This document shows, piece after piece, positions 1 through 64,000 of a stretch of DNA of 64,000 nt. Source of the stretch: Candidatus Woesearchaeota archaeon (GTDB taxonomy: Archaea > Nanobdellota > Nanobdellia > Pacearchaeales > GW2011-AR1); contig CAZBWB010000002.1 of assembly GCA_964495875.1 (NCBI GenBank), positions 24,363 to 88,362 on the forward strand. Reading direction: 5' to 3'. A program made the translations under genes and the position numbers. The number at the start of each line of letters is the position of its first letter. Positions within the stretch are counted from its first letter, which is position 1. The notes beneath the pieces were generated by a model, which made no database searches, was not told where the DNA came from, and was given only the letters and a program-made list of their open reading frames with translations.

Positions 1-234
1 TTTAATCATGTTTTTAATATGAGAGGCAAGAGTGTTTATTCTCTTTTTTTCCTTCTTTGTAGCCTTTTTATTTCCGATAATTATTTGATTGTCCTTTTTT
101 TCCAGTATGAGATTTGTAGTGTCAAACTCTTTTTTATTCTCTCCTGCAGGACCTTTTGCTTCAATTATATCTCCATTTACATTAACTTCAATTCCTTCAG
201 GAATTTCAATTGTTTGGAACAATTCTTTTTTCAT
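1..234 (-). CDS. rpl6: 50S ribosomal protein L6 (uL6), 5' part; gene continues past the left edge
   Basis: Not in ORF track (edge-truncated). Reverse-strand translation from ATG at 234 reads MKKELFQTIEIPEGIEVNVNGDIIEAKGPAGENKKEFD...LASHIKNMIK, open to position 1; canonical slot after S8. Confidence 0.85.
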   Translation of the reverse strand, partial: MKKELFQTIEIPEGIEVNVNGDIIEAKGPAGENKKEFDTTNLILEKKDNQIIIGNKKATKKEKKRINTLASHIKNMIK

Positions 235-235
235 T

Positions 236-472
236 TTAAATTAGGCAAAAATCATATTTACTTGTTCTTTTTAACATTCCTAAATCATATTTATTCAATG
301 CTCTTTTAGAAAGTATATTTCTTCTTAGATATTGATATCTTTGATTATTATTTCTCCTTTCTAGAATATTGGCTCCTCCAAGTGATTCTAACAAATCTAT
401 TCTCTCAAATAATACTTTAATTTTGTGAACACTTTCTCTTTCACTTATGATTGTAGGTATTATGTTTTTCAT
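236..472 (-). CDS. hypothetical 78-aa protein inserted between S8 and L6
   Basis: ORF fills the S8-L6 gap with 1-nt spacers on both sides; no family recognised. Confidence 0.45.
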   Translation of the reverse strand: MKNIIPTIISERESVHKIKVLFERIDLLESLGGANILERRNNNQRYQYLRRNILSKRALNKYDLGMLKRTSKYDFCLI

Positions 473-473
473 T

Positions 474-854
474 TTAGTAAAAATATGCTATCAAGCATCC
501 TCCTATTCCTTCTTCTAATGCTTCTTCATGGGTTATTAGCCCTTTATTTGTAGAGATAATCATAACACCCATATTTCTCGCAGGCAAATATCTTCTTCTG
601 TATTTTTCAATCTGGCTTTTATCAACACTGAATCTCGGTTTTATTGCCTTGCATTCTGATAATTCTCCGATTGTGACTTCAACGCTTCTTTTTTTCACAT
701 CAATCTTGTATTTTTTAATCGCTCCTTCTTGTTTCATTATCTTCAGAATTTCAATTAACAAATTAGATATTCTCTTAATTTTCGCAGTTTCTTTTCCAGC
801 TTTCTTGCTGTTTCTTATCATATTCAAAGCATCAGCAATAATATCTTGTGACAT
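474..854 (-). CDS. rps8: 30S ribosomal protein S8 (uS8)
   Basis: MSQDIIADALNMIRNSKKAGK... typical S8 N-terminus; ORF opens at 872 but ATG at 854 lies 1 nt after S14 stop. Confidence 0.9.
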   Translation of the reverse strand: MSQDIIADALNMIRNSKKAGKETAKIKRISNLLIEILKIMKQEGAIKKYKIDVKKRSVEVTIGELSECKAIKPRFSVDKSQIEKYRRRYLPARNMGVMIISTNKGLITHEEALEEGIGGCLIAYFY

Positions 855-855
855 T

Positions 856-1086
856 TTAACTATATTTTTCAAAACCGATTTCCTTTGCTATTTCTCTAAA
901 GCAATGTCGGCATAAATTTAATCCATATGATTTGATATGAGCGCCAAATCTTCCGCATCTTTCACATTTCTTAGCAGCAATTCCGATTTTTCTTTCTTTT
1001 GGCTTGTTGTGTTTCAAAAATTTTTCTCTGATTGCAGGTTTGTTTTTTAACTGCTTCAGTATTTTTCTCCAATCACTCGATGTCAT
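856..1086 (-). CDS. rps14: 30S ribosomal protein S14 (uS14), zinc-ribbon type
   Basis: C-terminal KKCERCGR...[10 protein letters not shown] motif; position between L5 and S8. Confidence 0.85.
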
Positions 1087-1088
1087 TT

Positions 1089-1583
1089 TTAAACAAACTC
1101 TGTCTGGAAGTTGTCTTCCATAAATTTAATTATTTCTTCAGGACTTATAGCCTGTCTTTTTGGGATTTTGCCCTGCTTGATTTTTTTAAACATGATTCTT
1201 CTTCCTGTTCTTTTGAAAACAACAGTTACATCCAATCCTATAATTCCTATATCTCTCTGATATTCCACTCCAGGAATTTCAATATATTCTTTAATACCAA
1301 AAGAAAAATTATTTTCACTTATTTGCTTTTTGGACAATCTGTTATCAATAGCACTCAGCATTTTTTTCAAAAATTCATTTATATTTTGCCTTATTGTAAC
1401 AACTGCACCAACTTCAAGTTTTGGTCTGACGCCCAGCGAAGGAATTCTCTTTCGTGTTTTTCTTTTTGAAGGTTTTCTTCCAGTAAGCAATTTCAAAAGT
1501 TTGACTCCTTTTTCCAAATCATCGCCAGTCCCTCCTATGCTAAACACAATTTTTTCAATTTTTATTTCTCTCATTAGATTCAT
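1089..1583 (-). CDS. rpl5: 50S ribosomal protein L5 (uL5)
   Basis: [18 protein letters not shown]...[10 protein letters not shown] pattern and operon position. Confidence 0.9.
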
Positions 1584-2224
1584 TTTATAGCCATTAATTG
1601 TTTAATTAAAATTTCAATATCATTCTTTCCTATTTTTACCTGGGCTGTCTTGTTTTTAATCTTGCTTAAAACTCCTTTTTCTCCTGCGTGCTTGCCCTCA
1701 AAAACCACAACTTCTGCTTTTTCCTTTAAAGGAATAATGCTTTCTATTTTATTTTTTAAAATATTAATCAGGACAGAGTCATTAACATCACATTTCATAT
1801 CTGATAAAAAATTCCTTCCATCGCTTAAATTCAACTGAATCTTTTTTCCTTTTAATATTTTCTTATTGATTATCTTAGAAATTTTCTTTTCTGCTTCTTT
1901 TTCATTAATCTCATCTATCATGAACTTTCCTTTATCCGACAAGTCCATCCTGTAGAATTTTTTTGCTGGAACAACATTTATTACATCAAACAATAAAACA
2001 TTATTTTTTTCATCTTTTACTGGCTTGTTATTCAGTAAAATATGCTTTGCATGGATTATTTTTTTAACTTCTTTTCTTTTTGATGCAATTTTTAAAATAT
2101 CTCTCAATACAATCAGAACAGGAATTCCTTTTCCAATATTGAAGTTAGGCCTGACTACATAAGCCGTGCCTTTTCTTCTTATCGGCCAGTTTTTAGGAAT
2201 TTTTTGTCTTTTCAAATGGCTCAT
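1580..2224 (-). CDS. rps4e: 30S ribosomal protein S4e (eS4)
   Basis: MSHLKRQKIPKNWPIRRKG N-terminus diagnostic of S4e; 4-nt overlaps with neighbours. Confidence 0.9.
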   Translation of the reverse strand: MSHLKRQKIPKNWPIRRKGTAYVVRPNFNIGKGIPVLIVLRDILKIASKRKEVKKIIHAKHILLNNKPVKDEKNNVLLFDVINVVPAKKFYRMDLSDKGKFMIDEINEKEAEKKISKIINKKILKGKKIQLNLSDGRNFLSDMKCDVNDSVLINILKNKIESIIPLKEKAEVVVFEGKHAGEKGVLSKIKNKTAQVKIGKNDIEILIKQLMAIK

Positions 2225-2649
2225 TTTTCTTTCTCCTTTTCTTTATTTTCCTTTTTTTCTGTTTTCTTTTCTTCTTTTACAAATCTTTTCATTCTCTTTT
2301 TATCTTCTGCATCCAATTCAACAATCTGCAGATTTGAAGCATTTAGCGGAAAATTAACGCTTGAACCATCTTTTTTCTTAATTTGAATCTTTTCCACTAA
2401 TATTTTTTCTGTTTTTATCTTAACTTCAGTTACCCTGCCCCGCTTGCCTTTAAACTTTCCTCTCATAATTTTTACATTATCTCCTTTTCTTACAGGAATA
2501 TTCCTTCTTTTGTATTTTTTTCTCAGTTCTTTGGACAGATTAACAGATAATAATTTTCTTTTCAGATGCAGCGGAGCATTTGCTATGTATTTCCTCTGCT
2601 TCCGAGGTTGCTTGCTTGATTTCCATTTAGTGCTAAATTTTCGTTTCAT
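2221..2649 (-). CDS. rpl24: 50S ribosomal protein L24 (uL24) with K/E-rich C-terminal tail
   Basis: KOW motif RKGDNVKIMRGKFKGKRGRV; tail EEKKTEKKENKEKEKEK. Confidence 0.9.
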   Translation of the reverse strand: MKRKFSTKWKSSKQPRKQRKYIANAPLHLKRKLLSVNLSKELRKKYKRRNIPVRKGDNVKIMRGKFKGKRGRVTEVKIKTEKILVEKIQIKKKDGSSVNFPLNASNLQIVELDAEDKKRMKRFVKEEKKTEKKENKEKEKEK

Positions 2650-2650
2650 C

Positions 2651-3139
2651 TTAATTAAACCTCCCTTGTGAGGCTAGTCCACGATTTATATAATTTCCAT
2701 CAAATCTATATGCAATATAATTTCTGAATACTCTTGTGATTCCATTTTCTTCTTCAATTTTTTTTAGAATATCCAATGGGTTTGGAGTCTTAAAAACAGT
2801 TATTTCCCCCTCATAAAGTTCTTTTTCAACATATCTTGTGGATTCCCCAAGAGTAAACATCAAAGACAAATCTATTAGTTTCCTATGTTCCAAAGCATCT
2901 CTTAACATTTTTTCTTCGATTTCAATATTTCTTTTTATTCCAACTCTTGGCACTGCGCATTTTTCAATTTCCTTAAACAATTTTCCTATGCTGTTTAAAT
3001 AAGAGATGCACCTTTCAAAATAAGATTTTTGGAGAAAATTTTTCAAATCTGTCAAATCATATCCTCGCTTCGCTAAAAATAAATTCAATCTTTCTGTCTC
3101 AGGTGATTTTTCTAAATTTTTTTCATCCATTTTAAACAA
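2651..3139 (-). CDS. hypothetical 162-aa protein inserted between L14 and L24
   Basis: Intact ORF, 1 nt from L24 start, overlaps L14 stop (alternative ATG at 3130); no family recognised. Confidence 0.5.
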   Translation of the reverse strand: MFKMDEKNLEKSPETERLNLFLAKRGYDLTDLKNFLQKSYFERCISYLNSIGKLFKEIEKCAVPRVGIKRNIEIEEKMLRDALEHRKLIDLSLMFTLGESTRYVEKELYEGEITVFKTPNPLDILKKIEEENGITRVFRNYIAYRFDGNYINRGLASQGRFN

Positions 3140-3533
3140 CTATGCTGGCGATTTTTGCAACTTGCTGCCATCGCTCTGAAACCTCCCTTGCAACTGGTCC
3201 TTTAATTTGAGTTCCTTTTGGATTTCCTTTTTCATCCTTGAGTATTGCAACAGCATTATCTTCAAATGAAATCCTTTCTCCGTTTAATCTTCTGTATGGT
3301 TTTTTCTGTCTTACAATTACAGCATCAAAGACTTTTCCTTTCATGTCCGGAATGCCTTTCTTTATACTGACTTTGACCCAATCAGCTATTTTTGCTCCAA
3401 CCTGCTTTCCTTTTTTTGCTTTTGCTTTTTTTACAGAGACAAGCCTGGCAATTCTTCCTCCGCTGTTATCTGCAACAATTAACTGCGCTCCCAAATTCAC
3501 TCCCAATGTTCCTTTAGCTGATATTGCTTTCAT
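3132..3533 (-). CDS. rpl14: 50S ribosomal protein L14 (uL14)
   Basis: MKAISAKGTLGVNLGAQLIVADNSGGR matches the L14 N-terminal pattern; ORF opens at 3551. Confidence 0.9.
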   Translation of the reverse strand: MKAISAKGTLGVNLGAQLIVADNSGGRIARLVSVKKAKAKKGKQVGAKIADWVKVSIKKGIPDMKGKVFDAVIVRQKKPYRRLNGERISFEDNAVAILKDEKGNPKGTQIKGPVAREVSERWQQVAKIASIVV

Positions 3534-3813
3534 TTTTTCCTCCAAGTTCAATACCAGCAGACATTTCCAATAAACTGTCTAGAAATTTTTTTTCTAGTTT
3601 AATTTCTCGTATTAAATCATCTAAAAAAAGTCCTTTTTCTAATCCCACCACTTTTTCTTTAACATATCTTAGATTACTCAATGAATTTTGGTATCTTTCA
3701 AGCATTTTTTCATAAAGAAAATCTATTTCTTCCAAAGCAGCATTTACATTTTCTTCAACTATCATTTTTTCCAGTCTTTTATAACCTTCCCCTAATTCTT
3801 TAATTGTTATCAT
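3514..3813 (-). CDS. hypothetical helical protein, paralogue A (99 aa)
   Basis: Shares EID-LY-KMLE-YQ core with the next ORF; sits between S17 and L14. Confidence 0.5.
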   Translation of the reverse strand: MITIKELGEGYKRLEKMIVEENVNAALEEIDFLYEKMLERYQNSLSNLRYVKEKVVGLEKGLFLDDLIREIKLEKKFLDSLLEMSAGIELGGKNESNIS

Positions 3814-4123
3814 TTTCTAAATTATTTTTTAAATTTTCAAGATCAAGATTAACAATCATAGATAAATCAGTTAAAAGTTCCAAATGTTTTCTTTCATTTT
3901 CTATCATCTGATTTATATCACTAGTATAAAAATCAGTAGATTCATTACCTATAATTGGTCTTAAAAATTCCATTCTTCTTTTACTTTCTAATAAGATTTG
4001 ATAATTTTCAAGCATTTTTCCGTAGAGTGAATCTATTTCTCTTCGAGCAGTTTCTATATCAAGATTTAATATTGCTGTTCCTATTTTTCTGCAATTTTTT
4101 AATCTCTCTTCATGTGTCATCAT
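3800..4123 (-). CDS. hypothetical helical protein, paralogue B (107 aa)
   Basis: IETARREIDSLYGKMLENYQILLESKRR aligns to VNAALEEIDFLYEKMLERYQNSLSNLRY of 3514..3813; ATGA overlap with S17 stop. Confidence 0.5.
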   Translation of the reverse strand: MMTHEERLKNCRKIGTAILNLDIETARREIDSLYGKMLENYQILLESKRRMEFLRPIIGNESTDFYTSDINQMIENERKHLELLTDLSMIVNLDLENLKNNLENDNN

Positions 4124-4473
4124 TTTCCTTCCTCCTTGACTTTCCCAATGACTGCAAAATGAATCAACTTACTTAATGGTCTGCATTCCTGAATTTTCAC
4201 AAAATCTCCGATATTGATTTTGTCAGCCATACAATCCGGAAGCCGAGCATGAATCTTTGTTTTTGATTTTTTGTATCTTTCATATTTTCTCACATAAACC
4301 ATTCTTTCAAATTCTATGACTATTCTTTTTGGAAATTTCCGAATGACTTTTCCTTCAAATGTCTTTCCTCTGATTTTTAGTTTTCCATGAATATGGCATC
4401 TTTTATCTTTACAGCCAGCTTCGGCTATTGGTTTCTCCTTTTCTGCCTTTTGCTTCTGATTTTTTTCTTTCAT
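4120..4473 (-). CDS. rps17: 30S ribosomal protein S17 (uS17)
   Basis: CHIHGKLKIRGKTFEGKVI...GDFVKIQECRPLSK typical S17. Confidence 0.9.
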   Translation of the reverse strand: MKEKNQKQKAEKEKPIAEAGCKDKRCHIHGKLKIRGKTFEGKVIRKFPKRIVIEFERMVYVRKYERYKKSKTKIHARLPDCMADKINIGDFVKIQECRPLSKLIHFAVIGKVKEEGK

Positions 4474-4496
4474 TTTTTTTCTATTTTTTGTGTGCT

Positions 4497-4793
4497 TTAA
4501 TCTATCGAATCCTTGTCGAATCCCAGCTTAACCAACAGTTCGGTTATCTTTTTCCTGTGGTCTCCTTGAAGTTCAATTGTGTTGTCTTTGTAAGTCCCAC
4601 CGCAGGCGAGCTCATTTTTCAGAGCTTTTGCGATTTTCTTTACATCTATTCCGCTGTCAAATCCTGTTATTACAGTCATTATTTTACCGTATCTCTTACG
4701 TTCTGTCGTTATCTTTATTCTCTGTGAACTTTTTACGATTTGCTCACACACACAGGCCTGTTTTGGAAGGCCGCACTTTGGACATATTTCCAT
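4497..4793 (-). CDS. sui1: translation initiation factor aSUI1 (eIF1 homologue)
   Basis: [17 protein letters not shown] zinc knuckle followed by SUI1 fold sequence ...[20 protein letters not shown]; start trimmed to ATG just after L29 stop. Confidence 0.85.
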
Positions 4794-4794
4794 A

Positions 4795-5010
4795 TTACTT
4801 ATTTTTCTCAACCTCCTTAGAAGATTCCTCTTCCTTGGTTTTATTGAGTGTGAGTATTCTTGCAATGATTTTCTTAATTTCTTTTGTTTTATTTCCTGTT
4901 TTTGAATTTCCTGAACGAGATTTGACTAATTCAGTTTTCAATTCTTTCATTTTCCTTTCTATATCTCCCTTGCTCATCTTTCTGATATCTTTTGCTTTTA
5001 GTGTGCTCAT
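4795..5010 (-). CDS. rpl29: 50S ribosomal protein L29 (uL29)
   Basis: [28 protein letters not shown] typical L29. Confidence 0.85.
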
Positions 5011-5663
5011 TTTTTCTTCTCCTTTTTATTTTCTATGAATTCTGAAGCATGTTTTAAATTTTCAATGATTTGCTTGTCTATTTTTATTTTATCTTTAAGT
5101 ACTGCTTCTGGAGAGAGTATGCTTACTTTAACTCCGACTATTCCTGGTTTTGTCTGAGCTATTGATTTTGCTCTGTCAACAACTTTTGCACTGTCACCGG
5201 TTTTCTTCAAATATCCCTGAGCAAATCTCCAGGATTTTGCTCTTGCCCCGGGTAATTTCCCTCCCAATACTATTTCTGCACCTAATGCTCCAGCATCCAT
5301 GATTTTTTGCAAAGTCCTGTAAGCAATTACTTTGAACTTTAATGGTCCCGACCTCTCTAATCCAAGTGCAATTTCATCAGCAATTATTTGGGCATCAAGG
5401 TTAGGCTGCAGTATTTCATCTATTTCAATTCTTGGATTCTCGAGTTTGAATCTTGTCTTCAGAGTTCTTGTCAATTCCTCGATTTTTTCTCCTTTTCTTC
5501 CAATAACCAAGCCAGGCTTATTTGTCGATACTATTATTTTTTCACCTATGGGTGTATACTCTATTCTGACTTTGCTGATTTTTCCTTTTCCGAGTTCTTT
5601 CTTAATATATTCCCGGATACTAAACTCATCTTTGTTGAACTTGACTATGCTTTTTTCTTCCAT
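5007..5663 (-). CDS. rps3: 30S ribosomal protein S3 (uS3)
   Basis: KH-domain sequence PGLVIGRKGEKIEEL and operon position. Confidence 0.9.
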   Translation of the reverse strand: MEEKSIVKFNKDEFSIREYIKKELGKGKISKVRIEYTPIGEKIIVSTNKPGLVIGRKGEKIEELTRTLKTRFKLENPRIEIDEILQPNLDAQIIADEIALGLERSGPLKFKVIAYRTLQKIMDAGALGAEIVLGGKLPGARAKSWRFAQGYLKKTGDSAKVVDRAKSIAQTKPGIVGVKVSILSPEAVLKDKIKIDKQIIENLKHASEFIENKKEKKK

Positions 5664-6298
5664 TTTTTCTTCTCCTTAACTTTTATTTGAATATGACTTC
5701 TTTTTCTTTTGATTCTTCCGAATCTTCCATAAGGACTTGATGCTTTGTTTGCAATTGCTTCAACAATTACTGGCTCTTCCAGTCCACCGGCATTTGCATT
5801 TGCCTGCAAACTTTTCAGCAATTTAATGAAATTCTCAGCTGTTTTTTTGGAATATCCTCCAGAAGATATTCCTTTTCCTTTTTGATGAGGAATTTCACCT
5901 TTCATAGGAATAGCTTTTTTATGGGCTAAAACCTGTTCTAAATCAGATATGGCTCTTTGAATGTTTTTTCCTTTGATGAATCTGCAAACTGCAGCTGATT
6001 TTTTTGTTGATATTGGCAGGCTTTTTCCATTAACAATAGCTTCTGTTTTTTTCGGTTTCTTTTGCTCTTTCTTTTTTTCTTTTATAGTTTGTTTTGTTTC
6101 CTTTCCTTCTCCTTTTTTTGATTCAGATATTTTTTTATTGGATAATTCATTAGAAGTTTCTTCCTTTATGGGAGCACCCTGACGTTTTATCATTTCTGTT
6201 CCAATTTTTTCTTTTACTTTTTTATGATGTCCTTTTAGATTTTCATTCATTTTATTAAGTGTTAATTTTTCTTTCTCTGCTGTTTTTTTATTTTCCAT
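5645..6298 (-). CDS. rpl22: 50S ribosomal protein L22 (uL22) with ~100-aa K/E-rich N-terminal extension
   Basis: C-terminal half (SLPISTKKSAAVCRFIKGK...VIVEAIANKA) is L22; start set to ATG 1 nt after S19 stop. Confidence 0.85.
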   Translation of the reverse strand: MENKKTAEKEKLTLNKMNENLKGHHKKVKEKIGTEMIKRQGAPIKEETSNELSNKKISESKKGEGKETKQTIKEKKKEQKKPKKTEAIVNGKSLPISTKKSAAVCRFIKGKNIQRAISDLEQVLAHKKAIPMKGEIPHQKGKGISSGGYSKKTAENFIKLLKSLQANANAGGLEEPVIVEAIANKASSPYGRFGRIKRKRSHIQIKVKEKKKWKKKA

Positions 6299-6299
6299 T

Positions 6300-6707
6300 T
6301 TATTTCTTAGCCTGAGATTTTGTTCCTTTAGTTGCACCTATACCCGCACTTCCGTGCTTTACTCTTCCCCTTGTTGGCGCAAACTCTCCGAGCCTGTGCC
6401 CAAGCATTTCTCCTGTAATTTCTGAAGAAATGAAATTTCTTCCATTATGAATCTGAACCTTCATCCCAACCATTTGAGGAACAATAACCAAATGCCTCTG
6501 ATGTGTTCTTATTGATTTTTTATTTGCTATTTTTTCTTTAGCTCTGCTGATAAAATCCTCTATTTCTCTGAATTGTCTGAGTATGGCTCTTCTTTCTTTT
6601 GACCCGACATATTTTGCAAATTCCCTTACATCTATTCCTTTCAATTCTTCCAGAGTTTTTCCTCTGTATGTAAATTCTTTTCTCTTAAGTTCATTTTTTT
6701 CCGCCAT
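6300..6707 (-). CDS. rps19: 30S ribosomal protein S19 (uS19)
   Basis: VQIHNGRNFISSEITGEMLGHRLGEFAPTR typical S19. Confidence 0.9.
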   Translation of the reverse strand: MAEKNELKRKEFTYRGKTLEELKGIDVREFAKYVGSKERRAILRQFREIEDFISRAKEKIANKKSIRTHQRHLVIVPQMVGMKVQIHNGRNFISSEITGEMLGHRLGEFAPTRGRVKHGSAGIGATKGTKSQAKK

Positions 6708-6708
6708 T

Positions 6709-7410
6709 TTATCTTTTTCTCCTGCCAGTTCTTCTTGGTCTTATTAATCCAACCTTTTTTCCAGGAGGTGCATTTCTCTTCGCAATCTTGCTTTTAGGAT
6801 TTTTTCCTCTGCCAGAACCAAAAGGATGATCTATTACATTTACTTTTACTGCTGATGTTCTTGGCCATAATTTATTTTTTGCTTTTTTAATATAATGTTT
6901 TTTTCCTGCTTTTACAAGGGGTTTTTCAAGCCTGCCTTCTCCTGCAACAACTCCAAGAATCGCTCTGCAGTTCATATTAAATTTCTTTTCTTTTTTTGAA
7001 GGCATTAAAACAAAAATATCCTTGCCGACAATTCTGTTTAAAACCGCAGAACTTCCAGAAGTTTTAATGAATACTCCTCCGTCTCCTGGACGTGATTCAA
7101 TATTATAAATTGCTTTTTTTACAGGAATATCTTTTAATTTCATAATATTTCCATCCTGGATTTCCTTTCCCCCGAATTTTATCTTTTGCCCCTCAATCAT
7201 TCCTTTAAATGCAGGAATATAAAATATTCCTTTGTCATACTTAATTTTTGCTATCGGAGCAGTATGTCCTGGCGAACCCATCAATTTGACAACAGTTCCT
7301 TCTCCTTCAAGTTGCCTTGGATATTTTAATTTATATTTGAATGCTTTTCTTCTGACTCTGTAACTGAAACTTCCATGCCCCTGCGCTTGTTGGATTATTC
7401 TTTTTCCCAT
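6709..7410 (-). CDS. rpl2: 50S ribosomal protein L2 (uL2)
   Basis: Length, GNIMKLKDIP...DHPFGSGRGK motif and position. Confidence 0.92.
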   Translation of the reverse strand: MGKRIIQQAQGHGSFSYRVRRKAFKYKLKYPRQLEGEGTVVKLMGSPGHTAPIAKIKYDKGIFYIPAFKGMIEGQKIKFGGKEIQDGNIMKLKDIPVKKAIYNIESRPGDGGVFIKTSGSSAVLNRIVGKDIFVLMPSKKEKKFNMNCRAILGVVAGEGRLEKPLVKAGKKHYIKKAKNKLWPRTSAVKVNVIDHPFGSGRGKNPKSKIAKRNAPPGKKVGLIRPRRTGRRKR

Positions 7411-7411
7411 C

Positions 7412-7648
7412 TTACATCAGTCCTAACTTCGTTGCAATGTCAATTGCAGGAAATTCTTTCTTTAATTTAACATAAGCATATTTTTTATTCCCCCTAATCA
7501 AGGCTCTTATTTTTTCAACTTTAACATCAAAAAGCTCTTCAATTTCTTTTTTAATTTCTGGTTTGGTTTTCTCTTTTTCCACTGCAAATGTCAAAATATT
7601 TTCTCTTTCAATCATCATAACAGCTTTTTCAGTTACTATTGGTTTCAT
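7412..7648 (-). CDS. rpl23: 50S ribosomal protein L23 (uL23)
   Basis: MKPIVTEKAVMMIERENILTFAV... typical L23. Confidence 0.9.
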   Translation of the reverse strand: MKPIVTEKAVMMIERENILTFAVEKEKTKPEIKKEIEELFDVKVEKIRALIRGNKKYAYVKLKKEFPAIDIATKLGLM

Positions 7649-8265
7649 TTTCTAAGCACCTCTGGCACAGGATATTTAGCATATTCTGGAAAAAGATTTT
7701 TCCCCAACCTTAATCTGGAATAACATTCTGCAGTTAATTTGCAATCTTCTAAAGCATTATGGGCTTTTCTATTGTCTTCCATTCCACAGAATTTTAATAT
7801 ATTTGACAGCCCCATATCGCTGTGGTCATCTTTCACAAGAAATTTTTCATATAAATCAAAATATCTGTTTTGGGCAGTATCATGCAAATCAAAACTTCTG
7901 TAGTAAAATGGAATTTCTAATCCGTATTTCTTAGCTCTTATTTCTATAAATGTAACATCAAATTGAGGATTCTGGCACAAAAAGTTTTTCATACTTCTTT
8001 TATCCACCCATTTAAAGAAATGATGTAATAATTGTATTTGGGACTGTTTTTTAGAGTCTCTTAATTCTGCTTCTGTTTTTCCAATAACTTCCAGAACAGG
8101 TTTTGTCCCTGGAGTATTTATAATTTCATCTTTGTCATCAATTCTGCATTCTTCAAGGAATTCTGTCCTGCTTGTCAAATCATATGCTCCAATTTGCCAG
8201 ATTCCGCATTTTACTCTATCTAATCCGCTTGTTTCAATATCTAAGACTATTGGTAGAAAATTCAT
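7645..8265 (-). CDS. DEDDh (DnaQ/RNase T-like) 3'-5' exonuclease inserted between L4 and L23
   Basis: Exo I LDIETSGL, Exo II NPQFDVTFI, Exo III HNALEDC; 4-nt start/stop overlaps with both ribosomal neighbours. Confidence 0.75.
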   Translation of the reverse strand: MNFLPIVLDIETSGLDRVKCGIWQIGAYDLTSRTEFLEECRIDDKDEIINTPGTKPVLEVIGKTEAELRDSKKQSQIQLLHHFFKWVDKRSMKNFLCQNPQFDVTFIEIRAKKYGLEIPFYYRSFDLHDTAQNRYFDLYEKFLVKDDHSDMGLSNILKFCGMEDNRKAHNALEDCKLTAECYSRLRLGKNLFPEYAKYPVPEVLRK

Positions 8266-9047
8266 TTTATCCTTTCTCCTAAATCTTTAATTGCCTGTTC
8301 AGTATAAACTATTAATCTTCCAAGCCCGCCTTTTGCTAAATCCATAACAGAAACCTCTTTTGCATTTTTAACATCAAAAGCATTTGTCTTTAATTTCTCT
8401 CTTTCTCCGATTACAAATAACATTCCGGCATTTTTCTTATATTTTCTTCCCCTTGATTTTCCCTTCCCTGCTCTTATGACTTTTTTCTTTACTGCAATAT
8501 CATACAAATTTCCAAGAATTTTTTTCAGGATTAATAATAAATCCTTAGTTTTCAAAGATAATAATTTTGTCTCAATAACCAACGGCAGTTCTTTAGCTTT
8601 ATCAATGCTCAAATATTTTCTTTTGACATATTTTTCATCAGCACTGGCACTTAAGGCAGAAATTAATGCTATTTTCATTTCTTTTTTGTTAATCTTTCCA
8701 GGTGCCATGCCTGTTATTTTTGGCGGATGTGCCCGCATTCCCCCCTTTGCCTGAGGAACTTCAGCAGCCTCCCAATTAAACTGGCTTCCTCTTCTTGACA
8801 TGACTTTTCTTGGAACTCTTGACATACCCCTTCCATAATGTGTCTGCCAGACATGCCTTCTGTGTCTCATCTTTCCTTTTGCAGAGTGTTGTTTGCCGGC
8901 CACAGGCGACGGAGCATAAGGCTGCCAGATTTTTTTAGATTCCAGAACTTTTGCAACAATGTCCTCCCTGATTGGATGAGAAAAACAATTAGGCAATTCA
9001 ATCTCCTTGCCCGCTTTCCCCTCTACAGAATATATTTTTGTTTTCAT
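8262..9047 (-). CDS. rpl4: 50S ribosomal protein L4 (uL4)
   Basis: SPVAGKQHSAKGKMRHRRHVWQTHYGRGMSRVPR typical archaeal L4. Confidence 0.9.
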   Translation of the reverse strand: MKTKIYSVEGKAGKEIELPNCFSHPIREDIVAKVLESKKIWQPYAPSPVAGKQHSAKGKMRHRRHVWQTHYGRGMSRVPRKVMSRRGSQFNWEAAEVPQAKGGMRAHPPKITGMAPGKINKKEMKIALISALSASADEKYVKRKYLSIDKAKELPLVIETKLLSLKTKDLLLILKKILGNLYDIAVKKKVIRAGKGKSRGRKYKKNAGMLFVIGEREKLKTNAFDVKNAKEVSVMDLAKGGLGRLIVYTEQAIKDLGERIK

Positions 9048-9271
9048 CTTGGTGTTATATTTTTCATATTTTTACTTAAAAGACGTTCAGCTAATTCTTC
9101 TGGATACTGTTCAGCATAATCTTGATAATCAAATATATTATTAATTAAGTCTCTCATACATGCGTCTTCACTAAACCTGTCTAATAAATCCTGTTTTAAT
9201 GATCTTTTTGGGCATCTATCAATTACATATTCTCCATTTTCAAATTTCATATAAATTATGTGTGCGTTCAT
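9044..9271 (-). CDS. hypothetical 75-aa protein inserted between L3 and L4
   Basis: 4-nt overlaps with L3 stop and L4 start; no family recognised. Confidence 0.45.
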   Translation of the reverse strand: MNAHIIYMKFENGEYVIDRCPKRSLKQDLLDRFSEDACMRDLINNIFDYQDYAEQYPEELAERLLSKNMKNITPR

Positions 9272-10215
9272 TTCAACTCCAAAATTTCATAATTTTTCTT
9301 TAATTGTTTTTTAGTTTGTCTTAAAGGAGCAGTAGCGAGCAATGCTCTTTTTGCAGACCCCTGCACACTTCCAAAAACAATAATATAATTTGTTTTCACA
9401 TCTCCGAAATTTGTCATATTCCTGAATTCTTTTTTATCTTCTGCTTTTCCCAAATCAAGTATTTTATTATTATAAACAATCCTTGTGAACATTCCTAACT
9501 GTCCTGCCAACGGAGCTCTGAATGTAACTCTTGCAGGATGCCATGGTCCTAAACTTCCGGGTTTTCTTCTTCCTTTTTCAGATTTATGTGATTTTAATGT
9601 TATTCCAAATCTTTTCACAGGTCCTTGCAAACCCTTTCCTTTTGTTAAACCTCTTATATCAATAAGTTGATTTTTTTCAAAAACATCCAGAACAGAAATT
9701 TCTTTATTCAGATTTTCCTTGACAAAATTAAGTTTTTCTTCTTTGCTACCTCTAAATCCGATTTCAGATAAATCAGGAACTTTTTTTATTCCTGCTTTTT
9801 TGGGCTGAGAATAAACAATAATTCTAACATCATCATATTCCTTAACATCTTCTATTTTTTCTTTCTTTGTCTTTGGCAGTTTCAGTTTTCTTTTTAATTC
9901 TTTATCCAGATTTTCAGCCAAAACTTCTTTAATCACTTTTCCATCTTTGTAAAATCTGACAGAAAAAATTTTCATATTCGGACATTCCAATATTGTTATG
10001 GGAATCGCCATATTTTTCCCTTTTGTCATAGAATGTTCAGTATTGTCTTTAACAATTGCAGAAGTCATTCCTGCTTTATAGCAAATAAATCCTTTAAGAT
10101 TTTTTACAGAATCAATTTTAATCGCATCCCAGTTTACACTAGGCAGAAATTTATTGACCCTTTTCCTCGGCCAAAATTGCAAACTTCCTTTTCTCGGTGA
10201 TTTTTTCGCGGGCAT
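9268..10215 (-). CDS. rpl3: 50S ribosomal protein L3 (uL3)
   Basis: PRKGSLQFWPRKR N-terminus, GKGLQGPVKRFG, first gene of the operon. Confidence 0.92.
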   Translation of the reverse strand: MPAKKSPRKGSLQFWPRKRVNKFLPSVNWDAIKIDSVKNLKGFICYKAGMTSAIVKDNTEHSMTKGKNMAIPITILECPNMKIFSVRFYKDGKVIKEVLAENLDKELKRKLKLPKTKKEKIEDVKEYDDVRIIVYSQPKKAGIKKVPDLSEIGFRGSKEEKLNFVKENLNKEISVLDVFEKNQLIDIRGLTKGKGLQGPVKRFGITLKSHKSEKGRRKPGSLGPWHPARVTFRAPLAGQLGMFTRIVYNNKILDLGKAEDKKEFRNMTNFGDVKTNYIIVFGSVQGSAKRALLATAPLRQTKKQLKKNYEILELK

Positions 10216-10235
10216 TTCTTAATATAGCGGATAAC

Positions 10236-10243
10236 ATTTTAAT
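10236..10243 (-). promoter_or_regulatory. putative TATA box of the ribosomal superoperon
   Basis: Reverse-strand ATTAAAAT centred ~24.5 nt upstream of the L3 ATG; weaker than other boxes. Confidence 0.4.
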
Positions 10244-10309
10244 CCCTGGAATGAAATAGAGAGAAAATAGAGGTTTTTAAGTGTTATGGGGGGAGTTTTT
10301 GAAAACTCA

Positions 10310-11005
10310 TTAAGCAACAAATTCCTTTTCTTCTTTCATGACATTGCCATCTATATTCGCATCTCGGATTATTTTGCCTTTTCTCTTTGCAAGCTCACGC
10401 ATTTTTGCAAAGTCTTTCTCGCTTTCTGGAAGAATTAATTCATCAATCAGAAAAACATGGTTAATTTCTGCTGTTTTAAAACCCTGCTTTTCAAAAACAA
10501 AATCCCTTGCAATTTCTGCATCAGTCGTAACAAGCTTGCAAAAATCCGGCTTAGGCGCCTCTTCCTTGTTTTTTGGCTTGGCTGACTTAGGAGCCTTTGG
10601 CTTTATTTTTAATTTGTTTTCTCCGGATTCAAAACTCAAAGCAAAAAAAGCCTTCGGCAATTTTTCAAGCAAACTTAAAATTTCATTTCCAGACATCTCT
10701 GCATCAATCATGTATCTCTTAACTCCCTGAAACTGCTTAATTTCCTTAAATTCCAGTTCTCCTTTCAAATTAGTGGTAGAAATAACTGCACCTGTAACTC
10801 TGATTTTTTCTTCTCCAAGTTTTTCAGAAACCACCCTTACAAATTCATTTGCAAACTCATAACTGGTATTGATTGTATATTTTCTTCCGGATTTTTTTGC
10901 TTTAATCAAACCCCTGTCTCTGAATTCTCCTTTGCTGAATTTCTGAAACTGCAGATGCACAGACTCATCAACATTTCCCTCAAAAACTTTTCTTATAAAA
11001 TTCAT
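10310..11005 (-). CDS. hypothetical 231-aa protein
   Basis: Long intact ORF with normal amino-acid composition; no family recognised. Confidence 0.55.
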   Translation of the reverse strand: MNFIRKVFEGNVDESVHLQFQKFSKGEFRDRGLIKAKKSGRKYTINTSYEFANEFVRVVSEKLGEEKIRVTGAVISTTNLKGELEFKEIKQFQGVKRYMIDAEMSGNEILSLLEKLPKAFFALSFESGENKLKIKPKAPKSAKPKNKEEAPKPDFCKLVTTDAEIARDFVFEKQGFKTAEINHVFLIDELILPESEKDFAKMRELAKRKGKIIRDANIDGNVMKEEKEFVA

Positions 11006-11045
11006 ATTTATCCTCGTTTCTCTTTACAAATTTTATTCACAAACC

Positions 11046-11053
11046 TTTATAAA
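11046..11053 (+). promoter_or_regulatory. TATA box (TTTATAAA), leaderless spacing
   Basis: Centre 25.5 nt upstream of ATG 11075. Confidence 0.6.
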
Positions 11054-11074
11054 TTTTAACTACTTAAGCAATAA

Positions 11075-12112
11075 ATGGAGGATGATTATATAAAAAAAAT
11101 TACCACTGTATTGATTTTAGTAGCTCTTTTAGTTTTGTCTTTCTTTCTTATCAAGCCGATTTTAATGTCTGTGATAGTGGGAGTAATTCTCGCTTTCATT
11201 TTTGCTCCAATTTATAACTGGTTGTATAAAAAAACCAAATTCAGAAATCTTCCAGCAATTATAATCTGTATATTATTATTAATACTTATTATTCTGCCAT
11301 TTTATTTTATAGCTCCTGTTGTTGTAGATCAGTCAATTAAACTTTATTCAGCTTCGCAGCAGATAGATTTTATTACACCCATAGAAAATATCTTCCCTTC
11401 TATTTTTATGTCAGACACAGTTTCAGAGGAAATTGGTTCTATGATTCATACTTTTGTAACAAATATTATTAATGCCGTAATAAATTATTTTTCAACATTA
11501 ATTCTCAACTTTCCGAATATGATGCTGCAATTAGTTGTTGTTCTTTTCACATTTTATTTTGTGCTTATGGATAAGAAAGAGTTCTTTTCTTATGTCCAGA
11601 GCCTACTGCCATTCTCAAAAGAAACTGAAAAAAAGATACTCGATTCTACAAAAAGCATTACAGTTTCTGTTATTTATGGACAGGTTATAATTGGGCTTAT
11701 TCAGGGTATTATTGCAGGACTCGGTTTCTTTATTTTTGGAGTTCCTAATGCCCTTTTATTCACTCTACTTATGTGTTTGGCAGGAATACTTCCGATTATC
11801 GGAACAGCAGTAGTTTGGGCTCCGGCAGCAATATATCTTCTCGTAAGTGGAAGCCCGCTTTCTGCATTAGGAGTAACTGTTTTTGGAGTCGTTTCATCAG
11901 TAGCAGATAATTTCTTAAGACCAATAATCGTTGCAAGGAGGTCAAAAATACATCCCGCAATTCTTTTGGTTGGAATGATTGGCGGATTGTATATGTTCGG
12001 AATTCTTGGATTTATCCTTGGTCCGCTGATTTTGGCATATCTGTTAATTCTTCTTGAATTTTATAGAGACAGAAAAATAAAAGGAATTTTAATTCAGCCT
12101 GAAACTCGATAA
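11075..12112 (+). CDS. AI-2E/PerM (UPF0118) family membrane transporter
   Basis: 345 aa, ~8 hydrophobic helices, overall pattern of the PerM family. Confidence 0.65.
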   Translation: MEDDYIKKITTVLILVALLVLSFFLIKPILMSVIVGVILAFIFAPIYNWLYKKTKFRNLPAIIICILLLILIILPFYFIAPVVVDQSIKLYSASQQIDFITPIENIFPSIFMSDTVSEEIGSMIHTFVTNIINAVINYFSTLILNFPNMMLQLVVVLFTFYFVLMDKKEFFSYVQSLLPFSKETEKKILDSTKSITVSVIYGQVIIGLIQGIIAGLGFFIFGVPNALLFTLLMCLAGILPIIGTAVVWAPAAIYLLVSGSPLSALGVTVFGVVSSVADNFLRPIIVARRSKIHPAILLVGMIGGLYMFGILGFILGPLILAYLLILLEFYRDRKIKGILIQPETR

Positions 12113-12147
12113 ATATAAAAATCAATCTCTCTAATTTATTAAAAAAG

Positions 12148-13629
12148 ATGGAATTGAAAATTAAACTTCTTGATTGGTCTGCTGGGCTTCCGGTTGCTAT
12201 GCTTGACGAAGAAACTGCAAAAAGAATGGGGGTGCATACAAAAGACCGTATTTCTATCAAAACAATTTCACGAAAACCAATGGAAATTTCAACGATAATT
12301 GATACAATCAAAAAATTCATCGGAAAAAATGAACTTGCTGTCTCTTCTGAATTGAGGGAAAGACTCGGTTTAAAATCAGGACAAAGAGTTAAAGTTAGTT
12401 TATCTCCTACTCCGAAAAGTTTAATTTATATCAAGAAAAAAATGAACAAGGAGAGACTTTCACAAAAAGAAATAAATGAAATTATCAAGGATGTAGTAAA
12501 TAATTCTTTGTCTGAGGTAGAAATCGCACTTTTTGTTTCAGCAATGTATGAGCACGAAATGGATATGAAGGAGATAGTTTATCTGACAAAGGCGATTTCA
12601 AAGACAGGAAATCAGATGAATTTCAAAAAAAAATATATCGTTGATAAACATTCTATCGGAGGAGTTCCAGGAAACAGAACAACACCGATAGTTGTTTCAA
12701 TCTGTGCTTCAGCAGGATTGACATTCCCAAAAACATCTTCAAGAGCAATCACGAGTGCGGCAGGAACAGCAGATGTCATGGAAACAATTGCCAAAGTTGA
12801 ATTTTCAACAGAAGAATTAAAAAAAATAGTCGAAAAAACAAATGCCTGCTTGGTATGGGGAGGTTCGCTTGGGATAGTGCCAGCAGATTCTAAAATAATA
12901 ATGATTGAAAGAATCCTAAAAATAGACCCAGAATCCCAGTTGCTCGCTTCCATAATGTCAAAAAAACTTGCCATGGGAAGCAAATACATTTTAATTGATA
13001 TTCCTTATGGGAAATCTGCAAAAGTCAACAAACAACAGGCTTTAAAATTAAAAAAGAAATTTGAATATCTCGGAAAAGTTTTTCACAAAAAACTTAAGGT
13101 GGTTCTCACAGAAGGAAAAGAGCCGATGGGTAACGGGGTTGGGTCTGCTCTTGAATTGATTGATGTTATAAGAGTTTTAGACCCAGCAGAAGATGGACCG
13201 AGAGATTTAGAAGAAAAATCTTTATTTTTAGCAGGAGAAATTTTAGAAATGACGGGGAGGGCAAAAAAGGGCAAAGGAAAAGAAATGGCTGGAGAAATTC
13301 TGGCCTCTGGAAAAGCTTTTGCTAAATTCAAAGAGATAATAAAAGCACAAAAAGGTTCTTTTAAAAAAATTAAACTCGCAAGATTCAGAAAAAAAATTCT
13401 TTCATCAAAATCAGGCGTTGTTGCAGAAATAGATAATAAAAAAATAAACTCATTAGCAAGAGTTGCTGGATGTCCTGTGGATAAATTTGCAGGACTTTAT
13501 ATTTATGTTTCTGTAAGAGATAAAATCAAAAAAGGAGGAAAAATTTTAACAATTTATTCAGAATCAAAATCAAGACTTAAAGAAGCAATTAATTTTTATA
13601 AATCCAATAATCCGATAAAATTGAGATAA
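12148..13629 (+). CDS. deoA: AMP phosphorylase (archaeal thymidine-phosphorylase family, DeoA type)
   Basis: 493 aa; N-terminal extra domain MELKIKLLDWSAGLPVAMLDEETAKRMGVHTKDRISIK, then DKHSIGGVPGNRTT and SSRAITSAAGTAD motifs. Confidence 0.8.
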   Translation: MELKIKLLDWSAGLPVAMLDEETAKRMGVHTKDRISIKTISRKPMEISTIIDTIKKFIGKNELAVSSELRERLGLKSGQRVKVSLSPTPKSLIYIKKKMNKERLSQKEINEIIKDVVNNSLSEVEIALFVSAMYEHEMDMKEIVYLTKAISKTGNQMNFKKKYIVDKHSIGGVPGNRTTPIVVSICASAGLTFPKTSSRAITSAAGTADVMETIAKVEFSTEELKKIVEKTNACLVWGGSLGIVPADSKIIMIERILKIDPESQLLASIMSKKLAMGSKYILIDIPYGKSAKVNKQQALKLKKKFEYLGKVFHKKLKVVLTEGKEPMGNGVGSALELIDVIRVLDPAEDGPRDLEEKSLFLAGEILEMTGRAKKGKGKEMAGEILASGKAFAKFKEIIKAQKGSFKKIKLARFRKKILSSKSGVVAEIDNKKINSLARVAGCPVDKFAGLYIYVSVRDKIKKGGKILTIYSESKSRLKEAINFYKSNNPIKLR

Positions 13630-13670
13630 TTCACAATTATCTTTTTAAAGTTTTATTTTCTTTTTTTGGC

Positions 13671-13940
13671 ATGCCAGAAGATTATATAAGAAATTTAGTT
13701 GATTATTTTAAGAAAAATCTGAAAAAAGGTTATACTCCAAATGCACTCAAAGTCGCACTAATTAAGCAGGGTTATTCAAGAATTTCTGTTGAACAAGCCC
13801 TGAAAAAAGCAACTGCTGAACTTGCAGAAAAAGCTCCTGTATTAAAGGAAAAACCAGTCATAAAATATGAAATTATTGATGAAAAGGATAATCCTGTTAC
13901 TATAAAAAAATCCTGGTGGAAAAGGATGTTTGGATTCTAA
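13671..13940 (+). CDS. hypothetical 89-aa protein
   Basis: ORF only. Confidence 0.4.
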   Translation: MPEDYIRNLVDYFKKNLKKGYTPNALKVALIKQGYSRISVEQALKKATAELAEKAPVLKEKPVIKYEIIDEKDNPVTIKKSWWKRMFGF

Positions 13941-13946
13941 CAAAAC

Positions 13947-13954
13947 CTTTAAAT
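13947..13954 (+). promoter_or_regulatory. putative TATA box for tRNA-Ser
   Basis: CTTTAAAT centred ~28 nt upstream of tRNA position +1. Confidence 0.45.
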
Positions 13955-13978
13955 TCCTTCTTTTATTCGAAATATTGA

Positions 13979-14058
13979 GCCTCCGACGCATAATGGTAGT
14001 GCACCTGCCTTGAGAGCAGGGCCCTTTGGGCAACCAGGTTCGATTCCTGGCGGGGGCG
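13979..14058 (+). tRNA. tRNA-Ser (anticodon UGA), class II, no encoded CCA
   Basis: Hand-folded. Acceptor GCCTCCG/CGGGGGC (one G-U). D arm GCAT-AATGGTA-GTGC. Anticodon arm CCTGC-CTTGAGA-GCAGG. 13-nt variable arm GCCCTTTGGGCAA. T arm CCAGG-TTCGATT-CCTGG. Discriminator G. Confidence 0.85.
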
Positions 14059-14064
14059 TTCTTT

Positions 14065-14886
14065 ATGGTAAAAAAAGATTTTGCAATAGTATATTTGGTT
14101 GCAGGAATTTCAAGCAGATTTGGAGGAAAGATTAAGCAATTTGCTAAAGTAGGTCCGAATGGAGAAACTTTAATAGAATATTCTTTAACACAATCTATTC
14201 CAGCTGGTTTTTCCAAGATAATCTTTGTTGTCGGAAATAAAACTGAACAGCCTTTCAAAGAAAAATTTGGGAACAGTTATAATACAATACCGATTTATTA
14301 TGCATTACAATCATATGATGAAAAAGCAAGAGACAGACCTTGGGGAACTGCAGATACATTATATTCTGCAAAACATTTACTGGATTGCCCGTTTGTTGTA
14401 TGCAACGGAGACGACCTTTATGGAGCAGAGACATTCAAAATTTTAATAAATCATCTTAAAAATAATGATTCAGGAGCAAGCATAGGATATAGATTAAGTA
14501 AAGTTATTCCTGAAAAAGGAACGACTAATAGGGGTATTTTTAAAAAAGATTCAGACAATAATGTAAAAGAGATTAAAGAAATATTTGATATAACAAAAGA
14601 TAATCTTTGGGAAAAAGGATTAAAAGAAGATGACCTATGCAGTATGAATATTTTTGCTTTGCATCCAGAAACAGTTAAATTATTAGAACCTGTGATAGAA
14701 TCATTTAAGGAAAAACACAAACATGACAGAAGAATAGAGTGTCTCATTCCTGAAGAAATTTCAAATTTAATAAAAGCAGGGAAATTGAATATGAAACTTT
14801 ATGACACACCGGAATCTTGGGTAGGAATTACAAATCCCGAAGATGAAGAGATTGTTCGGGAGAGGCTTTCTGAAACTTCCAATTAG
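14065..14886 (+). CDS. sugar-phosphate nucleotidyltransferase
   Basis: N-terminal VYLVAGISSRFGG (LxxGxGxR-type NTP-transferase loop); ORF start trimmed because 14026..14064 overlaps the tRNA. Confidence 0.7.
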   Translation: MVKKDFAIVYLVAGISSRFGGKIKQFAKVGPNGETLIEYSLTQSIPAGFSKIIFVVGNKTEQPFKEKFGNSYNTIPIYYALQSYDEKARDRPWGTADTLYSAKHLLDCPFVVCNGDDLYGAETFKILINHLKNNDSGASIGYRLSKVIPEKGTTNRGIFKKDSDNNVKEIKEIFDITKDNLWEKGLKEDDLCSMNIFALHPETVKLLEPVIESFKEKHKHDRRIECLIPEEISNLIKAGKLNMKLYDTPESWVGITNPEDEEIVRERLSETSN

Positions 14887-14918
14887 AAAAATGACCTGTC
14901 TGCTAAAAATTAATAATC

Positions 14919-15215
14919 TTAACCAAATAACGCAGACAAGCCTTCTGCCGCAGCTTCTTTCTTTTCTTCTGGGGGTGTCTCTGCTTTCTTTTCTTTAGCA
15001 CCAGATTCGCCAGCTCCGCTAACAGGAGCAGCAGCAACCAAACTGGCACTTGCTAATTCTTTGTCAATGTCAACACCTTTCAAACTGGCAATTAAAGATT
15101 TGATTTTTGATTCATCAATCTCTGCACCAGCAGCTGAAACTACAGCTTTCAAATTCTCTTCATTGATTTCTTTTCCAAGTTTGTGCAGCAAAAGTGCCGC
15201 ATATAAATTTTCCAT
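14919..15215 (-). CDS. rpl12: 50S ribosomal stalk protein P1 (archaeal L12)
   Basis: [22 protein letters not shown]... and canonical C-terminus EGLSALFG. Confidence 0.9.
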
Positions 15216-16165
15216 TATTTTTCTCCTTCAGATTTATTTTCTTGTTGAGTATTCTGAGCCGCCACCTCCCCAGCCACCACCCCTTCATTATCAGTTAATC
15301 CACTATTTTCCTGTGATGCTTGGTTATTAGGTTCTTCTTCATTTTCATTACCTTCCTCCTGCATTTTTTCATTAATATTTTCAATACCTGCGTCAGCAGC
15401 AAACTTCTCTAAAGCTTTAGCATTTTTTTCTGCTTTTTGAAGTAAAAATCCAATCGTATCTTTGCAGACATAACCAATCTCAACTGCGAATGGCAATGCC
15501 TGTCCAAATGCTGTTTTGAGTTCTTCAATTGTTTTTTCTTTATCAATATTAATCTCAGTATATAATTTATTATCTTGAGAATCAAAAGCAGCCAGAGGAA
15601 CAAAGCCGATTAAAAAAGGTTTTATGTCAAGTTTATTCATCACATCTGCTGCACTTGCTGAAATTTTTTCACCCTTTTTTGTTATTATCTTTGATTGCTT
15701 TATAGTTATTTTTCCTTTGTCAATTTGAATCTGAATTCCCAATGCTCCAAGTTCACTTATTGCAGGACCGGGCATTAAATCAGTAGGACCTGCAGGAATC
15801 TCTATATCTTCTGTGGCTTCTTGTCCTGGTTTTGCTTTAACAGGGCTTTTATTCTCCACTAATTCTACTGCAAGTTCAAAAGCCTCTATGTCAGAAAAAA
15901 GAACAGCAATATCGCTTTTGATTTTTTCTTTTAGTTTTTTTACAACTTCATTTCCTGAATTATCCATGGCTCTGAAAATTAAATTTTTCTTTGGCACTCT
16001 TATAATTGCTTTGCCTCTGAGTTTTTTGCTGATTTCCTGAAACTGGGATGCAGGAATATTTTTTATAGATGCAATTAAAATTGTTTTCTTGTTTTTTATT
16101 AAATTCATAAGCTCCTCTACAATTTTTTTCTTTTCAGATGAGACTTTTGTTTTTTCTTCTGGCAT
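15215..16165 (-). CDS. rpl10: 50S ribosomal stalk protein P0 (uL10)
   Basis: Length, position between L1 and P1, N-terminal L10 domain; C-terminus atypical (see findings). Confidence 0.85.
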
Positions 16166-16166
16166 T

Positions 16167-16793
16167 TTATATTTTTATCTTCTGAGGTTTAGTCATAGTA
16201 AATTTAATTTCAATATTCTTGATATTTTCTTTGTTTCTCGGCAATTCTTTAACAATTACATTATAAACTGCCAGGATATTTTCAATGATTTCTTCATCTT
16301 TCATGCTCTGCTTGCCGATAGGAAGTTTTATGCTCGCCTCTTTTGCCCTTATCTTTACACAATTATTTATCTTGTTTTTCAAATCTTCAATCTCCTTATC
16401 ATTGACATTCATTAAAATTCCTAATTGTGGAGAGGGCATTTTACCAACAGGTCCCAAAACTTTACCAAAAGTTGTAGCAACAACAGGCATTAATTTTGCC
16501 TCTGCAATAAAAAAATCAAATTTTTTAACCAGTTTTTTTAATTCATTTTTATCAGAATATTTTTTGAATTCATCTTTTGTGATTGTCTCAATATTTTTTT
16601 TCTTACTTTCCATGAAGCCACATATTTTCTTATCTTTAATTTTAAAAGGAATAGGAATAATTAAGTTGAACGAATGCTTTTTTACATCAAATTTTTGCAG
16701 GTTTATAATTAAGTCTAAGGTTTGGTCAAACTTTCTTTCTTTTCCTTTTCTTAACTCAGATAGAGCTTTTTGCAGTTGTTCTTTTAGTTCCAT
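16167..16793 (-). CDS. rpl1: 50S ribosomal protein L1 (uL1)
   Basis: FDQTLDLIINL...GKVLGPVGKMPSP typical L1. Confidence 0.9.
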   Translation of the reverse strand: MELKEQLQKALSELRKGKERKFDQTLDLIINLQKFDVKKHSFNLIIPIPFKIKDKKICGFMESKKKNIETITKDEFKKYSDKNELKKLVKKFDFFIAEAKLMPVVATTFGKVLGPVGKMPSPQLGILMNVNDKEIEDLKNKINNCVKIRAKEASIKLPIGKQSMKDEEIIENILAVYNVIVKELPRNKENIKNIEIKFTMTKPQKIKI

Positions 16794-16805
16794 TCTAATT
16801 ACCTT

Positions 16806-16851
16806 CTACATTACGCATCAAGAACATAGAAAATATTTCCTGATGATGTAG
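16806..16851 (-). promoter_or_regulatory. interrupted hairpin in the L1-P0-P1 leader
   Basis: CTACAT/ATGTAG (6 bp) and CATCA/TGATG (5 bp) separated by a 4-nt asymmetric bulge; 13-58 nt upstream of the L1 ATG. Confidence 0.4.
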
Positions 16852-16934
16852 TTCTACGGTAAGATCTTGAAATATCTTGGGTTTATAAATCTTATCACAA
16901 TAATTCTTAAAAAGTGAAATAGTTCTTTCTTAAT

Positions 16935-17294
16935 ATGGAACTCGTGGCATTATTATCTTCTGGAAAAGGGACATGGGCGCAGGTGGCAGGATTAATGAAA
17001 CACGGAGACTGGGAAAAAATTATTCTTTTGGGAGACGAATTCTCTTCACAGTTCAAGATTCTTAACAAAGCAGACATAACAGAATTTATTAAATTAGATT
17101 TAAATAAAAAATTAAAGGATTTGAGAGACGAGTTTTCGAAAAAACTCAAGGGAAAAATTAATGGAACAGAAGTCGCATTAAGTATTGCTTCTGGAGACGG
17201 CAAACAGCACATGGCTCTTATTTCTGCCCTGATTAATCTCCCTGTCGGAATAAGATTTGCTGCATTAACAAGGGAAGGTGTTGTGGATTTGTAA
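16935..17294 (+). CDS. hypothetical 119-aa protein
   Basis: ORF only. Confidence 0.45.
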   Translation: MELVALLSSGKGTWAQVAGLMKHGDWEKIILLGDEFSSQFKILNKADITEFIKLDLNKKLKDLRDEFSKKLKGKINGTEVALSIASGDGKQHMALISALINLPVGIRFAALTREGVVDL

Positions 17295-17295
17295 A

Positions 17296-17646
17296 ATGAA
17301 GTACGTAGATAAATTAAATATCTCTCAAAATGAATTTGGAATCAATATTGAAATAAAATTAATAGATGGATGGAGAGATGTAGCTAAAGAATTTCCTACA
17401 GAAAGAATTGAACAGATATTAGAATCGCCCGTAAAATTAGCAGAGAGATATTTAGAAGATCATATTGGACTTAGAACAGAAAAAGAATATGGGCTAACTG
17501 GAATCTCTTTACCAAACAGAAAAGGATTAGATCTTTTCCCATCTCAGAATTCATATATAAGCCATAATATTACTTCAACCCAAGAATTTTTTGCAATTTT
17601 AACTGTTATTTCTGATTATTTGGGATTATTAGATTACATCAAATAA
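17296..17646 (+). CDS. hypothetical 116-aa protein
   Basis: ORF; start set to ATG 1 nt after the upstream stop. Confidence 0.45.
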   Translation: MKYVDKLNISQNEFGINIEIKLIDGWRDVAKEFPTERIEQILESPVKLAERYLEDHIGLRTEKEYGLTGISLPNRKGLDLFPSQNSYISHNITSTQEFFAILTVISDYLGLLDYIK

Positions 17647-18624
17647 TTAAATCTCATTCTTCTTAATCCACATATCCTCTCTGCTTTTTCCCAACAAAAC
17701 AACACGGCTCTCTTTTTTCTCGTCGAGAAATTTATATCCTGGGATAAATTTCAGAATCTTTTTTGAAAACTCAATAATATCATCATGAGAAGGCATTCTT
17801 TCATAACCTAATCTTTGTCGTGCAAAACCCACAGACATGAATCCTTTTATTTCAATAAACACAGGATTTGACTTTTTGATAAGTTTGGCATAATTCTCTG
17901 GCTCAATCATGTTCAAATCCCTGACTAAATTTATTCTGAAAACAGTTCTGCATTTTAGGTTTTTCATTAATTCCAGACTTTTATTCAGTTTTTTCCAAGC
18001 ATTTTTCATCACACTTCTGTGAAATCTTTCATAAAGTTCTTTGTTGGGAGTATTAACTGATATGTAAAGTTGAGTAGGCAGTTGTTTGTTCTTGGCTAAT
18101 TCTTTTATTTCTTCAGGATAAAGTCCGTTTGTGACAAGAAAACTCGTCTTTCCTCTTTTTCTCAATTCTTTGATTAATCCTCCGATATTTTTGTAAATCA
18201 TTGGCTCACCAGAAAGAGAAATTGCAAACTGCATTGGTTCCTGTGCTTCTTTCCATTTTTTCATATCTGCTTTACTCAAATTTTTTTTGTATGAGGATTT
18301 CTTAAAACCAATCAGTAGCTTTCTCTGTGCTTTAATACAACCATCGATGATATCTTTTGGAGAATCTGTTTTTCCAATTAGTTTATCTCCGATTGTTAAT
18401 TCAATTGCCCTCCAACAATGCAGACATTTATTGGAGCACCACATGACAGCAGGAGTCATCTGACAGCATAAATGTGATTTTATCCCATAGAATTTTTCTT
18501 TATAGCAAACATCTTCATTTCTTAGAGATTTCTTCGTCCAATTGCAAATTTGCACAGCAGAATGCTTTCTGACAATTGCATAATGTTGTTTCTCCAAAAC
18601 CTCCCTGACTTTTTGGGGTATCAT
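17647..18624 (-). CDS. taw1: tRNA 4-demethylwyosine synthase Taw1/TYW1 (radical SAM)
   Basis: EKQHYAIVRKHSAVQICNWTKKSL...CSNKCLHCWR radical-SAM cluster motif. Confidence 0.85.
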   Translation of the reverse strand: MIPQKVREVLEKQHYAIVRKHSAVQICNWTKKSLRNEDVCYKEKFYGIKSHLCCQMTPAVMWCSNKCLHCWRAIELTIGDKLIGKTDSPKDIIDGCIKAQRKLLIGFKKSSYKKNLSKADMKKWKEAQEPMQFAISLSGEPMIYKNIGGLIKELRKRGKTSFLVTNGLYPEEIKELAKNKQLPTQLYISVNTPNKELYERFHRSVMKNAWKKLNKSLELMKNLKCRTVFRINLVRDLNMIEPENYAKLIKKSNPVFIEIKGFMSVGFARQRLGYERMPSHDDIIEFSKKILKFIPGYKFLDEKKESRVVLLGKSREDMWIKKNEI

Positions 18625-18645
18625 AAAACTTTCAAAATAAAATGA

Positions 18646-18653
18646 ATTTTAAA
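18646..18653 (-). promoter_or_regulatory. TATA box, leaderless spacing
   Basis: Reverse-strand TTTAAAAT centred 25.5 nt upstream of ATG 18624. Confidence 0.55.
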
Positions 18654-18655
18654 CT

Positions 18656-20083
18656 TTACCTAAACCAGCTTATAAGCCAAAAAGCCATGATTACAAAAAG
18701 CAATACCAAGAAGAAATAAGTTATGAAGGAAAATGCTTTTTTGGCTTTCTTCTCACTTTTTGTTATTGCTAAAATTGTCAGGTAGAAGAATCTTCCGCCG
18801 TCGAAAATTCCAACAGGAAGCATATTGATTAATGCAATACTGAAACTGATTAAAATAATCCACCACAACAAATTATAGATAAATATTCCTGCCTCAAATT
18901 TGGATTCATAATAAACATTTGATTTTTTAAAAGAAGACAATCCAGAAACAACCCTGCCCAATACTCCAGAAGCTTTTTGATTTATAAATCCTATACCTAT
19001 ATAAGGAATATTTTCATTATCAGGATTCTCTCCAAGAATAATCAGATACTCTTTTTCTTCGTCATCACTAAGAGTAGTTATTGAAATTTCATCTCCAGGA
19101 GAATATTTCATTAATTCTTCCTCAATTTTTTCCATACTGGTTATTTTCACACCATTGAGGTGGGTTATTACGCCTTCTAAACCTGCATTTACAGCAGGCG
19201 TATTATCATATAATAAAACATATTCTTCACCGTCTTGCTGCTGTTCTAAAAAATCTTTTGTAAGAAAGAATTTCTCACCATCTGCCGTAATTTCATTAAG
19301 CCCTGTTTCGTTAATTGAACTGACTAAATTTTCATAACTCGCATTCTCTAGAGGAACTCCGTTTATTGAAGAAATAGCTGAAATAGCAACTGCAGAATAT
19401 GTATATGTATCAAAAGAAATTCCTGCAGGAACAAAAGCCAAAGAAAAGAAAAGCCACATGATTATGAAAAAGAAAATTCCTGTTAAAATATTTGCAAAAG
19501 TGCCTGCAGCAAGAACAGACATCTGTGGAAAAATCTTTTTTTCCTTCATACTTTTTTCATCCTGCTCAACAAATGCTGCCAAGAATATAGGGAGGAAAAA
19601 AGGAAAAAATCCAAAACCAGTTGATTTTATTTTAATTCCGTGTCGCTTCATGAAAATTCCATGAAAGAATTCATGCGGAATTGCAACAATAGCAATAATG
19701 AGTATCCAGTATGTAAAATAAAAAGGAGGTAAAAAATCCAGTTTGAAAACCTGGGGCAGATAAGGTATAAGCGGCATTATCGGAGGAATTTTTATAGCTC
19801 TCACAATCTCCGGATTGAGCACATAAACCCAGACAATTTTTCCAAACATATAAATAATAAAAACCATTAACAAATATCCCAAACCAATCACAACATAACT
19901 TAGAAAACTCAATGTTTTTGTGAATTTTTTCCCGATTTTATCAATAATCTTCATCCCCCAACTCGTCCGGTATAAAAGTAAGAATCCTTCTTTTTTGAGA
20001 TTTTTCCTCTTTCTGTAAAGAAAAATTCCAATAAAAATTACAAAAATTACCAATAATCCAATATCATACATCATGAATTTCAT
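18656..20083 (-). CDS. site-2 protease (M50 family) with PDZ-like insert
   Basis: HEFFHG (HExxH) and NMLPVGIFDGG (NxxPxxxxDG) motifs in hydrophobic helices. Confidence 0.8.
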   Translation of the reverse strand: MKFMMYDIGLLVIFVIFIGIFLYRKRKNLKKEGFLLLYRTSWGMKIIDKIGKKFTKTLSFLSYVVIGLGYLLMVFIIYMFGKIVWVYVLNPEIVRAIKIPPIMPLIPYLPQVFKLDFLPPFYFTYWILIIAIVAIPHEFFHGIFMKRHGIKIKSTGFGFFPFFLPIFLAAFVEQDEKSMKEKKIFPQMSVLAAGTFANILTGIFFFIIMWLFFSLAFVPAGISFDTYTYSAVAISAISSINGVPLENASYENLVSSINETGLNEITADGEKFFLTKDFLEQQQDGEEYVLLYDNTPAVNAGLEGVITHLNGVKITSMEKIEEELMKYSPGDEISITTLSDDEEKEYLIILGENPDNENIPYIGIGFINQKASGVLGRVVSGLSSFKKSNVYYESKFEAGIFIYNLLWWIILISFSIALINMLPVGIFDGGRFFYLTILAITKSEKKAKKAFSFITYFFLVLLFVIMAFWLISWFR

Positions 20084-20092
20084 TTTATACCT

Positions 20093-20254
20093 CTATTTTT
20101 TCCTCAAAGGACGAAAAGAGCTTCTGCCGCACTTTCTGCATTTTACCTTACCCCTTAAAATTTTTTGTGGTTCAGCCCTGATTTTGGAGTGGCATTTTTT
20201 GCAAACAAAAACATTCTTGAAAAGTCTGTTTGATGCTTCCTGTATTTTTGCCAT
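20093..20254 (-). CDS. rpl40e: 50S ribosomal protein L40e (eL40), 53 aa
   Basis: Below ORF-track cutoff. Reverse translation MAKIQEASNRLFKNVFVCKKCHSKIRAEPQKILRGKVKCRKCGRSSFRPLRKK has the CxxC...CxxC ribbon and LRP tail of L40e. Confidence 0.7.
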   Translation of the reverse strand: MAKIQEASNRLFKNVFVCKKCHSKIRAEPQKILRGKVKCRKCGRSSFRPLRKK

Positions 20255-20255
20255 G

Positions 20256-20462
20256 TTATTTATTGTAGGATTTATTTATTTCATTTCTACATCTTTCACG
20301 AGCATCTGCTAATACTCCATGAATTTGAACATTATCTCTATGACAAAACTTTTCTAAGGTAACAATAACATCTATGATTAACTCTCTCATCTTCTCTTTA
20401 TCTTTTTCATTTTCTAATAAACTGATTTTTTCTTTTAAATCAGCAAAAAATTTGTCTCCCAT
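20256..20462 (-). CDS. hypothetical 68-aa protein
   Basis: ORF tightly packed between aIF5A and L40e. Confidence 0.4.
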   Translation of the reverse strand: MGDKFFADLKEKISLLENEKDKEKMRELIIDVIVTLEKFCHRDNVQIHGVLADARERCRNEINKSYNK

Positions 20463-20463
20463 C

Positions 20464-20850
20464 TTATAATTTCCTCCGGATTATTCTCTGTCCTTCAACA
20501 TCCCAGTACTCAACATTGGAATTTTCAGTCAGCTCTTGTTTTATTTCGTCCGGACATGCAACCTCGATTGTTTCAAAATTTTCCAAATCCATAATACTGA
20601 CTTTATCTCCTATTGAAAGAACCTGCCCTTTTCTTTTATTTACTAATGGTACTTCAAATTTATCATGCCCTGGAACAACAAAGACTTTTTTCTGTCCTGA
20701 TATTATGCTCACTGCCTCAATTCTGACTTTGGAATGTCCGTGTTTTCCTGTCTTGCTTACATCCATTTTTTTTACAGTGCAGGGTTCACCATCAATCAAA
20801 ATATTTGCACCCACTTTTGCATCTGTGGCACTGATAATTTTCAAAACCAT
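20464..20850 (-). CDS. eif5a: translation initiation factor 5A (aIF5A)
   Basis: Hypusine loop SKTGKHGHSKVRI. Confidence 0.9.
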   Translation of the reverse strand: MVLKIISATDAKVGANILIDGEPCTVKKMDVSKTGKHGHSKVRIEAVSIISGQKKVFVVPGHDKFEVPLVNKRKGQVLSIGDKVSIMDLENFETIEVACPDEIKQELTENSNVEYWDVEGQRIIRRKL

Positions 20851-20871
20851 AAACTAAAAAGAAAAATTAGA

Positions 20872-20879
20872 TTTATAAA
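20872..20879 (-). promoter_or_regulatory. TATA box (TTTATAAA), leaderless spacing
   Basis: Centre 25.5 nt upstream of ATG 20850. Confidence 0.6.
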
Positions 20880-20957
20880 ATTACCTGCTAATGCTCGCAG
20901 ATTAAATACCAAAGCAGATTAGACAAATTTTTTAAACATATTAATTCTTCAATTTTA

Positions 20958-21605
20958 ATGCCGTTCAAGAAAAAAGATTTTATTGAAATAGAATTTACAG
21001 GAAAAATCAAGGATGGAGATGTTTTTGATTCAAATATAAAAGAAGACCTGAAAAAGCTAAATCCTGATGCTCCTGTAAAACCATTTGTTTTTTGTTTGGG
21101 TGAGGGAATGTTCTTAGAAGCAATTGACGATTTTTTAATAAATAAAAAAACTGGAAAATATGAAATCGAGTTGTCTCCTGAAAAAGCATTTGGAAAAAGA
21201 AATCCCAGTTTAATCCAGCTTATTCCGATGAAAGTTTTTATAGAGCAGAAAATAAATCCAATTCCTGGAGCGATGTTTAACTTTGACGGAAGACCAGCAA
21301 AAATACTGACAGTTTCTGGCGGCAGAGTAATTGCAGATTTTAATAATCCTTTGGCTAGCAAAACAGTTGTTTATAAAATCAATGTAAAAAGAAAAGTTGA
21401 TGATTTAAATGAAAAAATAAAGGCACTAATGGATTTCTTTTTCAGAAAAGAATTGCAATTCCAGATAAAGGACAAGAAAATAATATTTCAGGTTGAAAAA
21501 TCCATGAGCGATTATGCCAAAATATTCAAGGATAAATTTAAAGAGATTCTTGGGCTTGAATTGGAGATTCAGGAGACTGATAATTCACCTAAAAAATCAC
21601 AATAA
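20958..21605 (+). CDS. FKBP-type peptidyl-prolyl isomerase (SlyD-like, with IF insert)
   Basis: IEFTGKIKDGDVFDSN... and GGRVIADFNNPLASKTVVYKINV (DFNHPLAGK-like). Confidence 0.8.
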   Translation: MPFKKKDFIEIEFTGKIKDGDVFDSNIKEDLKKLNPDAPVKPFVFCLGEGMFLEAIDDFLINKKTGKYEIELSPEKAFGKRNPSLIQLIPMKVFIEQKINPIPGAMFNFDGRPAKILTVSGGRVIADFNNPLASKTVVYKINVKRKVDDLNEKIKALMDFFFRKELQFQIKDKKIIFQVEKSMSDYAKIFKDKFKEILGLELEIQETDNSPKKSQ

Positions 21606-21607
21606 TT

Positions 21608-21615
21608 CTTATAAA
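21608..21615 (+). promoter_or_regulatory. TATA box (CTTATAAA), leaderless spacing
   Basis: Centre 25.5 nt upstream of ATG 21637; supports the trimmed FtsZ start. Confidence 0.55.
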
Positions 21616-21636
21616 GAGATATTAATTATTTTATTA

Positions 21637-22743
21637 ATGGAAGATATTTACAATCCTATAGGACCTTCTAATGACATATCGTTGAGTTCTTCAGTGCAGG
21701 AAATTGACAGGGAACTCGAGGAGCTTTTGAAAAAACAATCCGCTAAAATTAAGGTTGTTGGTGTTGGAGGTGGTGGCGGAAATTCCCTGAGCAGAATGAG
21801 GGAAATAGGCATTAAAGGAGGAGAGCTCATTGCTGTAAATACTGATGCCCAGGATTTATTATATACCAATGCTGACCAGAAAATACTAATCGGAAAAGAG
21901 CTGACACAGGGATTAGGGGCAGGAAGCAATCCAAGAACAGGAGAAGAAGCTGCTAAAGAATCTGAATCAGAAATAAAAAAGAAAATTGCCGGAAGTGATA
22001 TGGTTTTTATTACCTGCGGTTTGGGCGGAGGAACAGGAACAGGGGGAGCTCCTGTTATAGCAGGGCTGGCAAAAAAACAGGGCTCTTTGGTTATCGGAGT
22101 CGTAACCCTGCCATTTACAATTGAAGGAAGAAAAAGAATAGAGAATGCTATGGATGGCTTGGAAAGAATGGAATCTATCGTTGACACATTGATTGTAATT
22201 CCAAATGATAAACTTCTTGAGTTAGCTCCTGAATTGCCGTTGCATACAGCATTTAAAATTGCAGATGAAATACTGACAAATGCGGTGAAAGGAGTGACAG
22301 AGCTCGTAACAACTTCTGGCTTGGTTAATCTTGATTTTGCAGACATAAAAACAGTTATGGTTAATGGAGGTGTTTCTTTGATTGGCATGGGAGAATCAGA
22401 TACTGCTCAAAGAGCAATAGAAGCAGTTGAAAAAGCAATACAAAATCCTCTTTTGGATGTTGATATTTCAGATGCTGGCGGAGCACTGATAAATATTATT
22501 GGCGGTTCTGATATGAGTTTAGAAGAATGTAAGCAGATTGTAGAGACTGTTGCAAATAAATTAAACTCTGATGCAAAACTAATCTGGGGAGCCCAGATTT
22601 CAGAAGACATGGAAAAGTCAATAAGAGTTTTACTTATAGTTACTGGAGTTAAGAGTTCTCAGATTCTCGGAAGAGAAGAGACTTTGGAAGACATAAAACA
22701 CCAGGAAATTGAAGAAGAATTAGGAATAGAATTTTTTGAGTGA
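21637..22743 (+). CDS. ftsZ: cell division GTPase FtsZ
   Basis: GVGGGGGNSLSRM and GLGGGTGTGGAPVIA tubulin signature. Confidence 0.92.
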   Translation: MEDIYNPIGPSNDISLSSSVQEIDRELEELLKKQSAKIKVVGVGGGGGNSLSRMREIGIKGGELIAVNTDAQDLLYTNADQKILIGKELTQGLGAGSNPRTGEEAAKESESEIKKKIAGSDMVFITCGLGGGTGTGGAPVIAGLAKKQGSLVIGVVTLPFTIEGRKRIENAMDGLERMESIVDTLIVIPNDKLLELAPELPLHTAFKIADEILTNAVKGVTELVTTSGLVNLDFADIKTVMVNGGVSLIGMGESDTAQRAIEAVEKAIQNPLLDVDISDAGGALINIIGGSDMSLEECKQIVETVANKLNSDAKLIWGAQISEDMEKSIRVLLIVTGVKSSQILGREETLEDIKHQEIEEELGIEFFE

Positions 22744-22747
22744 TAAA

Positions 22748-23035
22748 ATGAACAAAGAAAGAAAATATTCTTTAAGAGAGATTAAAGAGATAATTAGAAT
22801 TGATAGAGATGGAATCATAATTCGTGGCTTGGAAAGGGAAAGTCAGAAGATTGCTTATAAAAGATTGATTAAAAACATAAATGAAATGCAAAAATATCCA
22901 GAAGTTTTTAGAGTTGATGAAAGAGGAGGTCTTTATTCTTTATTAAATAGGATAAAAAAGAGAATAGATAACGAGGAAGATAAGAAAGAAATCCAAGAAG
23001 AGAGAAAAGAATTTGAAGAGTTATTTAATCTTTAA
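22748..23035 (+). CDS. hypothetical 95-aa protein directly downstream of ftsZ
   Basis: ATG 5 nt after the ftsZ stop; K/E-rich. Confidence 0.4.
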   Translation: MNKERKYSLREIKEIIRIDRDGIIIRGLERESQKIAYKRLIKNINEMQKYPEVFRVDERGGLYSLLNRIKKRIDNEEDKKEIQEERKEFEELFNL

Positions 23036-23071
23036 GAATAATTTTAAAAACTCCTTCTTTTTAATTAAATC

Positions 23072-23260
23072 ATGAATTTAAAAGCATTTCCCGGAAAGAT
23101 AAAATCTTTTGTAATTAAATGCAAAAGAGTCTGGCTTATCTTGAAAAAGCCGACAAAAGAAGAATTTATAAAAGTCACAAAAGTTGCTGCAGTTGGAATT
23201 ATAATTCTCGGATTCATTGGTTTTGCAATTTCATTACTTATGAAAATTTTTGTTAAGTAA
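23072..23260 (+). CDS. secE: protein translocase subunit SecE (Sec61-gamma)
   Basis: 62 aa, KKPTKEEFIKVTKVAAVGIIILGFIGF single C-terminal TM; precedes spt5. Confidence 0.8.
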   Translation: MNLKAFPGKIKSFVIKCKRVWLILKKPTKEEFIKVTKVAAVGIIILGFIGFAISLLMKIFVK

Positions 23261-23388
23261 GATTTATAAACTCCCTTTTTTACTTAAATATATCTTTCTA
23301 AGATATTATGTCTTAGATGGAGCTGAATGAATACGCGATTTTCATCAGAGGCAATTAAAAAAATCGTCCATCAGCATCGAGAGGGAAA

Positions 23389-23841
23389 ATGATTTTCATA
23401 ATAAAAGTCACGACAAACAAAGAAGAGAAAGCAGTTGATATGATAGCTGAAAGAGCAGAGAAAAAAAGTCTCAATATTTTTTCAGTTTCCCGTCCGCATG
23501 GGCTTAGAGGATACATTCTTTTGGAAGCAGAAGACAGGGAAAGTGCAGAAGAAGTGGCATACAATCTTCCTTATGTAAAAGGAATAATCGGCAAGACGAT
23601 AACTTATGAAGAAATAAAAAATATGATTGAACCATCAATTGAAAAAATTTCAATAAAAGAAGGAGATATAATTGAAATGATTGCAGAACCTTTCAAAAAA
23701 GAAAAAGCAAAAGTTTTAAGAATAGACAAACAAAAAGGGGAAGTAGTGGTAAGTTTGTTAGGAGCAGTTGTTCCCTTGCCTGTAACAGTTAAAATTGATA
23801 ATGTTAAAGTTGTAAGACGTGAGGAGGAAGAAAATGAATAA
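23389..23841 (+). CDS. spt5: transcription elongation factor Spt5 (NusG)
   Basis: NGN domain (IFIIKVTTNKEEKAV...GYILLEAE) plus KOW (KEGDIIEMIAEPFKKEKAKV). Confidence 0.88.
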   Translation: MIFIIKVTTNKEEKAVDMIAERAEKKSLNIFSVSRPHGLRGYILLEAEDRESAEEVAYNLPYVKGIIGKTITYEEIKNMIEPSIEKISIKEGDIIEMIAEPFKKEKAKVLRIDKQKGEVVVSLLGAVVPLPVTVKIDNVKVVRREEEENE

Positions 23842-24049
23842 ATTAATCAACTATATTAATGAGAAAAAACTAATCAGAATTAATAGAAAAATAGAAAATC
23901 TTGAAGAACAATTAATGTACTTGGTGGTAGAAGTATTGCCTTCTACAGGCAAATTTGATAATGAAGAAAGTGGAAGATTAACACCAAAATTATTAAATCT
24001 TTATTATAAAAGAAGGAAAATCCTAAAAAATGTTGAGGCATTAACATAA
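23834..24049 (+). CDS. hypothetical 71-aa protein between spt5 and rpl11
   Basis: ATG overlaps the spt5 stop; ends 1 nt before the L11 ATG. Confidence 0.4.
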   Translation: MNKLINYINEKKLIRINRKIENLEEQLMYLVVEVLPSTGKFDNEESGRLTPKLLNLYYKRRKILKNVEALT

Positions 24050-24050
24050 A

Positions 24051-24731
24051 ATGCAAGTTAAACTTTTGATTGAAGGCGGAGCAATGCAGCCAGGACCTGC
24101 TTTAAGCCAGAAGATTGGTCCTTTAGGTCTGAACATGGGTCAAATAATTTCAAAAGTCAATGATGCTACAAAAGATTTCAAAGGACTTAAGGTTCCGGTT
24201 GAGTTGGACATTGACCCAGGAACAAAAGAATTCAATGTTAATGTTTTTTCACCGCCTGTTTCAGAACTTTTAAAAAAAGAATTAGGAATAGAAAAAGGTT
24301 CAGGAATCCAGTCAAGAATGCAGGTGGCAAATGCTTCAATTGAGCAGATAATTTCTATAGCAAAAACAAAACTTCCAAACATGCTTTGCAATGATTTAAA
24401 ATTAGCTATTAAAACTATTGTCGGGACTTGCGGCAGTCTGGGAATTTTAATAGAAAATAAACCAGCGTCAGATGTTGAAAAATTAATTGATGCAGGAAAA
24501 TATGACAAGGAAATCCAGGAAGAAAGAACAGAAACATTCCAGGAAAAGAAAGAAAAACTTGATAGATATTTTACTGAACTTCATACTAAGCAGGAAAAGG
24601 CTATAGAACAGGAAGAAGCAGAGAAAGAAGCTGCTGAAGCAGCTGAGGAAGGCGGAGAAACTGCAGAGAAAGAATCCAAGGAAGAACAGGAAGAACAAAA
24701 AGCTCCAGAGCCAGAATCTGAAAAGAAATAA
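24051..24731 (+). CDS. rpl11: 50S ribosomal protein L11 (uL11) with ~65-aa acidic C-terminal extension
   Basis: VKLLIEGGAMQPGPALSQKIGPLGLNMGQI... is L11; tail EEAEKEAAEAAEEGGETAEKESKEEQEEQK. Confidence 0.9.
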   Translation: MQVKLLIEGGAMQPGPALSQKIGPLGLNMGQIISKVNDATKDFKGLKVPVELDIDPGTKEFNVNVFSPPVSELLKKELGIEKGSGIQSRMQVANASIEQIISIAKTKLPNMLCNDLKLAIKTIVGTCGSLGILIENKPASDVEKLIDAGKYDKEIQEERTETFQEKKEKLDRYFTELHTKQEKAIEQEEAEKEAAEAAEEGGETAEKESKEEQEEQKAPEPESEKK

Positions 24732-24739
24732 TTTATAAA
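24732..24739 (+). promoter_or_regulatory. TATA box (TTTATAAA), leaderless spacing
   Basis: Centre 25.5 nt upstream of ATG 24761. Confidence 0.6.
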
Positions 24740-24760
24740 TTTGGGTCTGTTTAGTAGTTA

Positions 24761-25423
24761 ATGAAAAAAGATTTAGATTTGGTGAGAATAATAACTTATT
24801 TATTTTTTGATGGACATTTATATAAAGATTTAAGCTGTTTTTATTTTTCATCGAAAGATGATCAAATTCTAAAAGAACTTGATAAAATTGTTCAAAGAAA
24901 ATTTGGAATTAAAGGAAGATTCTATTATAATGATGGGGGAGCAGGAAGGATAAAGACGCATAAGTATAGAGTATTTAATAAAAAAATCTGTACAGAATTA
25001 AATAATCTTGGAGTGCCAAAAGGTTCGAAAACAATTACAGAATTCACAATTCCAAAGTGGATTATTAAAAACAAAAAATTTGCTAAAGAATTTATAAAAA
25101 TAGCATATTTTTGTGAAGGTTCGATGAAAGAAAATAGAAAAAATCCTAGAATAAAACTTAATATAAATAAGGCGCAACAATTGTTGAAGAATGGATTATT
25201 ATTTATGGAGTCTATTAGAAATATTCTAAAGAAGAATGATATAGAAACCACTAATATAGGAATCTATAATGCTAAAATTAGATCCGATGGTGTTAAAGTT
25301 AAAGAATTAAGATTTAGAGTTATCACTAAGCATAACAATAAGTTTATAAATAAATTTACACCATTTTTTAAATACGGGGCTGATAAGTTACCTCTTGTAT
25401 GGGATTCAAAGGAGCGACAATAG
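24761..25423 (+). CDS. free-standing double-motif LAGLIDADG-type homing endonuclease-like protein
   Basis: Motif 1 IITYLFFDGHL and motif 2 IKIAYFCEGSM about 100 aa apart, 220 aa total (I-DmoI-like architecture with D/E catalytic pair). Confidence 0.6.
   Translation: MKKDLDLVRIITYLFFDGHLYKDLSCFYFSSKDDQILKELDKIVQRKFGIKGRFYYNDGGAGRIKTHKYRVFNKKICTELNNLGVPKGSKTITEFTIPKWIIKNKKFAKEFIKIAYFCEGSMKENRKNPRIKLNINKAQQLLKNGLLFMESIRNILKKNDIETTNIGIYNAKIRSDGVKVKELRFRVITKHNNKFINKFTPFFKYGADKLPLVWDSKERQ
25343..25350 (+). promoter_or_regulatory. TATA box (TTTATAAA) for tRNA-Pro, inside the LAGLIDADG ORF
   Basis: Centre 29.5 nt upstream of the proposed tRNA +1 (25376). Confidence 0.5.
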
Positions 25424-25562
25424 TTCCTTGAGCATAAAGCTGTGGGGTAGCTTGGTAGCCTTTCAGGTTTGGGTGAGGATTAGCTCGAGACGAGTAGAAA
25501 TACAAATCCCGAGAGATCTTCCAAATCACCTGACGACCCCGGTTCAAATCCGGGCAGCCCCA
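25376..25562 (+). tRNA. tRNA-Pro (anticodon UGG) with two introns: exons 25376-25382, 25443-25473, 25528-25562
   Basis: Spliced product GGGGCTG-TG-GGGT-AGCTTGGTA-GCCT-T-TCAGG-TTTGGGA-CCTGA-CGAC-CCCGG-TTCAAAT-CCGGG-CAGCCCC-A (73 nt) is a canonical archaeal tRNA-Pro. Intron 2 (25474-25527, 54 nt, position 37/38) folds into a full bulge-helix-bulge. Intron 1 (25383-25442, 60 nt) is inferred from the displaced 5' acceptor strand. Confidence 0.75.
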
Positions 25563-25580
25563 TTTAGGAAGTCATGCAAA

Positions 25581-25799
25581 ATGCCAACAAAATTAAAAAA
25601 AACAAAATCAGCAGGAAGGTTTGGAGCAAGATATGGCAGGTCTGTGAGAGCAAAGCTTATAGAAACAGAATCAAAACAAAGAAAAAAACAAAAATGCCCT
25701 TATTGTGGGAAAATGGGAATAAAGAGATTGTCTAAGGGAATTTGGAAATGCCCAAAATGCAATAAAAAATTTACATCAGATGTATATTATTTAAAATAA
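25581..25799 (+). CDS. rpl37ae: 50S ribosomal protein L37Ae (eL43)
   Basis: SAGRFGARYGRSVR...CPYCGK...GIWKCPKCNKKF; ORF-track N-terminus (25395-25580) is read-through of the tRNA. Confidence 0.9.
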   Translation: MPTKLKKTKSAGRFGARYGRSVRAKLIETESKQRKKQKCPYCGKMGIKRLSKGIWKCPKCNKKFTSDVYYLK

Positions 25800-25800
25800 A

Positions 25801-25938
25801 ATGACAGCCTATAAGTGTTTCAAGTGCGGGAAGAAAGTGATTGTTAAAAATCTTGAGAAGAGATTCATCTGTCCGTATTGCGGAAGTAAGATTTTTTATA
25901 AACCCCGGACAAGAATAAGAAAATTGAAAATAGAATGA
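25801..25938 (+). CDS. rpoP: DNA-directed RNA polymerase subunit P (Rpo12), 45 aa
   Basis: Below ORF-track cutoff. MTAYKCFKCGKKVIVKNLEKRFICPYCGSKIFYKPRTRIRKLKIE has the CxxC...CPYCG zinc ribbon of RpoP. Confidence 0.75.
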   Translation: MTAYKCFKCGKKVIVKNLEKRFICPYCGSKIFYKPRTRIRKLKIE

Positions 25939-26246
25939 TGAAAGAACAAAAAATTCAGGAAATACAGATGTTGGAACAGAATTTGCAAAATTTGCTTTTT
26001 CAGAAACAGGCATTTCAGATGGAATCTTCTGAAACAGAATCAGCATTAACAGCAATTGAAAGTTCCGGAGAGGAAGTTTTCAAAATTATCGGGCAGTTGA
26101 TGGTAAAAACAGAAAAATCAAAAATCAAAGAAGAACTTGAAAACAAGAAAAAAATACTTGAACTAAGAATAAAGACACTTGAAAACCAAGAAACTTCATT
26201 ATCAAAAAAACTTGAGGAATTAAGAGAGGAAGTAATGAAAAAATAA
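25935..26246 (+). CDS. pfdB: prefoldin beta subunit
   Basis: 103-aa coiled coil, QEIQMLEQNLQNLLFQKQAFQ...; ATGA overlap with rpoP stop. Confidence 0.8.
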   Translation: MMKEQKIQEIQMLEQNLQNLLFQKQAFQMESSETESALTAIESSGEEVFKIIGQLMVKTEKSKIKEELENKKKILELRIKTLENQETSLSKKLEELREEVMKK

Positions 26247-26283
26247 TATTATTTGATATCTATTCTGATAAATCACAGAAATC

Positions 26284-26291
26284 TTTATAAA
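26284..26291 (+). promoter_or_regulatory. TATA box (TTTATAAA), leaderless spacing
   Basis: Centre 25.5 nt upstream of ATG 26313; supports the trimmed SepF start. Confidence 0.6.
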
Positions 26292-26312
26292 TATCTCATC
26301 TATAATTTTACT

Positions 26313-26708
26313 ATGGTTTTTGATAAGATAAAAAGATTTGTTTCAGGCTCACTCAAAGATAAAGAAGACCTTGGAGAAGAATATATAGAAATTGACCTGG
26401 ACAAGGAAGAAAAAGAAAACAAAGTTCTCGTAAAACTTTTCTCTCTAAAACAATATGACGATGTTAATGATATTTTAAATGCATTAAGAGAAGGATATAC
26501 TATAACTATAATTGATATAAGAGATTTGAGAAAAAAAGACCCAATTGAATTAAAGAGGGCTATAGCCAAAATCAAAAAAACAACAGATGCTCTTGAAGGC
26601 AATATCGCTGGATTTGGTGAAAATATCGTGATAGTAACTCCTTCTTTTGCCAAAATTTATAAAGAAAGTCCAAAACCAAGAGAATCAAGAAATAAGTTTG
26701 AATCATAA
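26313..26708 (+). CDS. sepF: cell division protein SepF (DUF552)
   Basis: VKLFSLKQYDDVNDILNALREGYTITIIDIRDL...LEGNIAGFGENIVIVTP matches the SepF core. Confidence 0.75.
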   Translation: MVFDKIKRFVSGSLKDKEDLGEEYIEIDLDKEEKENKVLVKLFSLKQYDDVNDILNALREGYTITIIDIRDLRKKDPIELKRAIAKIKKTTDALEGNIAGFGENIVIVTPSFAKIYKESPKPRESRNKFES

Positions 26709-26739
26709 ACTTTAAAACCTGTTTATTTCTTCCAAAATC

Positions 26740-27372
26740 ATGAAATCCATATTTATCCCTGCAAAAATCAAGGCAAGAGTAAACAAAAAGAAAATAAAAT
26801 TTCTTTCAAAGAAACTTCCGAAAAATATAGCAATTGTTTATTCTGTTCAGTATCAAGAAATAGCTAAAAATATAAAAGAAATCCTCTTAGAAGACCATAA
26901 TATAACTGATTTTTTCCAAATTTTAGGATGTTCAAAGCCGGATTTTTCAAGCCAAACACAGGCAGTATTATTGATAACCTCTGGAAGATTTCATGCAATG
27001 TCTCTTGCAATTGAATCCAATCTTCCTATTTATATATTGGGAAATAAAGAATTAAAACAGATTTCAAAAGAAGAAATAATATCCCTTAAGAAAAAACAAA
27101 AAGCAGCTTATTTGAAATTTCTAAATGCAGATTGTGTCGGGATTTTAGTATCAACAAAACCAGGACAGGAAAATCTGAAAAAAGCTCTTGGGTTAAAAAA
27201 AAGCCTTGATAAAAAGTCTTATGTATTAATAGGGAATGAAATCAATAGTTTAGAATTTGAAAATTTCTCAATTGATTCTTGGATAAATACAGCATGCCCA
27301 AGATTAGACATGGATTTTCCTATTATTAATATAAGAGAATTAAACATTAGCAAGTCCAAAAAGAGTTTTTAG
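26740..27372 (+). CDS. dph2: miniature Dph2-like diphthamide-synthesis radical-SAM protein (210 aa)
   Basis: TSGRFHA and NTACPRLD motifs; one Cys in each third (LGCSKP, NADCVG, TACPR). Confidence 0.55.
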   Translation: MKSIFIPAKIKARVNKKKIKFLSKKLPKNIAIVYSVQYQEIAKNIKEILLEDHNITDFFQILGCSKPDFSSQTQAVLLITSGRFHAMSLAIESNLPIYILGNKELKQISKEEIISLKKKQKAAYLKFLNADCVGILVSTKPGQENLKKALGLKKSLDKKSYVLIGNEINSLEFENFSIDSWINTACPRLDMDFPIINIRELNISKSKKSF

Positions 27373-27729
27373 AGCCACAACAATTGTTGCAGGAACAAAC
27401 AAAGCCAAAAGAGCAGCAAAAGTTGAAGAGACTATATTTCCAACCCCTAATCCGAGAAGCGAACCAAGAACACTTTCCATTCCAAATCTGCTTACAACAA
27501 CAAGAATTGCACCAGTAATTAAAAATGTCTGAGAGTCCTTTCTTGCCACTTTTATTGAAAATCCAACGACTAACCCAATAATTACCAATATACCATAAAT
27601 TATAGAACTATATGTTTGCAAAGAGGGTATTGAAAAAAAACTTGCAGAAATTCCGATTAAAACAGCGAGTATAACTCCTATCAGAAATGCCCATGCACCA
27701 ATTGAATTTTCTCTAGCTTTTATCCCCAT
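27340..27729 (-). CDS. hypothetical membrane protein (4 predicted TM helices)
   Basis: Hydrophobic, Gly-rich helices; converges on and overlaps the Dph2-like 3' end by 33 nt. Confidence 0.5.
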   Translation of the reverse strand: MGIKARENSIGAWAFLIGVILAVLIGISASFFSIPSLQTYSSIIYGILVIIGLVVGFSIKVARKDSQTFLITGAILVVVSRFGMESVLGSLLGLGVGNIVSSTFAALLALFVPATIVVALKTLFGLANV

Positions 27730-27877
27730 TTTTTCTTAATAAAAATACTTCTGTCAAATATATAAATGTTTTTGTCGTCATAAAAATAACAAAAATATAG
27801 GAAAACTCCATGTATTTAATAAATATTTTACAACACAGAAATATTTATAAACCATAGTAACTCCGAAATGATTACAA

Positions 27878-29560
27878 ATGAAAACAAAAATCTTCACATT
27901 ATTGAGCTTAAGCATTTTAGCTTTGGTGATAATGGCTGGAGTGGTAAGTGCAGCAATAACTCTTACGCCAGATACATATTCAACAAGCATACAACAAGAT
28001 GCTTCAGATTCTTTTACTTTTGTGATTCATAATGATGGAGCAGGTGGAGATTATAATCTAATTAATATAAGTGCAGATGTTTCTGATTTAACAGGTTCTG
28101 CTGGAACAATTTCTTCAGATAATGTTGTTATATCAAATCTTCCAACAAGTGTTGGAGATGATGAAGATAGTTCTGATGTCACTGTTAAAATAAATATTGA
28201 TGAATTTCAAGCAGCAGGAGTATACACAGGAACAATAGAAATTAGTGGGGAGCATGAAGGTTCAACTGGTTCACCAGATCCTAAACAAATTTCTCTTACA
28301 GTGACAGTAACAGAAAAACCAAGACCTGAAGAAGTTCAGGAATGTATATTAACAGGAAATGATGCTGGAGCAGATAATGATGATTTAGAACTTAAAATAA
28401 AAGACATATCTGTTGTATCTGGATTTGGTGAGGATACAGATTGGTTCCCTTTTGACAAAGTTGAAGTAGAAATTGAGGTAAAGAATGATAATAATGATTA
28501 TAAGATGAAAGATATCACAATCGGATGGGGACTTTATGATACTGAAACAGGAGACTGGTATGTTGATGAAGAAGAGAATGATTTTAACTTAAAATCTGAT
28601 GATAAAAAAACTTTAACAGTAAGTTTTGAACTTGATGAAGATATAGATGAACTTGCTGAAGGAGATTATGTTTTTTATGTTTGGGCTAATGCTGTTTTAG
28701 ATGCAGACACAGAAAAAGATCTTTGTGCGAGTGTTTTCGAAGACGAAATTTCAATAGCAGATGAAAACGACTTTGTAATTTTGAATAATATACAATTTCC
28801 AGAAACAGCCTCTTGCGGAAGCCCAATTCAAATAACAGCAAATGTCTGGAATATTGGTGATGAAGATCAAGAAGATGTTCTTGTTGTAATTCAAAGCGAA
28901 GAATTAGGAATCACTAAAAAAATAGTTGTAGGAGATATTGATGCTTTTGAAGATGAAAAGATTGATGTTCTTTTGAATATTCCTCAGGATGCAGAAGAAA
29001 AATCATACCTATTTTCTTTGAAGGTATTTGACGAATATGGAGAAGTATTTGAAAATGATAATGATGACAAGGCAGAATTCCAAGTTTACTTAAAAGTTGA
29101 AGGTTTATGCTCAAGTGAACCAAAAGTGACAGTTTCTGCTTCATTAGAATCAGAAGCAAAAGCAGGCGAGGATTTGATAATTAAAGTAACTGTAACAAAT
29201 AGTGGTGTAAAAACAGGCACATTTGATGTAAGTTTGAGTGATTATTCTGATTGGGCAACTTTGGAAAGTGTTGTTCCAGGAACTCTTACTCTGAATGCAG
29301 GAGATTCAGAAGACGTTATAGTAACACTAAAAATAAATTCAGATGTTTCCGGCAACAAGAACTTTAATGTTTTAGTAACAGAAGGAACAAAAGTATTTTC
29401 ACAGCCAATTGCAGTAATGGTAGAAAAACAAGGCGGATTTGGCGGAATTACAGGCGGAATAATCTCAGAAGGAAACTGGCCAATCTGGGTAATCGGAGCA
29501 GTGAATGTTGTTCTGATATTCATAATAATTCTAGTAGCACTAAAAGTTGCTAAAAAGTAG
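27878..29560 (+). CDS. acidic surface protein with CARDB-like beta-sandwich repeats and a C-terminal TM anchor
   Basis: Sec signal (LSILALVIMAGVVSA), repeated ...VTVTNSG/ANVWNIGD... segments, C-terminus GGFGGITGGIISEGNWPIWVIGAVNVVLIFIIILVALKVAKK. Confidence 0.7.
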   Translation: MKTKIFTLLSLSILALVIMAGVVSAAITLTPDTYSTSIQQDASDSFTFVIHNDGAGGDYNLINISADVSDLTGSAGTISSDNVVISNLPTSVGDDEDSSDVTVKINIDEFQAAGVYTGTIEISGEHEGSTGSPDPKQISLTVTVTEKPRPEEVQECILTGNDAGADNDDLELKIKDISVVSGFGEDTDWFPFDKVEVEIEVKNDNNDYKMKDITIGWGLYDTETGDWYVDEEENDFNLKSDDKKTLTVSFELDEDIDELAEGDYVFYVWANAVLDADTEKDLCASVFEDEISIADENDFVILNNIQFPETASCGSPIQITANVWNIGDEDQEDVLVVIQSEELGITKKIVVGDIDAFEDEKIDVLLNIPQDAEEKSYLFSLKVFDEYGEVFENDNDDKAEFQVYLKVEGLCSSEPKVTVSASLESEAKAGEDLIIKVTVTNSGVKTGTFDVSLSDYSDWATLESVVPGTLTLNAGDSEDVIVTLKINSDVSGNKNFNVLVTEGTKVFSQPIAVMVEKQGGFGGITGGIISEGNWPIWVIGAVNVVLIFIIILVALKVAKK

Positions 29561-29572
29561 AGATAAAGAATT

Positions 29573-30190
29573 TCATTTCCTGAAAATCTTCTTGTAAATT
29601 TTTTCTCCGAATTTATATTCTTTTTCCAATCTTATTATTAGCATTCCGCATACATAACCTATTAATCCGCCAATCACTACGTCACTTAAAAAGTGAAGTC
29701 CAAAATAGACTCTTGAAAATGCTACTAGCGAAGCAAAAGCAATCCATATATATTTGAATCTTGGAAATTGTTTTGATAAAATAGGAACAGCACAAAAGGC
29801 GAGCATTGCATGAAAAGACGGAAAAGAAAAATTCCATGTTAAATAACTGGCTTTTTCAAGCAAAGGCAAAACAGAAACAATACCTAATTGGAAAGGTCTC
29901 TGTTTTTGCACAATTATCTTTAAAACAAAGCTTACCAATACTGAAACACCCAATGTGGTCCATAGAGGAAGAATCCACTTTCTTTTATGCTCTCTCCACA
30001 AAAATAAACTTGTCAGAAAAAAGAAAATTATGATTGAAGAGCTGAGGGAAGTTATGCCAAGAAAAAAATCATTTAGAATATCATTCCTTAAAAAAGAAAC
30101 CCCATAAACTATGTCTGAATCAAAATATAAACTTACTGTCACTATTAATAACAGCAACAAGCCCCAGATAAGCCCTCTTTTTTTATCCAT
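29573..30190 (-). CDS. PAP2-family lipid phosphate phosphatase
   Basis: All three PAP2 motifs: KIIVQKQRP, PSFHA, SRVYFGLHFLSDV. Confidence 0.8.
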   Translation of the reverse strand: MDKKRGLIWGLLLLLIVTVSLYFDSDIVYGVSFLRNDILNDFFLGITSLSSSIIIFFFLTSLFLWREHKRKWILPLWTTLGVSVLVSFVLKIIVQKQRPFQLGIVSVLPLLEKASYLTWNFSFPSFHAMLAFCAVPILSKQFPRFKYIWIAFASLVAFSRVYFGLHFLSDVVIGGLIGYVCGMLIIRLEKEYKFGEKIYKKIFRK

Positions 30191-30209
30191 TATTCTATAA
30201 ACATTAAAT

Positions 30210-30219
30210 TATTTAAATA
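30210..30219. promoter_or_regulatory. palindromic bidirectional TATA box TATTTAAATA
   Basis: The 8-mer register is 25.5 nt from both divergent ATGs (30190 minus, 30239 plus); intergenic space is only 48 nt. Confidence 0.55.
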
Positions 30220-30238
30220 CGTTTCCACTAAAATATTT

Positions 30239-30808
30239 ATGAAAAAAGGTTCAAAAACATTATTTTCAATATTGATAAGATACATAATCTTGATTTTATT
30301 AGGATTGCCAAATCTCTGGCTTTTTTATCTCATCTTCACTCCATTGACAGTCTACCCTGTTTTTTTTCTTCTAAATTTATTTTTTACAGCCTCTTTAGCG
30401 GGTAACTCTATCTCTATACCTTTGCTTTCTGACAAAATTGAAATAATAGAAGCATGTGTGGCAGGTGCTGCATATTACCTGCTCTTGATTCTTAATCTGG
30501 CAATTCCAATGAAAATAAACAAAAGATTAAAGATGTTCTTATTCTCTTTTGGAGCTCTCCTTTTACTGAACATTCTCAGAATTTTTTTGCTTAGTCTATT
30601 GTTTATTTCTGGAACATCTTTTTTTGATATAACGCATGAACTTTTTTGGTATTTGGGAAGCACAATTTTTGTCGTAGGAATCTGGTTTGCCGGCGTTAAA
30701 ATTTTTAAGATTAAAGAAATTCCCTTTTATTCGGATTTAAAAAATACAGGAATTTTAAAATATTTAAAGAAAACTAAGAAATCCAAGCGTTCCAAAAAGA
30801 ATAAATAA
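30239..30808 (+). CDS. small exosortase/archaeosortase-family-like membrane protein
   Basis: 189 aa, polytopic; ordered Cys (IEACVAG), Arg (LLNILRIF) and His (DITHELFWY) in or near TM segments, as in archaeosortase active sites. Confidence 0.5.
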   Translation: MKKGSKTLFSILIRYIILILLGLPNLWLFYLIFTPLTVYPVFFLLNLFFTASLAGNSISIPLLSDKIEIIEACVAGAAYYLLLILNLAIPMKINKRLKMFLFSFGALLLLNILRIFLLSLLFISGTSFFDITHELFWYLGSTIFVVGIWFAGVKIFKIKEIPFYSDLKNTGILKYLKKTKKSKRSKKNK

Positions 30809-31240
30809 TCCAGCTATCAACACTCCGATTGATATTGCTAAAATACTTTTTTTTCTGTTTAAATCAAGTAGCCATGACAAAAGGCAACCTGTCCAAGCGC
30901 CTGTTCCGGGCAAAGGAACTGCAACAAATAAAATCAATGCAAAAAATCCGAGTGTTTCATATCTCTTTTCAAATCTGTCAACCTTTTTCTGAAATCTTTC
31001 AATATATTTTTCAAATAATTTTTTATAAAAATTAGTTCTTAAAAAAATATGATGGAGATTGTCCAAAAAATAAAATACAAAAAAAATCACGAAAATATTC
31101 AACAAAACTATCAGAGAAAAAATGAGCCATACCGGAATATTGTGCTCTGTGGCATATAATATCGCAATAGGCAAACCTGCCCTTAATTCAGTTACAGGCA
31201 TTATCGTAAGAAGAACTGCATAAAGAAGTCTCAAGTCCAT
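30764..31240 (-). CDS. small multi-TM protein (COG2426 'small multidrug export'-like)
   Basis: N-terminal LLTIMPVTELRAGLPIA motif; 158 aa. Confidence 0.5.
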   Translation of the reverse strand: MDLRLLYAVLLTIMPVTELRAGLPIAILYATEHNIPVWLIFSLIVLLNIFVIFFVFYFLDNLHHIFLRTNFYKKLFEKYIERFQKKVDRFEKRYETLGFFALILFVAVPLPGTGAWTGCLLSWLLDLNRKKSILAISIGVLIAGLFILFGTLGFLSFL

Positions 31241-31245
31241 TTTAT

Positions 31246-32007
31246 TTAATCTTCATTTTGTTCCTCTAACGCTTCATTAACTCTTGCAAGCATTTCTACC
31301 ATTAATTTTTCTGTGACTTGGAGTACTTCACAGTTATTTATATTCAAATTGTAACAGGTATTATCAAATTGCTCTATACTTGTTTCATTCCCCTGTTGTA
31401 ATTGTATAAAAGTATATTCTCTTCCAGGGTCACATACAAGACTTTCATTTTTTATAGGTTCACCTTTTAAAGCAACCATTAGATTCATTAGATTTGCAAC
31501 ACCGATAATTCCATCACCATCACAATTAAAATTTTCTGTAAAATTTAAAACAATTTGTTTTCTCATAACCAATTCTTCTACGTCGAAAGGTATCTTTTCT
31601 AATTTTCTTGGATCATTTCTTAAATAAAAATTATAATGTCCTGCAATTACTTTTCCAAGAGTAACCTTTTTATCAGAACCTACTGGTAAAGAAGTTTTAT
31701 AAATTGTTTTTCCAACAAGTGTTTTTCTGTCAATTTCAAATTTAATCCCTTTATAAGTAAAATGATTCATAGAATTAATTAAAATAAAAATTCCAACAAA
31801 AAATAATGCCAGTATTCCTGCAATCAAAAATATTTTTTTTAATTGTTCATTCTCTTTTTTTATTTGTTCTTCAACTTTTTTCTCGGGTTTTTCCCCATCT
31901 TCAATAATTTTCCCCCCGTCATCTTTTTCTTTTTTAATATCAATAATTTCACGAGTTTCCTCTTTCTTCTTCTCTTTTTCCTTCCCTTTTCTTTCTCTTT
32001 TTTTCAT
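31246..32007 (-). CDS. N-terminally anchored extracellular protein (paralogue 1)
   Basis: K/E-rich cytoplasmic head, one TM, ectodomain with FTYKGIKFEI and ...ETSIEQFDNTCYNL; own CTTATAAA box 25.5 nt upstream. Confidence 0.55.
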   Translation of the reverse strand: MKKRERKGKEKEKKKEETREIIDIKKEKDDGGKIIEDGEKPEKKVEEQIKKENEQLKKIFLIAGILALFFVGIFILINSMNHFTYKGIKFEIDRKTLVGKTIYKTSLPVGSDKKVTLGKVIAGHYNFYLRNDPRKLEKIPFDVEELVMRKQIVLNFTENFNCDGDGIIGVANLMNLMVALKGEPIKNESLVCDPGREYTFIQLQQGNETSIEQFDNTCYNLNINNCEVLQVTEKLMVEMLARVNEALEEQNED

Positions 32008-32041
32008 TATCTTTAATTTCTATCTTAGTTTATAAGTTTTA

Positions 32042-32605
32042 TTATATTCCAATTATTTTAAGTAAGAAGCCATCAGTAATCTTTGCCAAATCTTCTAATT
32101 TTCCTCTGATAAATACACAATTATTATCCTGAACAATCTCGGTTGCATCTGCTTCTTTAATTGTGATAAAATTATCTTCGCAGGTTTTTACAGGAAGCTC
32201 TTCATCTTCACACACTTCTCCATCCAAACAGGCCAATTGCATTCTCTGTATTATAGACTCAAGATTACGATAAATCTCGCTGGAGGATTCTATATCATCT
32301 GACGAAATATAAAGAGGTTTGTCATAATAATTATTTATGGATTTTAATTCTGAATCAATTGTTTCTATCTCATTTGGATTATATCTGAATGAAAACTCAG
32401 AATTTTCAATTTCAACAATCCAAAACCCGTTTTTTTCAATAAATTCATACCCGTTATAGGTAATCTTATTTTCTTCAGAATTACTTCTGCTAAAAGAATA
32501 CCCAAAAATACTCGCAAATAGGATTAAAACCAAAGCCAATCCAACAATTAACTGATTTCTTTTCTTCTTCTTTTCTTCTTTTCTTTTTGATGTTATCTTT
32601 CTCAT
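32042..32605 (-). CDS. N-terminally anchored extracellular protein (paralogue 2)
   Basis: Same architecture; ITYNGYEFIE and ...ATEIVQDNNCVFI align with 31246..32007; own TTTTTATA box 25.5 nt upstream. Confidence 0.55.
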   Translation of the reverse strand: MRKITSKRKEEKKKKRNQLIVGLALVLILFASIFGYSFSRSNSEENKITYNGYEFIEKNGFWIVEIENSEFSFRYNPNEIETIDSELKSINNYYDKPLYISSDDIESSSEIYRNLESIIQRMQLACLDGEVCEDEELPVKTCEDNFITIKEADATEIVQDNNCVFIRGKLEDLAKITDGFLLKIIGI

Positions 32606-32698
32606 ATTAGATAAATCAAATTATAATATAAAAACTTTTTCAAAGCTCCTGCCATGATGTTAAAAAAAAGAAAAAGAAAATAAAATAAAAAATTAAAC

Positions 32699-35179
32699 TT
32701 ACGCTACCACGAGTGACGCGCTTGTTGAAGATGTTCCCTTGTATTTCTTGCCAGCTGTTGTATCAACAGTCTGAGTTCTCAAATAAGTAACAGCATTTAC
32801 TGTATCATCAGCGCTGTAACCAGCAACCAATAATGCAATCTTTCCTGTTGTGTAAGCATCACCAAAGCTCTGTATCAAGAATTCTCCTGAACCAACACCT
32901 GTCGCAGCTGTCCAGTCTGCAGTACATTTAGCACCGCCAACCAAAGTAGCAGCAGCTGAATTAATACAGCTTCCACCAACCACAACCAGGTTCTTTGAGC
33001 TTACAGAACTAACTTCGCTGTCCTTTACAAGAACTTCTCCCAGTATACCAGTTCCACCTTCCATTACAGAAGTTTCTTCTGTAAGGAATACTTCTGCATA
33101 AGTTTCTGAATCATCAGTACCAGGATAATACACTTCAGCCCAATCTTCATCTGGTGCTGTATAATGCAATATTCTTGGAGCACACTCATCTCTAATATAT
33201 GTTTCATATATATTTGTATCTCCTTGTTCTTCACCATTTGGTCCTCCTGTTCCTGCATTATCTACTTCACTTACATACACCTTATTATCAGTATTATCAT
33301 TTAGGGTAAGATTAAACATTGTACCTGTACCGAGATTTTCATCCTTGTCTTCACCAACCATAAAAAGTGCAACTTCTGACCAACCATGGCCCTTAAAAGT
33401 AGTGTTGCCTGGTGAACCCACAAAGCTAACTGCTCCAAGGGTAGTATGATTAGCACTTTTATTAGTCATTGCCTGACCATAAACCCCAGTAAAATTGTTA
33501 TCATATGGCAGAAATACCATTAATCCTCCGGGTGTAAGTGCAGTATGAAAGTTAACATCTTTATTATCGCTGGGAATTCCAGCTGTGATATTAACTGATT
33601 CATCTCCTCCAGAGGTATAATTAATAAAACCAATAGTTAGGGATACATCTCCAATACTACAAGTATCTGTTTGTTTCTTTTCTGTACAAACATCTACCCA
33701 AGAACTTCCATCATATTTTTGGATGGTAGTTTCATTTCTACCAGCAGTTGTATCTTGTGAAACTTTCGCTCTTAGCAAATAAGATTCACCCTCTTTACTG
33801 GTATTATAAGTTGCAACAAAATAAGAATGCCAGTCACTTCCTCCTCTTTTTTCATAGAATACCAAGTCACTATAATTTGTTGTTGCTAATTTCTCATCAG
33901 TGGCTTTTCCAATTCCAATAAATTCTCCGGATGAATTAGAGTACAATATATTAAAACTAACTGTGCCGTCTTTCAAAGGCATAGTCAATTCAATACTTGT
34001 ATCACTATCTTTTTCAACAGTTATTTTCTCTTCTGCAGCTCTCACAAGTTCATTCATTGAGAATTTAACTGCTCCAAATCCAGGCATTGTAAGTTCTGAT
34101 TGAGGAGATAAAAAAGATTCTTCGTCTGTTTTCCATTGTATGGTAATCTTATCAAGTTTACCTGATGATTTCCACAGATGGCCTTTTATTCCAGTGATTG
34201 TATCATCATTTAATTTTATATCCTGTCCATGGTTTAGTTCAAGTTTACCAGTTCCAATACTAAATGATGCACCACCTACTTCACCAGAAACTGCTAACTT
34301 GGTTACATCTCTAACACCAAGGTAAGAACCATCATCTAACTTGTACGAATTTCCTTTAACAAGTTTTCCACTTGCAGGAACTCTTTCTCCGTCAACCATG
34401 AATACTACTTCATCCTCATCAATCCATTCAATAGTCACTGACTTACCTGAAACAGTTGCTGTTTCACCTTCTTTAACATTCCCAATAGCTGCAGAGTCTA
34501 ATAAAATAGTTTTCCCAAAATAACTATTGGATGACCCATTTGCCATTTCTGAAACATAATAGGTTTTTCCCATTAACGGAAAATCACTGCCTTCAATATC
34601 CTCCATTCTAAGATTAGCGTCTACATCACTTGTAACATCACTAAGGAAATCAATGGTATAGTTTAAGATATATGTGTTTGAAGATATTTTAAATCCTATC
34701 ACTGGCGTTCTCGTACTTAATCCAACAAGACTTTCATAATCAGAATCTCTGAAATGTGTTAATTCTGGAGTACCAAGAGAAATGGTTTGTTCATAATTAA
34801 ACTCATCATTATCACCTGCAATATATGTTCCATCTGCAAGCAATGTAGATAAATCCTCATCATCTACAGTTCCAACAAATGTACCCCAAGTATTGTTGAT
34901 ATTGAGATTATCACTACCTTCTGCAAGCAAAACATTATCTCCGCTCGGAGTTCCACCAGTAGTTCCTAAAGAAGATGCTAAGTTATCTTCAATGAATCCT
35001 GCCTGAACCAAATCTGAAGGATCTACTCCAGCTCCAGTTCCGTAAACAATTGCTACATTTGCAGTGCTTCCAACAACAAAAGGTGATGGATAATTTGCAG
35101 CAGCAGCAACGCCAGCAGTCATACCGATCATCAATGCACTCACAGCTATTGCAGAAATTTTCTTAAAAATATTTTTCAT
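32699..35179 (-). CDS. S-layer protein (Methanococcales-type N- and C-terminal domains)
   Basis: Sec signal. N-terminus NYPSPFVVGSTANVAIVYGTGAGVDPSDLVQAG. C-terminus NLVVVGGSCINSAAATL...KIALLVAGYSADDTVNAVTYL. Strong AGGAGGT upstream. Confidence 0.75.
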   Translation of the reverse strand: MKNIFKKISAIAVSALMIGMTAGVAAAANYPSPFVVGSTANVAIVYGTGAGVDPSDLVQAGFIEDNLASSLGTTGGTPSGDNVLLAEGSDNLNINNTWGTFVGTVDDEDLSTLLADGTYIAGDNDEFNYEQTISLGTPELTHFRDSDYESLVGLSTRTPVIGFKISSNTYILNYTIDFLSDVTSDVDANLRMEDIEGSDFPLMGKTYYVSEMANGSSNSYFGKTILLDSAAIGNVKEGETATVSGKSVTIEWIDEDEVVFMVDGERVPASGKLVKGNSYKLDDGSYLGVRDVTKLAVSGEVGGASFSIGTGKLELNHGQDIKLNDDTITGIKGHLWKSSGKLDKITIQWKTDEESFLSPQSELTMPGFGAVKFSMNELVRAAEEKITVEKDSDTSIELTMPLKDGTVSFNILYSNSSGEFIGIGKATDEKLATTNYSDLVFYEKRGGSDWHSYFVATYNTSKEGESYLLRAKVSQDTTAGRNETTIQKYDGSSWVDVCTEKKQTDTCSIGDVSLTIGFINYTSGGDESVNITAGIPSDNKDVNFHTALTPGGLMVFLPYDNNFTGVYGQAMTNKSANHTTLGAVSFVGSPGNTTFKGHGWSEVALFMVGEDKDENLGTGTMFNLTLNDNTDNKVYVSEVDNAGTGGPNGEEQGDTNIYETYIRDECAPRILHYTAPDEDWAEVYYPGTDDSETYAEVFLTEETSVMEGGTGILGEVLVKDSEVSSVSSKNLVVVGGSCINSAAATLVGGAKCTADWTAATGVGSGEFLIQSFGDAYTTGKIALLVAGYSADDTVNAVTYLRTQTVDTTAGKKYKGTSSTSASLVVA

Positions 35180-35324
35180 ATCTTTTCTTTTAACCTCCTT
35201 TCAACTCTATAAAACATGTTGTCGATGACAACCTCCTCTCAACTAATGGCATAGGGGGACCATTTATTGAGATGAACATTAGTCCCCTTACAATCCCCTA
35301 TTAGAACACTCTCTCGTCGAGTGT
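35180..35324 (-). promoter_or_regulatory. structured ~146-nt 5' leader of the S-layer gene
   Basis: Three hairpins: 35306-35324, 35253-35289 and 35218-35232. Two AGGAGGT copies (35193-35199, 35231-35237), each 13 nt before an ATG. Confidence 0.5.
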
Positions 35325-35346
35325 GTATAATTCTCAAGAATTTCCC

Positions 35347-35354
35347 TTTAAAAA
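35347..35354 (-). promoter_or_regulatory. candidate TATA box of the S-layer gene
   Basis: Reverse-strand TTTTTAAA; the usual spacing puts the transcript start at ~35325, at the foot of the first hairpin. Alternative box at 35411-35418. Confidence 0.4.
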
Positions 35355-35589
35355 GATTATTGCTTAATTCAATTATTTCCTTTTAGAAAACATATATTTG
35401 TTTATTTTTATTTATAAACCCTTTGCTATCACTATTGTATTATAACACATATTCATCTATCTTTGAAAATAGAAAGATTTATTAAGATATGGTATCTTAA
35501 TAGAATATATTGAGTAAAAAAACATATAACTACATAATATATATTACAGATATATGTTCAAAAATTAACCATATGGTTTTCCGTCGATA

Positions 35590-35931
35590 ATGGCAATAAG
35601 AGAAATCACAATAAAAGGAGAGAAAGAAGCATTTTCTATTTTCAAAAAAGGGTCTTCTGGTAAAAAATATGATTTTTCGGGTATTTTAGCTTTGAGACAG
35701 CTATTAAGCAACGAAAAAGCAAGGATTTTACATGTGATAAAAACAAGAAAACCCCAGTCTATTTATGATTTAGCTAAAAAATTAAACAGAGGTTTTAAGG
35801 CTGTAAATGATGATGTCAAATTACTGGAAAGATTTGGTTTTATAGAATTAATAGAAGAAAAAACAAAAAACCGGACGAGATACAGACCTGAAATTGTAGT
35901 AGATACAATCACGATTAATGTAAAAATTTAA
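35590..35931 (+). CDS. winged-helix (MarR/ArsR-like) transcription regulator
   Basis: ARILHVIKTRKPQSIYDLAKKLNRGFKAVNDDVKLLERFGFIEL helix-turn-helix plus wing. Confidence 0.6.
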   Translation: MAIREITIKGEKEAFSIFKKGSSGKKYDFSGILALRQLLSNEKARILHVIKTRKPQSIYDLAKKLNRGFKAVNDDVKLLERFGFIELIEEKTKNRTRYRPEIVVDTITINVKI

Positions 35932-36512
35932 TAATACACATTAAAGGATATTTCATAATCTTCATTGCTTCTTGTAAAATCCTGGGCAGCCCCCTTGTAA
36001 TTCTGTGTTATGTTGCCTTTATTAACCAACAGAAGTTCCTCTCCTTCTAAACTAATTCTCAAGGCATAGCCTTTTATTGGAGTATCCTCTCCTACATTCC
36101 AGCTATTCTCACAGATTTCCTTTAAAGTAATTTCCATTGTTTCACAGGCACTTCTGCCATCTAGGCACATTTCATCATCTCCGCAACTAAAAATCAGATT
36201 TTGCACAGATAAAAAGCCTGTGGAATCTTCACAATCAGTCGTATATTGCAAAAATGACTGGATAAATCCTTCAACTTCATAACTTTCAATTTCCATCTTA
36301 GAACTTCTCAGGGAAAAACTAAGGAAAAAAAGCAATATAACAGATACTATGATTATTATCAATACAAACCCAACCATTTCCTCTTGCGAGCGTTTGCCCG
36401 AGACAAGATGGTCAAAATAATCCCGAGTGTGAACGGGAGTAGAGCGTTTTGACCTTGGACAAATTTTTTGTATTAATCCCAATGTTAAGGCGCGAGTTTT
36501 TTTATTTTTCAT
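35928..36512 (-). CDS. pilin-like protein 5 (194 aa), long basic N-terminus
   Basis: ...GKRS|QEEMVGFVLIIIIVSVILLFFL then a Cys-containing ectodomain; ATGA overlap with the upstream gene. Confidence 0.45.
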   Translation of the reverse strand: MKNKKTRALTLGLIQKICPRSKRSTPVHTRDYFDHLVSGKRSQEEMVGFVLIIIIVSVILLFFLSFSLRSSKMEIESYEVEGFIQSFLQYTTDCEDSTGFLSVQNLIFSCGDDEMCLDGRSACETMEITLKEICENSWNVGEDTPIKGYALRISLEGEELLLVNKGNITQNYKGAAQDFTRSNEDYEISFNVYY

Positions 36513-37048
36513 GTTTTATCCTCAGAACTTACCATCAATCTTGCAAGTTCACATTTACCATAAACTCCTGTGTCTGAACTTTCTTTCCAGCATAATGCAA
36601 CAAAATTTGATGAAGCAGGCAATTTATTTACATTTTTTGAATAAACTTCAATAACTCCGCAATCAGGAAAATTTCCCGAATTACATACGATATTCCCTTC
36701 ATCCGGGTAGATTTTTCTTATCTTTATTTCAGCAATTCCCCAAAAGCCAACATATTTTGATATATGCTCTTTTAAAATCATGATTTTGTCAGCATCAATA
36801 CAATTCAACTTGCTGCTTCCAAAAGAATCTCCGCAAGCAAACTCAGGCGAATTAGCAAGTTTTGCAACAAGTAGCATAGAGTTCTCTTCTTCAAGAATAT
36901 TTGCACTTTGTTTTAGATTGGAAAATCTTATTACTAATACAAATATTCCAACAAATATAAAAAAAAGCGTAACTGCTATTAGCATAAATGCCATTTGCTG
37001 AACCTTCAGTTGTCCTTTGTTATGTGATTTTCTTTTTTTTATTACCAT
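36509..37048 (-). CDS. type IV pilin-like protein 4 (class III signal peptide)
   Basis: MVIKKRKSHNKG|QLKVQQMAFMLIAVTLFFIFVGIFVLVI. Confidence 0.55.
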   Translation of the reverse strand: MVIKKRKSHNKGQLKVQQMAFMLIAVTLFFIFVGIFVLVIRFSNLKQSANILEEENSMLLVAKLANSPEFACGDSFGSSKLNCIDADKIMILKEHISKYVGFWGIAEIKIRKIYPDEGNIVCNSGNFPDCGVIEVYSKNVNKLPASSNFVALCWKESSDTGVYGKCELARLMVSSEDKT

Positions 37049-37965
37049 AATCCACATCTGCTTTCCATTTCATTTTTATAATCAAGATTTTCAATTTTTT
37101 CCTCTAACAAAAGAACATCCTTTGAATCATCAAAATCTTCTGCGAGTTCAGATAATTCTGTTAAATAACTATCAATATCAGATTCACAACCTTTCTCTCT
37201 AATTAATAATGCTTTATCTCTATATATCAGAGAGAGTTCTTCTATTCTTTGCATCAATCTTTTTAACTGACATTCATAAACATCAACATCTCCAAAAATC
37301 CCAGCATACATTAGTGCATCAGACACAAAATACATTTTTTTCCCTTGTTTTTTGACATATCCATAATCATAATTCACACTAATATCACAATTTCCTGAAA
37401 AGCATACATTAATCATATCATCAGAGCAACCTCCTGTTAAAAGATTCTCTTGATTTAATTTTTCGATTTCATATTCAATTTCCTCCGGAGCATTAACAAA
37501 ACAATAAATGTCTTTGGAAGAAGTCATGTAAATTAAATCAGCAACCTTGAACGGAAAATCAAATGGCTTTGAAAAAATATAAAATGTTTGTCCTTCAATA
37601 ATTTCTTTTGAAAAGATATACTTGTTTGAAAAACCCACATCGGTATTTGTCTCTGTCCATGTATTAAAACTTTTTTGCGAAACTTTAATCAGTTGTTTGC
37701 CGAAGTTTCCTGCATTATTACAGCTGTTGTAAATTCTTGATTCTGCCGGTATTGTGAATGATGTTGTTTTTGCTGATTCAAAACCAGTCTCCAAAGGATT
37801 AAGCAGAATCCCGATTTCTTTTCCTGTTTTGGCATCAATCGTTGTTCGTTCTGTTTTCATAAGTTTTGTCACTCCGTAAATCGCAAGAAAAATTATAAAG
37901 ATTCCTACAATAATCGCAAAAAGCCATCCGAAAGATATTTGTAAAGCACCTCTTTTCTTTTTCAT
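37042..37965 (-). CDS. type IV pilin-like protein 3 (class III signal peptide), 307 aa
   Basis: MKKKRG|ALQISFGWLFAIIVGIFIIFLAIYGV; ORF opens at 38016. Confidence 0.55.
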   Translation of the reverse strand: MKKKRGALQISFGWLFAIIVGIFIIFLAIYGVTKLMKTERTTIDAKTGKEIGILLNPLETGFESAKTTSFTIPAESRIYNSCNNAGNFGKQLIKVSQKSFNTWTETNTDVGFSNKYIFSKEIIEGQTFYIFSKPFDFPFKVADLIYMTSSKDIYCFVNAPEEIEYEIEKLNQENLLTGGCSDDMINVCFSGNCDISVNYDYGYVKKQGKKMYFVSDALMYAGIFGDVDVYECQLKRLMQRIEELSLIYRDKALLIREKGCESDIDSYLTELSELAEDFDDSKDVLLLEEKIENLDYKNEMESRCGLW

Positions 37966-37981
37966 TTTTCCAATCAGAGAT

Positions 37982-38410
37982 TTACGAACGGGTAATTGTA
38001 ACCAAAGATTCCCCATATTCTTTTATAACTATCATTCTTATCTTACCCCCAATATTATCTATGCAATAAGGATTTTCTGAGGATGTAATTTTTCCAATAT
38101 CGATATGTTCAATTTTTCCCCTGTCAACTATTTTTTCTGAATCAAACATTAAATTCTGAGATTCATCAATGAAGCAAACCGCATTTATGCTGTTTGGAAG
38201 AGAATATTCTTTTGTCTGACTTCCCTGCTGACTCTGCCACATTTGATTCACGTCTGCCTGCAGATTATCCATGAAAAGTTTAACCTGTATTGTTTTTTGC
38301 ATGTCGATAAATTTTATTATTGCATAAACAGCGACAGAAAGAAAAATAATTATAAGAAAAATGGAAAAAATCATTCCAAAGGATAATTTCAGCTGCCCCT
38401 TTTTTTTCAT
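37982..38410 (-). CDS. type IV pilin-like protein 2 (class III signal peptide), 142 aa
   Basis: MKKKG|QLKLSFGMIFSIFLIIIFLSVAVYAI; Q at +1 as in EppA-type archaeal pilins. Confidence 0.6.
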   Translation of the reverse strand: MKKKGQLKLSFGMIFSIFLIIIFLSVAVYAIIKFIDMQKTIQVKLFMDNLQADVNQMWQSQQGSQTKEYSLPNSINAVCFIDESQNLMFDSEKIVDRGKIEHIDIGKITSSENPYCIDNIGGKIRMIVIKEYGESLVTITRS

Positions 38411-38431
38411 TCTTAAAAAAAGCGATTAGAA

Positions 38432-38439
38432 CTTATAAA
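38432..38439 (-). promoter_or_regulatory. internal TATA box ahead of the four small pilin-like genes
   Basis: Reverse-strand TTTATAAG centred 25.5 nt upstream of ATG 38410, in the only real spacer of the operon. Confidence 0.45.
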
Positions 38440-38443
38440 TCTT

Positions 38444-40585
38444 TCAATATTCAAAAAATTCAAAAGGACGTAAAATTATATTGCATTTATTTTGTGCAGG
38501 CTTATTTCCATATTCATCCTGGCATTTTATGTATAAGTTATTGCTAGTATCCCATGCCACAGAATGAACTATGTCATCACCGCTTATCATGCTAAGCCCG
38601 TCTTCAAAATTATAAGAACATGAGGTAATATCATAAACACACTCTGCCGGCTCACTTGTTATTATTTTCAAATCCCCCCCTTCATAATATGCTCTTGTAA
38701 TTAAAGGTGTGGTAAAATCTGCTTCTACTTCAAGCTCTGTTGTGGCAGTTGCTACATTTCCGGCCATATCAAAACACTGTATATGATAAGTATAATCTCC
38801 TTCTGAAAGATAAAGTTCATCAGAGTGCTCATAAGAACGTGTATTTTTAAATTCAGTATAATCGTTGTAGTTTCCAGTACTGCTGTAATAACAATCTGCT
38901 ATTCCATTTTCATATCCTGCTGATGTTCTTGCTTGCAGTTTGATCTTGACAATATTACTTGAGCCTTTGATAATTCCGCTTGGCTCTACTGAATCAATCA
39001 CCAGAGCACGGGAACCGATTAAAGTTAATTCTTTGGATTCAGTATTCATGTTTCCTGCTGAATCACTGCACCTGAAATAAAATTTATTTTCTTCCTCATT
39101 TTGAAGTCCTGTCAATGTTCCAGAACATGAGTAGCTTATCTGGGCATTAAATGTGGTAAATTCACTTATTTTATCACCACACGATATCATCATTTCTTCC
39201 ATCTCTTCATAGGATTTATCGCTGTGGCTCCATCTGCATCCTCCATTCTCACTTAACAAAGGTTCATTGACATAAATTCTTACATTTGTTTCATGGGCTT
39301 CTGTTTCGCCGAAATATCTTATAGGTGTGTTATCTAAAAGATTAAATCCCTGAATCAGAGGTGGTGAAATATCTGGAAGAGGGTCAATGCAGAATTTAAA
39401 TAAAAATTCTCCTACATTAGCATAACCATTGACATTCTCACATCTCACATAATATTCATAATTTCCTCCTGACGGAAGTTCAATTCCTTCATTTTCAAGA
39501 TTTGCCTGTCCAGGGAAAAACATAAGTTGAGTATGGTTTCTGTCCCACAAACCGCTTCCAAAAGAAAGTTGCATATCATCAAAACTTGATGTTCTGTGGT
39601 CTTCTATCCTGCATGTTCCTTCTTTGTCTAATTCAATTCCAAAAGTAAAAGATTCAAAAGAAGGCAGACAACCGCCTTTGTATTTTACTTCAACTCCGTT
39701 TGTTGCTGGTATTGGCTCATAGGAATAATCACCAGACAACAAAGAATCCTCTCTTGGTGTTATCTTAGGAGAAGTCGTGTCTGTCGGACTTACATAAATA
39801 CATCTCGCATTATCTCCTTCATTTATCAGTTCACATGCCTGCCCCAGACTTTTACACTTGTATAATGTGCATGGAAATTCTCCTCCGTTGCATTTGTTAC
39901 AATCAGCTCCTCCTGTCTGCGATTGCCATGTCTTACAGTCAAATACCACTGCTCTTTGGTCTGTTCTCAAAGTCATCCTCCAGAAAGTGATTAATGCTGT
40001 TAGTATTCCAATCGGCCATCCCACTACCAATGTAGCTAAATTTGCACCCAATCCAATTCCTGTTGCAATTCCTGCTGCGAGATTTCCTACAGTAAAACCC
40101 AAACCAATAGAAGCTCCTATAGCATTTGCCCAAAAAAGGGCTTCGTCAACATCATGCCCTCCAGCCCACCATACTGCTGCAAAAGTTATCACCCAAGCAA
40201 CACCAGCCCAAAGCAATCCACTTTTCATTATATCAAACTTAATATTTACTTTTCCCAAAAGCTTAATAATTTCTTTTCCCAATTTTTCGCCCACAAAATA
40301 TGCTACTGAATGACCAGCTTCTACTTCCCCTACTGTTGCTAATACCCCTCCCCCTCCTGCTTTTGCCATTATTGCACCTGTTATAGAAGCCTTTGTATTT
40401 TCTTCTGATTCCTGGTCGGATTCATTGGATTTTATTATTGCTTTTCTTATAACATTAGTTGATAACGGAGAACTCGATGTCTGTGCAGAAATAATGTTTG
40501 TAAATGCTACGATGCTTGTGATTAAAATAAAAATCTGAATTAACGCAATAGATTTTTTTTCTCTTTTTCCATTATTCTTTTTCAT
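38444..40585 (-). CDS. 713-aa envelope protein: signal peptide, Gly-rich hydrophobic helices, Cys knot, four or more beta-sandwich repeats
   Basis: MKKNNGKREKKSIALIQIFILITSIVAFTNIISA signal. WAGVAWVITFAAVWWAGG / GASIGLGFTVGNLAAGIATGIGLGANLATLVVGW helices. Repeats YEYYVRCENVNG, FYFRCSDSAGN, YTYHIQCFDMAGN, LYIKCQDEYGN. Confidence 0.6.
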   Translation of the reverse strand: MKKNNGKREKKSIALIQIFILITSIVAFTNIISAQTSSSPLSTNVIRKAIIKSNESDQESEENTKASITGAIMAKAGGGGVLATVGEVEAGHSVAYFVGEKLGKEIIKLLGKVNIKFDIMKSGLLWAGVAWVITFAAVWWAGGHDVDEALFWANAIGASIGLGFTVGNLAAGIATGIGLGANLATLVVGWPIGILTALITFWRMTLRTDQRAVVFDCKTWQSQTGGADCNKCNGGEFPCTLYKCKSLGQACELINEGDNARCIYVSPTDTTSPKITPREDSLLSGDYSYEPIPATNGVEVKYKGGCLPSFESFTFGIELDKEGTCRIEDHRTSSFDDMQLSFGSGLWDRNHTQLMFFPGQANLENEGIELPSGGNYEYYVRCENVNGYANVGEFLFKFCIDPLPDISPPLIQGFNLLDNTPIRYFGETEAHETNVRIYVNEPLLSENGGCRWSHSDKSYEEMEEMMISCGDKISEFTTFNAQISYSCSGTLTGLQNEEENKFYFRCSDSAGNMNTESKELTLIGSRALVIDSVEPSGIIKGSSNIVKIKLQARTSAGYENGIADCYYSSTGNYNDYTEFKNTRSYEHSDELYLSEGDYTYHIQCFDMAGNVATATTELEVEADFTTPLITRAYYEGGDLKIITSEPAECVYDITSCSYNFEDGLSMISGDDIVHSVAWDTSNNLYIKCQDEYGNKPAQNKCNIILRPFEFFEY

Positions 40586-40586
40586 T

Positions 40587-42338
40587 TTATTTATGACTCT
40601 CTGCTTCTGGGATATTTGCTTTAGAGACATTTTCTCCCACAAATAATTCCTTCCATGAGTAATAGCTATTTTGCTGGATATAATTTGATTTTACTCCGCA
40701 ATCTCCTAAGACAATACATAATTCTTCCTGGTTTCCTGCCCATTCTGATTTTAAATCAACAGTGCCTACCCCTAATTCTCCGCTGGCACCCTTATCCATA
40801 AAAGATTCAGATTCAGGACATTTTCTGGCACAAAGTGCACGACAATCTCTAAGAACCGCTGTGCAATTATCCAAACATTCTGCATAGCATTTGCCTTCAA
40901 TAGCCTCCCATCCGCTCGTTACACTTTTAAAATATCCTGCAACAGAACTTGCACTTCCAACACTGCATACTTGTGAAGGAGATATCTGTGACTCAACTCC
41001 AAGTATTGCAGCATCTGGCTCCCAAAAATTAAACCCAGGAGGATATTTAGGAACACACATAGCTTTTATAGATTTAATAGACTCATTTATTAATTCTCCT
41101 GCTGAATTGTAATTAGAGGTATAATTTGAAAATAATATATCATCTCCGTTTTCATCTTTTCTGGTTACTCCCATCTCAATTTTGCAATCTCTTTGGTCTG
41201 TATCCAAGCATACTTTTGAACTATTTTGGAACACGCAGTCCTGCCATCTGTTCATAAAACAATTTGCTTCTCCAGGAACATCTTCTTTGCACAATTTTTC
41301 TCTTAAATTTCCGCATAATTCCCATTGAACCTCTCCATCATAGCAATAAAGTCTATAAGATAAATCTCCTGGTTTTGCATCTTCAAAAGAGATTATTGGT
41401 TCAGAACACCACGCACTGCCATGCGCTTTTATTTCTCCATTATAATTGCAACTTAAGTCTCCGCAGATATAATTTCCAGAATCAACGCTTTCTCCTGCTC
41501 TTTTTTCTCTGCACGTGCTTCCTAAAAGATAATTGCAGTTTCCGCAATTAGGTGAATCTGCATTTGAATTTCCATAACCACAAATCTCACTTGAAGCAGG
41601 GTCTTTTATGTAAGTCCAATAAGGAACATCATCTTCTAATCCAGAATTATAAACATTTGCAGGGTTTCCGCAGTTATCAACAAAAAAAACCTCGTTTCTC
41701 CCCTCAACACAGGTTGTTCTTTTAGTCATGGTGCATATTGTTCCTAATTCAGGAGCACTACACAACAGTCCTGCATGGAATTCTTTTCCTTCTGAATTGC
41801 ATTTTTCTCTTGTTTCAATAGTGCATTTTTTCCCTTCATCTGTCTGAAAAACACAAGCACCTTTTGCAGCAGGTCCTGCACTCAGCAAACATTCTTCCTG
41901 AGTTGTTATACTGTCGTCAAAATTTGGCTGAACTCCTATGTCTGCTGATACTTTATTGCAGGTTGTTCTCCGTATAAAAGAAGCACCTTCTCCAATAAAA
42001 CAACAGCCATACTGGCATTCAGCAATTTCTTCAGCATCTTTGTCATACCAATATCCTCCGAGATTAGGATTGCATGCTGTTGATGAAGAAGCCATACATG
42101 TTCCTTGTGCATTATTTACACAAGTGCCTGTTGAGCAATACTGGGTTGATTCACATGCAGTGTCATCTATTCTATAATTTTGATTGCAATACTGGCTATT
42201 CCCAACATCTAAACAAATCCCTCCGTTTATCGTCATCTCACAACAAATAGCACTTACAATATTTAATGAAAATATTATAAATATCCCTAATAAAATTCCT
42301 TTCAAAAATATTTTTTTAAATTCTCTTTTTTTAATCAT
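40587..42338 (-). CDS. 583-aa secreted cysteine-rich protein (~45 Cys)
   Basis: MIKKREFKKIFLKGILLGIFIIFSLNIVSA signal, then Cys every ~12 residues to the C-terminus; no family recognised. Confidence 0.6.
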   Translation of the reverse strand: MIKKREFKKIFLKGILLGIFIIFSLNIVSAICCEMTINGGICLDVGNSQYCNQNYRIDDTACESTQYCSTGTCVNNAQGTCMASSSTACNPNLGGYWYDKDAEEIAECQYGCCFIGEGASFIRRTTCNKVSADIGVQPNFDDSITTQEECLLSAGPAAKGACVFQTDEGKKCTIETREKCNSEGKEFHAGLLCSAPELGTICTMTKRTTCVEGRNEVFFVDNCGNPANVYNSGLEDDVPYWTYIKDPASSEICGYGNSNADSPNCGNCNYLLGSTCREKRAGESVDSGNYICGDLSCNYNGEIKAHGSAWCSEPIISFEDAKPGDLSYRLYCYDGEVQWELCGNLREKLCKEDVPGEANCFMNRWQDCVFQNSSKVCLDTDQRDCKIEMGVTRKDENGDDILFSNYTSNYNSAGELINESIKSIKAMCVPKYPPGFNFWEPDAAILGVESQISPSQVCSVGSASSVAGYFKSVTSGWEAIEGKCYAECLDNCTAVLRDCRALCARKCPESESFMDKGASGELGVGTVDLKSEWAGNQEELCIVLGDCGVKSNYIQQNSYYSWKELFVGENVSKANIPEAESHK

Positions 42339-42339
42339 T

Positions 42340-43098
42340 TTAACAATATCCGCTCGGTGAAAACACGAGACTTCTTGAAGCGAATTCAAATTTATTTCCT
42401 TTTTCTCTGTTTGTTATGATGTAAATTTTTGTATCGTCGCTTAAGAATTTTTTATCAATCTTAATATCAGGATAAAAATCCATGTAAATTGTTACATCAG
42501 TGTCTCCATAAGTCGCTTCCCATTCTAGTATACTGTTTGTAACTGCAATCAATTCATAAAGATTATTGTCAAGCACAACACTGAAAGAATCATATTTCTC
42601 TGTTTCTCCTTTTGTCAGTGTCAAGGAATAATCAAATGTAGAGACAATTCTGTCTGGAAGCAATTCTACATTCACAGGACCTTTTTTTAAATCCACACCA
42701 TATCCTTTTTTTTCATAATTTTCTTTTAAAGAATCAAAACAATCCTGGACTTCATCCTCAATTTCATTTTTTATTTCCTGTTCAATGTGTGGCTTTAATT
42801 GTGGTTCTTGAATAGAACAAAGTGCACAATATTGTGCAGTATAGCATAAATTTTTTATGTTTATATTATCAAAAGTGCTGAAGAATGCAGGTTCAAAATC
42901 TCCTCCCTGCAAAGAAATTTTTTCCACGACATCTTCAATCTCTTTTTCAGTGCATGCCTGAATGAATTCCGGAGGATTTTTCACACCTTTGCCAACTGCT
43001 GATTTTATCTGTGGAAAAAACATATATATCAAAATACCAAGCACAAAAATAACTATAGCAATTATGATAAAAATTGTAACCTGCCCCTTTTTTTCCAT
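42340..43098 (-). CDS. type IV pilin-like protein 1 (class III signal peptide), 252 aa
   Basis: MEKKG|QVTIFIIIAIVIFVLGILIYMF; first gene of the operon. Confidence 0.55.
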   Translation of the reverse strand: MEKKGQVTIFIIIAIVIFVLGILIYMFFPQIKSAVGKGVKNPPEFIQACTEKEIEDVVEKISLQGGDFEPAFFSTFDNINIKNLCYTAQYCALCSIQEPQLKPHIEQEIKNEIEDEVQDCFDSLKENYEKKGYGVDLKKGPVNVELLPDRIVSTFDYSLTLTKGETEKYDSFSVVLDNNLYELIAVTNSILEWEATYGDTDVTIYMDFYPDIKIDKKFLSDDTKIYIITNREKGNKFEFASRSLVFSPSGYC

Positions 43099-43119
43099 AT
43101 CTGATTTACGATATCTTTA

Positions 43120-43127
43120 TTTATAAA
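43120..43127 (-). promoter_or_regulatory. TATA box (TTTATAAA) of the pilin-like operon, leaderless spacing
   Basis: Centre 25.5 nt upstream of ATG 43098. Confidence 0.6.
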
Positions 43128-43324
43128 CTTTAAGAAATTTTTAATTTTTATTTACTAATCCGTCACATTTCCCCGCCACCATCCCCCAATTTTCATCATT
43201 AAAAATTTATGAATTAATAATTATTAAATAGAATTTTACACTTTTTCTCTCGCGTTAGTCCTCTGCTCAGACCAGCAATTTGCTTTTTAATTAACGCTGT
43301 TAAAACAGATAATAACTTAAATTG

Positions 43325-44050
43325 CTAATCCTCGTTTTCAACACGAGGTGCAAGAAGAAAACCAAGCTCCATATGTTCTGATTTGATAACCATTCTTAAT
43401 GGATGGTCTTCTGCAAAATTCAAAATTGTTTTTTCAACAAGTTTTGCACCCTTCATGAATTTCCCCAAATATTCCAAACTATATCTTGATTTGCAATTTT
43501 CTGCTTCAATCTTTGCTTCATCACCAGAAAATTCTGACCTTGCAGAATTAATGCCTCTGGCTTCAATAATAAACTTACTGTCCTGTATTATAAATGAACA
43601 GGCATCAGAAACAACCATACAGTCTTCTATTGAATCAATCAAATCAACCGAATTCATTTCAACTCGTGCAGTATATTCTAATGCAGGCATTTCTTTTTCT
43701 TCTGCTTCTATCTCAATCAAATTCAAATTAAAATTCCTTCTTATCCTGTCCTGAATTTGAATATTCAAAAAATTCTCTTTTTTTTCAAGTATCAATGAAC
43801 TTCCGCCTCCACATCTTTTTAAAATTCTTTTCAAATTATCAAGATTCACTCCTAAAATTTCCTCTCCTGCTTCAAATTGACTAAATGAATTCCTTGGCAA
43901 TTTGAAATTTACCATAGCGACATTGGCAGGGTCTATCGCATTAATGCTAAGTCCGAATTCATTGAACTTTATCCTTACTTCTGTTACAAGTTCTGAAAGA
44001 ATCTCAATTACCCTTGAGAATAATAATGGATTATCTAATTTAACTAACAT
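43325..44050 (-). CDS. pcn: DNA polymerase sliding clamp PCNA
   Basis: 241 aa, FSRVIEILSELVTEVRIKFNEFGLSINAIDPANVAMV... typical PCNA. Confidence 0.88.
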   Translation of the reverse strand: MLVKLDNPLLFSRVIEILSELVTEVRIKFNEFGLSINAIDPANVAMVNFKLPRNSFSQFEAGEEILGVNLDNLKRILKRCGGGSSLILEKKENFLNIQIQDRIRRNFNLNLIEIEAEEKEMPALEYTARVEMNSVDLIDSIEDCMVVSDACSFIIQDSKFIIEARGINSARSEFSGDEAKIEAENCKSRYSLEYLGKFMKGAKLVEKTILNFAEDHPLRMVIKSEHMELGFLLAPRVENED

Positions 44051-44107
44051 CTCCTAACAAAACATGTTTGTTTTTTAAGCATTATTGTGGTTTAGATAAC
44101 AGTAATC

Positions 44108-44115
44108 TTTTTAAA
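44108..44115 (+). promoter_or_regulatory. TATA box (TTTTTAAA), leaderless spacing
   Basis: Centre 25.5 nt upstream of ATG 44137; used to trim the ORF start. Confidence 0.5.
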
Positions 44116-44136
44116 TTATGGGCAGGAGATATTTTT

Positions 44137-45048
44137 ATGTTATTGGAAGAATTGACAAAAAATGAAACTCTGAATATAGATTTTCATAATCATTTGCAGA
44201 CCGGAAGCGAGTTCAGAAAGAGACCAGAAAAATTTAAGGAAAAAATAAAAAATTTATTTTTAGAAGAAGGTTTTTCAGATTTAACAGGAATATTGAATAA
44301 ATTAATGGATACAGAATTAGATATTTTATATATAACAGATACTGTTGATGGAAATGGAGATAATCAAAGATATATAAATTGGACTTCTGATGAACAAATT
44401 CAAGATGCTAGAGAAAAAGGCTATGAAATAGAACCAGGCAAATATTATGTTTTTTTCAAGAAAGAGGGAAAGATTAAGGTATTGGGAAATTCAAAAGAAA
44501 TTGAGTCAAAAGAAGGACATATTGTTTTGGCTGGAATAAAACGAAATAAGAGAATCGATTCTTCAAAAATATCTTCATTAGAAGAAGCACTGGCAGAAGC
44601 AACAGATGGAGAATTGAAAATCGCAGATCATCCATATACCCTCCTTGATGGAAAATCAGGGACTTTAAGAAGAAGTAAAAATCCTGAGCAAGATGCTAAA
44701 AAGTTTGATGCTCTTGAACAAAATGGAAATTTTTATTTTCCAATTTCAATTTCTAATATCCTGGTAAAAAGAAAAAACTACAATAAGCCCATTATATCAA
44801 ATTCAGATGGGCATCATCCAAAAGATATAGGAAAAACATATAATATTCTTGACACTCAAAATTTAGATTATAGTTCTGAACGAGCATTTCGAGATTCGAT
44901 TAATTATGAAATAAGGCAAGGAAACTTTGATACAATATTTAGTCCGATTCCAATGTGGAGAGTTTTTCATCATGCCTTGATGATGGGTATTTATATGATT
45001 AGAGATTTATATAAAAAAATATTCAAAAAAGATAATCACAATTTATGA
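44137..45048 (+). CDS. PHP-domain-like metal-dependent phosphoesterase
   Basis: Ordered His/Asp motifs IDFHNH, EGHIVLAG, IADHPY, NSDGHHPKDIG resemble PHP motifs I-IV. Confidence 0.45.
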   Translation: MLLEELTKNETLNIDFHNHLQTGSEFRKRPEKFKEKIKNLFLEEGFSDLTGILNKLMDTELDILYITDTVDGNGDNQRYINWTSDEQIQDAREKGYEIEPGKYYVFFKKEGKIKVLGNSKEIESKEGHIVLAGIKRNKRIDSSKISSLEEALAEATDGELKIADHPYTLLDGKSGTLRRSKNPEQDAKKFDALEQNGNFYFPISISNILVKRKNYNKPIISNSDGHHPKDIGKTYNILDTQNLDYSSERAFRDSINYEIRQGNFDTIFSPIPMWRVFHHALMMGIYMIRDLYKKIFKKDNHNL

Positions 45049-45216
45049 ACCAATCTGAGAATCAATTAAAATATTCTGCTGCCTGCTCCATTCTTTATCT
45101 GAATGAGTCTTTACATAATTTGCCCAGAATTTTACAAACTTTAATCTTTCTTTAAAATTTATCTCTTTATCTTTTTCCAATTCTTTAAGGTCAATTTTTA
45201 TCTTTAATTTTGTCAT
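45043..45216 (-). CDS. hypothetical 57-aa protein translationally coupled to the upstream nucleotidyltransferase-like gene
   Basis: Below ORF-track cutoff. ATGA start/stop overlap at 45213-45216; MTKLKIKIDLKELEKDKEINFKERLKFVKFWANYVKTHSDKEWSRQQNILIDSQIGS. Confidence 0.35.
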   Translation of the reverse strand: MTKLKIKIDLKELEKDKEINFKERLKFVKFWANYVKTHSDKEWSRQQNILIDSQIGS

Positions 45217-45803
45217 CTTATTATTTTAAACTTGTCACCAACATTTAATTTATCAATCAAATAAACCAATTCTTCTTTATTAAGTTTTTCTTTGAAAATG
45301 TCATATAAATGCTTGGCATCTTCTAAATCTTTTTCACTTCCTAAAAATAATTTGTAAGCAATCTGCATTTCAAAAGGAGAGATATATAATTTTCCTTTAT
45401 TCAAAATCACTTTAATTTTATTTTTAAACGAATATTTATCCAAATCATTTTTTATTTTTTTAAATTCAATGTTTGGCAGTGGCTGTCCTGTTCTTGCAAA
45501 CCTTATTGCGTGTTCTTTTAACATATCAATGGCTTCTTTTTCTTTTGAAGTATTTATGCACTCAAAACCATTCCCATATATTTTCTCCCACAATCTTTGA
45601 AATTCTCTTTCATTTATTTCTGGAACCAATAAATCTATATCTTCTGTTGCTCTTGACCTGCCAAATAAAATTGAGACATAACCTGAAACAACAACATAAT
45701 CTGTGTGTTTTTCTAAAATATCGATAAAATCCAGGACAAATCTGTCTAATTTATTTATTTCTCTGTCCAAAATTACGCTCTTTTCCTCTTTATCATATTT
45801 CAT
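45213..45803 (-). CDS. nucleotidyltransferase-fold protein (MNT/AbiEii-like)
   Basis: VVVSGYVSILFGRSRATEDIDLLV resembles the G-S...D-x-D nucleotidyltransferase core. Confidence 0.5.
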   Translation of the reverse strand: MKYDKEEKSVILDREINKLDRFVLDFIDILEKHTDYVVVSGYVSILFGRSRATEDIDLLVPEINEREFQRLWEKIYGNGFECINTSKEKEAIDMLKEHAIRFARTGQPLPNIEFKKIKNDLDKYSFKNKIKVILNKGKLYISPFEMQIAYKLFLGSEKDLEDAKHLYDIFKEKLNKEELVYLIDKLNVGDKFKIIR

Positions 45804-45856
45804 TGTCTGATAAATGTCAAAATCTATTTAAAACTTCTTGTCTTTTCACAACAAAC

Positions 45857-45864
45857 AATATAAA
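45857..45864 (+). promoter_or_regulatory. TATA box (AATATAAA), leaderless spacing
   Basis: Centre 25.5 nt upstream of ATG 45886. Confidence 0.5.
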
Positions 45865-45885
45865 CTTCTCTAATATTTTCTTTTT

Positions 45886-47139
45886 ATGTCAGATTTTAAA
45901 GAGAAAAGAGTGAGGAGTTTAACTCAGCTGTATTATTCTAAACCAGAAGTGCAAAAAGTAATTTTTGAATTTTCAAAGAACAGGGAAATCTGTCCGAGAT
46001 ATTTTGAAGGATTTGGAAAGCGTCCTGATTCTCTGCAATATCTCAGTGATTTTTTTGAATTAGTAAAAAAAGGAGCAACGTCTTTTCATTGTTCAGAGGA
46101 AATCTGGCAAGAACCATTAAATCTTTCAACAGATATGGATGAGAAAAAATTGAATGAATTAAGAATAGGGTGGGATTTGTTGCTTGATATTGACAGCAAA
46201 TATTTGGATTATAGCAAGATAATGGCAAAGATAATCATAGAAATGCTGAAATTTTGCGGAATAAAAAATATCGGTGTCAAGTTTTCAGGAAGCAAAGGAT
46301 TTCATTTAATTATTCCTTGGAAAGCATTTCCAAAAGATGTTAATGGTGTAAAAACTTCAGACATGTTTCCAGAATGGCCGAGAATAATTACAAATTATAT
46401 TACACATATGATGAAGGAAAAATTAATTGAGCAGATTAGTGAGTTGTCAAAGCCGAACAGATATGTAAGAGATTTTCAGGCTCCGAAAGAAGTAATGCCT
46501 GATTTAATTTTAGTATCTCCTCGTCATTTATTCCGGATGCCGTATTCTTTGCATGAAAAAACAGCTCTTGCGAGTGTTGTCATCAAGCCAAGTGAAATTG
46601 AAGATTTTCAGCCAAAAGATGCAGACCCTTTGAAAGTTAAGATAAAAAATTTTCTGCCTGATTCACAGGAAAATGAAGCCCGTGAACTTTTGCTGCAGGC
46701 ACTCGATTGGCATAGAGAAAATAATCCAAAAAAAGAAGAAGAAACAAAAAGAGAATTCAAGCCGATTAAAATTTCAAATTTATCTGAACAAAATTTCCCG
46801 CCATGTCTTAAAAAAATTCTGCAGGGACTTGGGGATGGAAAAAAAAGAGCCTTGTTTGTTCTGATTAACTTATTTCGTTCAGTTGGCATGGAAAAAGATG
46901 AAATTGAAAAAAGAATTGAAGAATGGAACAAGAAAAATAAACCTCCTCTAAGGAAGGGATATATACAATCCCAATTGTCCTGGAGTTTTAAAAGAAAACC
47001 AATCATGCCTCCAAACTGCAAAGAATTCTACAAGGGAATCGGAATATGCATTCCAGATGAACTCTGTAAATTAATAAAAAATCCAGTTAATTATGTGACG
47101 AAGAGGAGTTTTATAACAAATTTTAAAAACAATAATTGA
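45886..47139 (+). CDS. priS: DNA primase, PriS catalytic domain fused to a PriL-type Fe-S C-terminal domain
   Basis: PriS motifs WDLLLDIDSK, SGSKGFHLIIP, RMPYSLHEK. C-terminal FPPCLKKIL...PPNCKEF...GICIPDELC (four Cys) resembles PriL-CTD. Confidence 0.8.
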   Translation: MSDFKEKRVRSLTQLYYSKPEVQKVIFEFSKNREICPRYFEGFGKRPDSLQYLSDFFELVKKGATSFHCSEEIWQEPLNLSTDMDEKKLNELRIGWDLLLDIDSKYLDYSKIMAKIIIEMLKFCGIKNIGVKFSGSKGFHLIIPWKAFPKDVNGVKTSDMFPEWPRIITNYITHMMKEKLIEQISELSKPNRYVRDFQAPKEVMPDLILVSPRHLFRMPYSLHEKTALASVVIKPSEIEDFQPKDADPLKVKIKNFLPDSQENEARELLLQALDWHRENNPKKEEETKREFKPIKISNLSEQNFPPCLKKILQGLGDGKKRALFVLINLFRSVGMEKDEIEKRIEEWNKKNKPPLRKGYIQSQLSWSFKRKPIMPPNCKEFYKGIGICIPDELCKLIKNPVNYVTKRSFITNFKNNN

Positions 47140-47150
47140 GTTATAATGCA

Positions 47151-48941
47151 ATGAAAAAGGTGCTGATTATATCTCTGGTACTTATAATCTTTTGTGCGTA
47201 TTTTGTTATTGCTGCAAATGAAACTGTTTCTGAAAAAGGTTATTCCTGCCTGGAAAATAAGGTTGCAGGCAAATGCTCTTCTCTTTCTTCTGAAGAAAAA
47301 ATATTTTCCCTGCTTGCAATAGACAGATGCAAGACAGAAGTACTTGCTGATTCAAAAAACAAACAATGCTGGCCTGCTTCAAATTGTAAATTAAAAACAA
47401 CTGCTCAGGCAATTCTTGCTCTTAATTCTGTAAATGCAGAAACTACTGAAGCAGAGAATTGGTTACTGTCACAGACAACTTCTCCTTCAGATGTTGACTG
47501 GCTTTTGCAAATAGAAGCAGAACCGACTTCATGCTCTGTTTCTTATTTAGGCAGGTCTTATCCGATTTCAATTAATTCAGACAGGAAAATAAGCGGCAGT
47601 CCTGGAAGCTGTTTGAGAATTTATGAGAATTACTGGTTAAAAATTTCTCCTGTTTGCTATAGTGAAGAATTTGAAATTTCTTGTGACCAAACTTTTTTCA
47701 CAAATTTATTATACAAAAAGAGAGATTCAGAAATAATTTATGTTTTAAAAGGCACAAATTCTGCTTCAGGAGGAGGTGTAACAAAGGAGAAAGTAAGTTC
47801 TGTTTGCTTTAAACAAGGAGCATCATGCAATTATGAGGGAAGCTTATGGGCAGCCTATGTCTTGAACATTAAGGGGTATGACGTTTCTGCTTACCTGCCT
47901 TATTTAATAAGTATGAAAGATGAAAATTCAGAATTTCTTCCAGAATCTTTCTTATACTCTTTAACAAGTGATTTTAGAGATGAACTTTTATCTAAACAAA
48001 AAGAAAACTGGTGGTTGGAATCAAGCGATAAGTTTTATGATACAGCAGTGGCTCTTTTATCTTTGCAAAAAGAAGAACCCCAGGAAAAAACAAATGCAAA
48101 AGAATGGCTCGAAGAAGTTCAGGGAGATAACGGATGCTGGCAGAATAGTATAAGGGATACTGCATTCATTTTGTTTTGTGCATGGCCCAAAAAAATAGTC
48201 ACTCCATCTGAAACAAAACCAGATTGTGAAGATTCAGGATATTATTGTATGACTAGCACTGCCTGTCAAAAAGTAGGAGATGTTTTAACAAATTATTCTG
48301 GCTGTTTTGGAGTAAATGTTTGCTGTAGTTCAAAAAGTTTATCAGAAAGTTGCTTGACTCAGGACGGAGAAATCTGCACTTCAAATGAAATATGCAAAGG
48401 AGGAAGTTTCGTTGATGCCACTGACACTGAAAGGTGCTGTATGGGGGGAGACTGCACAAAAATAGAGGAAGAGGAAGAAGAGGAGGAAGAGGAAGAAGAA
48501 GGAAAATCAGAATGTGAAATATATGGCGGAACATGCAAATCATCCTGCTCAGAAAATGAGGAATTACGTTCATATGATTGTCCTTCTTTTGATGTCTGCT
48601 GTTTCAGCAAAGCTAAGAAAGGATATACAGGAGTTATTATTTTGGCAATTCTTATTGTTTTGACTATTCTTGGAATTATATTCAGGAAAAAACTGAGAAA
48701 ATTCCTTTTTAATCTTAAATCTAAACTAAAAGGAAAATTCAAAGGAAAATTTTTCCCAGGTTTAAGAAAAGGTCCAAAAAGAAGATTCCCTCCAGGTCCG
48801 TCTGCATTAATTAGACCAAGAACCAGACCAAGAACTATCCTGCCTCCAAGCCAGAGACCTGCAAGAAAACCTGCTCCTGTAAGAAGACCCAAAAGTGAAT
48901 TGGATGAAGTTCTTAAGAAATTAAAAGAGATGGGGAAATAA
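47151..48941 (+). CDS. surface protein: alpha/alpha-toroid-like repeats, three Cys modules, poly-Glu, TM, Pro/Arg-rich cytoplasmic tail
   Basis: Signal MKKVLIISLVLIIFCAYFVIA. Repeats KLKTTAQAILAL / FYDTAVALLSL / IRDTAFILFCAW. 12xE run. TM VIILAILIVLTILGIIF. Tail PPGPSALIRPRTRPRTILPPSQRPARKPAP. Confidence 0.65.
   Translation: MKKVLIISLVLIIFCAYFVIAANETVSEKGYSCLENKVAGKCSSLSSEEKIFSLLAIDRCKTEVLADSKNKQCWPASNCKLKTTAQAILALNSVNAETTEAENWLLSQTTSPSDVDWLLQIEAEPTSCSVSYLGRSYPISINSDRKISGSPGSCLRIYENYWLKISPVCYSEEFEISCDQTFFTNLLYKKRDSEIIYVLKGTNSASGGGVTKEKVSSVCFKQGASCNYEGSLWAAYVLNIKGYDVSAYLPYLISMKDENSEFLPESFLYSLTSDFRDELLSKQKENWWLESSDKFYDTAVALLSLQKEEPQEKTNAKEWLEEVQGDNGCWQNSIRDTAFILFCAWPKKIVTPSETKPDCEDSGYYCMTSTACQKVGDVLTNYSGCFGVNVCCSSKSLSESCLTQDGEICTSNEICKGGSFVDATDTERCCMGGDCTKIEEEEEEEEEEEEGKSECEIYGGTCKSSCSENEELRSYDCPSFDVCCFSKAKKGYTGVIILAILIVLTILGIIFRKKLRKFLFNLKSKLKGKFKGKFFPGLRKGPKRRFPPGPSALIRPRTRPRTILPPSQRPARKPAPVRRPKSELDEVLKKLKEMGK
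48465..48500 (+). repeat. (GAR)12 purine tract encoding a 12-residue poly-Glu linker
   Basis: gaggaagaggaagaagaggaggaagaggaagaagaa, in frame in 47151..48941. Confidence 0.85.
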
Positions 48942-48944
48942 ATT

Positions 48945-49148
48945 ATGGAAAGAAAACAATTCTTAAGGATGTCGATGATCTTGGGCATTGTCATTTTCTC
49001 TTTTGGTCTTGGCTGGTTTGTAGGACTTAAAGTAGGAGAAATCTATATACCTTTATGGAGGGCTTTGTTAATATTTATTGGATTTTTATTGATTCTTTTT
49101 TCATTTTATCCAACAAAGAAAAAAAGAAAGAAAATTAAATCTAAATAA
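48945..49148 (+). CDS. hypothetical 67-aa two-TM membrane protein
   Basis: Starts 3 nt after the upstream stop; hydrophobic. Confidence 0.45.
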   Translation: MERKQFLRMSMILGIVIFSFGLGWFVGLKVGEIYIPLWRALLIFIGFLLILFSFYPTKKKRKKIKSK

Positions 49149-49171
49149 CTTAATCTTCAAAGAAAAAAAAC

Positions 49172-49179
49172 TTTATTAA
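49172..49179 (+). promoter_or_regulatory. TATA box (TTTATTAA), leaderless spacing
   Basis: Centre 25.5 nt upstream of ATG 49201. Confidence 0.5.
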
Positions 49180-49200
49180 CTAACTTTCTTTTATTAGTTC

Positions 49201-50514
49201 ATGATAAAAAAGAGCATGATTGTTTTATTAATTTTATTGCTGTTTTTTCCTCTGATATCTGCAATAGAGCTTGATATGAAAACAGAATTCAGCCAAGGAG
49301 AAACACTCATGGCAAAAGTGTCTGGAAATTTTATTAATCCATTGCAAAAATCAAACATCTTCTTCTATAAGGAACATGTGAGAATACCTGTCGGATATGA
49401 CATAAAACAAATAAATGAAGATTATTACATCTATGCAATTCTCATAGGAAAAGAGCCCAGAAATTATTCTATTGCTTTGGAAAATATAAGATATATAGAA
49501 GAGGGGAAAATGAGCGAAGAGGATATAAGAAAAAATTTCACAATAAATAATCAGATGGCAGATTTTTCAATAAACCCCGGCTTTGCTTCAGGAACTGAAT
49601 TTTCCATAGGAGTCCAGAATCTCCGGGATAATGACATAACTGTTGGAATAACAACAAGCAGTGATGTAAACATTTCTGAAGAGAGTTATCTTGCATCAAT
49701 AACACTAAAATCAGGCGAAAAACAATATGCGGATTTTATCTTTAAATCTCAGGAGCCGATTTTTAAAATAATAGAATTAAGCACAGAAAATTTAAAATAT
49801 GAAGTTCCGGTTTTTATTCCTGCAACAGAAACTACCCCCCCAGCTCCACCACCAACTCCCCCGACTCCTCCAGAAGAAATTACAGAACCCACAGAAGAGG
49901 AAACATTCAAGTTTGAACCAGATGAATTGATTATTTCCACACCAACAAATGAAAACATAACAAAAACAATTTATCTTTATAACACAGGAGACGAGGCAAT
50001 TGAAAATATTACTGTCTCTTTATCCTACTCCTTGAAGAATTATGTAAATATTTCAAAAGAGAGCATTGATGTGCTTGATGCCAACTCAAATGTTCCGATT
50101 GAACTAACCTTCTTTTCAGAAGAAGAATTTGAACTTGATGGACATATAAAAGCAAGGCAGGGTGAAAAAATTATTTACTCAGTAATCTCTGTAAAATTTT
50201 TAGAAGGTTATATTCCTCCTCCAGAAGAGCCCACTCCCCAAGAGCATACTACAAAAACTTGTGCAGAATTGGGATATGCTGTTTGTTCAGGAAATGAAGA
50301 ATGCAGTAGCGATGATGTGGTCTATGCAAAAGATGATGTTTGCTGCACAGGAACATGCAAGGCAAAAGAAGAAACAGGTTCAACAGGAAGGATAATTGGA
50401 ATTGCAATTTTAATAATTGTGATTATTGTTGTTTTTTGGTTTTATAAGAAAAAATACAAAGGCACAAAAAAGCCAACCAATTTACTGAAAATAACAGGTC
50501 TCAAGAAAAAATAA
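49201..50514 (+). CDS. surface protein with beta-sandwich domains, Pro-rich linker, one Cys module and a C-terminal TM anchor
   Basis: Signal LLILLLFFPLISA. TETTPPAPPPTPPTPPEE linker. CAELGYAVCSGNEECSSDDVVYAKDDVCCTGTC. GSTGRIIGIAILIIVIIVVFWFYKKK. Confidence 0.65.
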   Translation: MIKKSMIVLLILLLFFPLISAIELDMKTEFSQGETLMAKVSGNFINPLQKSNIFFYKEHVRIPVGYDIKQINEDYYIYAILIGKEPRNYSIALENIRYIEEGKMSEEDIRKNFTINNQMADFSINPGFASGTEFSIGVQNLRDNDITVGITTSSDVNISEESYLASITLKSGEKQYADFIFKSQEPIFKIIELSTENLKYEVPVFIPATETTPPAPPPTPPTPPEEITEPTEEETFKFEPDELIISTPTNENITKTIYLYNTGDEAIENITVSLSYSLKNYVNISKESIDVLDANSNVPIELTFFSEEEFELDGHIKARQGEKIIYSVISVKFLEGYIPPPEEPTPQEHTTKTCAELGYAVCSGNEECSSDDVVYAKDDVCCTGTCKAKEETGSTGRIIGIAILIIVIIVVFWFYKKKYKGTKKPTNLLKITGLKKK

Positions 50515-50739
50515 TCATGCAAAAACATTTAAATGTCTTCCATATTTATCAGAATCTATAATTTTTCCTTTTGAATTATAAATTGACAAAACTTTCTCTC
50601 TCTCATCTTCCAGTATTTTTCGAAATCTTGCCTCTTTTGATTCATGAGTTTCTTCTCCTTTCTTACGATTTTTTTGAATAGTATCATGCGCTAATCCAAC
50701 ATTTCCGGCGTTTGTCACTGCAACAAAATTATCTATCAT
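50515..50739 (-). CDS. hypothetical 74-aa protein (last gene of the ComEA-like operon)
   Basis: 4-nt overlap with the upstream gene. Confidence 0.4.
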   Translation of the reverse strand: MIDNFVAVTNAGNVGLAHDTIQKNRKKGEETHESKEARFRKILEDEREKVLSIYNSKGKIIDSDKYGRHLNVFA

Positions 50740-51236
50740 TTTATATTCTCATTATTTTTATCTTTATTAATTATTTCTTTAAGTCTTTTTTCTAATATTC
50801 CTTTTTCAACTTGCAATACTCTCGCTACTTCATCATAACCATGAAGTCTTCTTATAAGTTCATTAAATATCTCGTTCCATCCGTTATTTGTCAGTGCAAT
50901 TAATTCAGGAGAAATAATTTCAATATGTGCAGGCATATATCTGAACATCAGATATGCGAGGGAAGACATTTCATCAATTTCAACTTCAATTTCAGCAAAA
51001 CTTGTGTAAAAATCTTGCTGTGGTTTGATTTTTTTCTCTTCTCCGGTTTCCATGATTTTGACATTTTCTTTCATAGGAACTGGCTCTTTTATGTCCTTGT
51101 TTTTGACACTAATTCCTTTCTCTTTATCAATTTGCTCTATCAGTTTCTTCAGTGTTTCAACCAAATGTTCCGGCGGCTTTCCAATTATCTCAAATATAAC
51201 TACTGCCCTGATTTTCTTTGCTTCATCTAAACTCAT
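50736..51236 (-). CDS. hypothetical 166-aa protein (second gene of the ComEA-like operon)
   Basis: 14-nt overlap with the ComEA-like gene; no family recognised. Confidence 0.5.
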   Translation of the reverse strand: MSLDEAKKIRAVVIFEIIGKPPEHLVETLKKLIEQIDKEKGISVKNKDIKEPVPMKENVKIMETGEEKKIKPQQDFYTSFAEIEVEIDEMSSLAYLMFRYMPAHIEIISPELIALTNNGWNEIFNELIRRLHGYDEVARVLQVEKGILEKRLKEIINKDKNNENIK

Positions 51237-51780
51237 TTTTATATTTTTTATTTTTTATCATGAATAAAATTCCAAGCAAAACACAAAAAGCCATAAAGCC
51301 ATACTTAGCATAATTCTGCTTGTATGAATTTTCCTTGTCATTTTCAGTTTTTATATCTTTTGTATTCAACGTGTTTAATTTAATTATTTCCAATTCCACA
51401 GTTTTATTATTTTCCCTTTCTTCATCAACTATTGAAACTGATTCTTCTGATTTATTTTCAGGTTTTTCAGTTTCTTCTGTTATCTTTTCTTCTTCAGATT
51501 CCTTTTCATCTTCTTCATCTTCATCATCAACACATGCCAATCCCTGTTCTTTTATTTTGTTTAAAGTTTTTTCTCCGATTCCATACACATTTATCAAATC
51601 ATCAACAGAATCAAAAGGACGAGTATTAATTATTTCCTGTGCTTTAACTTCACCTATCCCATATAATTTATCCAACTCTTCTGCAGATGCTGTGTTGATA
51701 TTAATTTGGTCTTCATTGCAGGATGCAGAGATAAAAGAAATAGAAAATAAAACCATGATAAATACTATCCATCCTTTCAT
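51223..51780 (-). CDS. ComEA-like helix-hairpin-helix DNA-binding protein, signal peptide plus C-terminal TM
   Basis: ININTASAEELDKLYGIGEVKAQEIINTRPFDSVDDLINVYGIGEKTLNKIKEQG is a tandem HhH ComEA signature; followed by an acidic linker and FMAFCVLLGILFMI anchor. Confidence 0.75.
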   Translation of the reverse strand: MKGWIVFIMVLFSISFISASCNEDQININTASAEELDKLYGIGEVKAQEIINTRPFDSVDDLINVYGIGEKTLNKIKEQGLACVDDEDEEDEKESEEEKITEETEKPENKSEESVSIVDEERENNKTVELEIIKLNTLNTKDIKTENDKENSYKQNYAKYGFMAFCVLLGILFMIKNKKYKNEFR

Positions 51781-51801
51781 ATCGATTAAAATAAATGATT
51801 A

Positions 51802-51809
51802 ATTTAAAA
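51802..51809 (-). promoter_or_regulatory. TATA box, leaderless spacing
   Basis: Reverse-strand TTTTAAAT centred 25.5 nt upstream of ATG 51780. Confidence 0.5.
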
Positions 51810-51879
51810 ACTGTTATGTTATTTTTTATATTTAATCAATCACATAAAACCTTAAATATGATTTTCTAATTTATCTTCC

Positions 51880-52320
51880 ATGTTTGATCCAGAGGAACAT
51901 ACTAAAATAAGAAAAAATTTGGGTATATTAATTAACACACTTGAAGCATTAAGAGTCCCAACAAGATTAACAGAAGAAGAAAGAAAAGAAAGAATATCTA
52001 AAACCATAGATTTTTTATTTTCAGTGCGTGATGGATTCTTGTATCTTTCTGAGGGTTTGATTGTAAAAGACCCAAATAATTCTGTATATGATATGGGTTT
52101 ATTTAAAAAAGCTCTGGAATATTCAGATTCCAAAAATTTACAAAGAAGATATCTCTCTTCTAAAAAAAGACTTGAAAATTTAAATCATCCGATTGAACAA
52201 TTAATGAATTACGAAAATAAAAAAATTTCAGGTGCAATATTTGATTTTCTGTTAGCATTATTGAAAGGAGTAGGAAAATTCAGTAGAGATTATGCAAATC
52301 AAGAAGATACTGATGATTAA
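51880..52320 (+). CDS. hypothetical 146-aa protein
   Basis: ORF with CTTAAATA box 25.5 nt upstream. Confidence 0.5.
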   Translation: MFDPEEHTKIRKNLGILINTLEALRVPTRLTEEERKERISKTIDFLFSVRDGFLYLSEGLIVKDPNNSVYDMGLFKKALEYSDSKNLQRRYLSSKKRLENLNHPIEQLMNYENKKISGAIFDFLLALLKGVGKFSRDYANQEDTDD

Positions 52321-52710
52321 TTATTTAAAAAACTGAGCGAATTTTTTTCCTTTTTTCTTTGCTTCTTCAAGTGTAATAACCAGATTTTTATCAGACTTGC
52401 GGAGATTTTTAGGATGCAGAAAAATCCATCCCTCTCTGTTGAATCTTAATGCCAACACAGGTTTTAGCCCGAAAATCTCAGAAAAAATCATGAAATTTTC
52501 TATCTGTTCTTTTGAGATATACTTTACTGGCTTTTTGCTTGATTTTACCTCTATGCAGTATTTTTTTCCCTTTTTTCCTGCAATCAAATCACACTCTGCA
52601 TTTTCCATCACACCGCTCCCTGCAACACGAACTGCTCGGTAATTGTTTTCAATAAATTTCTGAAAAAGCTCTCTTTCTATTTTACTTCCTTTTGCTTTAT
52701 TTTTTGGCAT
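52321..52710 (-). CDS. hjc: Holliday junction resolvase Hjc
   Basis: KGSKIERELFQKFIENNYRAVRVAGSG...CDLIAGKKGKKYCIEVKSS matches the Hjc E-x-D-x-EVK nuclease core. Confidence 0.8.
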   Translation of the reverse strand: MPKNKAKGSKIERELFQKFIENNYRAVRVAGSGVMENAECDLIAGKKGKKYCIEVKSSKKPVKYISKEQIENFMIFSEIFGLKPVLALRFNREGWIFLHPKNLRKSDKNLVITLEEAKKKGKKFAQFFK

Positions 52711-52746
52711 TTTCTTTTCAGTAAAATCATATTATTATTCAAAATT

Positions 52747-53166
52747 TTATACGCTTTTCTTAGTAATCCAGGTCTGAAGAATTATAAATATTATAGCCAA
52801 AATGCTGATAATCCCTTTCACTGCGAGAAATGAAGCATTCTGAATATTTATCTGAGGAAGGCTTAAAATTCCCGCAATACTTGCAATACTTCCGACAACA
52901 ATCATTGTAATCTTGCCCAGAATTTCTGATGTTAAACCCTTTCTTTTTATTTTTCTAATTTCTTTTATTGAGGTTTCAAAAACCAATCCTAAACCAAGTG
53001 TAACCAGCCAGAGAGTTTCTATATAACCCTTTATATCAATATAAAACAAACTTTCCAGGACAATGCTTGCAAATCCGATTATACTCACAAGTGAAAGTGC
53101 AATTACAAAATTCCTCGAAGTTATTCTTCTTTTATCAGCCTCTTTGTTTTTATCCTCTTTTTTCAT
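52747..53166 (-). CDS. hypothetical membrane protein (4 TM)
   Basis: Hydrophobic profile only. Confidence 0.45.
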   Translation of the reverse strand: MKKEDKNKEADKRRITSRNFVIALSLVSIIGFASIVLESLFYIDIKGYIETLWLVTLGLGLVFETSIKEIRKIKRKGLTSEILGKITMIVVGSIASIAGILSLPQINIQNASFLAVKGIISILAIIFIILQTWITKKSV

Positions 53167-53192
53167 TTTATCTTCTTAATAGATTATTTTAT

Positions 53193-53378
53193 TTATAAAT
53201 CTCTTCCTTGTAGGGTTCTTCTCTTGTTTTCTTTTGCTCTTTTAATTCCTTTTCTCAGAATCTCTTCTGCCTCTCTTTCTAAAGCCATTCCCACATCTTC
53301 TGCAATACTTGAAACAGCATTTTCTTTATCCAACTCCTTCACAACTTTTCTTATGTTTGATTTTATAATTAATGCCAT
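53193..53378 (-). CDS. 61-aa histone-fold-like protein (archaeal histone / DUF1931-like)
   Basis: IRKVVKEL..AVSSIAEDVGMALEREAEEILRKGIKRAKENKRRTLQGRDL aligns by eye with the HMf-type helix-loop-helix-loop-helix pattern, including the ...GRKTIKAEDI-like end. Confidence 0.45.
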   Translation of the reverse strand: MALIIKSNIRKVVKELDKENAVSSIAEDVGMALEREAEEILRKGIKRAKENKRRTLQGRDL

Positions 53379-53443
53379 GTTTTACGAAATCAAAAAGAGT
53401 TTTTAAATATATTTTAAAGAATTCATTCAAAACTATTTGATAT

Positions 53444-54949
53444 TTATCTCTGAAAATTTTTATTTTGTTTATAGCTCCTAAAATAATGTTTCACTAAAGC
53501 GAGATTTATCTTTCCTGCTAAGATAGATTTAAGACCCATAAAAGACAATTTAATAATGTTTGATATTTTTACAGCCATAAGTAAAATTGTTTTATTTTCA
53601 ACATTTTTTATAAGAGATTTTGGAAAGAAAGATTTGGAAAACAGAGATATTTTAAGATTGTAGATTTGTTTCTTCTCATCTCTTTTTTTGTTTATATCCA
53701 TCTTCCAGTTAAAAAGGTCTTCTTCTGGATTTATCTGTTTTTTGTTGTCCTTTATCATTCTTTCAGTAAGGTCTGTTTTTGGAAAGCTAATTAAAGAGAA
53801 TATATTTAGATGATAAGGTCTTTTTATTTTTAATAAAAGATTTATACTATCCTTCATATCCTTTTCTGTTTCATACGGATTATCAAGAATTATATCATAA
53901 GTTGGTGCAATCTTATATTTGTTGAATATTTTTGCAACTTCTAAAAGCTTTTCATCTGAGACATGTCTGTTAAATATTTCACATCTGACTCTCTCTGAGC
54001 CAGACTGAATCCCTATACCCACCCTTTCAAGTCCACAAGATTTAAGTTTTGAAACTATTTCTTCAGTAACAAGATTGGGATGAAGACATAAACTAAAAGG
54101 CAAATTAATTTTCTTTTTATACTCTTTTAAAAATTCATCAAGCCAATCTTCCTCAAGAATAAAAATTTCATCATAAAAAAACACTTCTTTGATATTTAAT
54201 TTATCTTTAGCTTCAACTAACTCTTGCATGCAGTTTTCAACACTTCTTTTTCTTACAAAATTTCCCTTACCTTTATACAATCTATGTAAGTAAGAATTGC
54301 TGCAATATGCACAAGAATACGGACATCCCCTGCCCACCATCACATCGTATTTGCTGTATTTTAATTTTGGGTCATAAGATGATATTTCATTTTCATTTAT
54401 CGAATATTTGTGCTCTTCTGAAAAGTCATAGAAACTGACAGAATCCAAATCATCATTTAAATTATCTACTGGGTTTTTTATAATTTTATTACTTTTTTTA
54501 ACCCATAAATTTTTGATATTTGAAATATTTTTTTTATCTTTTAGGTTATTCATTAACTTAAGCATAGCCAGTTCTCCATCCCCGATACAAATTATGTCCG
54601 CATGTTTTATACATTTCTCTGGTTCAATTGTTGGATGCGTGTTTCCCCATATAATCAACTTGTTAAGAGATTTTAATCTTTCAGTTAGATTTATTGCAAT
54701 CTTAAAGAAAGGAGAACGAACAGATAAAGCAATTACATCTGGATTTAATGCTTTAATTTTATTAAATAGTAAATGAATTTCTTTTTCAGATGGTTCTTGG
54801 ATACCCCACAATAATTCTTTGAAGAAAATCAGATTGGATTCAAACCCATTCTTTCTTAATAATCCATGGATATTTCTCAACCCAAAAGCATGATGGTCGT
54901 ACAATGAAATTAATGCTGCGGATGGTTGGTTATTTGTTATTCTTTCCAT
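53444..54949 (-). CDS. B12-binding-domain radical SAM enzyme
   Basis: N-terminal Rossmann-like B12 domain, then GRGCPYSCAYC cluster motif. Confidence 0.75.
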   Translation of the reverse strand: MERITNNQPSAALISLYDHHAFGLRNIHGLLRKNGFESNLIFFKELLWGIQEPSEKEIHLLFNKIKALNPDVIALSVRSPFFKIAINLTERLKSLNKLIIWGNTHPTIEPEKCIKHADIICIGDGELAMLKLMNNLKDKKNISNIKNLWVKKSNKIIKNPVDNLNDDLDSVSFYDFSEEHKYSINENEISSYDPKLKYSKYDVMVGRGCPYSCAYCSNSYLHRLYKGKGNFVRKRSVENCMQELVEAKDKLNIKEVFFYDEIFILEEDWLDEFLKEYKKKINLPFSLCLHPNLVTEEIVSKLKSCGLERVGIGIQSGSERVRCEIFNRHVSDEKLLEVAKIFNKYKIAPTYDIILDNPYETEKDMKDSINLLLKIKRPYHLNIFSLISFPKTDLTERMIKDNKKQINPEEDLFNWKMDINKKRDEKKQIYNLKISLFSKSFFPKSLIKNVENKTILLMAVKISNIIKLSFMGLKSILAGKINLALVKHYFRSYKQNKNFQR

Positions 54950-55011
54950 AAATTATAATTTTTTTTAAGGATTATAAATTTTATTATACCTGATTTTATG
55001 ATTAATGCCAT

Positions 55012-55332
55012 TTAATATTTGAATCTCCTTTCATATTCTTTATGGTCCATCCATTCAAGGATGATAGAAAAAACTAACAGATTTCTTCCCTCTACGCTAT
55101 AAATAAGTCTCCACGCCCCAGGGAGATTATATTTCCATAAATTTTTTATCACGAATTTTTTAACATATTCTTTCGGAATCAATTTTTTTGGAATTTGAAT
55201 TCCACAAAAAGCATTATTCTCTATATCCTCAAATGCCCGCATAAGAATTTTGTATAATTCTTTATCTTCTTTTTCCAGTCTGCTAAAAGCATCTTTTATT
55301 TTTTCATTTGCAAATTGTATACTACTTTTCAT
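55012..55332 (-). CDS. RelE/ParE-superfamily toxin-like protein
   Basis: ...KYNLPGAWRLIYSVEGRNLLVFSIILEWMDHKEYERRF; ORF opens at 55377. Confidence 0.55.
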   Translation of the reverse strand: MKSSIQFANEKIKDAFSRLEKEDKELYKILMRAFEDIENNAFCGIQIPKKLIPKEYVKKFVIKNLWKYNLPGAWRLIYSVEGRNLLVFSIILEWMDHKEYERRFKY

Positions 55333-55621
55333 TTTTTCTCCATAAGAGATGGGTTTTTTTAAGAAGTTTTTCCACATCCTTCGGGTAATAAATCCATCCT
55401 ATCTTCATCTCTGCATCAACAGATATCTTTCCAGAAACAATAAGATAATCTAAGATAATTGAAAAAGTCTGATACATCATTTTTTTTGGAAGAGCTTTCC
55501 ATAATTGTTTTTTCCTAAATTCTCCATCATGTTTTTTTATAAAATCTTCCAAAAAGAGGACAGTATCTAATCTTGGAAATCTTGCAGAAGGATTTTGCGA
55601 TTTTATTAATTTCAAACTCAT
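55322..55621 (-). CDS. putative cognate antitoxin / small winged-helix protein
   Basis: 99 aa, overlaps the toxin-like gene; TTTATAAA box 25.5 nt upstream. Confidence 0.4.
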   Translation of the reverse strand: MSLKLIKSQNPSARFPRLDTVLFLEDFIKKHDGEFRKKQLWKALPKKMMYQTFSIILDYLIVSGKISVDAEMKIGWIYYPKDVEKLLKKTHLLWRKNEK

Positions 55622-55662
55622 GGTTATATCAATTGATTCACCTTTATAAATTTTATTATATT

Positions 55663-56022
55663 CTAGCTCATACCTCTTTGCTTTGCTAGATCAGACAATT
55701 CTTTTATAAACTCATAAAGTAGGTTGTCTGCAAATTTAATGTCTTCTTTTGTTGTTAATCTGTTATGGAAACCAGAACTTTCTATGTAATCAAAAAATCT
55801 TTTTGCGTAACTATCATCAACAAAACCACTCCTGTTCGCGAACTCAAATATATTCCCAACACGCTGAAACCACCCGCCAGATACTTTATGAGTAGAATGG
55901 ATATTATGTAAAACCTTATCTGGAATTTCATCCGTATAATCCTTCAGATGACTTCTGGCTTTAGCTAAATATTTTTGTAAAAGCATATTCTGGTAATCTT
56001 CTTCCACAGTTCTTTCAAGCAT
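55663..56022 (-). CDS. hypothetical 119-aa protein
   Basis: ORF with CTTATAAA box 25.5 nt upstream. Confidence 0.45.
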   Translation of the reverse strand: MLERTVEEDYQNMLLQKYLAKARSHLKDYTDEIPDKVLHNIHSTHKVSGGWFQRVGNIFEFANRSGFVDDSYAKRFFDYIESSGFHNRLTTKEDIKFADNLLYEFIKELSDLAKQRGMS

Positions 56023-56067
56023 GCCAACGGAAAAATAATCTCATTTATAAGAATTACTATTTTTTTA

Positions 56068-57555
56068 TTATTTTATCTTCCCCAGAAATTTAATAATATT
56101 CTCTTTGCCAACAGCCAAAATCAAAGCAGCTAATCTTGGTCCTTTTATTTTTCCAATCAAAATCATATATGCGCCCTCAAAAAATTCCTTGTTGTCTATG
56201 CCGACTGCATTGCAGATGTTGTAAAATTCATTAAATAATTCATCTTCTGTAAAATCCCTGACAGCCAAAGATTCCTTCAATGCATTTAATGCCTGCTTCT
56301 GCTTTTTATCTAACTTTATTTTAATCTTTTCCTGAATTTCAAACTTAAAATCTTCAGGAGCATATTTTTCAAGCCAGTTTTTGACTTTTTCTGCTCTTGC
56401 CTTTGATTCTTCATTTAATTCTTTTATTTTTCCAATCTGAACCAGAGTTATCAAATGCCTGAATCCTGCTTTTTCTGGCTTGCTTTTTGATAATTTTACC
56501 TGGGATAATTCATAAATCCTTTTTTCCTGGTTATTTGCCTTTTTTTCATAATATTTCTCTTCCAAAGCATCATACTCATCATAAATCTTTATCACATCAG
56601 CATCAAAACTTATCTGAAATCCCTTGTTTGGTCTTGTGCTGACAAAAAGATACCTCAGTATTTCTGGTTCATAAACTTCCAAAACATCACTCAGAGAGAT
56701 AACATTTCCTGCTGAACTTGAAAATTCTGTTCCTCCTTTGATTCTCACCCATTCATAAAACTGATACAACGGAGGATTATAATCAAAAATTTTTTTTGAA
56801 ATTTCCTTTCCTGTCATAAAAGAACCTCCATATACGCTATGGTCAATTCCTCCTGGTTCAAAATCAACTTTTTCATAAAACCATCGTGCAGGCCAGTCAA
56901 CTCTCCATTTTAATTTTACTATCCCGGTTTTTCTGTAATCAATTCTGTTCTTGAATCCGCATTTGCATTCATATTCAATAAAATATCCGTCACTCTTTGT
57001 TATTTTTGTTGAATCTTTTCTGCATTTTTCACAGTAAATTTCTATCGGAAGCCAATCTTTTTCTAACGGCTCTTTTCTGTATTTATTAAGAATTTTCCTA
57101 ATTTCATTCTTTTTTTCTATTGCTAATTTTATTAATTTGGCATATTTGCATTTTTTGTGCATTATATTTTGTCTTATAAATTCCGGTTTTATGCCGACTT
57201 TTTCAAGAGATTTTTCAAATTCTTTTTCAAAATATCCAGCATAATTTTTTCCTTTTCCTGAAGGAGAAGGCACTTCGCTTATAGGCATGCCTATATATTT
57301 TTCATAATCTTTGTCAACATCTGCAGGAACTTTTCTGAACCTGTCAAAATCATCCCAAGAATAAATAAATCTGGCTTTTTTCTTCTTATCTTTCAATGCC
57401 CTGACAACCAAGTCAGTTGTTATGACTTCTCTGAAATTTCCTATATGGACTGTTCCTGACGGACTGATTCCAGATGCACAAACATATTTTTTCTTTTTAT
57501 TTCTTTCCTTGATTATCTTATCAGCAATTGCATCAGCCCAAAAAAATTTTTCCAT
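56068..57555 (-). CDS. lysK: class I lysyl-tRNA synthetase
   Basis: FWADAIADKII...ASGISPSGTVHIGNFREV (HIGH-type motif) and archaeal LysK length. Confidence 0.9.
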   Translation of the reverse strand: MEKFFWADAIADKIIKERNKKKKYVCASGISPSGTVHIGNFREVITTDLVVRALKDKKKKARFIYSWDDFDRFRKVPADVDKDYEKYIGMPISEVPSPSGKGKNYAGYFEKEFEKSLEKVGIKPEFIRQNIMHKKCKYAKLIKLAIEKKNEIRKILNKYRKEPLEKDWLPIEIYCEKCRKDSTKITKSDGYFIEYECKCGFKNRIDYRKTGIVKLKWRVDWPARWFYEKVDFEPGGIDHSVYGGSFMTGKEISKKIFDYNPPLYQFYEWVRIKGGTEFSSSAGNVISLSDVLEVYEPEILRYLFVSTRPNKGFQISFDADVIKIYDEYDALEEKYYEKKANNQEKRIYELSQVKLSKSKPEKAGFRHLITLVQIGKIKELNEESKARAEKVKNWLEKYAPEDFKFEIQEKIKIKLDKKQKQALNALKESLAVRDFTEDELFNEFYNICNAVGIDNKEFFEGAYMILIGKIKGPRLAALILAVGKENIIKFLGKIK

Positions 57556-57578
57556 ATTTTAATTTAGTAAAACTCCTT

Positions 57579-57836
57579 TTAATATTTAACTTTATACACA
57601 TTTTTTCTTTGCCTTATTTCTATTACATAGACAATCAGAATATTTTTTTTAATATCCAATATCAGCCTGTAATCCCCTGCTCTTGCCCTGAAATAAGGGC
57701 TTCCAATAATTTTTTTTATGATGTGATAAGGCCTTATTTTTAGTCTTTCAATCACAGAACCAATCCTGTTTTGGGTTTCTTTTGGAAGTTTAGTTAATTG
57801 TTTTTTTGCTTTACCAGAAAGAACAATCTTATACAT
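57579..57836 (-). CDS. relE: RelE-family mRNA interferase toxin
   Basis: FRARAGDYRLILDIKKNILIVYVIEIRQRKNVY. Confidence 0.75.
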   Translation of the reverse strand: MYKIVLSGKAKKQLTKLPKETQNRIGSVIERLKIRPYHIIKKIIGSPYFRARAGDYRLILDIKKNILIVYVIEIRQRKNVYKVKY

Positions 57837-58059
57837 TTATCTTGAGCTCCTTTTTCACTTCTTCCCAATCGTAAACATCTCCTTTTTCAATTTCTTTTCT
57901 TGCCTCTTCAATATCTTTCTTGGTTTCTTCAGAAAGCTCCATTCTGTCTTCTAATAAATCCCAGATAATATCTTCATAACTTTCTTTAGAATATATTTTC
58001 ATTAATTGCAATTTTTCCAAAAGCTCCTTGCTAATTTGTATTGTGGTTACCATAGTCAA
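57829..58059 (-). CDS. antitoxin of the RelE module
   Basis: 76 aa, acidic, 8-nt overlap with relE. Confidence 0.55.
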   Translation of the reverse strand: MTMVTTIQISKELLEKLQLMKIYSKESYEDIIWDLLEDRMELSEETKKDIEEARKEIEKGDVYDWEEVKKELKINV

Positions 58060-58078
58060 TTATATGATTGCTATATAT

Positions 58079-58486
58079 TTAAACCTTTTTATTCCTGTCT
58101 AATTCTTTATTAACAAGTTTGTCAGCAATTTTCTGGAAACTATCCCATCTGCTAACATGGATATATTTAATTTTCTCAAATTTTTCCTGTAATTGCTGAA
58201 CCTTGCAGAACAATTCTCTGAGTTTTTCATTCTTCACCCTGTATTTTCCAAGCAATTGCTTTACGACTAATTCAGAATCAAGATAACATGTTATTTCTTT
58301 TTTAGTATATTTTGATGCCAACTCTAATGCTTTTATCAAAGCCGTATATTCTGCAATATTATTTGTGCATTTCCCGATTTTAGCACAATGTTCTTTAATG
58401 ATTTTTCCGTCTTTTCTGATTATAACTCCAATTGCACCTGGTCCTGGATTTCCCCTGCTTCCTCCGTCAGAATTTGTTTGTATCAT
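58079..58486 (-). CDS. rnhA: ribonuclease HI (type 1 RNase H)
   Basis: SDGGSRGNPGPGAIGVII...NNIAEYTALIKALELA...DSELVVKQL (DEDD core). Confidence 0.85.
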   Translation of the reverse strand: MIQTNSDGGSRGNPGPGAIGVIIRKDGKIIKEHCAKIGKCTNNIAEYTALIKALELASKYTKKEITCYLDSELVVKQLLGKYRVKNEKLRELFCKVQQLQEKFEKIKYIHVSRWDSFQKIADKLVNKELDRNKKV

Positions 58487-58671
58487 TGTTGCAATAAAAT
58501 AGGTTTTTTAATAGAGGGAAAAAAGGATTCATAAGGTCTTAATGGCTTTGTCTCTACTGGATAAGGTATTCCATACTTATAAGGATACCAATCTTTAAGA
58601 AATTGCTCCCATTGACTGGATATTTTCTCTGAATCAGTCGCTAATGTCTCAATTCTTTTTTTCATTTTCAA
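58483..58671 (-). CDS. hypothetical 62-aa protein
   Basis: 4-nt overlaps with both neighbours. Confidence 0.35.
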   Translation of the reverse strand: MKMKKRIETLATDSEKISSQWEQFLKDWYPYKYGIPYPVETKPLRPYESFFPSIKKPILLQQ

Positions 58672-58943
58672 ATATGCAAAACCTTGAATGTCTTGAAATC
58701 CTGAAATCTTTCTGGTTTAATTTCAACATTTTTTATCTGAGCATGTTTTGGTCCTTTTTTGCAAAGTTCAATCATCTTGTTCACATTGTCAGCATCACCC
58801 TCCAGGAAAATTTCAATCCGTCCGTCATCTAAATTTCTCACAAAACCTTTTACATTATATCTCTCGGCATTTTCCTTTATGAACATTCTGAAAAAAACTC
58901 CCTGCACAATCCCATTAATATAAAGTCTCACTGATTTTTTCAT
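58668..58943 (-). CDS. acyP: acylphosphatase
   Basis: LYINGIVQGVFFRMFIKENAERYNVKGFVRNLDDGRIEIFLEG. Confidence 0.88.
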   Translation of the reverse strand: MKKSVRLYINGIVQGVFFRMFIKENAERYNVKGFVRNLDDGRIEIFLEGDADNVNKMIELCKKGPKHAQIKNVEIKPERFQDFKTFKVLHI

Positions 58944-59036
58944 TCTTTAAGAAATAGATAAAGATTATTAAAGTTTTTTATACAATCCTATATTAGAGTT
59001 TCATAATGTTTAAAAATAATTAACCTAAATAATAAT

Positions 59037-59222
59037 ATGAATAATTTTAAAAATAAGATATTGGAAGATGAAATTGGAGGAGGCACAGTTGTAAGAGTCA
59101 GTTCTAAAGGACATTATACTACTTATAGATTAGGATATGCTAATGATAAAGAAGAGCCATTAGCAAATAAATTGGTTGATAAAGATGGACAACTTTATCT
59201 TTCTTTTATGAAAGATTATTAA
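59037..59222 (+). CDS. hypothetical 61-aa protein
   Basis: ORF only. Confidence 0.3.
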   Translation: MNNFKNKILEDEIGGGTVVRVSSKGHYTTYRLGYANDKEEPLANKLVDKDGQLYLSFMKDY

Positions 59223-59836
59223 ATATTTCTTCTGTCCAGCTCATTATTTACTATAGAAACAACATGACTCGCAAAATATGTTTTATTTCCGACAGAGACA
59301 GACTTTGCCATTGTTTTTAATCTCTTTAATTCTTTTTTCGGCAAGCCTTTCTGGTCTCCCAAAACAAAAGCACAATTTTCAGGAATTTTTAAATTTCTTA
59401 TGTCTTCTCCTCTTTTATCAAGCAAAAATATTTCTTTTCCCTGCTCTTTCAGCTTTTTCACAACATCCAAAAAACTCTTTTTCTCAATGAAACATCCTGG
59501 AAAAACTTCTGTTCTTTTTCCTTCTTTGTATTTGTAAAGAATCTTTTTGATTAATCCAGCAACATCTTTTTTAGAAATATCCAAACTTCCAACTTTTTTT
59601 CCTGTTTCAGGAATGCCTTTTGTTTTTCGTACCTGCATCTCAATATGTTTAGGGGGGTCTGGTTGCCCATAAAAAACTAAATGCAATTTAACGTCTTCCC
59701 TAACATCATGAGACAAGAAGAAAGCAGAAATCAAAACATGAATTACAATATCCATTCTTCCTGCTTTCATTAAATTATTCAAATCAAAATTTCCAGATGT
59801 TCTCGCCTTACTTGAAAAATATACAAAATGCCTCAT
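59219..59836 (-). CDS. trmY: tRNA (pseudouridine54-N1)-methyltransferase TrmY (SPOUT, DUF358)
   Basis: AGRMDIVIHVLISAFFLSHDVREDVKLHLVFYGQPDPPKHI matches the TrmY core. Confidence 0.75.
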   Translation of the reverse strand: MRHFVYFSSKARTSGNFDLNNLMKAGRMDIVIHVLISAFFLSHDVREDVKLHLVFYGQPDPPKHIEMQVRKTKGIPETGKKVGSLDISKKDVAGLIKKILYKYKEGKRTEVFPGCFIEKKSFLDVVKKLKEQGKEIFLLDKRGEDIRNLKIPENCAFVLGDQKGLPKKELKRLKTMAKSVSVGNKTYFASHVVSIVNNELDRRNI

Positions 59837-59886
59837 TTTATAGATATAGACATAAACTTTATATATCTTTTAATTTTTAATCTATC

Positions 59887-60207
59887 ATGCCAAAACAAAA
59901 TAATACTTTGCCTATTTTAACACACATTCTAGGACTACTTACCGGCTTTTTAGGTCCGCTTATACTTTTGCTTGCATCAGAAGATAAACAAGTCAAAAAA
60001 CATGCTAAAATAGTTTTGAATTGGCAGTTTACTCTTTTAATTTATTTTGCCATAGCAACAGTATTAGCCTTTATATTAATCGGATTTTTATTTTTCGCTG
60101 TATTGGGAATTCTGAATACTATCTTTTCAATAATTGGAGCAGTTAAAGCAAGTGAAGGAAAAATTTGGAAATATCCTCTTTCAATACCTTTTTTTAAGAT
60201 GAATTAA
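59887..60207 (+). CDS. DUF4870-like small membrane protein
   Basis: HILGLLTGFLGPLILLL...HAKIVLNWQFTLLIY. Confidence 0.55.
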   Translation: MPKQNNTLPILTHILGLLTGFLGPLILLLASEDKQVKKHAKIVLNWQFTLLIYFAIATVLAFILIGFLFFAVLGILNTIFSIIGAVKASEGKIWKYPLSIPFFKMN

Positions 60208-61055
60208 ACAGGTTGCAAAACAAATTTAGCCTTAGCAAAAATATCTCTGTCCTTCACAACTTCATAAACTCCGATAAATCTATTATCACTAAATGCAATA
60301 ATAATATCATCTTTCTTCGCATTAACTTTGTTCTTTAAATCTTCATTATAAATTGGCTTACCAGTGAATAATTGTTTAACAGAACTCTCTTTAACCTGAA
60401 TTGCAGGAAAGATTTTCAATAAAGCTTCTTCAGCAGGAATTATGATTTTTTCTGAATTTTCTTTTTTAATATCTTCTAATTTTACAGAATCTTTTTCCAA
60501 AAATATCCCAGCTCTGGTTCTTCTTAATTTTGTCATATGTGCATTTATTCCAAGTTCCTGCCCTAAATCATGGATTAATTTTCTAATATATGTGCCTCCC
60601 TGAACTTCTGCATGAAACTCAATATTTTTTCCTTTGCTCTCCAAAATTTCAAATTTCTTCACTTCTCTTTCCCTATATTGTCTTTTAACCCGTGATTTTA
60701 CAGGAGGCATCTGGATAATCTTTCCTGTAAATTTTTCTTTTATAGTTTTTTTGATTTTTTCTGCAGGAACTTCTTCATGAATTCTCATTTCTCCAGCATA
60801 TTCTTTGTCCTCTCCTAAAAAAAATCCTGTGAGTTTGCATGCTCTGTTTAGTGCGACAGGCAAAACTCCCGTAACTTTAGGGTCAAGAGTTCCAAAATGC
60901 GAAGTTTTTCTCAACCCCCAAATTTTTTTTACTTTTTCACAAACATCAAAACTAGTATATCCTGCTGGTTTGTCAATATTTATGATTCCGAATTCAAGAA
61001 GCTCTTTGATTGTTTTCTTTTCCTTTAATTTTTCTATATTCATTTTATAATTCAA
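60204..61055 (-). CDS. cbf5: H/ACA RNP pseudouridine synthase Cbf5 (TruB family with PUA domain)
   Basis: IDKPAGYTSFDVCEKV...SHFGTLDPKVTGVLPVAL catalytic Asp motif; alternative ATG at 61043. Confidence 0.88.
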   Translation of the reverse strand: MNYKMNIEKLKEKKTIKELLEFGIINIDKPAGYTSFDVCEKVKKIWGLRKTSHFGTLDPKVTGVLPVALNRACKLTGFFLGEDKEYAGEMRIHEEVPAEKIKKTIKEKFTGKIIQMPPVKSRVKRQYREREVKKFEILESKGKNIEFHAEVQGGTYIRKLIHDLGQELGINAHMTKLRRTRAGIFLEKDSVKLEDIKKENSEKIIIPAEEALLKIFPAIQVKESSVKQLFTGKPIYNEDLKNKVNAKKDDIIIAFSDNRFIGVYEVVKDRDIFAKAKFVLQPV

Positions 61056-61752
61056 ACTCTCCTTTCAGGTATTTTTTCCTTTTCTCTTCTTCAAACCGTT
61101 CTATAGCATATCTCAAAGCTGTTCGTGGCATATTTTCATAATGCTGTTTTAAAAAATCTTCCAGAATTTCCTGGTTTCTCTTGCCGACTTCTCTCAGCAT
61201 CCATCCCACTGCCTTGTGAATCAAATCATGCTTGTCATCAAGCAATAATTCTGAGATAGCCAGTGCATCCTCAAACTCATCTTTTTTTATAAAATTAAAT
61301 GTAGAGACAATTGCAATTCTTCTTTCCCAGAGATTTTCTGATTTTACAAACTCATACAGGATATTTTTCTTTTTGTCAAGCAGGAAATCACCCACAATAA
61401 CAGGTGCAGAAACATCCACCAAATCCCAGTTGTTTATGTTTCCTGTATTTTTCAGATAGAATTCAAATATATTGCCTTTATTCTCATCATCTGCTTTTTT
61501 GTATTTCTCGCATAATATAATCAGGCTGACTAATCTGTGTTCATGAATTTCGCTTTTTATCAGTTCCTGAAGCTTGTTCAAACCCATACCAGAGTATTTT
61601 TTTGCAATTTCTCTCTGAACAGGAACTTTTATCCCAAGAAATATATCTCCTTCTCCATACTCTCCTTTGCCTGTCTTAAAAAATCTCTGAAGATTTTTTG
61701 CTTGTTCATCATCGGATAAATCCAGCAGTTCTTTTTTCAATTCTTCTAACAT
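61045..61752 (-). CDS. DNA alkylation repair protein (AlkD-like HEAT repeats)
   Basis: AKNLQRFFKTGKGEYGEGDIFLGIKVPVQREIAKKY...WDLVD...HDLIHKAVGWMLRE. Confidence 0.8.
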   Translation of the reverse strand: MLEELKKELLDLSDDEQAKNLQRFFKTGKGEYGEGDIFLGIKVPVQREIAKKYSGMGLNKLQELIKSEIHEHRLVSLIILCEKYKKADDENKGNIFEFYLKNTGNINNWDLVDVSAPVIVGDFLLDKKKNILYEFVKSENLWERRIAIVSTFNFIKKDEFEDALAISELLLDDKHDLIHKAVGWMLREVGKRNQEILEDFLKQHYENMPRTALRYAIERFEEEKRKKYLKGEFEL

Positions 61753-61790
61753 AGTTAAAAAATCTCATATAAATTTATATATTTATCTTT

Positions 61791-62165
61791 ATGTTTACAC
61801 ACAAAATGGCACCTTCAAATTTTATCACCTTAAGAGAAATGCAATTGGAGGTGGACAGTTGGGTGCAACAATTTGACCCTGGTTATTGGCCTCCGCTTTC
61901 TATTATGGCACAAATAACAGAAGAAGCCGGAGAGATTGCCCGTAATCTCAATAATATGTATGGAGGAAGAGTAAAAAAAGATGCAGATGAGGTAAAGCAT
62001 TTAAGTGAAGAAGTTTGTGATATTATGTTTGCCTTAGTATGTTTAGCAAATTCTCATAATATTGATTTAGATAAATCCTGGAAAGAAACAATCTCTGAAA
62101 GATGCAGAAGGGATGATAATAGATTTGAGAGAAAGAATAATCACTCTCCTAAACGACTGGAATGA
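61791..62165 (+). CDS. MazG-type nucleotide pyrophosphohydrolase
   Basis: ITEEAGEIARNL...LSEEVCDIMFALVCLANSHNIDL (EExxE/D helices). Confidence 0.75.
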   Translation: MFTHKMAPSNFITLREMQLEVDSWVQQFDPGYWPPLSIMAQITEEAGEIARNLNNMYGGRVKKDADEVKHLSEEVCDIMFALVCLANSHNIDLDKSWKETISERCRRDDNRFERKNNHSPKRLE

Positions 62166-62536
62166 ATGCCTCTTGCGAATTCTTTTGATCGGATAAATTT
62201 TGTTTTTCTAAGTTCTTTTTTTAATAAAGAAATGAAGTTAGATTTTTGATCATATCCTAAAAAAACAATGTCTGGGTTTATTTTTTTAATTAATTTTATA
62301 TTATTGTCTTTATTATTTGAAACGCCTATAATTTTGTCTGCTATTTTTAATTTTTTAAGATTTAATGCTCTTGTTTTTTGATTGTTCTTTGGGAATTTCT
62401 TTTTATTTTCATAAACTAAATTATCATGAATAATAATCACAATTAAATAACCCCCTTGCTTTTTTGTATCTTCTAGAAATTTTATATGTCCTTTATGAAG
62501 AATATCAAATGTCCCAAAACATAAAATTTTTTTCAT
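62141..62536 (-). CDS. cytidylyltransferase-family nucleotidyltransferase (RibL/FAD synthase-like)
   Basis: ILCFGTFDILHKGHIKFL (GxFDxxHxGH). Confidence 0.75.
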   Translation of the reverse strand: MKKILCFGTFDILHKGHIKFLEDTKKQGGYLIVIIIHDNLVYENKKKFPKNNQKTRALNLKKLKIADKIIGVSNNKDNNIKLIKKINPDIVFLGYDQKSNFISLLKKELRKTKFIRSKEFARGIHSSRLGE

Positions 62537-62583
62537 AATCTTTTAAGAATTCCTTGCTCTAAAAAACTTTTTATTTTCTATCT

Positions 62584-62847
62584 CTAACCATATAACTCTT
62601 CTATTTCATCTCTTCTCTTGTCTAATAATCCTTCAATCACTCTGTAATATCTTCTTACTGATTCCATTAGTTCTTTTTCCATCTCTTCTGTCTTTCCAAC
62701 AATGTCTATCCTTTCTCTTTTGACCATACGCCTAGTGTTCGTTATTTCTTCTAGTATTCGTTTTTTTGCTGCTTCAGTGTCATGTATTGTGAAAGTTACT
62801 CTGTGAGATAATTCATAACGCAACCACTCTTTATAATCTTCTTCCAT
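62584..62847 (-). CDS. hypothetical 87-aa protein
   Basis: ORF only. Confidence 0.4.
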   Translation of the reverse strand: MEEDYKEWLRYELSHRVTFTIHDTEAAKKRILEEITNTRRMVKRERIDIVGKTEEMEKELMESVRRYYRVIEGLLDKRRDEIEELYG

Positions 62848-62902
62848 ATCAAAAAAAACTCTTTTTCTTATTTAAAGATTATTGTGATGGCATATTACAA
62901 AT

Positions 62903-63493
62903 CTATTTTGCCAGGGCTTTTCTCATCTGATGTTTCTGCTTTGTTGCTTTTCCGGCAGCTTTGGCTTCGTGCTTAACTTTTTTAGCAGCAGCTTTTTCAA
63001 TTTCCTTGCCAGCCTCAACAACAGCTGCTTTTTTTTCTTTTTCTTCTTCTTTCTTTTCAACTTCTTCTTTTTTCTCTTCCTCTGTTTTCTGAACACCTTC
63101 TTTCGCCTTTTCCATCATTGTTTTTTTGCCTTTCAAAATTCCTTCAGCTTTTTTCAAAATCCTTTCTTCTTTTGCTTTTTTAAACTTCAATTTTTCAGGC
63201 ATTTCTGCAAGTTCTGCTTTTACAATATCTCCTTCTTTCACAGCCTTAACTTTAATTTTGTGCGGAGGTTTTTTTATTCCTTTAAACCACAAAAATTCAT
63301 TCAAATATCTATCAATTTTAATCTTTCTCAAATCTCTGTCTCTAATTTTCATATGTCTAGCTAAAAATTCCTTGATTGTCCTGATTGCTTTTGGAGTTTT
63401 TTTATATCTCGGAACAATTTTAACTTTTTTTCTGAGCGGAATTACATATTCTCTTTCAATATTCTCTGATTTTGTTTCTGTTTTTTTAGCCAT
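62903..63493 (-). CDS. rpl31e: 50S ribosomal protein L31e (eL31) with ~100-aa K/E/A-rich C-terminal extension
   Basis: EREYVIPLRKK...AIRTIKEFLARHMK...KIDRYLNEFLWFKGIKKPPHKIKV. Confidence 0.88.
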   Translation of the reverse strand: MAKKTETKSENIEREYVIPLRKKVKIVPRYKKTPKAIRTIKEFLARHMKIRDRDLRKIKIDRYLNEFLWFKGIKKPPHKIKVKAVKEGDIVKAELAEMPEKLKFKKAKEERILKKAEGILKGKKTMMEKAKEGVQKTEEEKKEEVEKKEEEKEKKAAVVEAGKEIEKAAAKKVKHEAKAAGKATKQKHQMRKALAK

Positions 63494-63494
63494 T

Positions 63495-63698
63495 TTATCC
63501 GAAATGAGATTTTCTTTGCTTTCGCGGTTTAATATGCAGTTTTGTTCGTCTCCAGCTTCTTCTATGTCTGGTTATTGCAGAAGGATGAACTCTTTTGCCC
63601 ATCCCGTATTTTTTTAATACTACCCAAACAGGAGCCCACTTAGTTTTCCTACCCGCCTTTGCTAATTTTATTTTTTTGTTTTTATTTTTTATTGGCAT
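63495..63698 (-). CDS. rpl39e: 50S ribosomal protein L39e (eL39)
   Basis: KLAKAGRKTKWAPVWVVLKK...RHRRSWRRTKL. Confidence 0.88.
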   Translation of the reverse strand: MPIKNKNKKIKLAKAGRKTKWAPVWVVLKKYGMGKRVHPSAITRHRRSWRRTKLHIKPRKQRKSHFG

Positions 63699-63993
63699 TT
63701 TCTTCTATCTCCTTTAAAGACCCAATCCTGTCTTCTAACTGCATTTTTGAATATCTTCTGCTAACAAGCAATCCAGCCCTAATTTCAAGTCTATTACTTT
63801 TATGATCATTATAATGCAGAAAAATCACGGAAGGAGAAGTATTAAATATCTCAATTAAATGCCCGTCATCCTCATCCTTAACCCGTCCACAATAATTCTC
63901 AGAAAGGATTCTTGTGATTTTTTCCGTCTTTTTCCTGTTAATTCTGCAAATCATTTTCCCCATTTTTTTATCATCGTTATCATCATAAATCAT
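63682..63993 (-). CDS. hypothetical 103-aa protein
   Basis: ORF overlapping the L39e start by 17 nt. Confidence 0.4.
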   Translation of the reverse strand: MIYDDNDDKKMGKMICRINRKKTEKITRILSENYCGRVKDEDDGHLIEIFNTSPSVIFLHYNDHKSNRLEIRAGLLVSRRYSKMQLEDRIGSLKEIEENANKK

Positions 63994-64000
63994 TTTATTT

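Follow-up and report, generated by a model that had tools for sequence, protein, structure and literature searches.

Fast-turnover accessory genes between the ribosomal-protein genes of a Pacearchaeota-type archaeal operon

The L3-to-L6 ribosomal-protein operon of a tiny Pacearchaeota-type DPANN archaeon contains six additional open reading frames (ORFs) between its otherwise canonical members. What are they, and why are they there? The first-pass annotation of this DNA had offered either ribosome-associated factors or new ribosomal proteins, or tolerated selfish insertions, with recent junk as a further possibility. We analyzed the ORFs, designated here ins1 to ins6, together with the corresponding junctions of related operons.

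Six additional genes in an intact operon

The window (the whole stretch of 64,000 nucleotides that was analyzed) carries the operon on its minus strand. Pfam searches confirmed the ribosomal gene order L3, L4, L23, L2, S19, L22, S3, L29, SUI1, S17, L14, L24, S4e, L5, S14, S8, L6, and all six extra ORFs were listed on the same strand:

9268..10215, minus strand: L3, first gene of the array (Pfam Ribosomal_L3, 5.7e-56)
9044..9271, minus strand: ins1, 75 aa, L3/L4 junction (from the ORF listing; ATGA overlap on each side)
8262..9047, minus strand: L4 (Pfam Ribosomal_L4, 1.6e-20)
7645..8265, minus strand: ins2, 206 aa, predicted DEDDh exonuclease, L4/L23 junction (ATGA overlap on each side)
7412..7648, minus strand: L23 (Pfam)
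4120..7410, minus strand: L2-S19-L22-S3-L29-SUI1-S17, a block without inserts (Pfam)
3800..4123, minus strand: ins3, 107 aa, S17/L14 junction (ATGA overlap with S17)
3514..3813, minus strand: ins4, 99 aa, S17/L14 junction (overlaps L14 by 20 nt)
3132..3533, minus strand: L14 (Pfam, 6.9e-33; ATG at 3533 read from the sequence)
2651..3130, minus strand: ins5, 159 aa from ATG, L14/L24 junction (1-nt spacer on each side)
474..2649, minus strand: L24-S4e-L5-S14-S8, a block without inserts (Pfam)
236..472, minus strand: ins6, 78 aa, S8/L6 junction (1-nt spacer on each side)
1..234, minus strand: L6, 5' part, continuing beyond the window (Pfam Ribosomal_L6, 1.1e-7)

The first-pass annotation was right about the six ORFs, the intact array and the tight spacing, and needed adjustment in two details. 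The ORFs occupy five junctions rather than six, as S17/L14 holds two of them, and the ORF placed at 2651..3139 is present but begins at 3130 when read from its ATG, position 3139 being a TTG inside L14. Every insert junction read from the sequence was an ATGA, a TAAnATG with a 1-nt spacer, or an overlap of 14-20 nt. The 4-nt ATGA overlaps join L3/ins1, ins1/L4, L4/ins2, ins2/L23 and S17/ins3, the 1-nt spacers separate L14/ins5, ins5/L24, S8/ins6 and ins6/L6, and the longer overlaps are those of ins3/ins4 (14 nt) and ins4/L14. Junctions within the L2-to-S17 block are 1-nt spacers or short overlaps as well, except for the 23-nt spacer of SUI1/S17.

As five of the six ORFs have no database family, and the AT-rich genome contains many spurious antisense ORFs, they could be frames opened by chance where non-coding spacers have expanded, or products of faulty assembly. 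However, this A-rich strand has about 0.089 stop codons per codon, at which rate the probability of an open frame of 75-206 codons ranges from 9e-4 to 4e-9 per ORF, and a chance origin is therefore unlikely. The frames fill their gaps exactly, and in relatives 92% of comparable gaps are likewise occupied by same-strand ORFs. Both ins5 and ins6 align with their homologs at the protein level, as do ins3 and ins4 with each other, and an Rfam search of the operon found no RNA. In addition, the insert junctions recur in Logan assemblies made independently from three sediment samples, the contig pieces listed differing by no more than one base. This explanation is effectively refuted, and the sequence comparisons confirm the six ORFs as genuine protein-coding genes inside the L3-L6 operon.

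A predicted exonuclease and five orphan proteins

The ins2 protein matched Pfam RNase_T with 37.5 bits (cut-off 24 bits), and its catalytic set is intact, with D9, E11, D103, H169 and D174 invariant across 14 orthologs. Its AF2 model (pLDDT 96) superposes on RNase T with a TM of 0.66, and Foldseek also matched it to DnaQ and to the exonuclease domain of PolC. Taken together, sequence and model show a predicted DEDDh (DnaQ/RNase T-like) 3'-5' exonuclease that is conserved clade-wide: the family comprises 717 homolog clusters in Pacearchaeota/Nanoarchaeota. It is under strong purifying selection (dN/dS ~0.14-0.20). Its gene is found at two fixed addresses that differ between lineages: in some it lies at L4/L23, in others immediately upstream of GINS51, where it overlaps the GINS51 start. 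With the Pol III epsilon/PolC proofreading domain, RNase T, Cas2-DEDDh and Cap18, ins2 shares the fold and the three Exo motifs with His. Unlike these, it occurs as a free-standing archaeal protein of 206 aa and falls below every NCBIfam equivalog cut-off (18.7 bits against the 246 needed for the RNase T equivalog), and neither of its two addresses has been described for the known DEDDh subfamilies. We lean slightly towards a role in DNA replication or repair over RNase T-like trimming of RNA 3' ends.

The remaining five proteins had no match in Pfam, NCBIfam, PHROG, PADLOC or PDB, and of all six inserts only ins6 has the basic charge typical of ribosomal proteins. For ins1, which is acidic (pI 5.0), no homologs were detected in 165 loci. 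The acidic ins3 (pI 4.9) matched only itself in a search of 5.8e9 proteins; it forms with the equally acidic ins4 (pI 4.9) a pair of tandem paralogs (30% identity, E 3e-8), connected at the DNA level by a 70-nt repeat with a period of 310. The basic ins6 (pI 10.1) has a single homolog, encoded by an ORF between L6 and L32e in locus L075 (42% identity). The GC3 of ins1, ins3, ins4 and ins6 is 0.13-0.17 (0.17, 0.13 and 0.14 in ins1, ins3 and ins6, respectively), which is 2-3 SD under the genome background of 0.245. None of these four has a counterpart at the same junction in more than 160 related operons. In L001, the relative nearest to this archaeon with a mean ribosomal-protein identity of 80%, the S17/L14 and S8/L6 junctions are empty and L14/L24 is occupied by an unrelated ORF.

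The pI of ins5 is about 8.8 when computed on its 162-aa TTG-start form, and its single-sequence AF2 model was unusable (pLDDT 39). When 1.84e9 representatives were scanned in full with HMMER, one homolog emerged, P0009 (33% identity, E 6e-9), which is similar over the full length and is likewise encoded between L14 and L24; an ORF at L14/L24 of locus L138 is a weak third member. By these comparisons, ins5 belongs to a tiny, fast-evolving family resident at L14/L24, a junction retained over about 30% ribosomal-protein divergence.

A variable pool of inserts across the clade

We compared 156 non-redundant related operons, all recruited by similarity to the window and hence representing one clade. 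The lengths of their junction gaps follow a bimodal distribution that peaks at 0-25 nt and at 250-350 nt, and 223 of the 243 gaps longer than 150 nt (92%) are filled to at least 80% by same-strand ORFs. At least one insert was present in 66 of 86 near-complete operons (77%), with a mean of 2.0 and with five or more in 12 of the 86. Variable inserts occur at 14 of 16 junctions, L29/SUI1 and SUI1/S17 never being occupied. The five hottest junctions clade-wide (L3/L4, 31%; S17/L14, 27%; L14/L24, 26%; L4/L23, 23%; S8/L6, 19%) are exactly the five occupied in the window.

Clustering by phmmer at E<=1e-3 (410 real versus 3 decoy hits) grouped the approximately 249 insert ORFs into 168 components, 136 of which are singletons. 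Pfam matches were limited to about 10 of the 150 family representatives (HAD, HD, MazG, NT5C, B3_4, TrmB-HTH and PEP-CTERM), and a membrane protein carrying the motif GDLITGxHHY makes up one of the families. The inserts of relatives are heterogeneous, ranging from HAD/HD/MazG hydrolases to a membrane protein and wHTH proteins. Single families were found at differing junctions, intragenomic paralogs are present in L020, L156 and the window, and DNA similarity between insert copies starts at the ATG and stops at the ORF end.

Between operons whose ribosomal proteins are 88-90% identical, orthologous small inserts share 40-57% identity; they evolve roughly five times faster, and their dN/dS is 0.35-1.15 versus 0.05-0.25 for ribosomal proteins. 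Values below 1, together with the conserved junction of ins5, indicate some constraint. Clearly, the small inserts form a clade-wide pool of lineage-specific genes under weak constraint, with fast turnover, which have been repeatedly gained, duplicated, moved and lost.

Probable hitch-hiking, proposed coupling and the alternatives

We consider genomic hitch-hiking the most probable explanation, with a probability of about 0.68: the inserts would be fast-turnover accessory genes that are expressed via the operon, with boundaries shaped for coupling, rather than a part of ribosome biology. Genomic hitch-hiking has been described for ribosomal neighbourhoods (PMC2588523), and the cases reported there from Rogozin et al. 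2002 include the genes of enolase, of SecY, Adk and SUI1, and of RNase P subunits, all embedded in ribosomal-protein arrays. As in those cases, co-oriented non-ribosomal genes with no evident link to the ribosome share the expression of the array. The classical hitch-hikers are a small set of ancient housekeeping genes, widely conserved and fixed in position, whereas the inserts compared here are variable: they occur in 77% of operons, span 14 of 16 junctions, belong to about 168 families, most of them orphan, and turn over faster than species-level divergence. In this respect they resemble phage 'morons' and hyperplastic regions, in which variable small genes at the boundaries of a conserved co-linear array also turn over between close relatives. 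Morons have their own promoter and terminator. In contrast, the inserts have no intergenic space and, judging by their spacing, would rely on host operon transcription and coupling; they also belong to a cellular genome, and searches for relatives in viral contigs found none.

The expectation that the inserts are lineage-specific ribosomal proteins or biogenesis factors, for example an rRNA-trimming exonuclease and an extra basic protein, ins6, agrees with the matched expression implied by their position, the basic ins6 adjoining L6 in two genomes, the superposition of the ins2 model on RNase T and the long-held junction of ins5. Nevertheless, it is very improbable. The pI of ins1, ins3 and ins4 is about 5, whereas all ribosomal proteins here exceed 9.4; with ins5 included, four of the five orphans are acidic or only weakly basic. 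No small insert matched a chain in PDB, which includes archaeal and eukaryotic ribosomes. Almost none of the relatives has these small inserts, and L001, the nearest one, lacks them too; the inserted genes of relatives are functionally miscellaneous. As for the exonuclease, it misses the RNase T equivalog cut-off by a wide margin and elsewhere overlaps the replication gene GINS51. For ins6 alone, being basic and adjacent to L6 in two genomes, a link to the ribosome is conceivable. The proposal of new ribosomal proteins thus found no support.

The small genes might instead be ORF-sized mobile cassettes that recombine at a short stop-start junction motif (TAAAATGA-like) within and between genomes, as if they were integron cassettes without a recognisable integrase. 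The appearance of one family at differing junctions, including the copies within L020 and L156, the positions of ins6 and its L075 homolog at different junctions, and copy similarity running from ATG to stop would fit this. Flanking junctions also share 6.18 versus 5.88 of 14 nt (~3 SD excess), but this excess is just 0.3 nt and may reflect same-genome composition. None of the 150 family representatives has a transposase, integrase or homing-nuclease domain, no terminal inverted repeats and no convincing target duplications were found, viral contigs yielded no relatives, and 10-kb flanks contained few copies beyond the operon. We regard such cassettes as quite unlikely, and the suggestion of selfish elements lacks positive support. 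It is somewhat less doubtful, though still unlikely, that the small inserts are neutral spacers encoding functionless peptides, whose open frames and abutting ends are kept only for downstream coupling. Their extreme turnover and orphan status, dN/dS of up to 0.84-1.15 in some ortholog pairs, the low GC3 of ins1, ins3, ins4 and ins6, expected of weakly constrained sequence under AT pressure, the same-strand ORFs with -4/+1 ends in 92% of gaps, and the published spacing limit of coupling and polarity in archaea (PMC12548453) are consistent with this. On the other hand, dN/dS is 0.35-0.66 in most pairs, ins5 is recognisable over its full length in its L14/L24 homolog, motifs such as GDLITGxHHY are sharply conserved in certain families, and the source of the inserted DNA is left unexplained.

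Of the interpretations in the first-pass annotation, tolerated insertion agrees best with the data: ins1, ins3, ins4 and ins6 are without counterparts at these junctions in related operons, and in L001 the S17/L14 and S8/L6 junctions are empty and L14/L24 has an unrelated ORF. To call them junk would be too strong, since purifying selection on the exonuclease is strong, ins5 keeps its junction and the frames stay open. The annotation's claim of co-transcription, read from the spacing, probably holds; that of translational coupling is borne out as far as compatible junction configurations go.

How would genomic hitch-hiking operate? The inserts are probably transcribed together with the operon, because space for promoters of their own is absent. 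Their translation may proceed by termination-reinitiation or coupling at the ATGA/TAAnATG junctions, and a GGAGG-like motif for the next gene sits in the 3' ends of S17, ins4 (upstream of the L14 ATG) and ins5. Spacings of -4 or +1 occur at 64% of native junctions but are more frequent at the boundaries of inserts, with 82% on the upstream side and 81% on the downstream side. These spacings support coupling experimentally in Haloferax and E. coli, as reported from Huber et al. 2019 and 2023 in PMC12548453, where NTGA is given as the commonest spacing, coupling in E. coli and H. volcanii as lost beyond about 30 nt, and archaeal polarity as probably mediated by FttA. The insert boundaries use the same spacings as such NTGA/+1 pairs, here recognised from sequence; coupled pairs are usually subunits of one complex, whereas here ribosomal proteins are joined to unrelated orphans. 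If more than ~30 nt were left untranslated, coupling would be lost and the RNA exposed to polarity. In these gene-dense genomes, DNA between ribosomal-protein genes may thus be tolerated only as a translated ORF abutting both neighbours, and such a filter on untranslated gaps would leave the inserts ORF-shaped and tightly joined.

Extra ORFs in the ribosomal protein gene array

On the minus strand, the ribosomal genes follow the order L3, L4, L23, L2, S19, L22, S3, L29, SUI1, S17, L14, L24, S4e, L5, S14, S8 and the start of L6. All 17 of these operon genes, L6 being represented by its start only, matched a Pfam family above the curated threshold. The ORF listing and the Pfam matches confirmed the first-pass annotation in that six extra ORFs of the same strand are present in an otherwise intact array. 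However, they occupy five junctions and not six positions, as two of them share S17/L14:

ins1, 9044-9271, minus strand, orphan ORF at the L3/L4 junction
ins2, 7645-8265, minus strand, DEDDh exonuclease gene at the L4/L23 junction
ins3, 3800-4123, minus strand, orphan ORF at the S17/L14 junction
ins4, 3514-3813, minus strand, orphan ORF at the S17/L14 junction
ins5, 2651-3130 from its ATG, minus strand, orphan ORF at the L14/L24 junction
ins6, 236-472, minus strand, orphan ORF at the S8/L6 junction

Base-by-base reading revealed that at all 11 insert boundaries the neighbouring genes either overlap by 4-20 nt or are 1 nt apart. The 4-nt overlaps read ATGA and the 1-nt spacers TAAnATG; the longer overlaps are those of ins3 with ins4 (14 nt) and of ins4 with L14 (20 nt). 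The 3' ends of S17, ins4 and ins5 contain GGAGG-like motifs that serve the gene that follows. At 0.089 stops per codon on the A-rich operon strand, the probability that open frames of 75-206 codons arose by chance ranges from 9e-4 to 4e-9. Moreover, the insert junctions were reproduced in Logan assemblies of three sediment samples, the three runs with the locus being essentially identical in sequence. Taken together, these results demonstrate that the six inserts of this uncultivated archaeon are real co-oriented ORFs, which abut their neighbours in coupling-compatible spacings.

An Rfam scan detected no RNA family in the operon, and no repeats were found at the inserts besides the ins3/ins4 paralogy. 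Bacterial-type promoters and terminators were counted at the shuffled expectation, which is uninformative for an archaeon. The only Rfam or ARAGORN match in the 64-kb window was a tRNA-Ser gene (anticodon TGA) at 13979-14058 of the plus strand. In archaea, the gene of the RNase P subunit Rpp29 is usually located between SUI1 and S17; it is absent from the SUI1/S17 spacer here (4474-4496). Directly upstream of L3, beyond a 94-nt spacer, a 231-aa protein is encoded (10310-11005, minus strand), which 59 of 80 relatives share at 58-69% identity and which had no Pfam, NCBIfam or PDB match. This protein at the head of the operon is thus a conserved clade-specific unknown.

Inserts in related operons

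We fetched 160 related operons with S3 and L14 from GTDB species representatives and JGI metagenomes, all from Pacearchaeota, Woesearchaeota or Nanoarchaeota MAGs. Two clearly archaeal operons of the Pacearchaeota type (L027 and L064) came from MAGs labelled 'Patescibacteria group bacterium' and 'Bacillota bacterium', probably owing to mis-binning or mislabelling. The five orphan inserts of the window were absent from nearly all of the 160+ related operons. In the closest relative (L001, 80% mean ribosomal protein identity to the window) the S17/L14 and S8/L6 junctions are empty, and L14/L24 holds an unrelated ORF.

Inter-gene gaps in 156 non-redundant loci were distributed bimodally, with lengths of 0-25 nt and 250-350 nt. 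Gaps over 150 nt occurred in 66 of 86 near-complete operons (mean 2.0), and 12 of the 86 had five or more of them; the window thus belongs to the upper tail of insert number, but is not unique. The five junctions filled in the window are exactly the five hottest among its relatives:

Occupancy of junctions in related operons
L3/L4, 31%
S17/L14, 27%
L14/L24, 26%
L4/L23, 23%
S8/L6, 19%
S4e/L5, 3%
L29/SUI1, 0/121
SUI1/S17, 0/135

Same-strand ORFs, with a median length of 95 aa, covered at least 80% of the gap in 223 of 243 large gaps. The 4-nt overlap or the 1-nt spacer was found at 82% of upstream (n=232) and 81% of downstream (n=241) insert boundaries, as compared with 64% of native junctions scored in the same way.

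The approximately 249 gap ORFs fell into 168 phmmer components, 136 of which were singletons (reversed-sequence decoys gave 3 matches at E<=1e-3 versus 410 real ones), and conservative iterative HMM clustering did not merge them beyond BLAST-level clusters. Only about 10 of 150 family representatives had Pfam matches (HAD, HD, MazG, NT5C, B3_4, TrmB-HTH, PEP-CTERM). Certain families occur at several junctions. Among the 11 members of a helical family, 8 are at L14/L24 and one each at S17/L14, S8/L6 and L23/L2. A two-TM membrane family with the conserved motif EGxGDLITGxHHYxSS has 9 members of 68-102 aa in nine genomes (L017:12023-12298, L025:14948-15181, L140:13071-13379, L158:10323-10607 and 5 others), which are located at L14/L24, S8/L6, S4e/L5 and L22/S3. 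Additionally, two related operons (L020 and L156) contain intragenomic insert paralogs at two and three junctions. Where insert copies could be aligned, their DNA similarity begins at the ATG and stops at the stop codon. A helical 'Y..R...G.D.S.Y' motif noticed by eye did not define a superfamily (hhalign of the two largest helical families, P 5e-4, probability 30%), and the ins3/ins4 and ins5 profiles were unrelated to these two families.

Small inserts diverge fast. Orthologous ones were 40-57% identical where the flanking ribosomal proteins were 88-90% identical, and about 31% identical where the ribosomal proteins were about 67% identical; their dN/dS was 0.35-1.15, as compared with 0.05-0.25 for ribosomal proteins. 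At the measured rate, insert homologs fade below detection at about 70% ribosomal protein identity. The orphan status of the inserts is thus partly a consequence of fast divergence and of the lack of any relative closer than 80%. Clearly, the insert pattern is clade-wide, heterogeneous, and subject to fast turnover.

Similar genes were also seen elsewhere. A 161-aa insert at L3/L4 in one relative (L061:4789-5274) has homologs of 41-50% identity in seven other loci (L085:14074-14442, L068, L090, L012, L080, L111 and L157), about 1.2-1.9 kb downstream of the aligned L6 start. Inserts continue into the L32e-L19e-L18 stretch, as in L162, where a 121-aa gene with no Pfam match lies between L19e and L18. 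The MazG-like L5/S14 insert of L072 (101 aa) has a weak relative outside the operon, at 61899-62111 of the plus strand of the window (30% identity, E 4e-5). Gene tables of related genomes with the exonuclease showed that small unannotated genes are frequent outside the operon too, and the operon inserts may simply expose genome-wide gene turnover.

The orphan inserts and the ins2 exonuclease

None of ins1, ins3, ins4, ins5 and ins6 had a match in Pfam or NCBIfam, or a sequence relative in the PDB. A word-indexed search of 5.8e9 proteins returned ins5 itself only, and a full HMMER scan of 1.84e9 representatives yielded one homolog (P0009, 150 aa, 33% identity, E 6e-9), which is likewise encoded between the L14 end and L24, in a genome whose L24 is 69.5% identical to that of the ins5 genome. 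The profile of the two recovered the L14/L24 ORF of a further related operon (L138) with an E of 1e-3 among 19,800 segments. The AF2 model of ins5 from its single sequence was unusable (pLDDT 39). Ins3, which found only itself among 5.8e9 proteins, is a full-length paralog of its neighbour ins4 (30% identity, E 3e-8). The one relative of ins6, 42% identical, is an ORF of L075 between L6 and L32e, i.e., on the opposite side of L6, and ins1 had no relative in the related loci searched. The GC3 of ins1, ins3, ins4 and ins6 is 0.13-0.17, versus 0.245 +/- 0.038 for the long genes of the window; that of ins5 is background-like. These results show that the five orphans are lineage-specific proteins.

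Tblastx matches of ins3/ins4 in relatives were low-complexity ones, on K/E-rich N-terminal extensions of L22 (L028, L087, L095) and S5 (L101, L147). L22 of the window (5645-6298, minus strand) itself has such an extension of about 100 aa, its Pfam domain comprising residues 104-221 of the 230-aa ORF form, and S5 of relatives likewise carries low-complexity sequence as an N-terminal extension.

Ins2 is different in being a conserved enzyme. It matched the Pfam RNase_T model (PF00929) with 37.5 bits (cut-off 24), as well as related DEDD models, and carries the Exo I DxE, Exo II D and Exo III H-x4-D residues of DEDDh exonucleases. This signature (D9, E11, D103, H169, D174) is invariant in an alignment of 14 orthologs; in a 42-sequence set this also holds for D9, E11, H169 and D174, D103 being conserved to at least 90%. 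The family comprises 717 clusters at 90% identity, with annotations in Pacearchaeota and Nanoarchaeota only. The dN/dS of ins2 relative to its closest relatives (0.14-0.20) is similar to that of ribosomal proteins, its pI is 6.2, and its GC3 is background-like. An AF2 model from a deep alignment (pLDDT 96) has an RNase H-like exonuclease fold, for which Foldseek gave a probability of 1.0 to RNase T, DnaQ and the PolC exonuclease domain (TM 0.6-0.75). The model superposes about equally on RNase T, the DnaQ domain, the PolC exonuclease domain, Cap18 and Cas2-DEDDh; a sequence-profile search of the PDB ranked PolC-exo and DnaQ first. Ins2 scored far under every NCBIfam equivalog cut-off, including those of RNase T proper (TIGR01298, 18.7 bits versus 246.2) and of DNA polymerase III epsilon/DnaQ proper (28.9 versus 196 and 28.6 versus 222.7 bits). 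It is a relative, not an ortholog, of DNA polymerase III epsilon/DnaQ.

The exonuclease gene was found at two genomic addresses. In the window it occupies the L4/L23 junction, as it does in 14 fetched operons and also in L162, L167 and L168. In other Pacearchaeota it is directly upstream of GINS51 and overlaps the GINS51 start (L163/L164, L165 and L169; L163:4001-5157, L165:4001-5168, L169:2501-3671), always downstream of a neighbourhood of SRP54 and mutase-type genes. Exonuclease-positive operons are scattered over a star-like ribosomal protein tree, and in the exonuclease NJ tree the GINS-context trio is nested among L4/L23-context sequences with a bootstrap of only 31%. GINS51, which we looked for as a sign of exonuclease relocation within the genome, is absent from the 64-kb window. 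The overlap with GINS51 hints at a replisome-associated nuclease in reduced archaea, and the alternative address argues for a non-ribosomal role of ins2. We lean towards a role in DNA replication or repair, as the gene is linked to GINS and the sequence ranking puts PolC and DnaQ first; it may instead trim RNA 3' ends, in view of its fold, which resembles that of RNase T, and of its location in the ribosomal operon. For reduced archaea, ins2 is a concrete candidate for a missing nuclease of replication or RNA processing.

Origin and significance of the inserts

The first-pass annotation had proposed that the inserts are lineage-specific ribosome-associated factors or new ribosomal proteins, or else tolerated selfish insertions, and had named recent junk insertions as the alternative should the inserts be absent or degraded in close relatives and show no purifying selection. 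The view of them as new ribosomal proteins found no support, as ins1 and ins3-ins6 are mostly not strongly basic, are absent from nearly all relatives, and had no significant match to Pfam or NCBIfam ribosomal families or to chains of solved ribosomes. The pI of the ribosomal proteins of the operon is >9.4 throughout, and those of ins1, ins3, ins4 and ins5 are 5.0, 4.9, 4.9 and about 8.8, so that these four inserts lack the strong basicity expected of ribosomal proteins. Ins6 (pI 10.1) is the sole basic insert and the only, weak, candidate; its match to eS8 (E 0.12) was noise. The idea of tolerated insertions proved right in spirit, but that they are selfish or junk was not demonstrated. No transposase, integrase or homing-nuclease domain was detected in the window inserts or the 150 family representatives, and neither terminal inverted repeats nor a target-site duplication were found (flanking-junction identity 6.18 versus a null of 5.88 of 14 nt). 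Matches to PHROG were confined to a few nucleotide-hydrolase inserts (MazG-like pyrophosphatases, polynucleotide kinase and one family of unknown function), PADLOC gave marginal single matches only, and scans of IMG/VR viral contigs turned up no relatives of ins5, ins3/ins4 or the GDLITGxHHY family; on these results we rejected anti-phage defence or a phage-derived origin. An origin by duplication of neighbouring genes was also rejected, as no significant DNA or six-frame similarity was seen within the window except for ins3/ins4.

Coupling is most often associated with NTGA spacing and, in E. coli and Haloferax, weakens at distances above about 30 nt; untranslated RNA invites FttA-dependent polarity in archaea (PMC12548453). 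The inserts would share the transcript of the operon, and their translation would start by reinitiation. Insertions would be filtered by selection on the output of downstream ribosomal proteins, and those that persist would be translated ORFs with tight ends, often providing the next Shine-Dalgarno motif. 'Genomic hitch-hiking' was described for the ribosomal superoperon (PMC2588523); the inserts, co-oriented, inside the ribosomal array and without intergenic regulatory space of their own, probably represent an extreme form of it. Our literature searches found no description of such an insert pattern in ribosomal operons. We propose, at a probability of only roughly 15%, that superoperon junctions in Pacearchaeota-type DPANN archaea serve as a preferred landing pad and new-gene nursery, in which ORF-sized units enter exactly between a stop and a start codon, are duplicated and change places, with a strong bias towards certain junctions and with instant expression at the ribosomal protein level via coupling, by a cassette-like mechanism without a recognisable recombinase.

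The L3-L6 array is a textbook case of frozen gene order, yet a whole archaeal clade dots it with fast-turnover orphans, and despite the inserts all stop-start junctions stay compatible with translational coupling. The inserts are thus a natural experiment on the tolerance of an essential, stoichiometric operon, and the conserved flanks offer a positional handle on how small 'dark-matter' proteins, which account for a large part of DPANN genomes, arise, move, diverge and are lost. They also call for caution, as operon membership in the DPANN lineages concerned is poor ground for inferring ribosomal function. If superoperon junctions do act as landing pads, these archaea would have a pool of small proteins that are highly expressed and evolve rapidly, and these would be candidates for mediating the interface of the symbiont with its host or with viruses.

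Follow-up and report, generated by a model that had tools for sequence, protein, structure and literature searches.

Non-canonical bulge-helix-bulge (BHB) introns of multi-intron archaeal tRNAs have been found by SPLITS and tRNAscan-SE 2.0. The latter program adds 60 nt of flanking sequence to its candidates to accommodate introns near the 5' end (PMC8450103), and in DPANN archaea the predicted tRNA sets are incomplete, with disrupted genes that go undetected as the suspected cause (PMC5829648). Sequences outside the mature tRNA can take part in the splice motif, namely in split and permuted tRNA genes, where leaders and trailers pair into the BHB (PMC4090602, PMC4033280). The BHB introns of archaeal rRNA genes carry LAGLIDADG genes (PMC6125680), and the gain of non-canonical tRNA introns has been called open by reviews (PMC4033280).

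The gene described in this article belongs to a Pacearchaeota/Woesearchaeota-type (DPANN) archaeon and occupies positions 25343-25562 of the window, i.e., of the whole 64,000-nucleotide stretch of DNA that was analysed. We estimate at roughly 85% the probability that this tRNA-Pro(UGG) gene is functional and is interrupted by two protein-spliced BHB introns, of which the one at tRNA position 3/4 is 35 nt long and is preceded by a 25-nt leader. Coordinates are collected in Table 1; L numbers denote related loci and arrows mark predicted cuts.

Table 1. Features of the tRNA-Pro(UGG) locus in order of their position in the window
Feature	Position	Strand	Remark
Distal TATA box, TTTATAAA	24732..24739	+	right after the L11 stop codon; presumed LAGLIDADG gene promoter
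LAGLIDADG homing-endonuclease-like gene, free-standing, double-motif, 220 aa	24761..25423	+	
Proximal TATA box, TTTATAAA	25343..25350	+	within the last conserved endonuclease codons; presumed tRNA promoter
GGGGCTG, most likely a relic of tRNA positions 1-7	25376..25382	+	at the predicted transcription start
25-nt 5' leader	25376..25400	+	forms the outer helix of the BHB
Central 4-bp helix, 5' strand UAUG	25398..25401	+	G25401 is tRNA G1
Exon 1, GGG (tRNA positions 1-3)	25401..25403	+	predicted cut after 25403
Intron 1, 35 nt, tRNA position 3/4	25404..25438	+	inner hairpin 25405-25432
Exon 2, tRNA positions 4-37 (GCUG...UUUGGG), anticodon UGG	25439..25473	+	
Intron 2, 54 nt, canonical 37/38, complete hBHBh'	25474..25527	+	homologous introns in L004, L011, L019
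Exon 3, tRNA positions 38-73	25528..25562	+	CCA not encoded

Anatomy of the gene and its spliced product

The first-pass annotation of the window had proposed a tRNA-Pro(UGG) gene with two introns, and every sequence element that it listed is present where it had been placed: the proximal TATA box TTTATAAA exactly 25 nt from GGGGCTG, AAAGCTG directly 5' of U8 (25443), and a tRNA body ending at A73. The 54-nt intron at 37/38 has precisely the BHB that had been described, with TTTG (25468-71) paired to CAAA (25522-25), bulges GG↓T and TC↓A, and GAGGA/TCTTC pairing; the motif is a strict hBHBh' on the anticodon stem TCAGG/CCTGA, one base 3' of the anticodon. The 5' acceptor strand of the gene is not colinear with the tRNA body. 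Of AAAGCTG, only CTG had been said to pair with the 3' acceptor strand, which understates the pairing: G4 pairs too, giving GCTG, and the mismatches are confined to positions 1-3.

Standard detection fails here. The gene is missed by default ARAGORN and by Rfam at the gathering threshold, and it is not reported by a scan of the whole window at E<=0.1; with introns allowed, ARAGORN returns a tRNA-Pro(tgg) that has a 54-nt intron and, atop the acceptor stem, three A.C mismatches (A1-A3 unpaired). In local mode, the alignment with the Rfam tRNA model covers 25439-25558 and model positions 4-67 (28.9 bits), so that tRNA position 4 is exactly where colinear homology begins. Cuts after the second bulge base of each BHB give, in silico, exons that join into a canonical 73-nt tRNA with a perfect cloverleaf. 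No further hidden tRNAs were found in the window by a scan for T-arm motifs. A match to an snR39-like C/D-box RNA at 25330-25385 (E=3.8) is regarded as chance. The exons lie in order on one strand, within 162 nt and with one promoter-like box upstream, which sets the gene apart from split (trans-spliced) tRNA genes.

Failure of the standard detectors, together with a view limited to 64 kb of the genome, would also suit a 5'-damaged pseudogene, created by a 56-60 bp insertion when the endonuclease arrived, with a functional tRNA-Pro(UGG) located elsewhere or supplied in trans. This we find hardly credible, given that the spliced product is 72/73 identical to the uninterrupted, working genes of L001, L006 and L015 (the L001 gene scores 60.9 bits as a tRNA), that the tRNA-Pro slot directly upstream of L37ae, a conserved synteny, is occupied, and that at least 20 distinct genes have retained the interruption, with compensatory changes that preserve the splice motif.

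The BHB at position 3/4 and the source of the first three nucleotides

A second intron does interrupt the 5' acceptor strand, as had been proposed, and we place it at 3/4; the proposed size of 60 nt and the use of GGGGCTG as its exon did not survive, and the intron is most likely the 35-nt segment that follows the exon GGG. The first-pass annotation had obtained no convincing BHB by hand, which is true for GGGGCTG, and a complete BHB is found around the GGG at 25401-25403. The central helix is formed by UAUG (25398-25401) and CAUA (25433-25436), the 5' bulge GG↓A by G2, G3 and A25404, and the 3' bulge AA↓G by A25437, A25438 and G25439. The inner helix consists of 25405-09/25428-32 plus 25411-15/25423-27. 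The outer helix starts with G25397 paired to C5 (25440) and continues, after a small internal loop, with 11 bp between leader positions 25384-25394 and exon-2 positions 25444-25454 (tRNA G9-G19). Half of the BHB, i.e., three central-helix bases and the whole outer helix, is thus supplied by the 25-nt leader. Beside the 3' bulge the outer helix is a single G-C pair in the window, weaker than in L009 or L082. The otherwise ambiguous register is fixed at 3/4 by homologues such as L009, which has GGGACTG upstream yet AAA↓GCTG at the junction. Judged by its sequence, the interruption is a BHB intron at a non-canonical tRNA position, with action of the splicing endonuclease (EndA) and an RtcB-type ligase predicted.

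Comparison among 20 distinct homologous genes (an initial 14, then L135, L138, L139 and L140, then L043 and L078) carries this assignment. In 20/20, a 4-mer that has G as its last base and GG directly behind it is paired at all four positions with the 4-mer that precedes NN↓G4; the 3' splice site reads AA↓G in 18/20 and AU↓G in L135 and L078. The helix occurs as UAUG/CAUA, CAUG/CAUG, UACG/CGUA, AACG/CGUU, AAUG/CAUU, CACG/CGUG, GAUG/CAUU, GGCG/CGCU and UGUG/CACA. In 17 distinct genes the central helix is 100% paired and 92% of all cells are paired (vs 71% in shuffles, with slid controls at 25-50%), percentages that are somewhat inflated because the 5' helix strands were placed partly by demanding pairing. 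The compensatory pattern is unaffected by this placement, since the strand has a fixed position directly before the conserved GGG: compensatory changes occur at three of the four central pairs, nine of ten pairs vary on both sides, and the covariation score was reached by 0/500 shuffles. The first outer pair changes among the homologues from G-C to U-A or A-U, tracking tRNA position 5.

Thermodynamic folding gives no independent support. The minimum-free-energy structure contains the full central helix in only six of 18 genes (and three of its four pairs in a seventh), with pair probabilities of 0.0-0.57, and for this reason we rely on covariation; such a poor showing is usual for BHB motifs. 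In the window itself, the minimum-free-energy fold of 25376-25563 has both BHB motifs, the leader:exon-2 helix and the T-arm (z-score -3.9), and it pairs GGGGCTG with CAGCCCC.

The upstream GGGGCTG requires an explanation of its own. The heptamer occurs 4 times in the window on both strands (1.78 expected), and with about 0.001 copies expected per given 100 nt of one strand its presence here is not chance. The alignment sum of the leader with the 5' part of its own tRNA is 240, vs 180 for shuffles (0/500). The distance of 25 nt from the TATA box to G25376 falls within the 23-25 nt that separate TATA box and G1 in uninterrupted orthologues. GGGGCTG had been taken for the original 5' end at promoter distance, which stands, and for the exon used in splicing, which does not: most likely it is a relic that now begins the leader. 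It is not intact in six of the 20 distinct homologues (L043, L082, L115, L135, L138 and L139), and diverged copies read GGGACTG, GGGAGTG, GGGGCTT or GGGTTGA. Since L082, L115, L135, L138 and L043 are without an upstream G-run, the proximal GGG is the sole possible exon there. We also considered selection on GGGGCUG to pair with the 3' strand and rejected it, as about half of the changes in homologues are wobble-compatible and half disruptive. Neutral decay accounts for a relic of this kind more simply, except that in L086 and L103 the relic shares the lineage-specific acceptor variant.

In the model of the first-pass annotation, transcription would be leaderless and begin exactly at G25376, one non-canonical intron of 60 nt would be removed, and no RNase P step would be required. 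The exon would be GGG or GGGGCTG at 25376 and the intron 25379-25438, in registers up to 25383-25442. The mature tRNA would be the same as with the 35-nt intron, the upstream copy is perfect and stands at the exact promoter distance of uninterrupted genes, and the four nucleotides before the upstream GG pair with CAUA at three of four positions in most homologues and at all four in L086 and L128. The model leaves unexplained the invariant internal NNNG-GG, which covaries with the helix of the 3' splice site, and its exon has drifted among the homologues to the point of absence in the five loci without an upstream G-run. Manual inspection of all five registers gave UACG/CAUA as the best candidate, with three of four pairs and no flanking helices that could be built. 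We consider the 60-nt model improbable.

A feature that is compatible with leaderless tRNAs is the promoter spacing. The tRNA-Ser gene in the window has a TATA-like box 23 nt from its G1, and tRNA promoters in this lineage lie 23-25 nt from G1, which counts against a leader and resembles the leaderless tRNAs of Nanoarchaeum equitans. That organism is free of RNase P and transcribes its tRNAs without leaders. A homologous leader of ~21 nt precedes the uninterrupted tRNA of L131 and L137, and leader removal must therefore exist in the clade.

Mismatches limited to the first three acceptor pairs are the hallmark of 5' editing substrates, and in a colinear reading the mismatches are exactly these. 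One could accordingly suppose that no 5' exon is joined and that the tRNA is released from G4, or with AAA at positions 1-3, which a Thg1-like 3'-5' polymerase would rebuild on the C70-C72 template, as in mitochondrial tRNA 5' editing. We regard this as very unlikely. The end of the helix and the 5' bulge read G-GG, exactly the three missing nucleotides, in 20/20 genes, although a BHB bulge has no requirement for GG, and the mechanism becomes superfluous once the GGG exon is recognised.

For the preferred reading, with a 35-nt intron and the exon GGG, we infer the transcription start, the splice junctions, the enzymes, the order of steps and the removal of the leader as follows. Transcription would start at or close to G25376 (predicted range about 25374-25378), ~25 nt past the proximal TATA box that begins at 25343, and the first 25 nt would serve as leader, with the leftover copy of the tRNA 5' end, GGGGCUG, at its start. 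Pairing of the middle of the leader (25384-25394) with the future D-arm region of exon 2 would set UAUG against CAUA, forming the 4-bp helix with its two bulges. The splicing endonuclease would then cut after G25403 and after A25438 and, independently, at 25473/25474 and 25527/25528 in the BHB of the anticodon arm, and a ligase would join GGG (25401-03), 25439-25473 and 25528-25562. The acceptor stem and the D-arm would form next, and an RNase P-type activity would remove the 25-nt leader.

The upstream LAGLIDADG gene and its association with the intron

The ORF upstream of the tRNA gene overlaps the GGGGCTG region by 48 nt, as the first-pass annotation had noted, and its stop codon (25421-25423) lies within intron 1. 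Conservation of the protein stops near codon 205; the last codons, 206-220, read on through the leader and exon 1 of the tRNA gene and into intron 1. Two LAGLIDADG motifs, ..YLFFDGHL.. and ..IAYFCEGSM.., are present, and D17 and E119 are invariant in 24 homologues. Against Pfam LAGLIDADG_3 (PF14528) the window protein scores 15.7 bits (E=0.018), short of the cut-off of 22.5 bits; six of eight relatives match the same family (best E=2.3e-8), and the family profile finds the intein endonuclease domain 7qsu in PDB with E=4e-6. The AlphaFold model, for which database homologues were supplied, has a pLDDT of 90 (below 50 for residues 206-220) and the duplicated alpha-beta-beta-alpha-beta-beta-alpha fold. 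Foldseek matches it to I-DmoI, I-Tsp061I, I-SceI and intein endonuclease domains (E=1e-8 to 4e-10), with only 14-20% identity to solved enzymes, and also to the non-catalytic WhiA.

The distal TATA box lies 21 nt from the endonuclease ATG, with the same arrangement in L009, and the mRNA is presumed to be leaderless and to arise from this box. The motif TTTATAAA is enriched (24 found vs 9.4 expected). One could instead place the whole ORF inside a large intron (24746-25438), with the GGG that closely follows L11 (24743-24745) as exon 1. In the window and in L009, the distal TATA box is followed by a TTTG/UAUG-GGG-TCT string that does resemble a 5' splice motif, and LAGLIDADG genes do occur in archaeal rRNA BHB introns (PMC6125680). 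Such a GGG, however, would lie only 3 nt past the TATA box and be transcribed only via read-through from L11; in the window, UUUG and CAUA form just three of the four pairs, and the motif is absent from L039. The endonuclease gene moreover has its own promoter-to-ATG spacing, and the supposed intron would contain both the relic 5' end and another promoter-like TATA box. We rejected this intron on account of promoter spacing and poor conservation, and give it almost no weight.

The 3/4 intron is almost always accompanied by the free-standing gene. The 3/4 intron is found in 13/18 distinct endonuclease-bearing loci, and in an unbiased GTDB sample plus the window it is present in three of four loci with the endonuclease gene and one of 36 without it (hypergeometric p about 0.0016, a value that ignores kinship). 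The endonuclease gene keeps adjoining the tRNA gene even where the gene on its other side differs. Five endonuclease-bearing loci (L022, L129, L131, L133 and L137) have an uninterrupted tRNA-Pro, an observation that is neutral on cleavage of the intron-less allele. L004, which is closest to the window by L11, L37ae and prefoldin, lacks both the endonuclease gene and the 3/4 intron, and its empty-site allele reads TTTATAAA-24 nt-GGGGCTGTGGGGTAGTTTGG; the two elements consequently appear to have been gained together. The closest endonuclease (L092, 79%) belongs to a more distant host, and the distribution is patchy. Exact-protein look-ups with the L37ae and prefoldin of the window gave no matches, and that with L11 gave one 1-kb contig with the same endonuclease-bearing allele, so that no strain-level presence/absence polymorphism was seen in them. 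The Logan run SRR14802574 (DNA) has an identical L11-endonuclease junction.

In phages, a free-standing endonuclease gene reportedly lies beside an endonuclease-less intron that interrupts the target of the enzyme (work attributed to Bonocora & Shub 2009 and Zeng et al. 2009). This concept of collaborative homing is cited in PMC2790892. At the present locus, too, an endonuclease gene lies beside the intron-bearing gene and is co-distributed with its intron. We tentatively suggest, as a possibility that is more doubtful than the splicing model itself, that the LAGLIDADG gene belongs to a single mobile cassette together with the structured leader and the 3/4 intron, in an archaeal BHB version of collaborative homing. 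The endonuclease would cut uninterrupted tRNA-Pro genes in the 5' acceptor region, and a LAGLIDADG 4-nt staggered cut would have left as its footprint the GCTG repeat that flanks the 56-nt insert. Repair would install the endonuclease gene together with the intron that destroys the target site, and the intron would be spliced harmlessly because the cassette supplies its own GGG exon and a BHB-forming leader. If true, this would explain in concrete terms how non-canonical tRNA introns are gained.

Implications and comparison with known systems

For annotation, the consequence is that tRNA-Pro(UGG) is missed or mis-called by standard tools here and in at least 20 related DPANN genomes and metagenome contigs. 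The leader-dependent 3/4 intron has a searchable signature, NNNG-GG↓N ... NNNN-AA↓G followed by CUGUGGGGUAG. Mechanistically, it is an extreme BHB intron, whose leader would be needed until splicing is done; a BHB built from the leader would impose an order on splicing relative to 5' maturation. In evolutionary terms, the recurrent pairing of intron and endonuclease, the empty site of L004 and the relic 5' end amount to a directly testable model, and the pairing hints at how such introns may spread through a hypothetical mobilisation by the endonuclease.

Several known systems resemble parts of this locus. The LAGLIDADG enzymes of archaeal BHB introns and inteins (I-DmoI, I-Tsp061I, PI-PfuI and the VMA intein endonuclease domains) have the same fold, size and two motifs with invariant acidic residues; these enzymes are encoded inside rRNA introns or inteins, whereas the present gene is free-standing, with its own presumed promoter, beside a short tRNA intron. 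Phage collaborative homing likewise has a free-standing endonuclease adjoining a short ORF-less intron, a conserved gene and a patchy distribution, but involves group I introns and GIY-YIG/HNH or similar enzymes, in contrast to the BHB intron, archaeal tRNA gene and hypothetical cleavage considered here. Split and permuted tRNAs (Nanoarchaeum equitans, Caldivirga, Thermofilum, Cyanidioschyzon) are alike in that sequence outside the tRNA builds the BHB, and differ in that here a single cis transcript has its pieces in normal order and 35 nt apart, which makes the interruption an intron.

Multi-intron archaeal tRNAs are a known kind. The non-canonical BHB introns of multi-intron tRNAs in Thermoproteales, Thaumarchaeota and ARMAN/DPANN have the same two 3-nt bulges and 4-bp helix, and the multi-intron genes likewise have more than one intron, at positions outside 37/38 that include sites near the 5' end. 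The present gene differs from them in 1) a 5' exon of only three nucleotides, 2) a dedicated leader that, paired with the D-arm region, supplies half of the motif, 3) a relic of the tRNA's own 5' end at the start of this leader and 4) co-occurrence of the intron with a LAGLIDADG gene. No description of a 3-nt exon, a leader-built motif, a relic leader start or a LAGLIDADG co-occurrence was found in the literature searched, and two features look new, namely that a 3-nt exon is embedded in a structured leader and that the intron is tightly linked to the free-standing LAGLIDADG gene directly upstream.

Structure of the tRNA-Pro(UGG) gene and its relatives

The tRNA-Pro(UGG) gene upstream of L37ae is missed by ARAGORN with default settings and by Rfam at the gathering threshold, which call only tRNA-Ser in the window. 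With introns allowed, ARAGORN reports tRNA-Pro(tgg) with a 54-nt intron and draws A1-A3 as unpaired against C70-C72, and a local run of the Rfam tRNA model aligns 25439-25558 to model positions 4-67 (28.9 bits). Because this alignment begins at model position 4, the colinear gene lacks exactly the first three nucleotides. The elements listed in the first-pass annotation are all present as described, namely the TATA box, GGGGCTG, the AAAGCTG that ends the following 60 nt, and the tRNA body. The same is true of its 54-nt intron with a complete bulge-helix-bulge (BHB) motif, i.e., a TTTG/CAAA helix, bulges GG·T and TC·A (splice junctions shown as dots) and GAGGA/TCTTC. GGGGCTG occurs 4 times on the two strands of the AT-rich window compared with 1.78 expected, and a copy less than 100 nt upstream of the tRNA is not a matter of chance.

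Features of the tRNA-Pro(UGG) locus (window coordinates)
Feature	Position	Remark
LAGLIDADG ORF	24761-25423	directly 5' of the tRNA gene
TATA box TTTATAAA	25343-25350	sequence inspection
GGGGCTG	25376-25382	25 nt beyond TTTATAAA box
Leader	25376-25400	25 nt
Predicted 5' exon GGG	25401-25403	G1 last helix base, G2 and G3 in bulge
Predicted intron 1	25404-25438	35 nt, position 3/4
Central helix, 3/4 motif	25398-25401/25433-25436	UAUG/CAUA
Bulges, 3/4 motif	G25402 G25403·A25404 and A25437 A25438·G25439	
Inner hairpin, 3/4 motif	25405-25432	
Outer helix, 3/4 motif	G25397-C25440 and 25384-25394/25444-25454	includes future D-arm 5' side
tRNA-Pro(UGG) body	25443-25562	U8 to A73
Intron after G37 (37/38)	25474-25527	54 nt, complete hBHBh' with anticodon stem

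L37ae relatives among GTDB genomes belong to Pacearchaeota and Woesearchaeota (Nanoarchaeota, DPANN), where tRNA-Pro(UGG) directly upstream of L37ae is a conserved synteny. The tRNA gene in these relatives is usually uninterrupted. Its first bases, GGGGCTGTGGGGTAGC, lie 23-25 nt beyond a TTTATAAA box located after the L11 stop codon. The closest relative by neighbour proteins, locus L004 (L11 83%, prefoldin 81%, L37ae 79%), shares the 37/38 intron of the window; its tRNA 5' end is uninterrupted, no ORF separates L11 from the tRNA, and the locus is effectively the empty-site allele. The L11 protein (226 aa in total) has, at window 24500-24731, an acidic, lysine-rich C-terminal tail of ~70 residues, also seen in locus L009 and other relatives.

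A probable intron at position 3/4 and its predicted splice motif

Joining GGG in silico to 25439-25473 and 25528-25562 yields a tRNA of 73 nt that forms a perfect cloverleaf and is identical at 72 of 73 positions to the uninterrupted genes of L001 (60.9 bits as a tRNA), L006 and L015. There is very little doubt that the gene is functional. Loci L009 and L039 share the 5' interruption. The upstream copy in L009 reads GGGACTG and its junction is CATAAA followed by GCTGTGGGG; a regular acceptor stem therefore needs GGG, intron, GCTG, i.e., position 3/4.

The 48 stretches returned by a metagenome scan with the pattern AAG-NYR-TGGGGTAG... comprise 27 unrelated matches and 21 contigs with interrupted tRNA-Pro, which reduce to 12 distinct genes; two of these are the genes of L009 and L039. 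The GTDB set adds three interrupted genes (L043, L047, L078), and the contexts of endonuclease homologues add four (L135, L138, L139, L140). All 20 distinct genes examined share a perfect pairing between the tetranucleotide just 5' of NN·G4 (AU·G in L135 and L078, AA·G in the other 18) and another one 14-42 nt upstream that has G as its last base and GG immediately after it. The window motif is a canonical BHB, and folding the complete precursor to minimum free energy already yields it. Compensatory variants of the central helix comprise UAUG/CAUA, CAUG/CAUG, UACG/CGUA, AACG/CGUU, AAUG/CAUU, CACG/CGUG, GAUG/CAUU, GGCG/CGCU and UGUG/CACA. Pairs were counted in 17 distinct genes (14 in an earlier version), with the 5' strand placed partly by its ability to pair, its position nonetheless being fixed directly before the invariant GGG: 92% of cells hold a standard pair compared with 71% in shuffles, the central helix is 100% paired, 9 of 10 pairs are changed on both sides, and 0 of 500 shuffles match the covariation score. 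Sliding the 3' partner by 1-3 columns leaves 25-50% of cells paired. As tRNA position 5 varies, the first outer pair changes with it, from G-C to U-A or A-U. By itself, thermodynamic prediction is weak: the minimum-free-energy structure contains the complete central helix in 6 of 18 genes.

We infer that the exon is the proximal GGG and that the intron is 35 nt long. The first-pass annotation was correct that a second intron interrupts the 5' acceptor strand, and homologues share this interruption. The annotation most likely erred in taking the distal GGGGCTG rather than the GGG within the covarying BHB as exon 1, in the resulting size of 60 nt, and in finding no convincing BHB.

Some homologues are interrupted further. 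The tRNA-Pro of L039 (3680-3880; same in L108), L101 and L088 is interrupted three times, by the 3/4 intron, by 28 nt inserted after A38 and by ~28 nt in the T-loop, and ARAGORN makes no call on these genes. L115 (100-400) has four (3/4, D-loop, anticodon region, T-loop), more than the three introns that reviews give as the upper limit for an archaeal tRNA. A tRNA-Pro(GGG) in another gene neighbourhood, downstream of rpoN in L110 (9240-9400 on the reverse complement of the locus), is interrupted at 3/4 by an intron of this kind that is only 16 nt long (helix CACG/CGUG). Its leader begins with GGGGCUG, and it has no endonuclease gene close by.

The proposed leader and the upstream copy of the 5' end

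GGGGCTG stands, relative to the promoter, where G1 stands in the uninterrupted gene, and the promoter-proximal spacer resembles that of uninterrupted genes. We infer that this copy is a relic of the original tRNA 5' end, now the start of a 25-nt leader, because leaders are more similar to the 5' part of their own tRNA than shuffles are (sum 240 vs 180, 0/500, 20 distinct genes), because several genes have a drifted copy (GGGACTG, GGGAGTG, GGGGCTT, GGGTTGA), and because five have none (L082, L115, L135, L138, L043), the proximal GGG being their sole possible exon.

The 60-nt intron is unlikely but would yield the same mature RNA, and it could apply should RNase P be missing from these organisms, since their tRNA promoters lie at a near-fixed 23-25 nt from G1, as in Nanoarchaeum equitans. 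This spacing of a TATA-like box (window 13946-14058; L001-L026 upstream of tRNA-Pro), 23 nt for the TTTAAATT box of the window's tRNA-Ser, resembles the leaderless tRNA transcription described in that RNase P-free organism. That leaders are removed in the clade is argued by the relic-less genes, which need this step, and by the homologous leader on the uninterrupted tRNAs of L131 (2060-2215) and L137 (1760-1910). These two loci have the endonuclease gene and a ~21-nt spacer homologous to the window leader (GGAGAAUAUAAG...) between promoter position and G1, which looks either as if the 3/4 intron had been lost precisely and the leader kept, or like the state before intron gain.

A 56-nt insert lies between two copies of GCTG, at 25379-25382 and 25439-25442. 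In L086 (GAT..) and L103 (..TA) the upstream copy follows the acceptor variant specific to that lineage. LAGLIDADG enzymes leave 4-nt overhangs. The flanking GCTG could be a 4-bp target duplication of that staggered-cut size or a product of shared descent, and is a lead to homing, not evidence of it.

The neighbouring endonuclease-like gene

The ORF 5' of the tRNA has on its own no Pfam match above cut-off. It is identified as a LAGLIDADG homing-endonuclease homologue by several lines: a profile of the ORF and its relatives matches an intein endonuclease domain (E=4e-6), 6 of 8 relatives match LAGLIDADG_3, the structure model (pLDDT 90) matches I-Tsp061I, I-DmoI, I-SceI and intein endonuclease domains, and the acidic residues of both motifs, D17 and E119, are invariant among 24 homologues. 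In all relatives the TATA box of the tRNA falls in the final conserved codons (..NKFINK..). Residues 206-220, encoded by 25376-25420 (the leader, exon 1 and the start of intron 1), are unconserved with pLDDT <50, and the L009 ORF ends before the relic, so the overlap with the tRNA noted in the first-pass annotation is incidental read-through. In L009 (2833-2856) a 1-nt deletion puts the window's start ATG out of frame, leaving as sole possible start a GTG eight codons downstream, which may be an early sign of decay. At L138 1900-2230, the most divergent homologue (40% identity) precedes a heavily interrupted tRNA with four or more inserts; the GGG of exon 1 falls within the final ORF codons and the stop codon within the intron.

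All 37 database homologues whose context was read lie directly upstream of tRNA-Pro(-L37ae), even where L11 on the other flank is replaced by an AsnC-type regulator, PTH2 or TrmB. Gene and 3/4 intron occur together in 13 loci (window, L009, L086, L092, L103, L105 with a partial gene, L126, L128, L039, L135, L138, L139, L140), the gene accompanies an uninterrupted tRNA-Pro in five (L022, L129, L131, L133, L137), and the intron has no detectable endonuclease gene in five (L043, L082, L101, L110, L123). Transposase-like ORFs take the place of the gene in L082 (1522-2922) and L123 (246-1229; both reverse complement of stored loci), L123 keeping its last ~12 codons with a TATA box. In the GTDB sample plus window, chosen for neither gene nor intron, three of four loci with the gene have the intron compared with one of 36 without it (hypergeometric p ~0.0016, counting loci of shared ancestry as independent). 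The closest endonuclease to that of the window, from L092, is 79% identical, although the L37ae and prefoldin of its host are only 62-65% identical and hosts closer to the window have no such gene; this mismatch fits a mobile gene or repeated loss. If the enzyme cuts the uninterrupted tRNA gene, the pair would represent collaborative homing, as in phages where a free-standing endonuclease gene lies next to an ORF-less intron. The intron, which is 60 bp from the gene, may instead have been merely co-converted with it.

As a tRNA gene, the locus belongs to a known kind: multi-intron archaeal tRNA genes with non-canonical BHB introns (PMC4033280, PMC4090602), such introns near the tRNA 5' end (PMC8450103), and leader/trailer pairing that builds the BHB of split and permuted tRNAs (PMC4090602) have been described, DPANN genomes are expected to hide interrupted tRNA genes (PMC5829648), and archaeal rRNA introns contain LAGLIDADG genes (PMC6125680). 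The literature searched, which covered few subscription papers and not the SPLITS papers, yielded neither a tRNA intron with a three-base 5' exon in a dedicated leader, nor a gene that keeps a relic of its original 5' end, nor any association of an archaeal tRNA intron with a homing-endonuclease gene; 'not found' differs here from 'not published'. The combination of leader-built 3/4 intron, relic and endonuclease partner merits a targeted experiment.

Follow-up and report, generated by a model that had tools for sequence, protein, structure and literature searches.

Does the short polytopic membrane protein encoded beside a C-terminally anchored surface protein in this 64-kb stretch of archaeal DNA (the whole of which we call the window) act as a sortase, and if so, which surface proteins would it process? 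The original prediction described the 189-aa protein as a small archaeosortase-like enzyme and proposed a new sorting signal, [ISY]-T-G-x-I-I, on three proteins: the 560-aa neighbor and two further surface proteins, here termed p47 and p49. The window derives from a DPANN archaeon of Pacearchaeota type and includes a conserved cluster of cell-envelope genes (Table 1). Considered together, our data make it probable that this cluster contains a pacearchaeosortase with one PACE-CTERM substrate, processed in an ArtA-like manner, and that p47 and p49 are not substrates defined by the motif. The prediction as a whole is partly confirmed, the sortase call being right but already known.

Table 1. Features of the window discussed in the text, with positions in the window, strand, and the properties on which each assignment is based
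Feature	Position	Strand	Properties
129-aa polytopic membrane protein, conserved	27340..27729	-	Divergent from the PACE-CTERM gene; in synteny upstream of it in most loci reaching there
PACE-CTERM protein, 560 aa	27878..29560	+	Signal peptide, Ig-like/CARDB-like ectodomain, C-terminal tripartite tail; presumed sole sortase substrate
Predicted signal peptide MKTKIFTLLSLSILALVIMAGVVSA	27878..27952	+	Basic N terminus, hydrophobic core, V-S-A in translation; predicted from sequence
PACE-CTERM tail domain, residues 506-560	29393..29557	+	Tail profile 83.5 bits
I-T-G, residues 524-526, conserved small motif	29447..29455	+	I/L 76%, T 69%, G 79% (71 unique tails)
Tail TM helix (approximate), conserved membrane-proximal Asn	29483..29542	+	Columns 34-50: L 96%, I 100%, N 83%
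K-V-A-K-K, basic stop-transfer end at extreme C terminus	29543..29557	+	Columns 51-55: R/K 99%, R/K 92%, K/R 83%
PAP2-family lipid phosphate phosphatase, 205 aa	29573..30190	-	PF01569 1e-19; between substrate and sortase genes
Pacearchaeosortase, 189 aa	30239..30808	+	NF033505 and TIGR04178 matches; five predicted helices, Lys-rich C-terminal tail
Cys73 codon (IEACVAG)	30455..30457	+	Presumed catalytic nucleophile; invariant; role by analogy with ArtA Cys-173 (PMC7157517)
Arg114 codon (LLNILRIF)	30578..30580	+	Conserved active-site Arg; invariant
His133 codon (DITHELFWY)	30635..30637	+	Conserved His; invariant
PF06695 protein, DedA superfamily, 158 aa	30764..31240	-	PF06695 7e-33
253-aa protein, conserved	31246..32007	-	N-terminal membrane anchor; after sortase/DedA slot in nearly all loci reaching there
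187-aa protein, conserved	32042..32605	-	N-terminal membrane anchor; syntenic in loci with the 253-aa gene
S-layer-like protein, 826 aa	32699..35179	-	Signal peptide; PF05124 S_layer_C 26.6 bits, cutoff 23.9; no C-terminal TM
p47, predicted type-I membrane protein, 596 aa	47151..48941	+	Excluded as substrate; Cys-rich repeats, one TM helix, ~75-aa Pro/Arg-rich cytoplasmic tail
p49, predicted type-I membrane protein, 437 aa	49201..50514	+	Excluded as substrate; Cys-rich juxtamembrane module, one TM helix, 23-aa cytoplasmic tail

The 189-aa protein is a pacearchaeosortase

The two open reading frames at the center of the prediction are present as described. The 189-aa protein matches the NCBIfam model NF033505 “pacearchaeosortase” at 217.4 bits (cutoff 80; profile positions 2–161 of 167) and passes the core signature of exosortases and archaeosortases, TIGR04178, at 35.4 bits (cutoff 23), the latter match covering residues 67–155 and profile positions 1–94 of 97. 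A protein database search returned 1,951 homologs, several of them named pacearchaeosortase by NCBI and others labeled “exosortase/archaeosortase family protein” by NCBI or JGI; identity to the GenBank proteins that carry the specific name is 73%–75%. The prediction had also singled out an ordered Cys, Arg and His. An alignment of 15 homologs at 57%–75% identity shows no variation at these residues, Cys73, Arg114 and His133. Within the exosortase/archaeosortase superfamily the protein is of minimal form, with five helices. Searched against Pfam, it gave no match at E ≤ 1; two of its close homologs carry a precomputed match to PF09721.

The five helices of an AlphaFold model of moderate confidence (pLDDT 72.8; residues 3–22, 24–48, 72–87, 93–123 and 129–155) agree with the polytopic character first noted. 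Under the positive-inside rule, the Lys-rich C terminus and the basic 88–96 loop would bring Cys73, Arg114 and His133 near the outer ends of helices 3–5. On this placement of helices 3–5, in a model of moderate confidence, the triad may lie at the outer face of the membrane. A profile search of the PDB found no sequence relative of the sortase, and a Foldseek comparison of its model with the PDB returned noise only (best E 1.5, TM 0.16–0.32); by these Foldseek and sequence searches, no exosortase/archaeosortase structure appears to be available.

Also in the superfamily is ArtA of Haloferax volcanii and methanogens, a polytopic Cys/Arg enzyme likewise associated with a tripartite C-terminal tail. 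Its cleavage of PGF-CTERM tails yields lipid-anchored substrates (PMC6098224); Cys-173 is an active-site residue of the enzyme, and the reaction proposed for it includes a thioester intermediate that archaetidylethanolamine resolves (PMC7157517). At about 300 aa (912-bp gene; PMC7157517) ArtA is larger than the window sortase, as had been pointed out, but such a small size is ordinary. The profiles of XrtH, XrtM, XrtR, XrtX and XrtY comprise 150–168 positions, and those of the NCBIfam small exosortases and heimdallarchaeosortase together 150–199. Models of this last group match the window sortase weakly over the catalytic core (residues ∼63–156), at 10–22 bits against their own cutoffs of 86–170, and they differ from it in lineage and in cognate tails. 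The ArtA–ArtE models gave no match at E ≤ 1.

The PACE-CTERM neighbor and its tail

The 560-aa protein matches NF033506 “PACE-CTERM-PROT” at 414 bits (cutoff 110), with residues 163–560 aligned to profile positions 218–627 of 627, so that the C-terminal end is included. A CARDB match from Pfam is borderline, and a sequence search of the PDB found no relative of this protein. Since both NF033505 and NF033506 are passed, the gene pair is a curated, named system, of which the window proteins are members with the same lineage and adjacency and no difference. The original prediction, made from raw sequence, correctly recognized a sortase-like enzyme and a tail-anchored partner, but this is a rediscovery: the pacearchaeosortase/PACE-CTERM pair is already known as curated NCBIfam families. 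A literature search found no paper using either name and no experiment on the pair. What we add is modest and descriptive and leaves current understanding unchanged: the tail signature position by position, statistics on the 1:1 pairing, the clade-limited T-G, and a wider conserved cluster comprising the PAP2 gene, a DedA-superfamily slot, two anchored proteins and the S-layer-like protein. The slot, with its mutually exclusive occupants, is unreported.

Immediately before its stop codon the protein reads ...GGITGGIISEGNWPIWVIGAVNVVLIFIIILVALKVAKK. Its tail domain comprises, in order, a last β strand (QPIAVMVEK), a Gly-rich linker, G-I-T-G, a spacer, N-W-P-I-W-V-I-G-A-V-N, the TM helix and K-V-A-K-K. 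Across 71 unique orthologous tails the signature is G-[IL]-T-G, ∼6 residues, N-W-Y-L-W-G-I-G-A-L-N, a TM helix and a C-terminal R/K-x-A-R/K-K/R, and in these as in the window the tripartite arrangement of small motif, TM helix and basic cluster occupies the extreme C terminus. In keeping with the original prediction, the tail is not of the PGF-CTERM type, and it contains no PGF; nor is it PEP-CTERM. In ArtA substrates P-G-F abuts the helix, whereas in PACE tails the small motif is followed by the spacer and N-W-Y-L-W-G-I-G. T-G is present in 48 of the 71 tails, ∼10 residues ahead of the helix, and absent from the other 23, so no small motif is universal. T-G conservation is clade-limited, and for one clade I-T-G is a candidate site of cleavage or recognition.

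To describe the pairing of the two genes we use 103 sortase-centered loci from Pacearchaeota, Woesearchaeota and Nanoarchaeota MAGs (930 kb and 1,223 ORFs; at most 20 kb per locus, plus the 64-kb window). The tail profile matched exactly one ORF in 75 of these loci and never two, and every match was the gene preceding the sortase on its own strand. Of the 28 loci with no tail match, 25 break off within 1.1 kb upstream of the sortase, and another after just 1.9 kb. Where at least 3 kb is available upstream, a PACE homolog lies immediately upstream of the sortase on the same strand in 46 of 48 loci. In the window the two genes are 679 bp apart, and the PAP2 gene is the only one between them. A single same-strand match per locus suggests an enzyme dedicated to one substrate, and in the DNA examined, sortase-centered loci and window alike, the pairing appears to be one enzyme to one substrate. 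ArtA, in contrast, has 1–52 substrates per genome (PMC6098224). The profile match and the adjacency bear out the earlier view of the neighbor as the likely substrate.

A different reading of the same pair is that the PACE-CTERM helix is a permanent anchor and that the sortase homolog has a different task within the envelope cluster, perhaps working with the PAP2 and DedA-type proteins on a lipid or glycan carrier, or serving as a non-catalytic partner, and leaves its neighbor uncleaved. The TM segment is unusually conserved, including its Asn, which could mean a lasting helix–helix interaction rather than a discarded signal, and the tight linkage of lipid-handling genes and the lack of a universal small motif are compatible with this. 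Against it, the invariant Cys/Arg/His and the exosortase signature argue for retained catalysis, and the strict 1:1 adjacency is expected of a dedicated enzyme–substrate pair. Moreover, a sortase accompanied by an extreme-C-terminal tripartite tail is the hallmark of all characterized or curated exosortase/archaeosortase systems (PMC6098224). We therefore regard a permanent anchor as unlikely and favor processing of the PACE-CTERM tail by the adjacent sortase.

The proteins p47 and p49

TM-plus-basic tails in the window were located by a hydropathy scan. The original prediction gave all three proteins a tripartite C-terminal tail. This is correct for the 560-aa protein, but in p47 and p49 further residues follow the basic cluster: ∼75 beyond GYTGVIILAILIVLTILGIIFRKK in p47, so that its C terminus is not there, and ∼20 beyond ...FWFYKKK in p49. 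Relatives of p47 (n = 150) have a median of 83 residues after the TM helix, and orthologs of p49 share the conserved tail WF[YF]KKKY[KR]xAKKP[VI][DN]LLKIAKGK. Such strong conservation of the cytoplasmic tails implies that both families keep a working helix and tail, which argues against their removal by a sortase.

A cytoplasmic extension alone does not exclude processing, since a tripartite signal need not be C-terminal to be processed by ArtA (PMC6098224, citing Abdul Halim 2017). The proposal is that the small sortase serves several substrates, including p47 and p49, through [ISY]-T-G-x-I-I just ahead of a TM helix. The pattern [ISY]TG.II turns up 11 times in the 274,047 ORF residues of the 103 loci, where shuffles predict 1.8, an excess that speaks for a shared signal. 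Six of the 11 cases are PACE tails, three fall in the middle of members of an unrelated family of 129-aa membrane proteins, and the remaining two are those of p47 and p49. T-G is kept in most PACE tails (Table 1), but the exact pattern fits only the 6 cases among 71. It is found in none of 150 p47 relatives and in 30 of 116 p49 relatives; the p49 orthologs (n = 116) do keep a juxtamembrane G-[KR]-I-I-G, with the motif Gly at 95%, but the motif Thr at 38%. The T-G that stands ahead of the helix in PACE-CTERM abuts it in p47 and p49, so the three motifs are out of register. Even with filters off and matches admitted up to E = 10, the tail profile picked up neither p47 nor p49, and neither matched NF033506. 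A common signal on the three proteins is thus largely refuted, and we consider it very unlikely that the sortase serves p47 and p49 in this way. From sequence, both are ordinary type-I membrane proteins rather than substrates defined by a common motif.

The envelope gene cluster and a proposed mechanism

The PAP2 protein has weak similarity to undecaprenyl-diphosphatases. Of the 48 loci that reach 3 kb or more upstream, 25 contain its gene, which typically ends 49 bp ahead of the sortase start. On the other side, the PF06695 gene is convergent with the sortase gene, their 3′ ends overlapping by 45 bp. This slot beside the sortase holds PF06695 in 36 of 82 loci and a VTT/DedA gene in 28, never both, and a DedA-type gene is missing in 18. 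Both families belong to the DedA superfamily (bioRxiv 10.1101/2020.12.18.423352), members of which are described as flipping undecaprenyl phosphate or phosphatidylethanolamine (PMC12893004, PMC10193950). artA is also linked to lipid-metabolism genes in some genomes and adjoins lipid-synthesis genes in Methanosarcina (PMC7157517); its lipid neighbors are PssA/PssD, whereas those of the pacearchaeosortase are PAP2 and DedA-type proteins. By synteny, the PAP2 and DedA-type proteins are plausibly linked to sortase function.

By analogy with ArtA/PGF-CTERM in Haloferax, we infer a mechanism in which, after Sec export, the tail helix would keep the PACE-CTERM protein in the membrane. The sortase would then recognize the tail and, by way of a thioester intermediate at Cys73, cleave at some point between G-[IL]-T-G and the helix. 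The new C terminus would be passed to an amine-bearing membrane lipid, replacing the peptide anchor with a lipid anchor, and at the outer leaflet this lipid, or a polyprenyl carrier, would plausibly be supplied or recycled by the PAP2 phosphatase and the DedA-superfamily protein (PF06695 in the window, VTT/DedA in other loci).

The 826-aa S-layer-like protein, or yet another protein, could be imagined as the main substrate in place of the PACE-CTERM neighbor, given that the Haloferax S-layer glycoprotein is the major ArtA substrate (PMC6098224) and that the S-layer-like gene lies 1.1–5.7 kb downstream of the sortase in 30 of 33 loci with at least 6 kb downstream. However, the protein and its orthologs end in ...TSTSA-LVV, with neither a hydrophobic helix nor a basic end, and so offer no tripartite signal. 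This makes the idea extremely improbable, and the PACE-CTERM protein remains the preferred substrate. A sequence search of the PDB found no relative of the 826-aa protein.

A bolder arrangement, which we put forward as speculative and doubtful, is a two-component envelope in which the PACE-CTERM protein would be the anchor subunit and the anchorless S_layer_C protein the lattice; the sortase would exchange the peptide for a lipid anchor, the lipid being presented at the outer leaflet by the DedA-type protein and processed by PAP2. If true, the cluster would be a self-contained surface-anchoring module, with G-[IL]-T-G as a clade-specific cleavage site. The organisms that carry such clusters are thought to scavenge lipids from their hosts. 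An anchorless lattice-type protein encoded near a secreted, TM-anchored one recalls, as an analogy alone, SlaA/SlaB of Sulfolobus, in which SlaB is C-terminally TM-anchored (PMC6098224). The Sulfolobales differ in having no archaeosortase (PMC6098224), and sequence searches with the two window proteins found no similarity to any solved structure.

DPANN archaea attach to host cells by means of their surfaces, which are almost uncharacterized, and this makes the cluster a reasonable target for proteomics or cryo-ET. Profile searches gave no family match for the 129-aa protein encoded divergently from the PACE-CTERM gene. In some loci, a ∼206-aa protein encoded downstream of the sortase was considered as a second substrate, as it ends in K-[IL]-[IV]-T-G and a helix; this candidate was rejected, being a polytopic VTT/DedA protein whose T-G is not conserved in the family.

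A pacearchaeosortase and its single partner

The 189-aa protein, encoded in a window of ∼32% G+C, belongs to the exosortase/archaeosortase family, as the original prediction had proposed. In a profile search it matches NF033505 (“pacearchaeosortase”) at 217.4 bits (cutoff 80) and the exosortase/archaeosortase signature TIGR04178 at 35.4 bits (cutoff 23). The ordered Cys, Arg, and His first likened to active-site residues are exactly C73, R114, and H133, all invariant in an alignment of 15 homologs. Weak, sub-threshold matches to XrtX, XrtY, XrtR, XrtH, XrtM, and heimdallarchaeosortase were also seen and, because the profiles of these other mini-sortases span 150–199 positions, the small size of the protein is not unusual. 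The protein database holds 1,951 homologs, several of which carry the NCBI name pacearchaeosortase or the JGI name exosortase/archaeosortase family protein.

The neighboring ORF encodes a 560-aa protein that matches NF033506 (“PACE-CTERM-PROT, putative S-layer protein”) at 414 bits (cutoff 110), with the match extending to the profile's C-terminal end. Its N terminus is signal-peptide-like (MKTKIFTLLSLSILALVIMAGVVSA), and its tail contains the stretch ...GNWPIWVIGAVNVVLIFIIILVALKVAKK and ends in ...GGITGGIISEGNWPIWVIGAVNVVLIFIIILVALKVAKK. Both ORFs exist as predicted. The sortase-substrate pair is real and was rightly recognized, yet it falls within a family that has already been curated. The literature apparently contains no description of the system; our search found no papers using its names. 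No PDB relatives were found by sequence for the sortase profile, the PACE-CTERM protein, or the S-layer-like protein encoded downstream, nor by comparing the fold of the sortase model (pLDDT 72.8) against the PDB.

We compared 103 sortase-centered loci (22 from genomes, 80 from metagenomes, and the window; 930 kb, 1,223 ORFs) using a tail profile built from 17 PACE tails. Exactly one ORF per locus matched in 75 loci, and never two; it always lies on the sortase strand and ends 30–2,173 bp upstream of the sortase gene. Upstream DNA is shorter than 1.1 kb in 25 of the 28 loci lacking a match and just 1.9 kb in another, L023. Two exceptions are informative: L012, which carries a divergent tandem pair of PACE paralogs, and L019, which has none. 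A PACE-protein homolog is present in 46 of the 48 loci having at least 3 kb upstream, and in the DNA covered here enzyme and partner occur 1:1. The tandem paralogs (L012:5556-9730, +) fall below the tail-profile threshold; in these the helix is followed by a long Lys-rich tail of ∼20–30 residues, versus the usual 5-residue basic end. Two taxon labels stand out: one pacearchaeosortase (P0074) is labeled Candidatus Thorarchaeota, and L016 (DAITPU010000003.1), with a full Pacearchaeota-type cluster, is labeled “bacterium.” Both are probably mislabeled or mis-binned MAG contigs.

The tail signature and two proteins proposed to share a sorting motif

Conservation across 71 unique PACE tails begins with Q-P-V-S-V-x-I-E-K, which is the last ectodomain strand, followed by a Gly/Ser-rich linker. 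A small motif (G 52%, I/L 76%, T 69%, G 79%) then precedes ∼6 residues and a pre-helix block of N (85%), W, Y, L, W (73%), G, I (80%), G (73%), A, L, and N (83%). In the helix, L reaches 96% and I 100%, and the C-terminal end reads R/K, x, A, R/K, K/R. [ILFMV]-T-G matches 48 of the 71 tails, ∼10 residues ahead of the helix. The other 23 tails still adjoin bona fide sortases and retain the helix and basic end, so T-G is a real but clade-limited element.

The sorting signal originally put forward, [ISY]-T-G-x-I-I, fits just 6 of the 71 tails. It occurs 11 times against 1.8 expected: in six PACE tails, mid-protein in three members of the 129-aa membrane protein family, and in the two further proteins for which it was proposed. 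T-G lies close to the helix start in 2% of all predicted helices and in 6% of C-terminal-proximal anchors.

Those two proteins, the adjacent p47 and p49, had been described as ending in the same tripartite tail. This is inaccurate: ∼75 more residues follow ...GIIFRKK in p47, and ∼20 follow ...FWFYKKK in p49. Because ArtA, the archaeosortase of Haloferax volcanii and methanogens that cuts PGF-CTERM tails, can process signals located away from the C terminus (PMC6098224), the extensions alone are not disqualifying. What counts decisively against p47 and p49 as sortase substrates is that the motif is not conserved and that their cytoplasmic tails are. Among 119 relatives of p49, the juxtamembrane segment has the consensus S-S-x-G-[KR]-I-I-G-W (Gly 95%, Thr only 38%); the cytoplasmic tail, W-F-[YF]-K-K-K-Y-[KR]-x-A-K-K-P-[VI]-[DN]-L-L-K-I-A-K-G-K, is strongly conserved and in some members longer by 120–160 residues. 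The proposed pattern is absent from all 150 representatives of the p47 family, which have the consensus K-S-Y-W-W-I-W and a median of 83 residues after the helix. Neither protein matches NF033506 or, at thresholds as permissive as E ≤ 10 and with filtering disabled, the PACE tail profile. The data do not support a sorting motif shared by these two and the PACE-CTERM protein. A Cys-rich module (..V-C-C-x-G-x-C..) ahead of the helix is common to p47 and p49, and their resemblance probably reflects its common descent. The p47 cytoplasmic tail, R-D-K-L-R-x-x-W-x-x-x-K-S-K-F and then ∼60 Pro/Arg-rich residues, is strongly conserved too, and both tails are basic.

A conserved envelope cluster around the pair

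The interest of the locus lies mainly in the conserved envelope cluster and its DedA-superfamily slot.

Features of the window. The first eight rows follow the conserved cluster order, with the PF06695 gene in the DedA-superfamily slot
Feature	Position	Strand	Remarks
Polytopic membrane protein, 129 aa	27340..27729	-	Divergent, upstream of PACE-CTERM gene in most loci
PACE-CTERM protein, 560 aa	27878..29560	+	NF033506 match
PAP2 lipid phosphatase, 205 aa	29573..30190	-	PF01569, 1e-19; between PACE-CTERM and sortase genes
Pacearchaeosortase, 189 aa	30239..30808	+	NF033505 match
PF06695 protein	30764..31240	-	Convergent with sortase gene; 3′ ends overlap 45 bp in the window
Anchored protein, 253 aa		-	After DedA-superfamily slot
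Anchored protein, 187 aa		-	After 253-aa protein
S-layer-like secreted protein, 826 aa	32699..35179	-	PF05124 S_layer_C match
p47, type I membrane protein, 596 aa	47151..48941	+
p49, type I membrane protein, 437 aa	49201..50514	+

The 129-aa protein has no family matches; other members of its family occur at L082:5880-6269, L100:6538-6927, and L074:5633-6025. The PAP2 gene is found in about half of the loci. Directly after the sortase gene lies PF06695 (−) in 36 loci, and VTT/DedA PF09335 (+) in 28; 18 loci have neither, and no locus has both. The VTT/DedA gene is co-directional with the sortase gene, 2–30 bp past its stop (L053:2106-2732, +, and 27 other loci). Since the two families are both placed in the DedA superfamily (bioRxiv 10.1101/2020.12.18.423352), their alternation looks like displacement within one superfamily. 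This arrangement suggests that the slot is functionally tied to the sortase. The VTT/DedA protein itself briefly looked like a second sortase substrate, a reading we rejected.

For ArtA, Cys-173 is an active-site residue, the proposed mechanism runs through a thioester intermediate that archaetidylethanolamine resolves, and artA is linked to lipid-metabolism genes (PMC7157517, PMC6098224). By analogy, pacearchaeosortase would most likely cleave the tail of its single partner, at a putative site, after Sec export, and most likely leave the PACE-CTERM protein lipid-anchored. DedA superfamily members are described as flipping undecaprenyl phosphate or phosphatidylethanolamine (PMC12893004, PMC10193950), and a plausible role for the PAP2 and DedA-type neighbors would be to supply lipid or recycle a carrier.

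An ∼820-aa S_layer_C protein is encoded 1.1–5.7 kb downstream of the sortase gene in 30 of the 33 loci with enough DNA. The S-layer-like protein of the window has no C-terminal helix or anchor. For the lattice, it is a stronger candidate than the NF033506 “putative S-layer protein”; the latter might serve as an anchoring subunit instead.

Other possible surface loci in the window

A run of genes at 36509..43098 (−) encodes products that start with K-G-Q and then a hydrophobic stretch (e.g., MKKKGQLKLSFGMIFSIF and MEKKGQVTIFIIIAIVIF), a pattern similar to archaeal class III (type IV pilin-like) signal peptides. Large proteins of 583 and 728 aa are among the products, and the run may represent a locus for a pilus or surface filament. 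At 51223..51780 (−), a 185-aa protein has a signal peptide and a C-terminal TM anchor, together with a ComEA-type helix-hairpin-helix DNA-binding region that scores 51.9 bits against TIGR00426, just below the 53.1 cutoff. The protein might bind or take up DNA at the cell surface.
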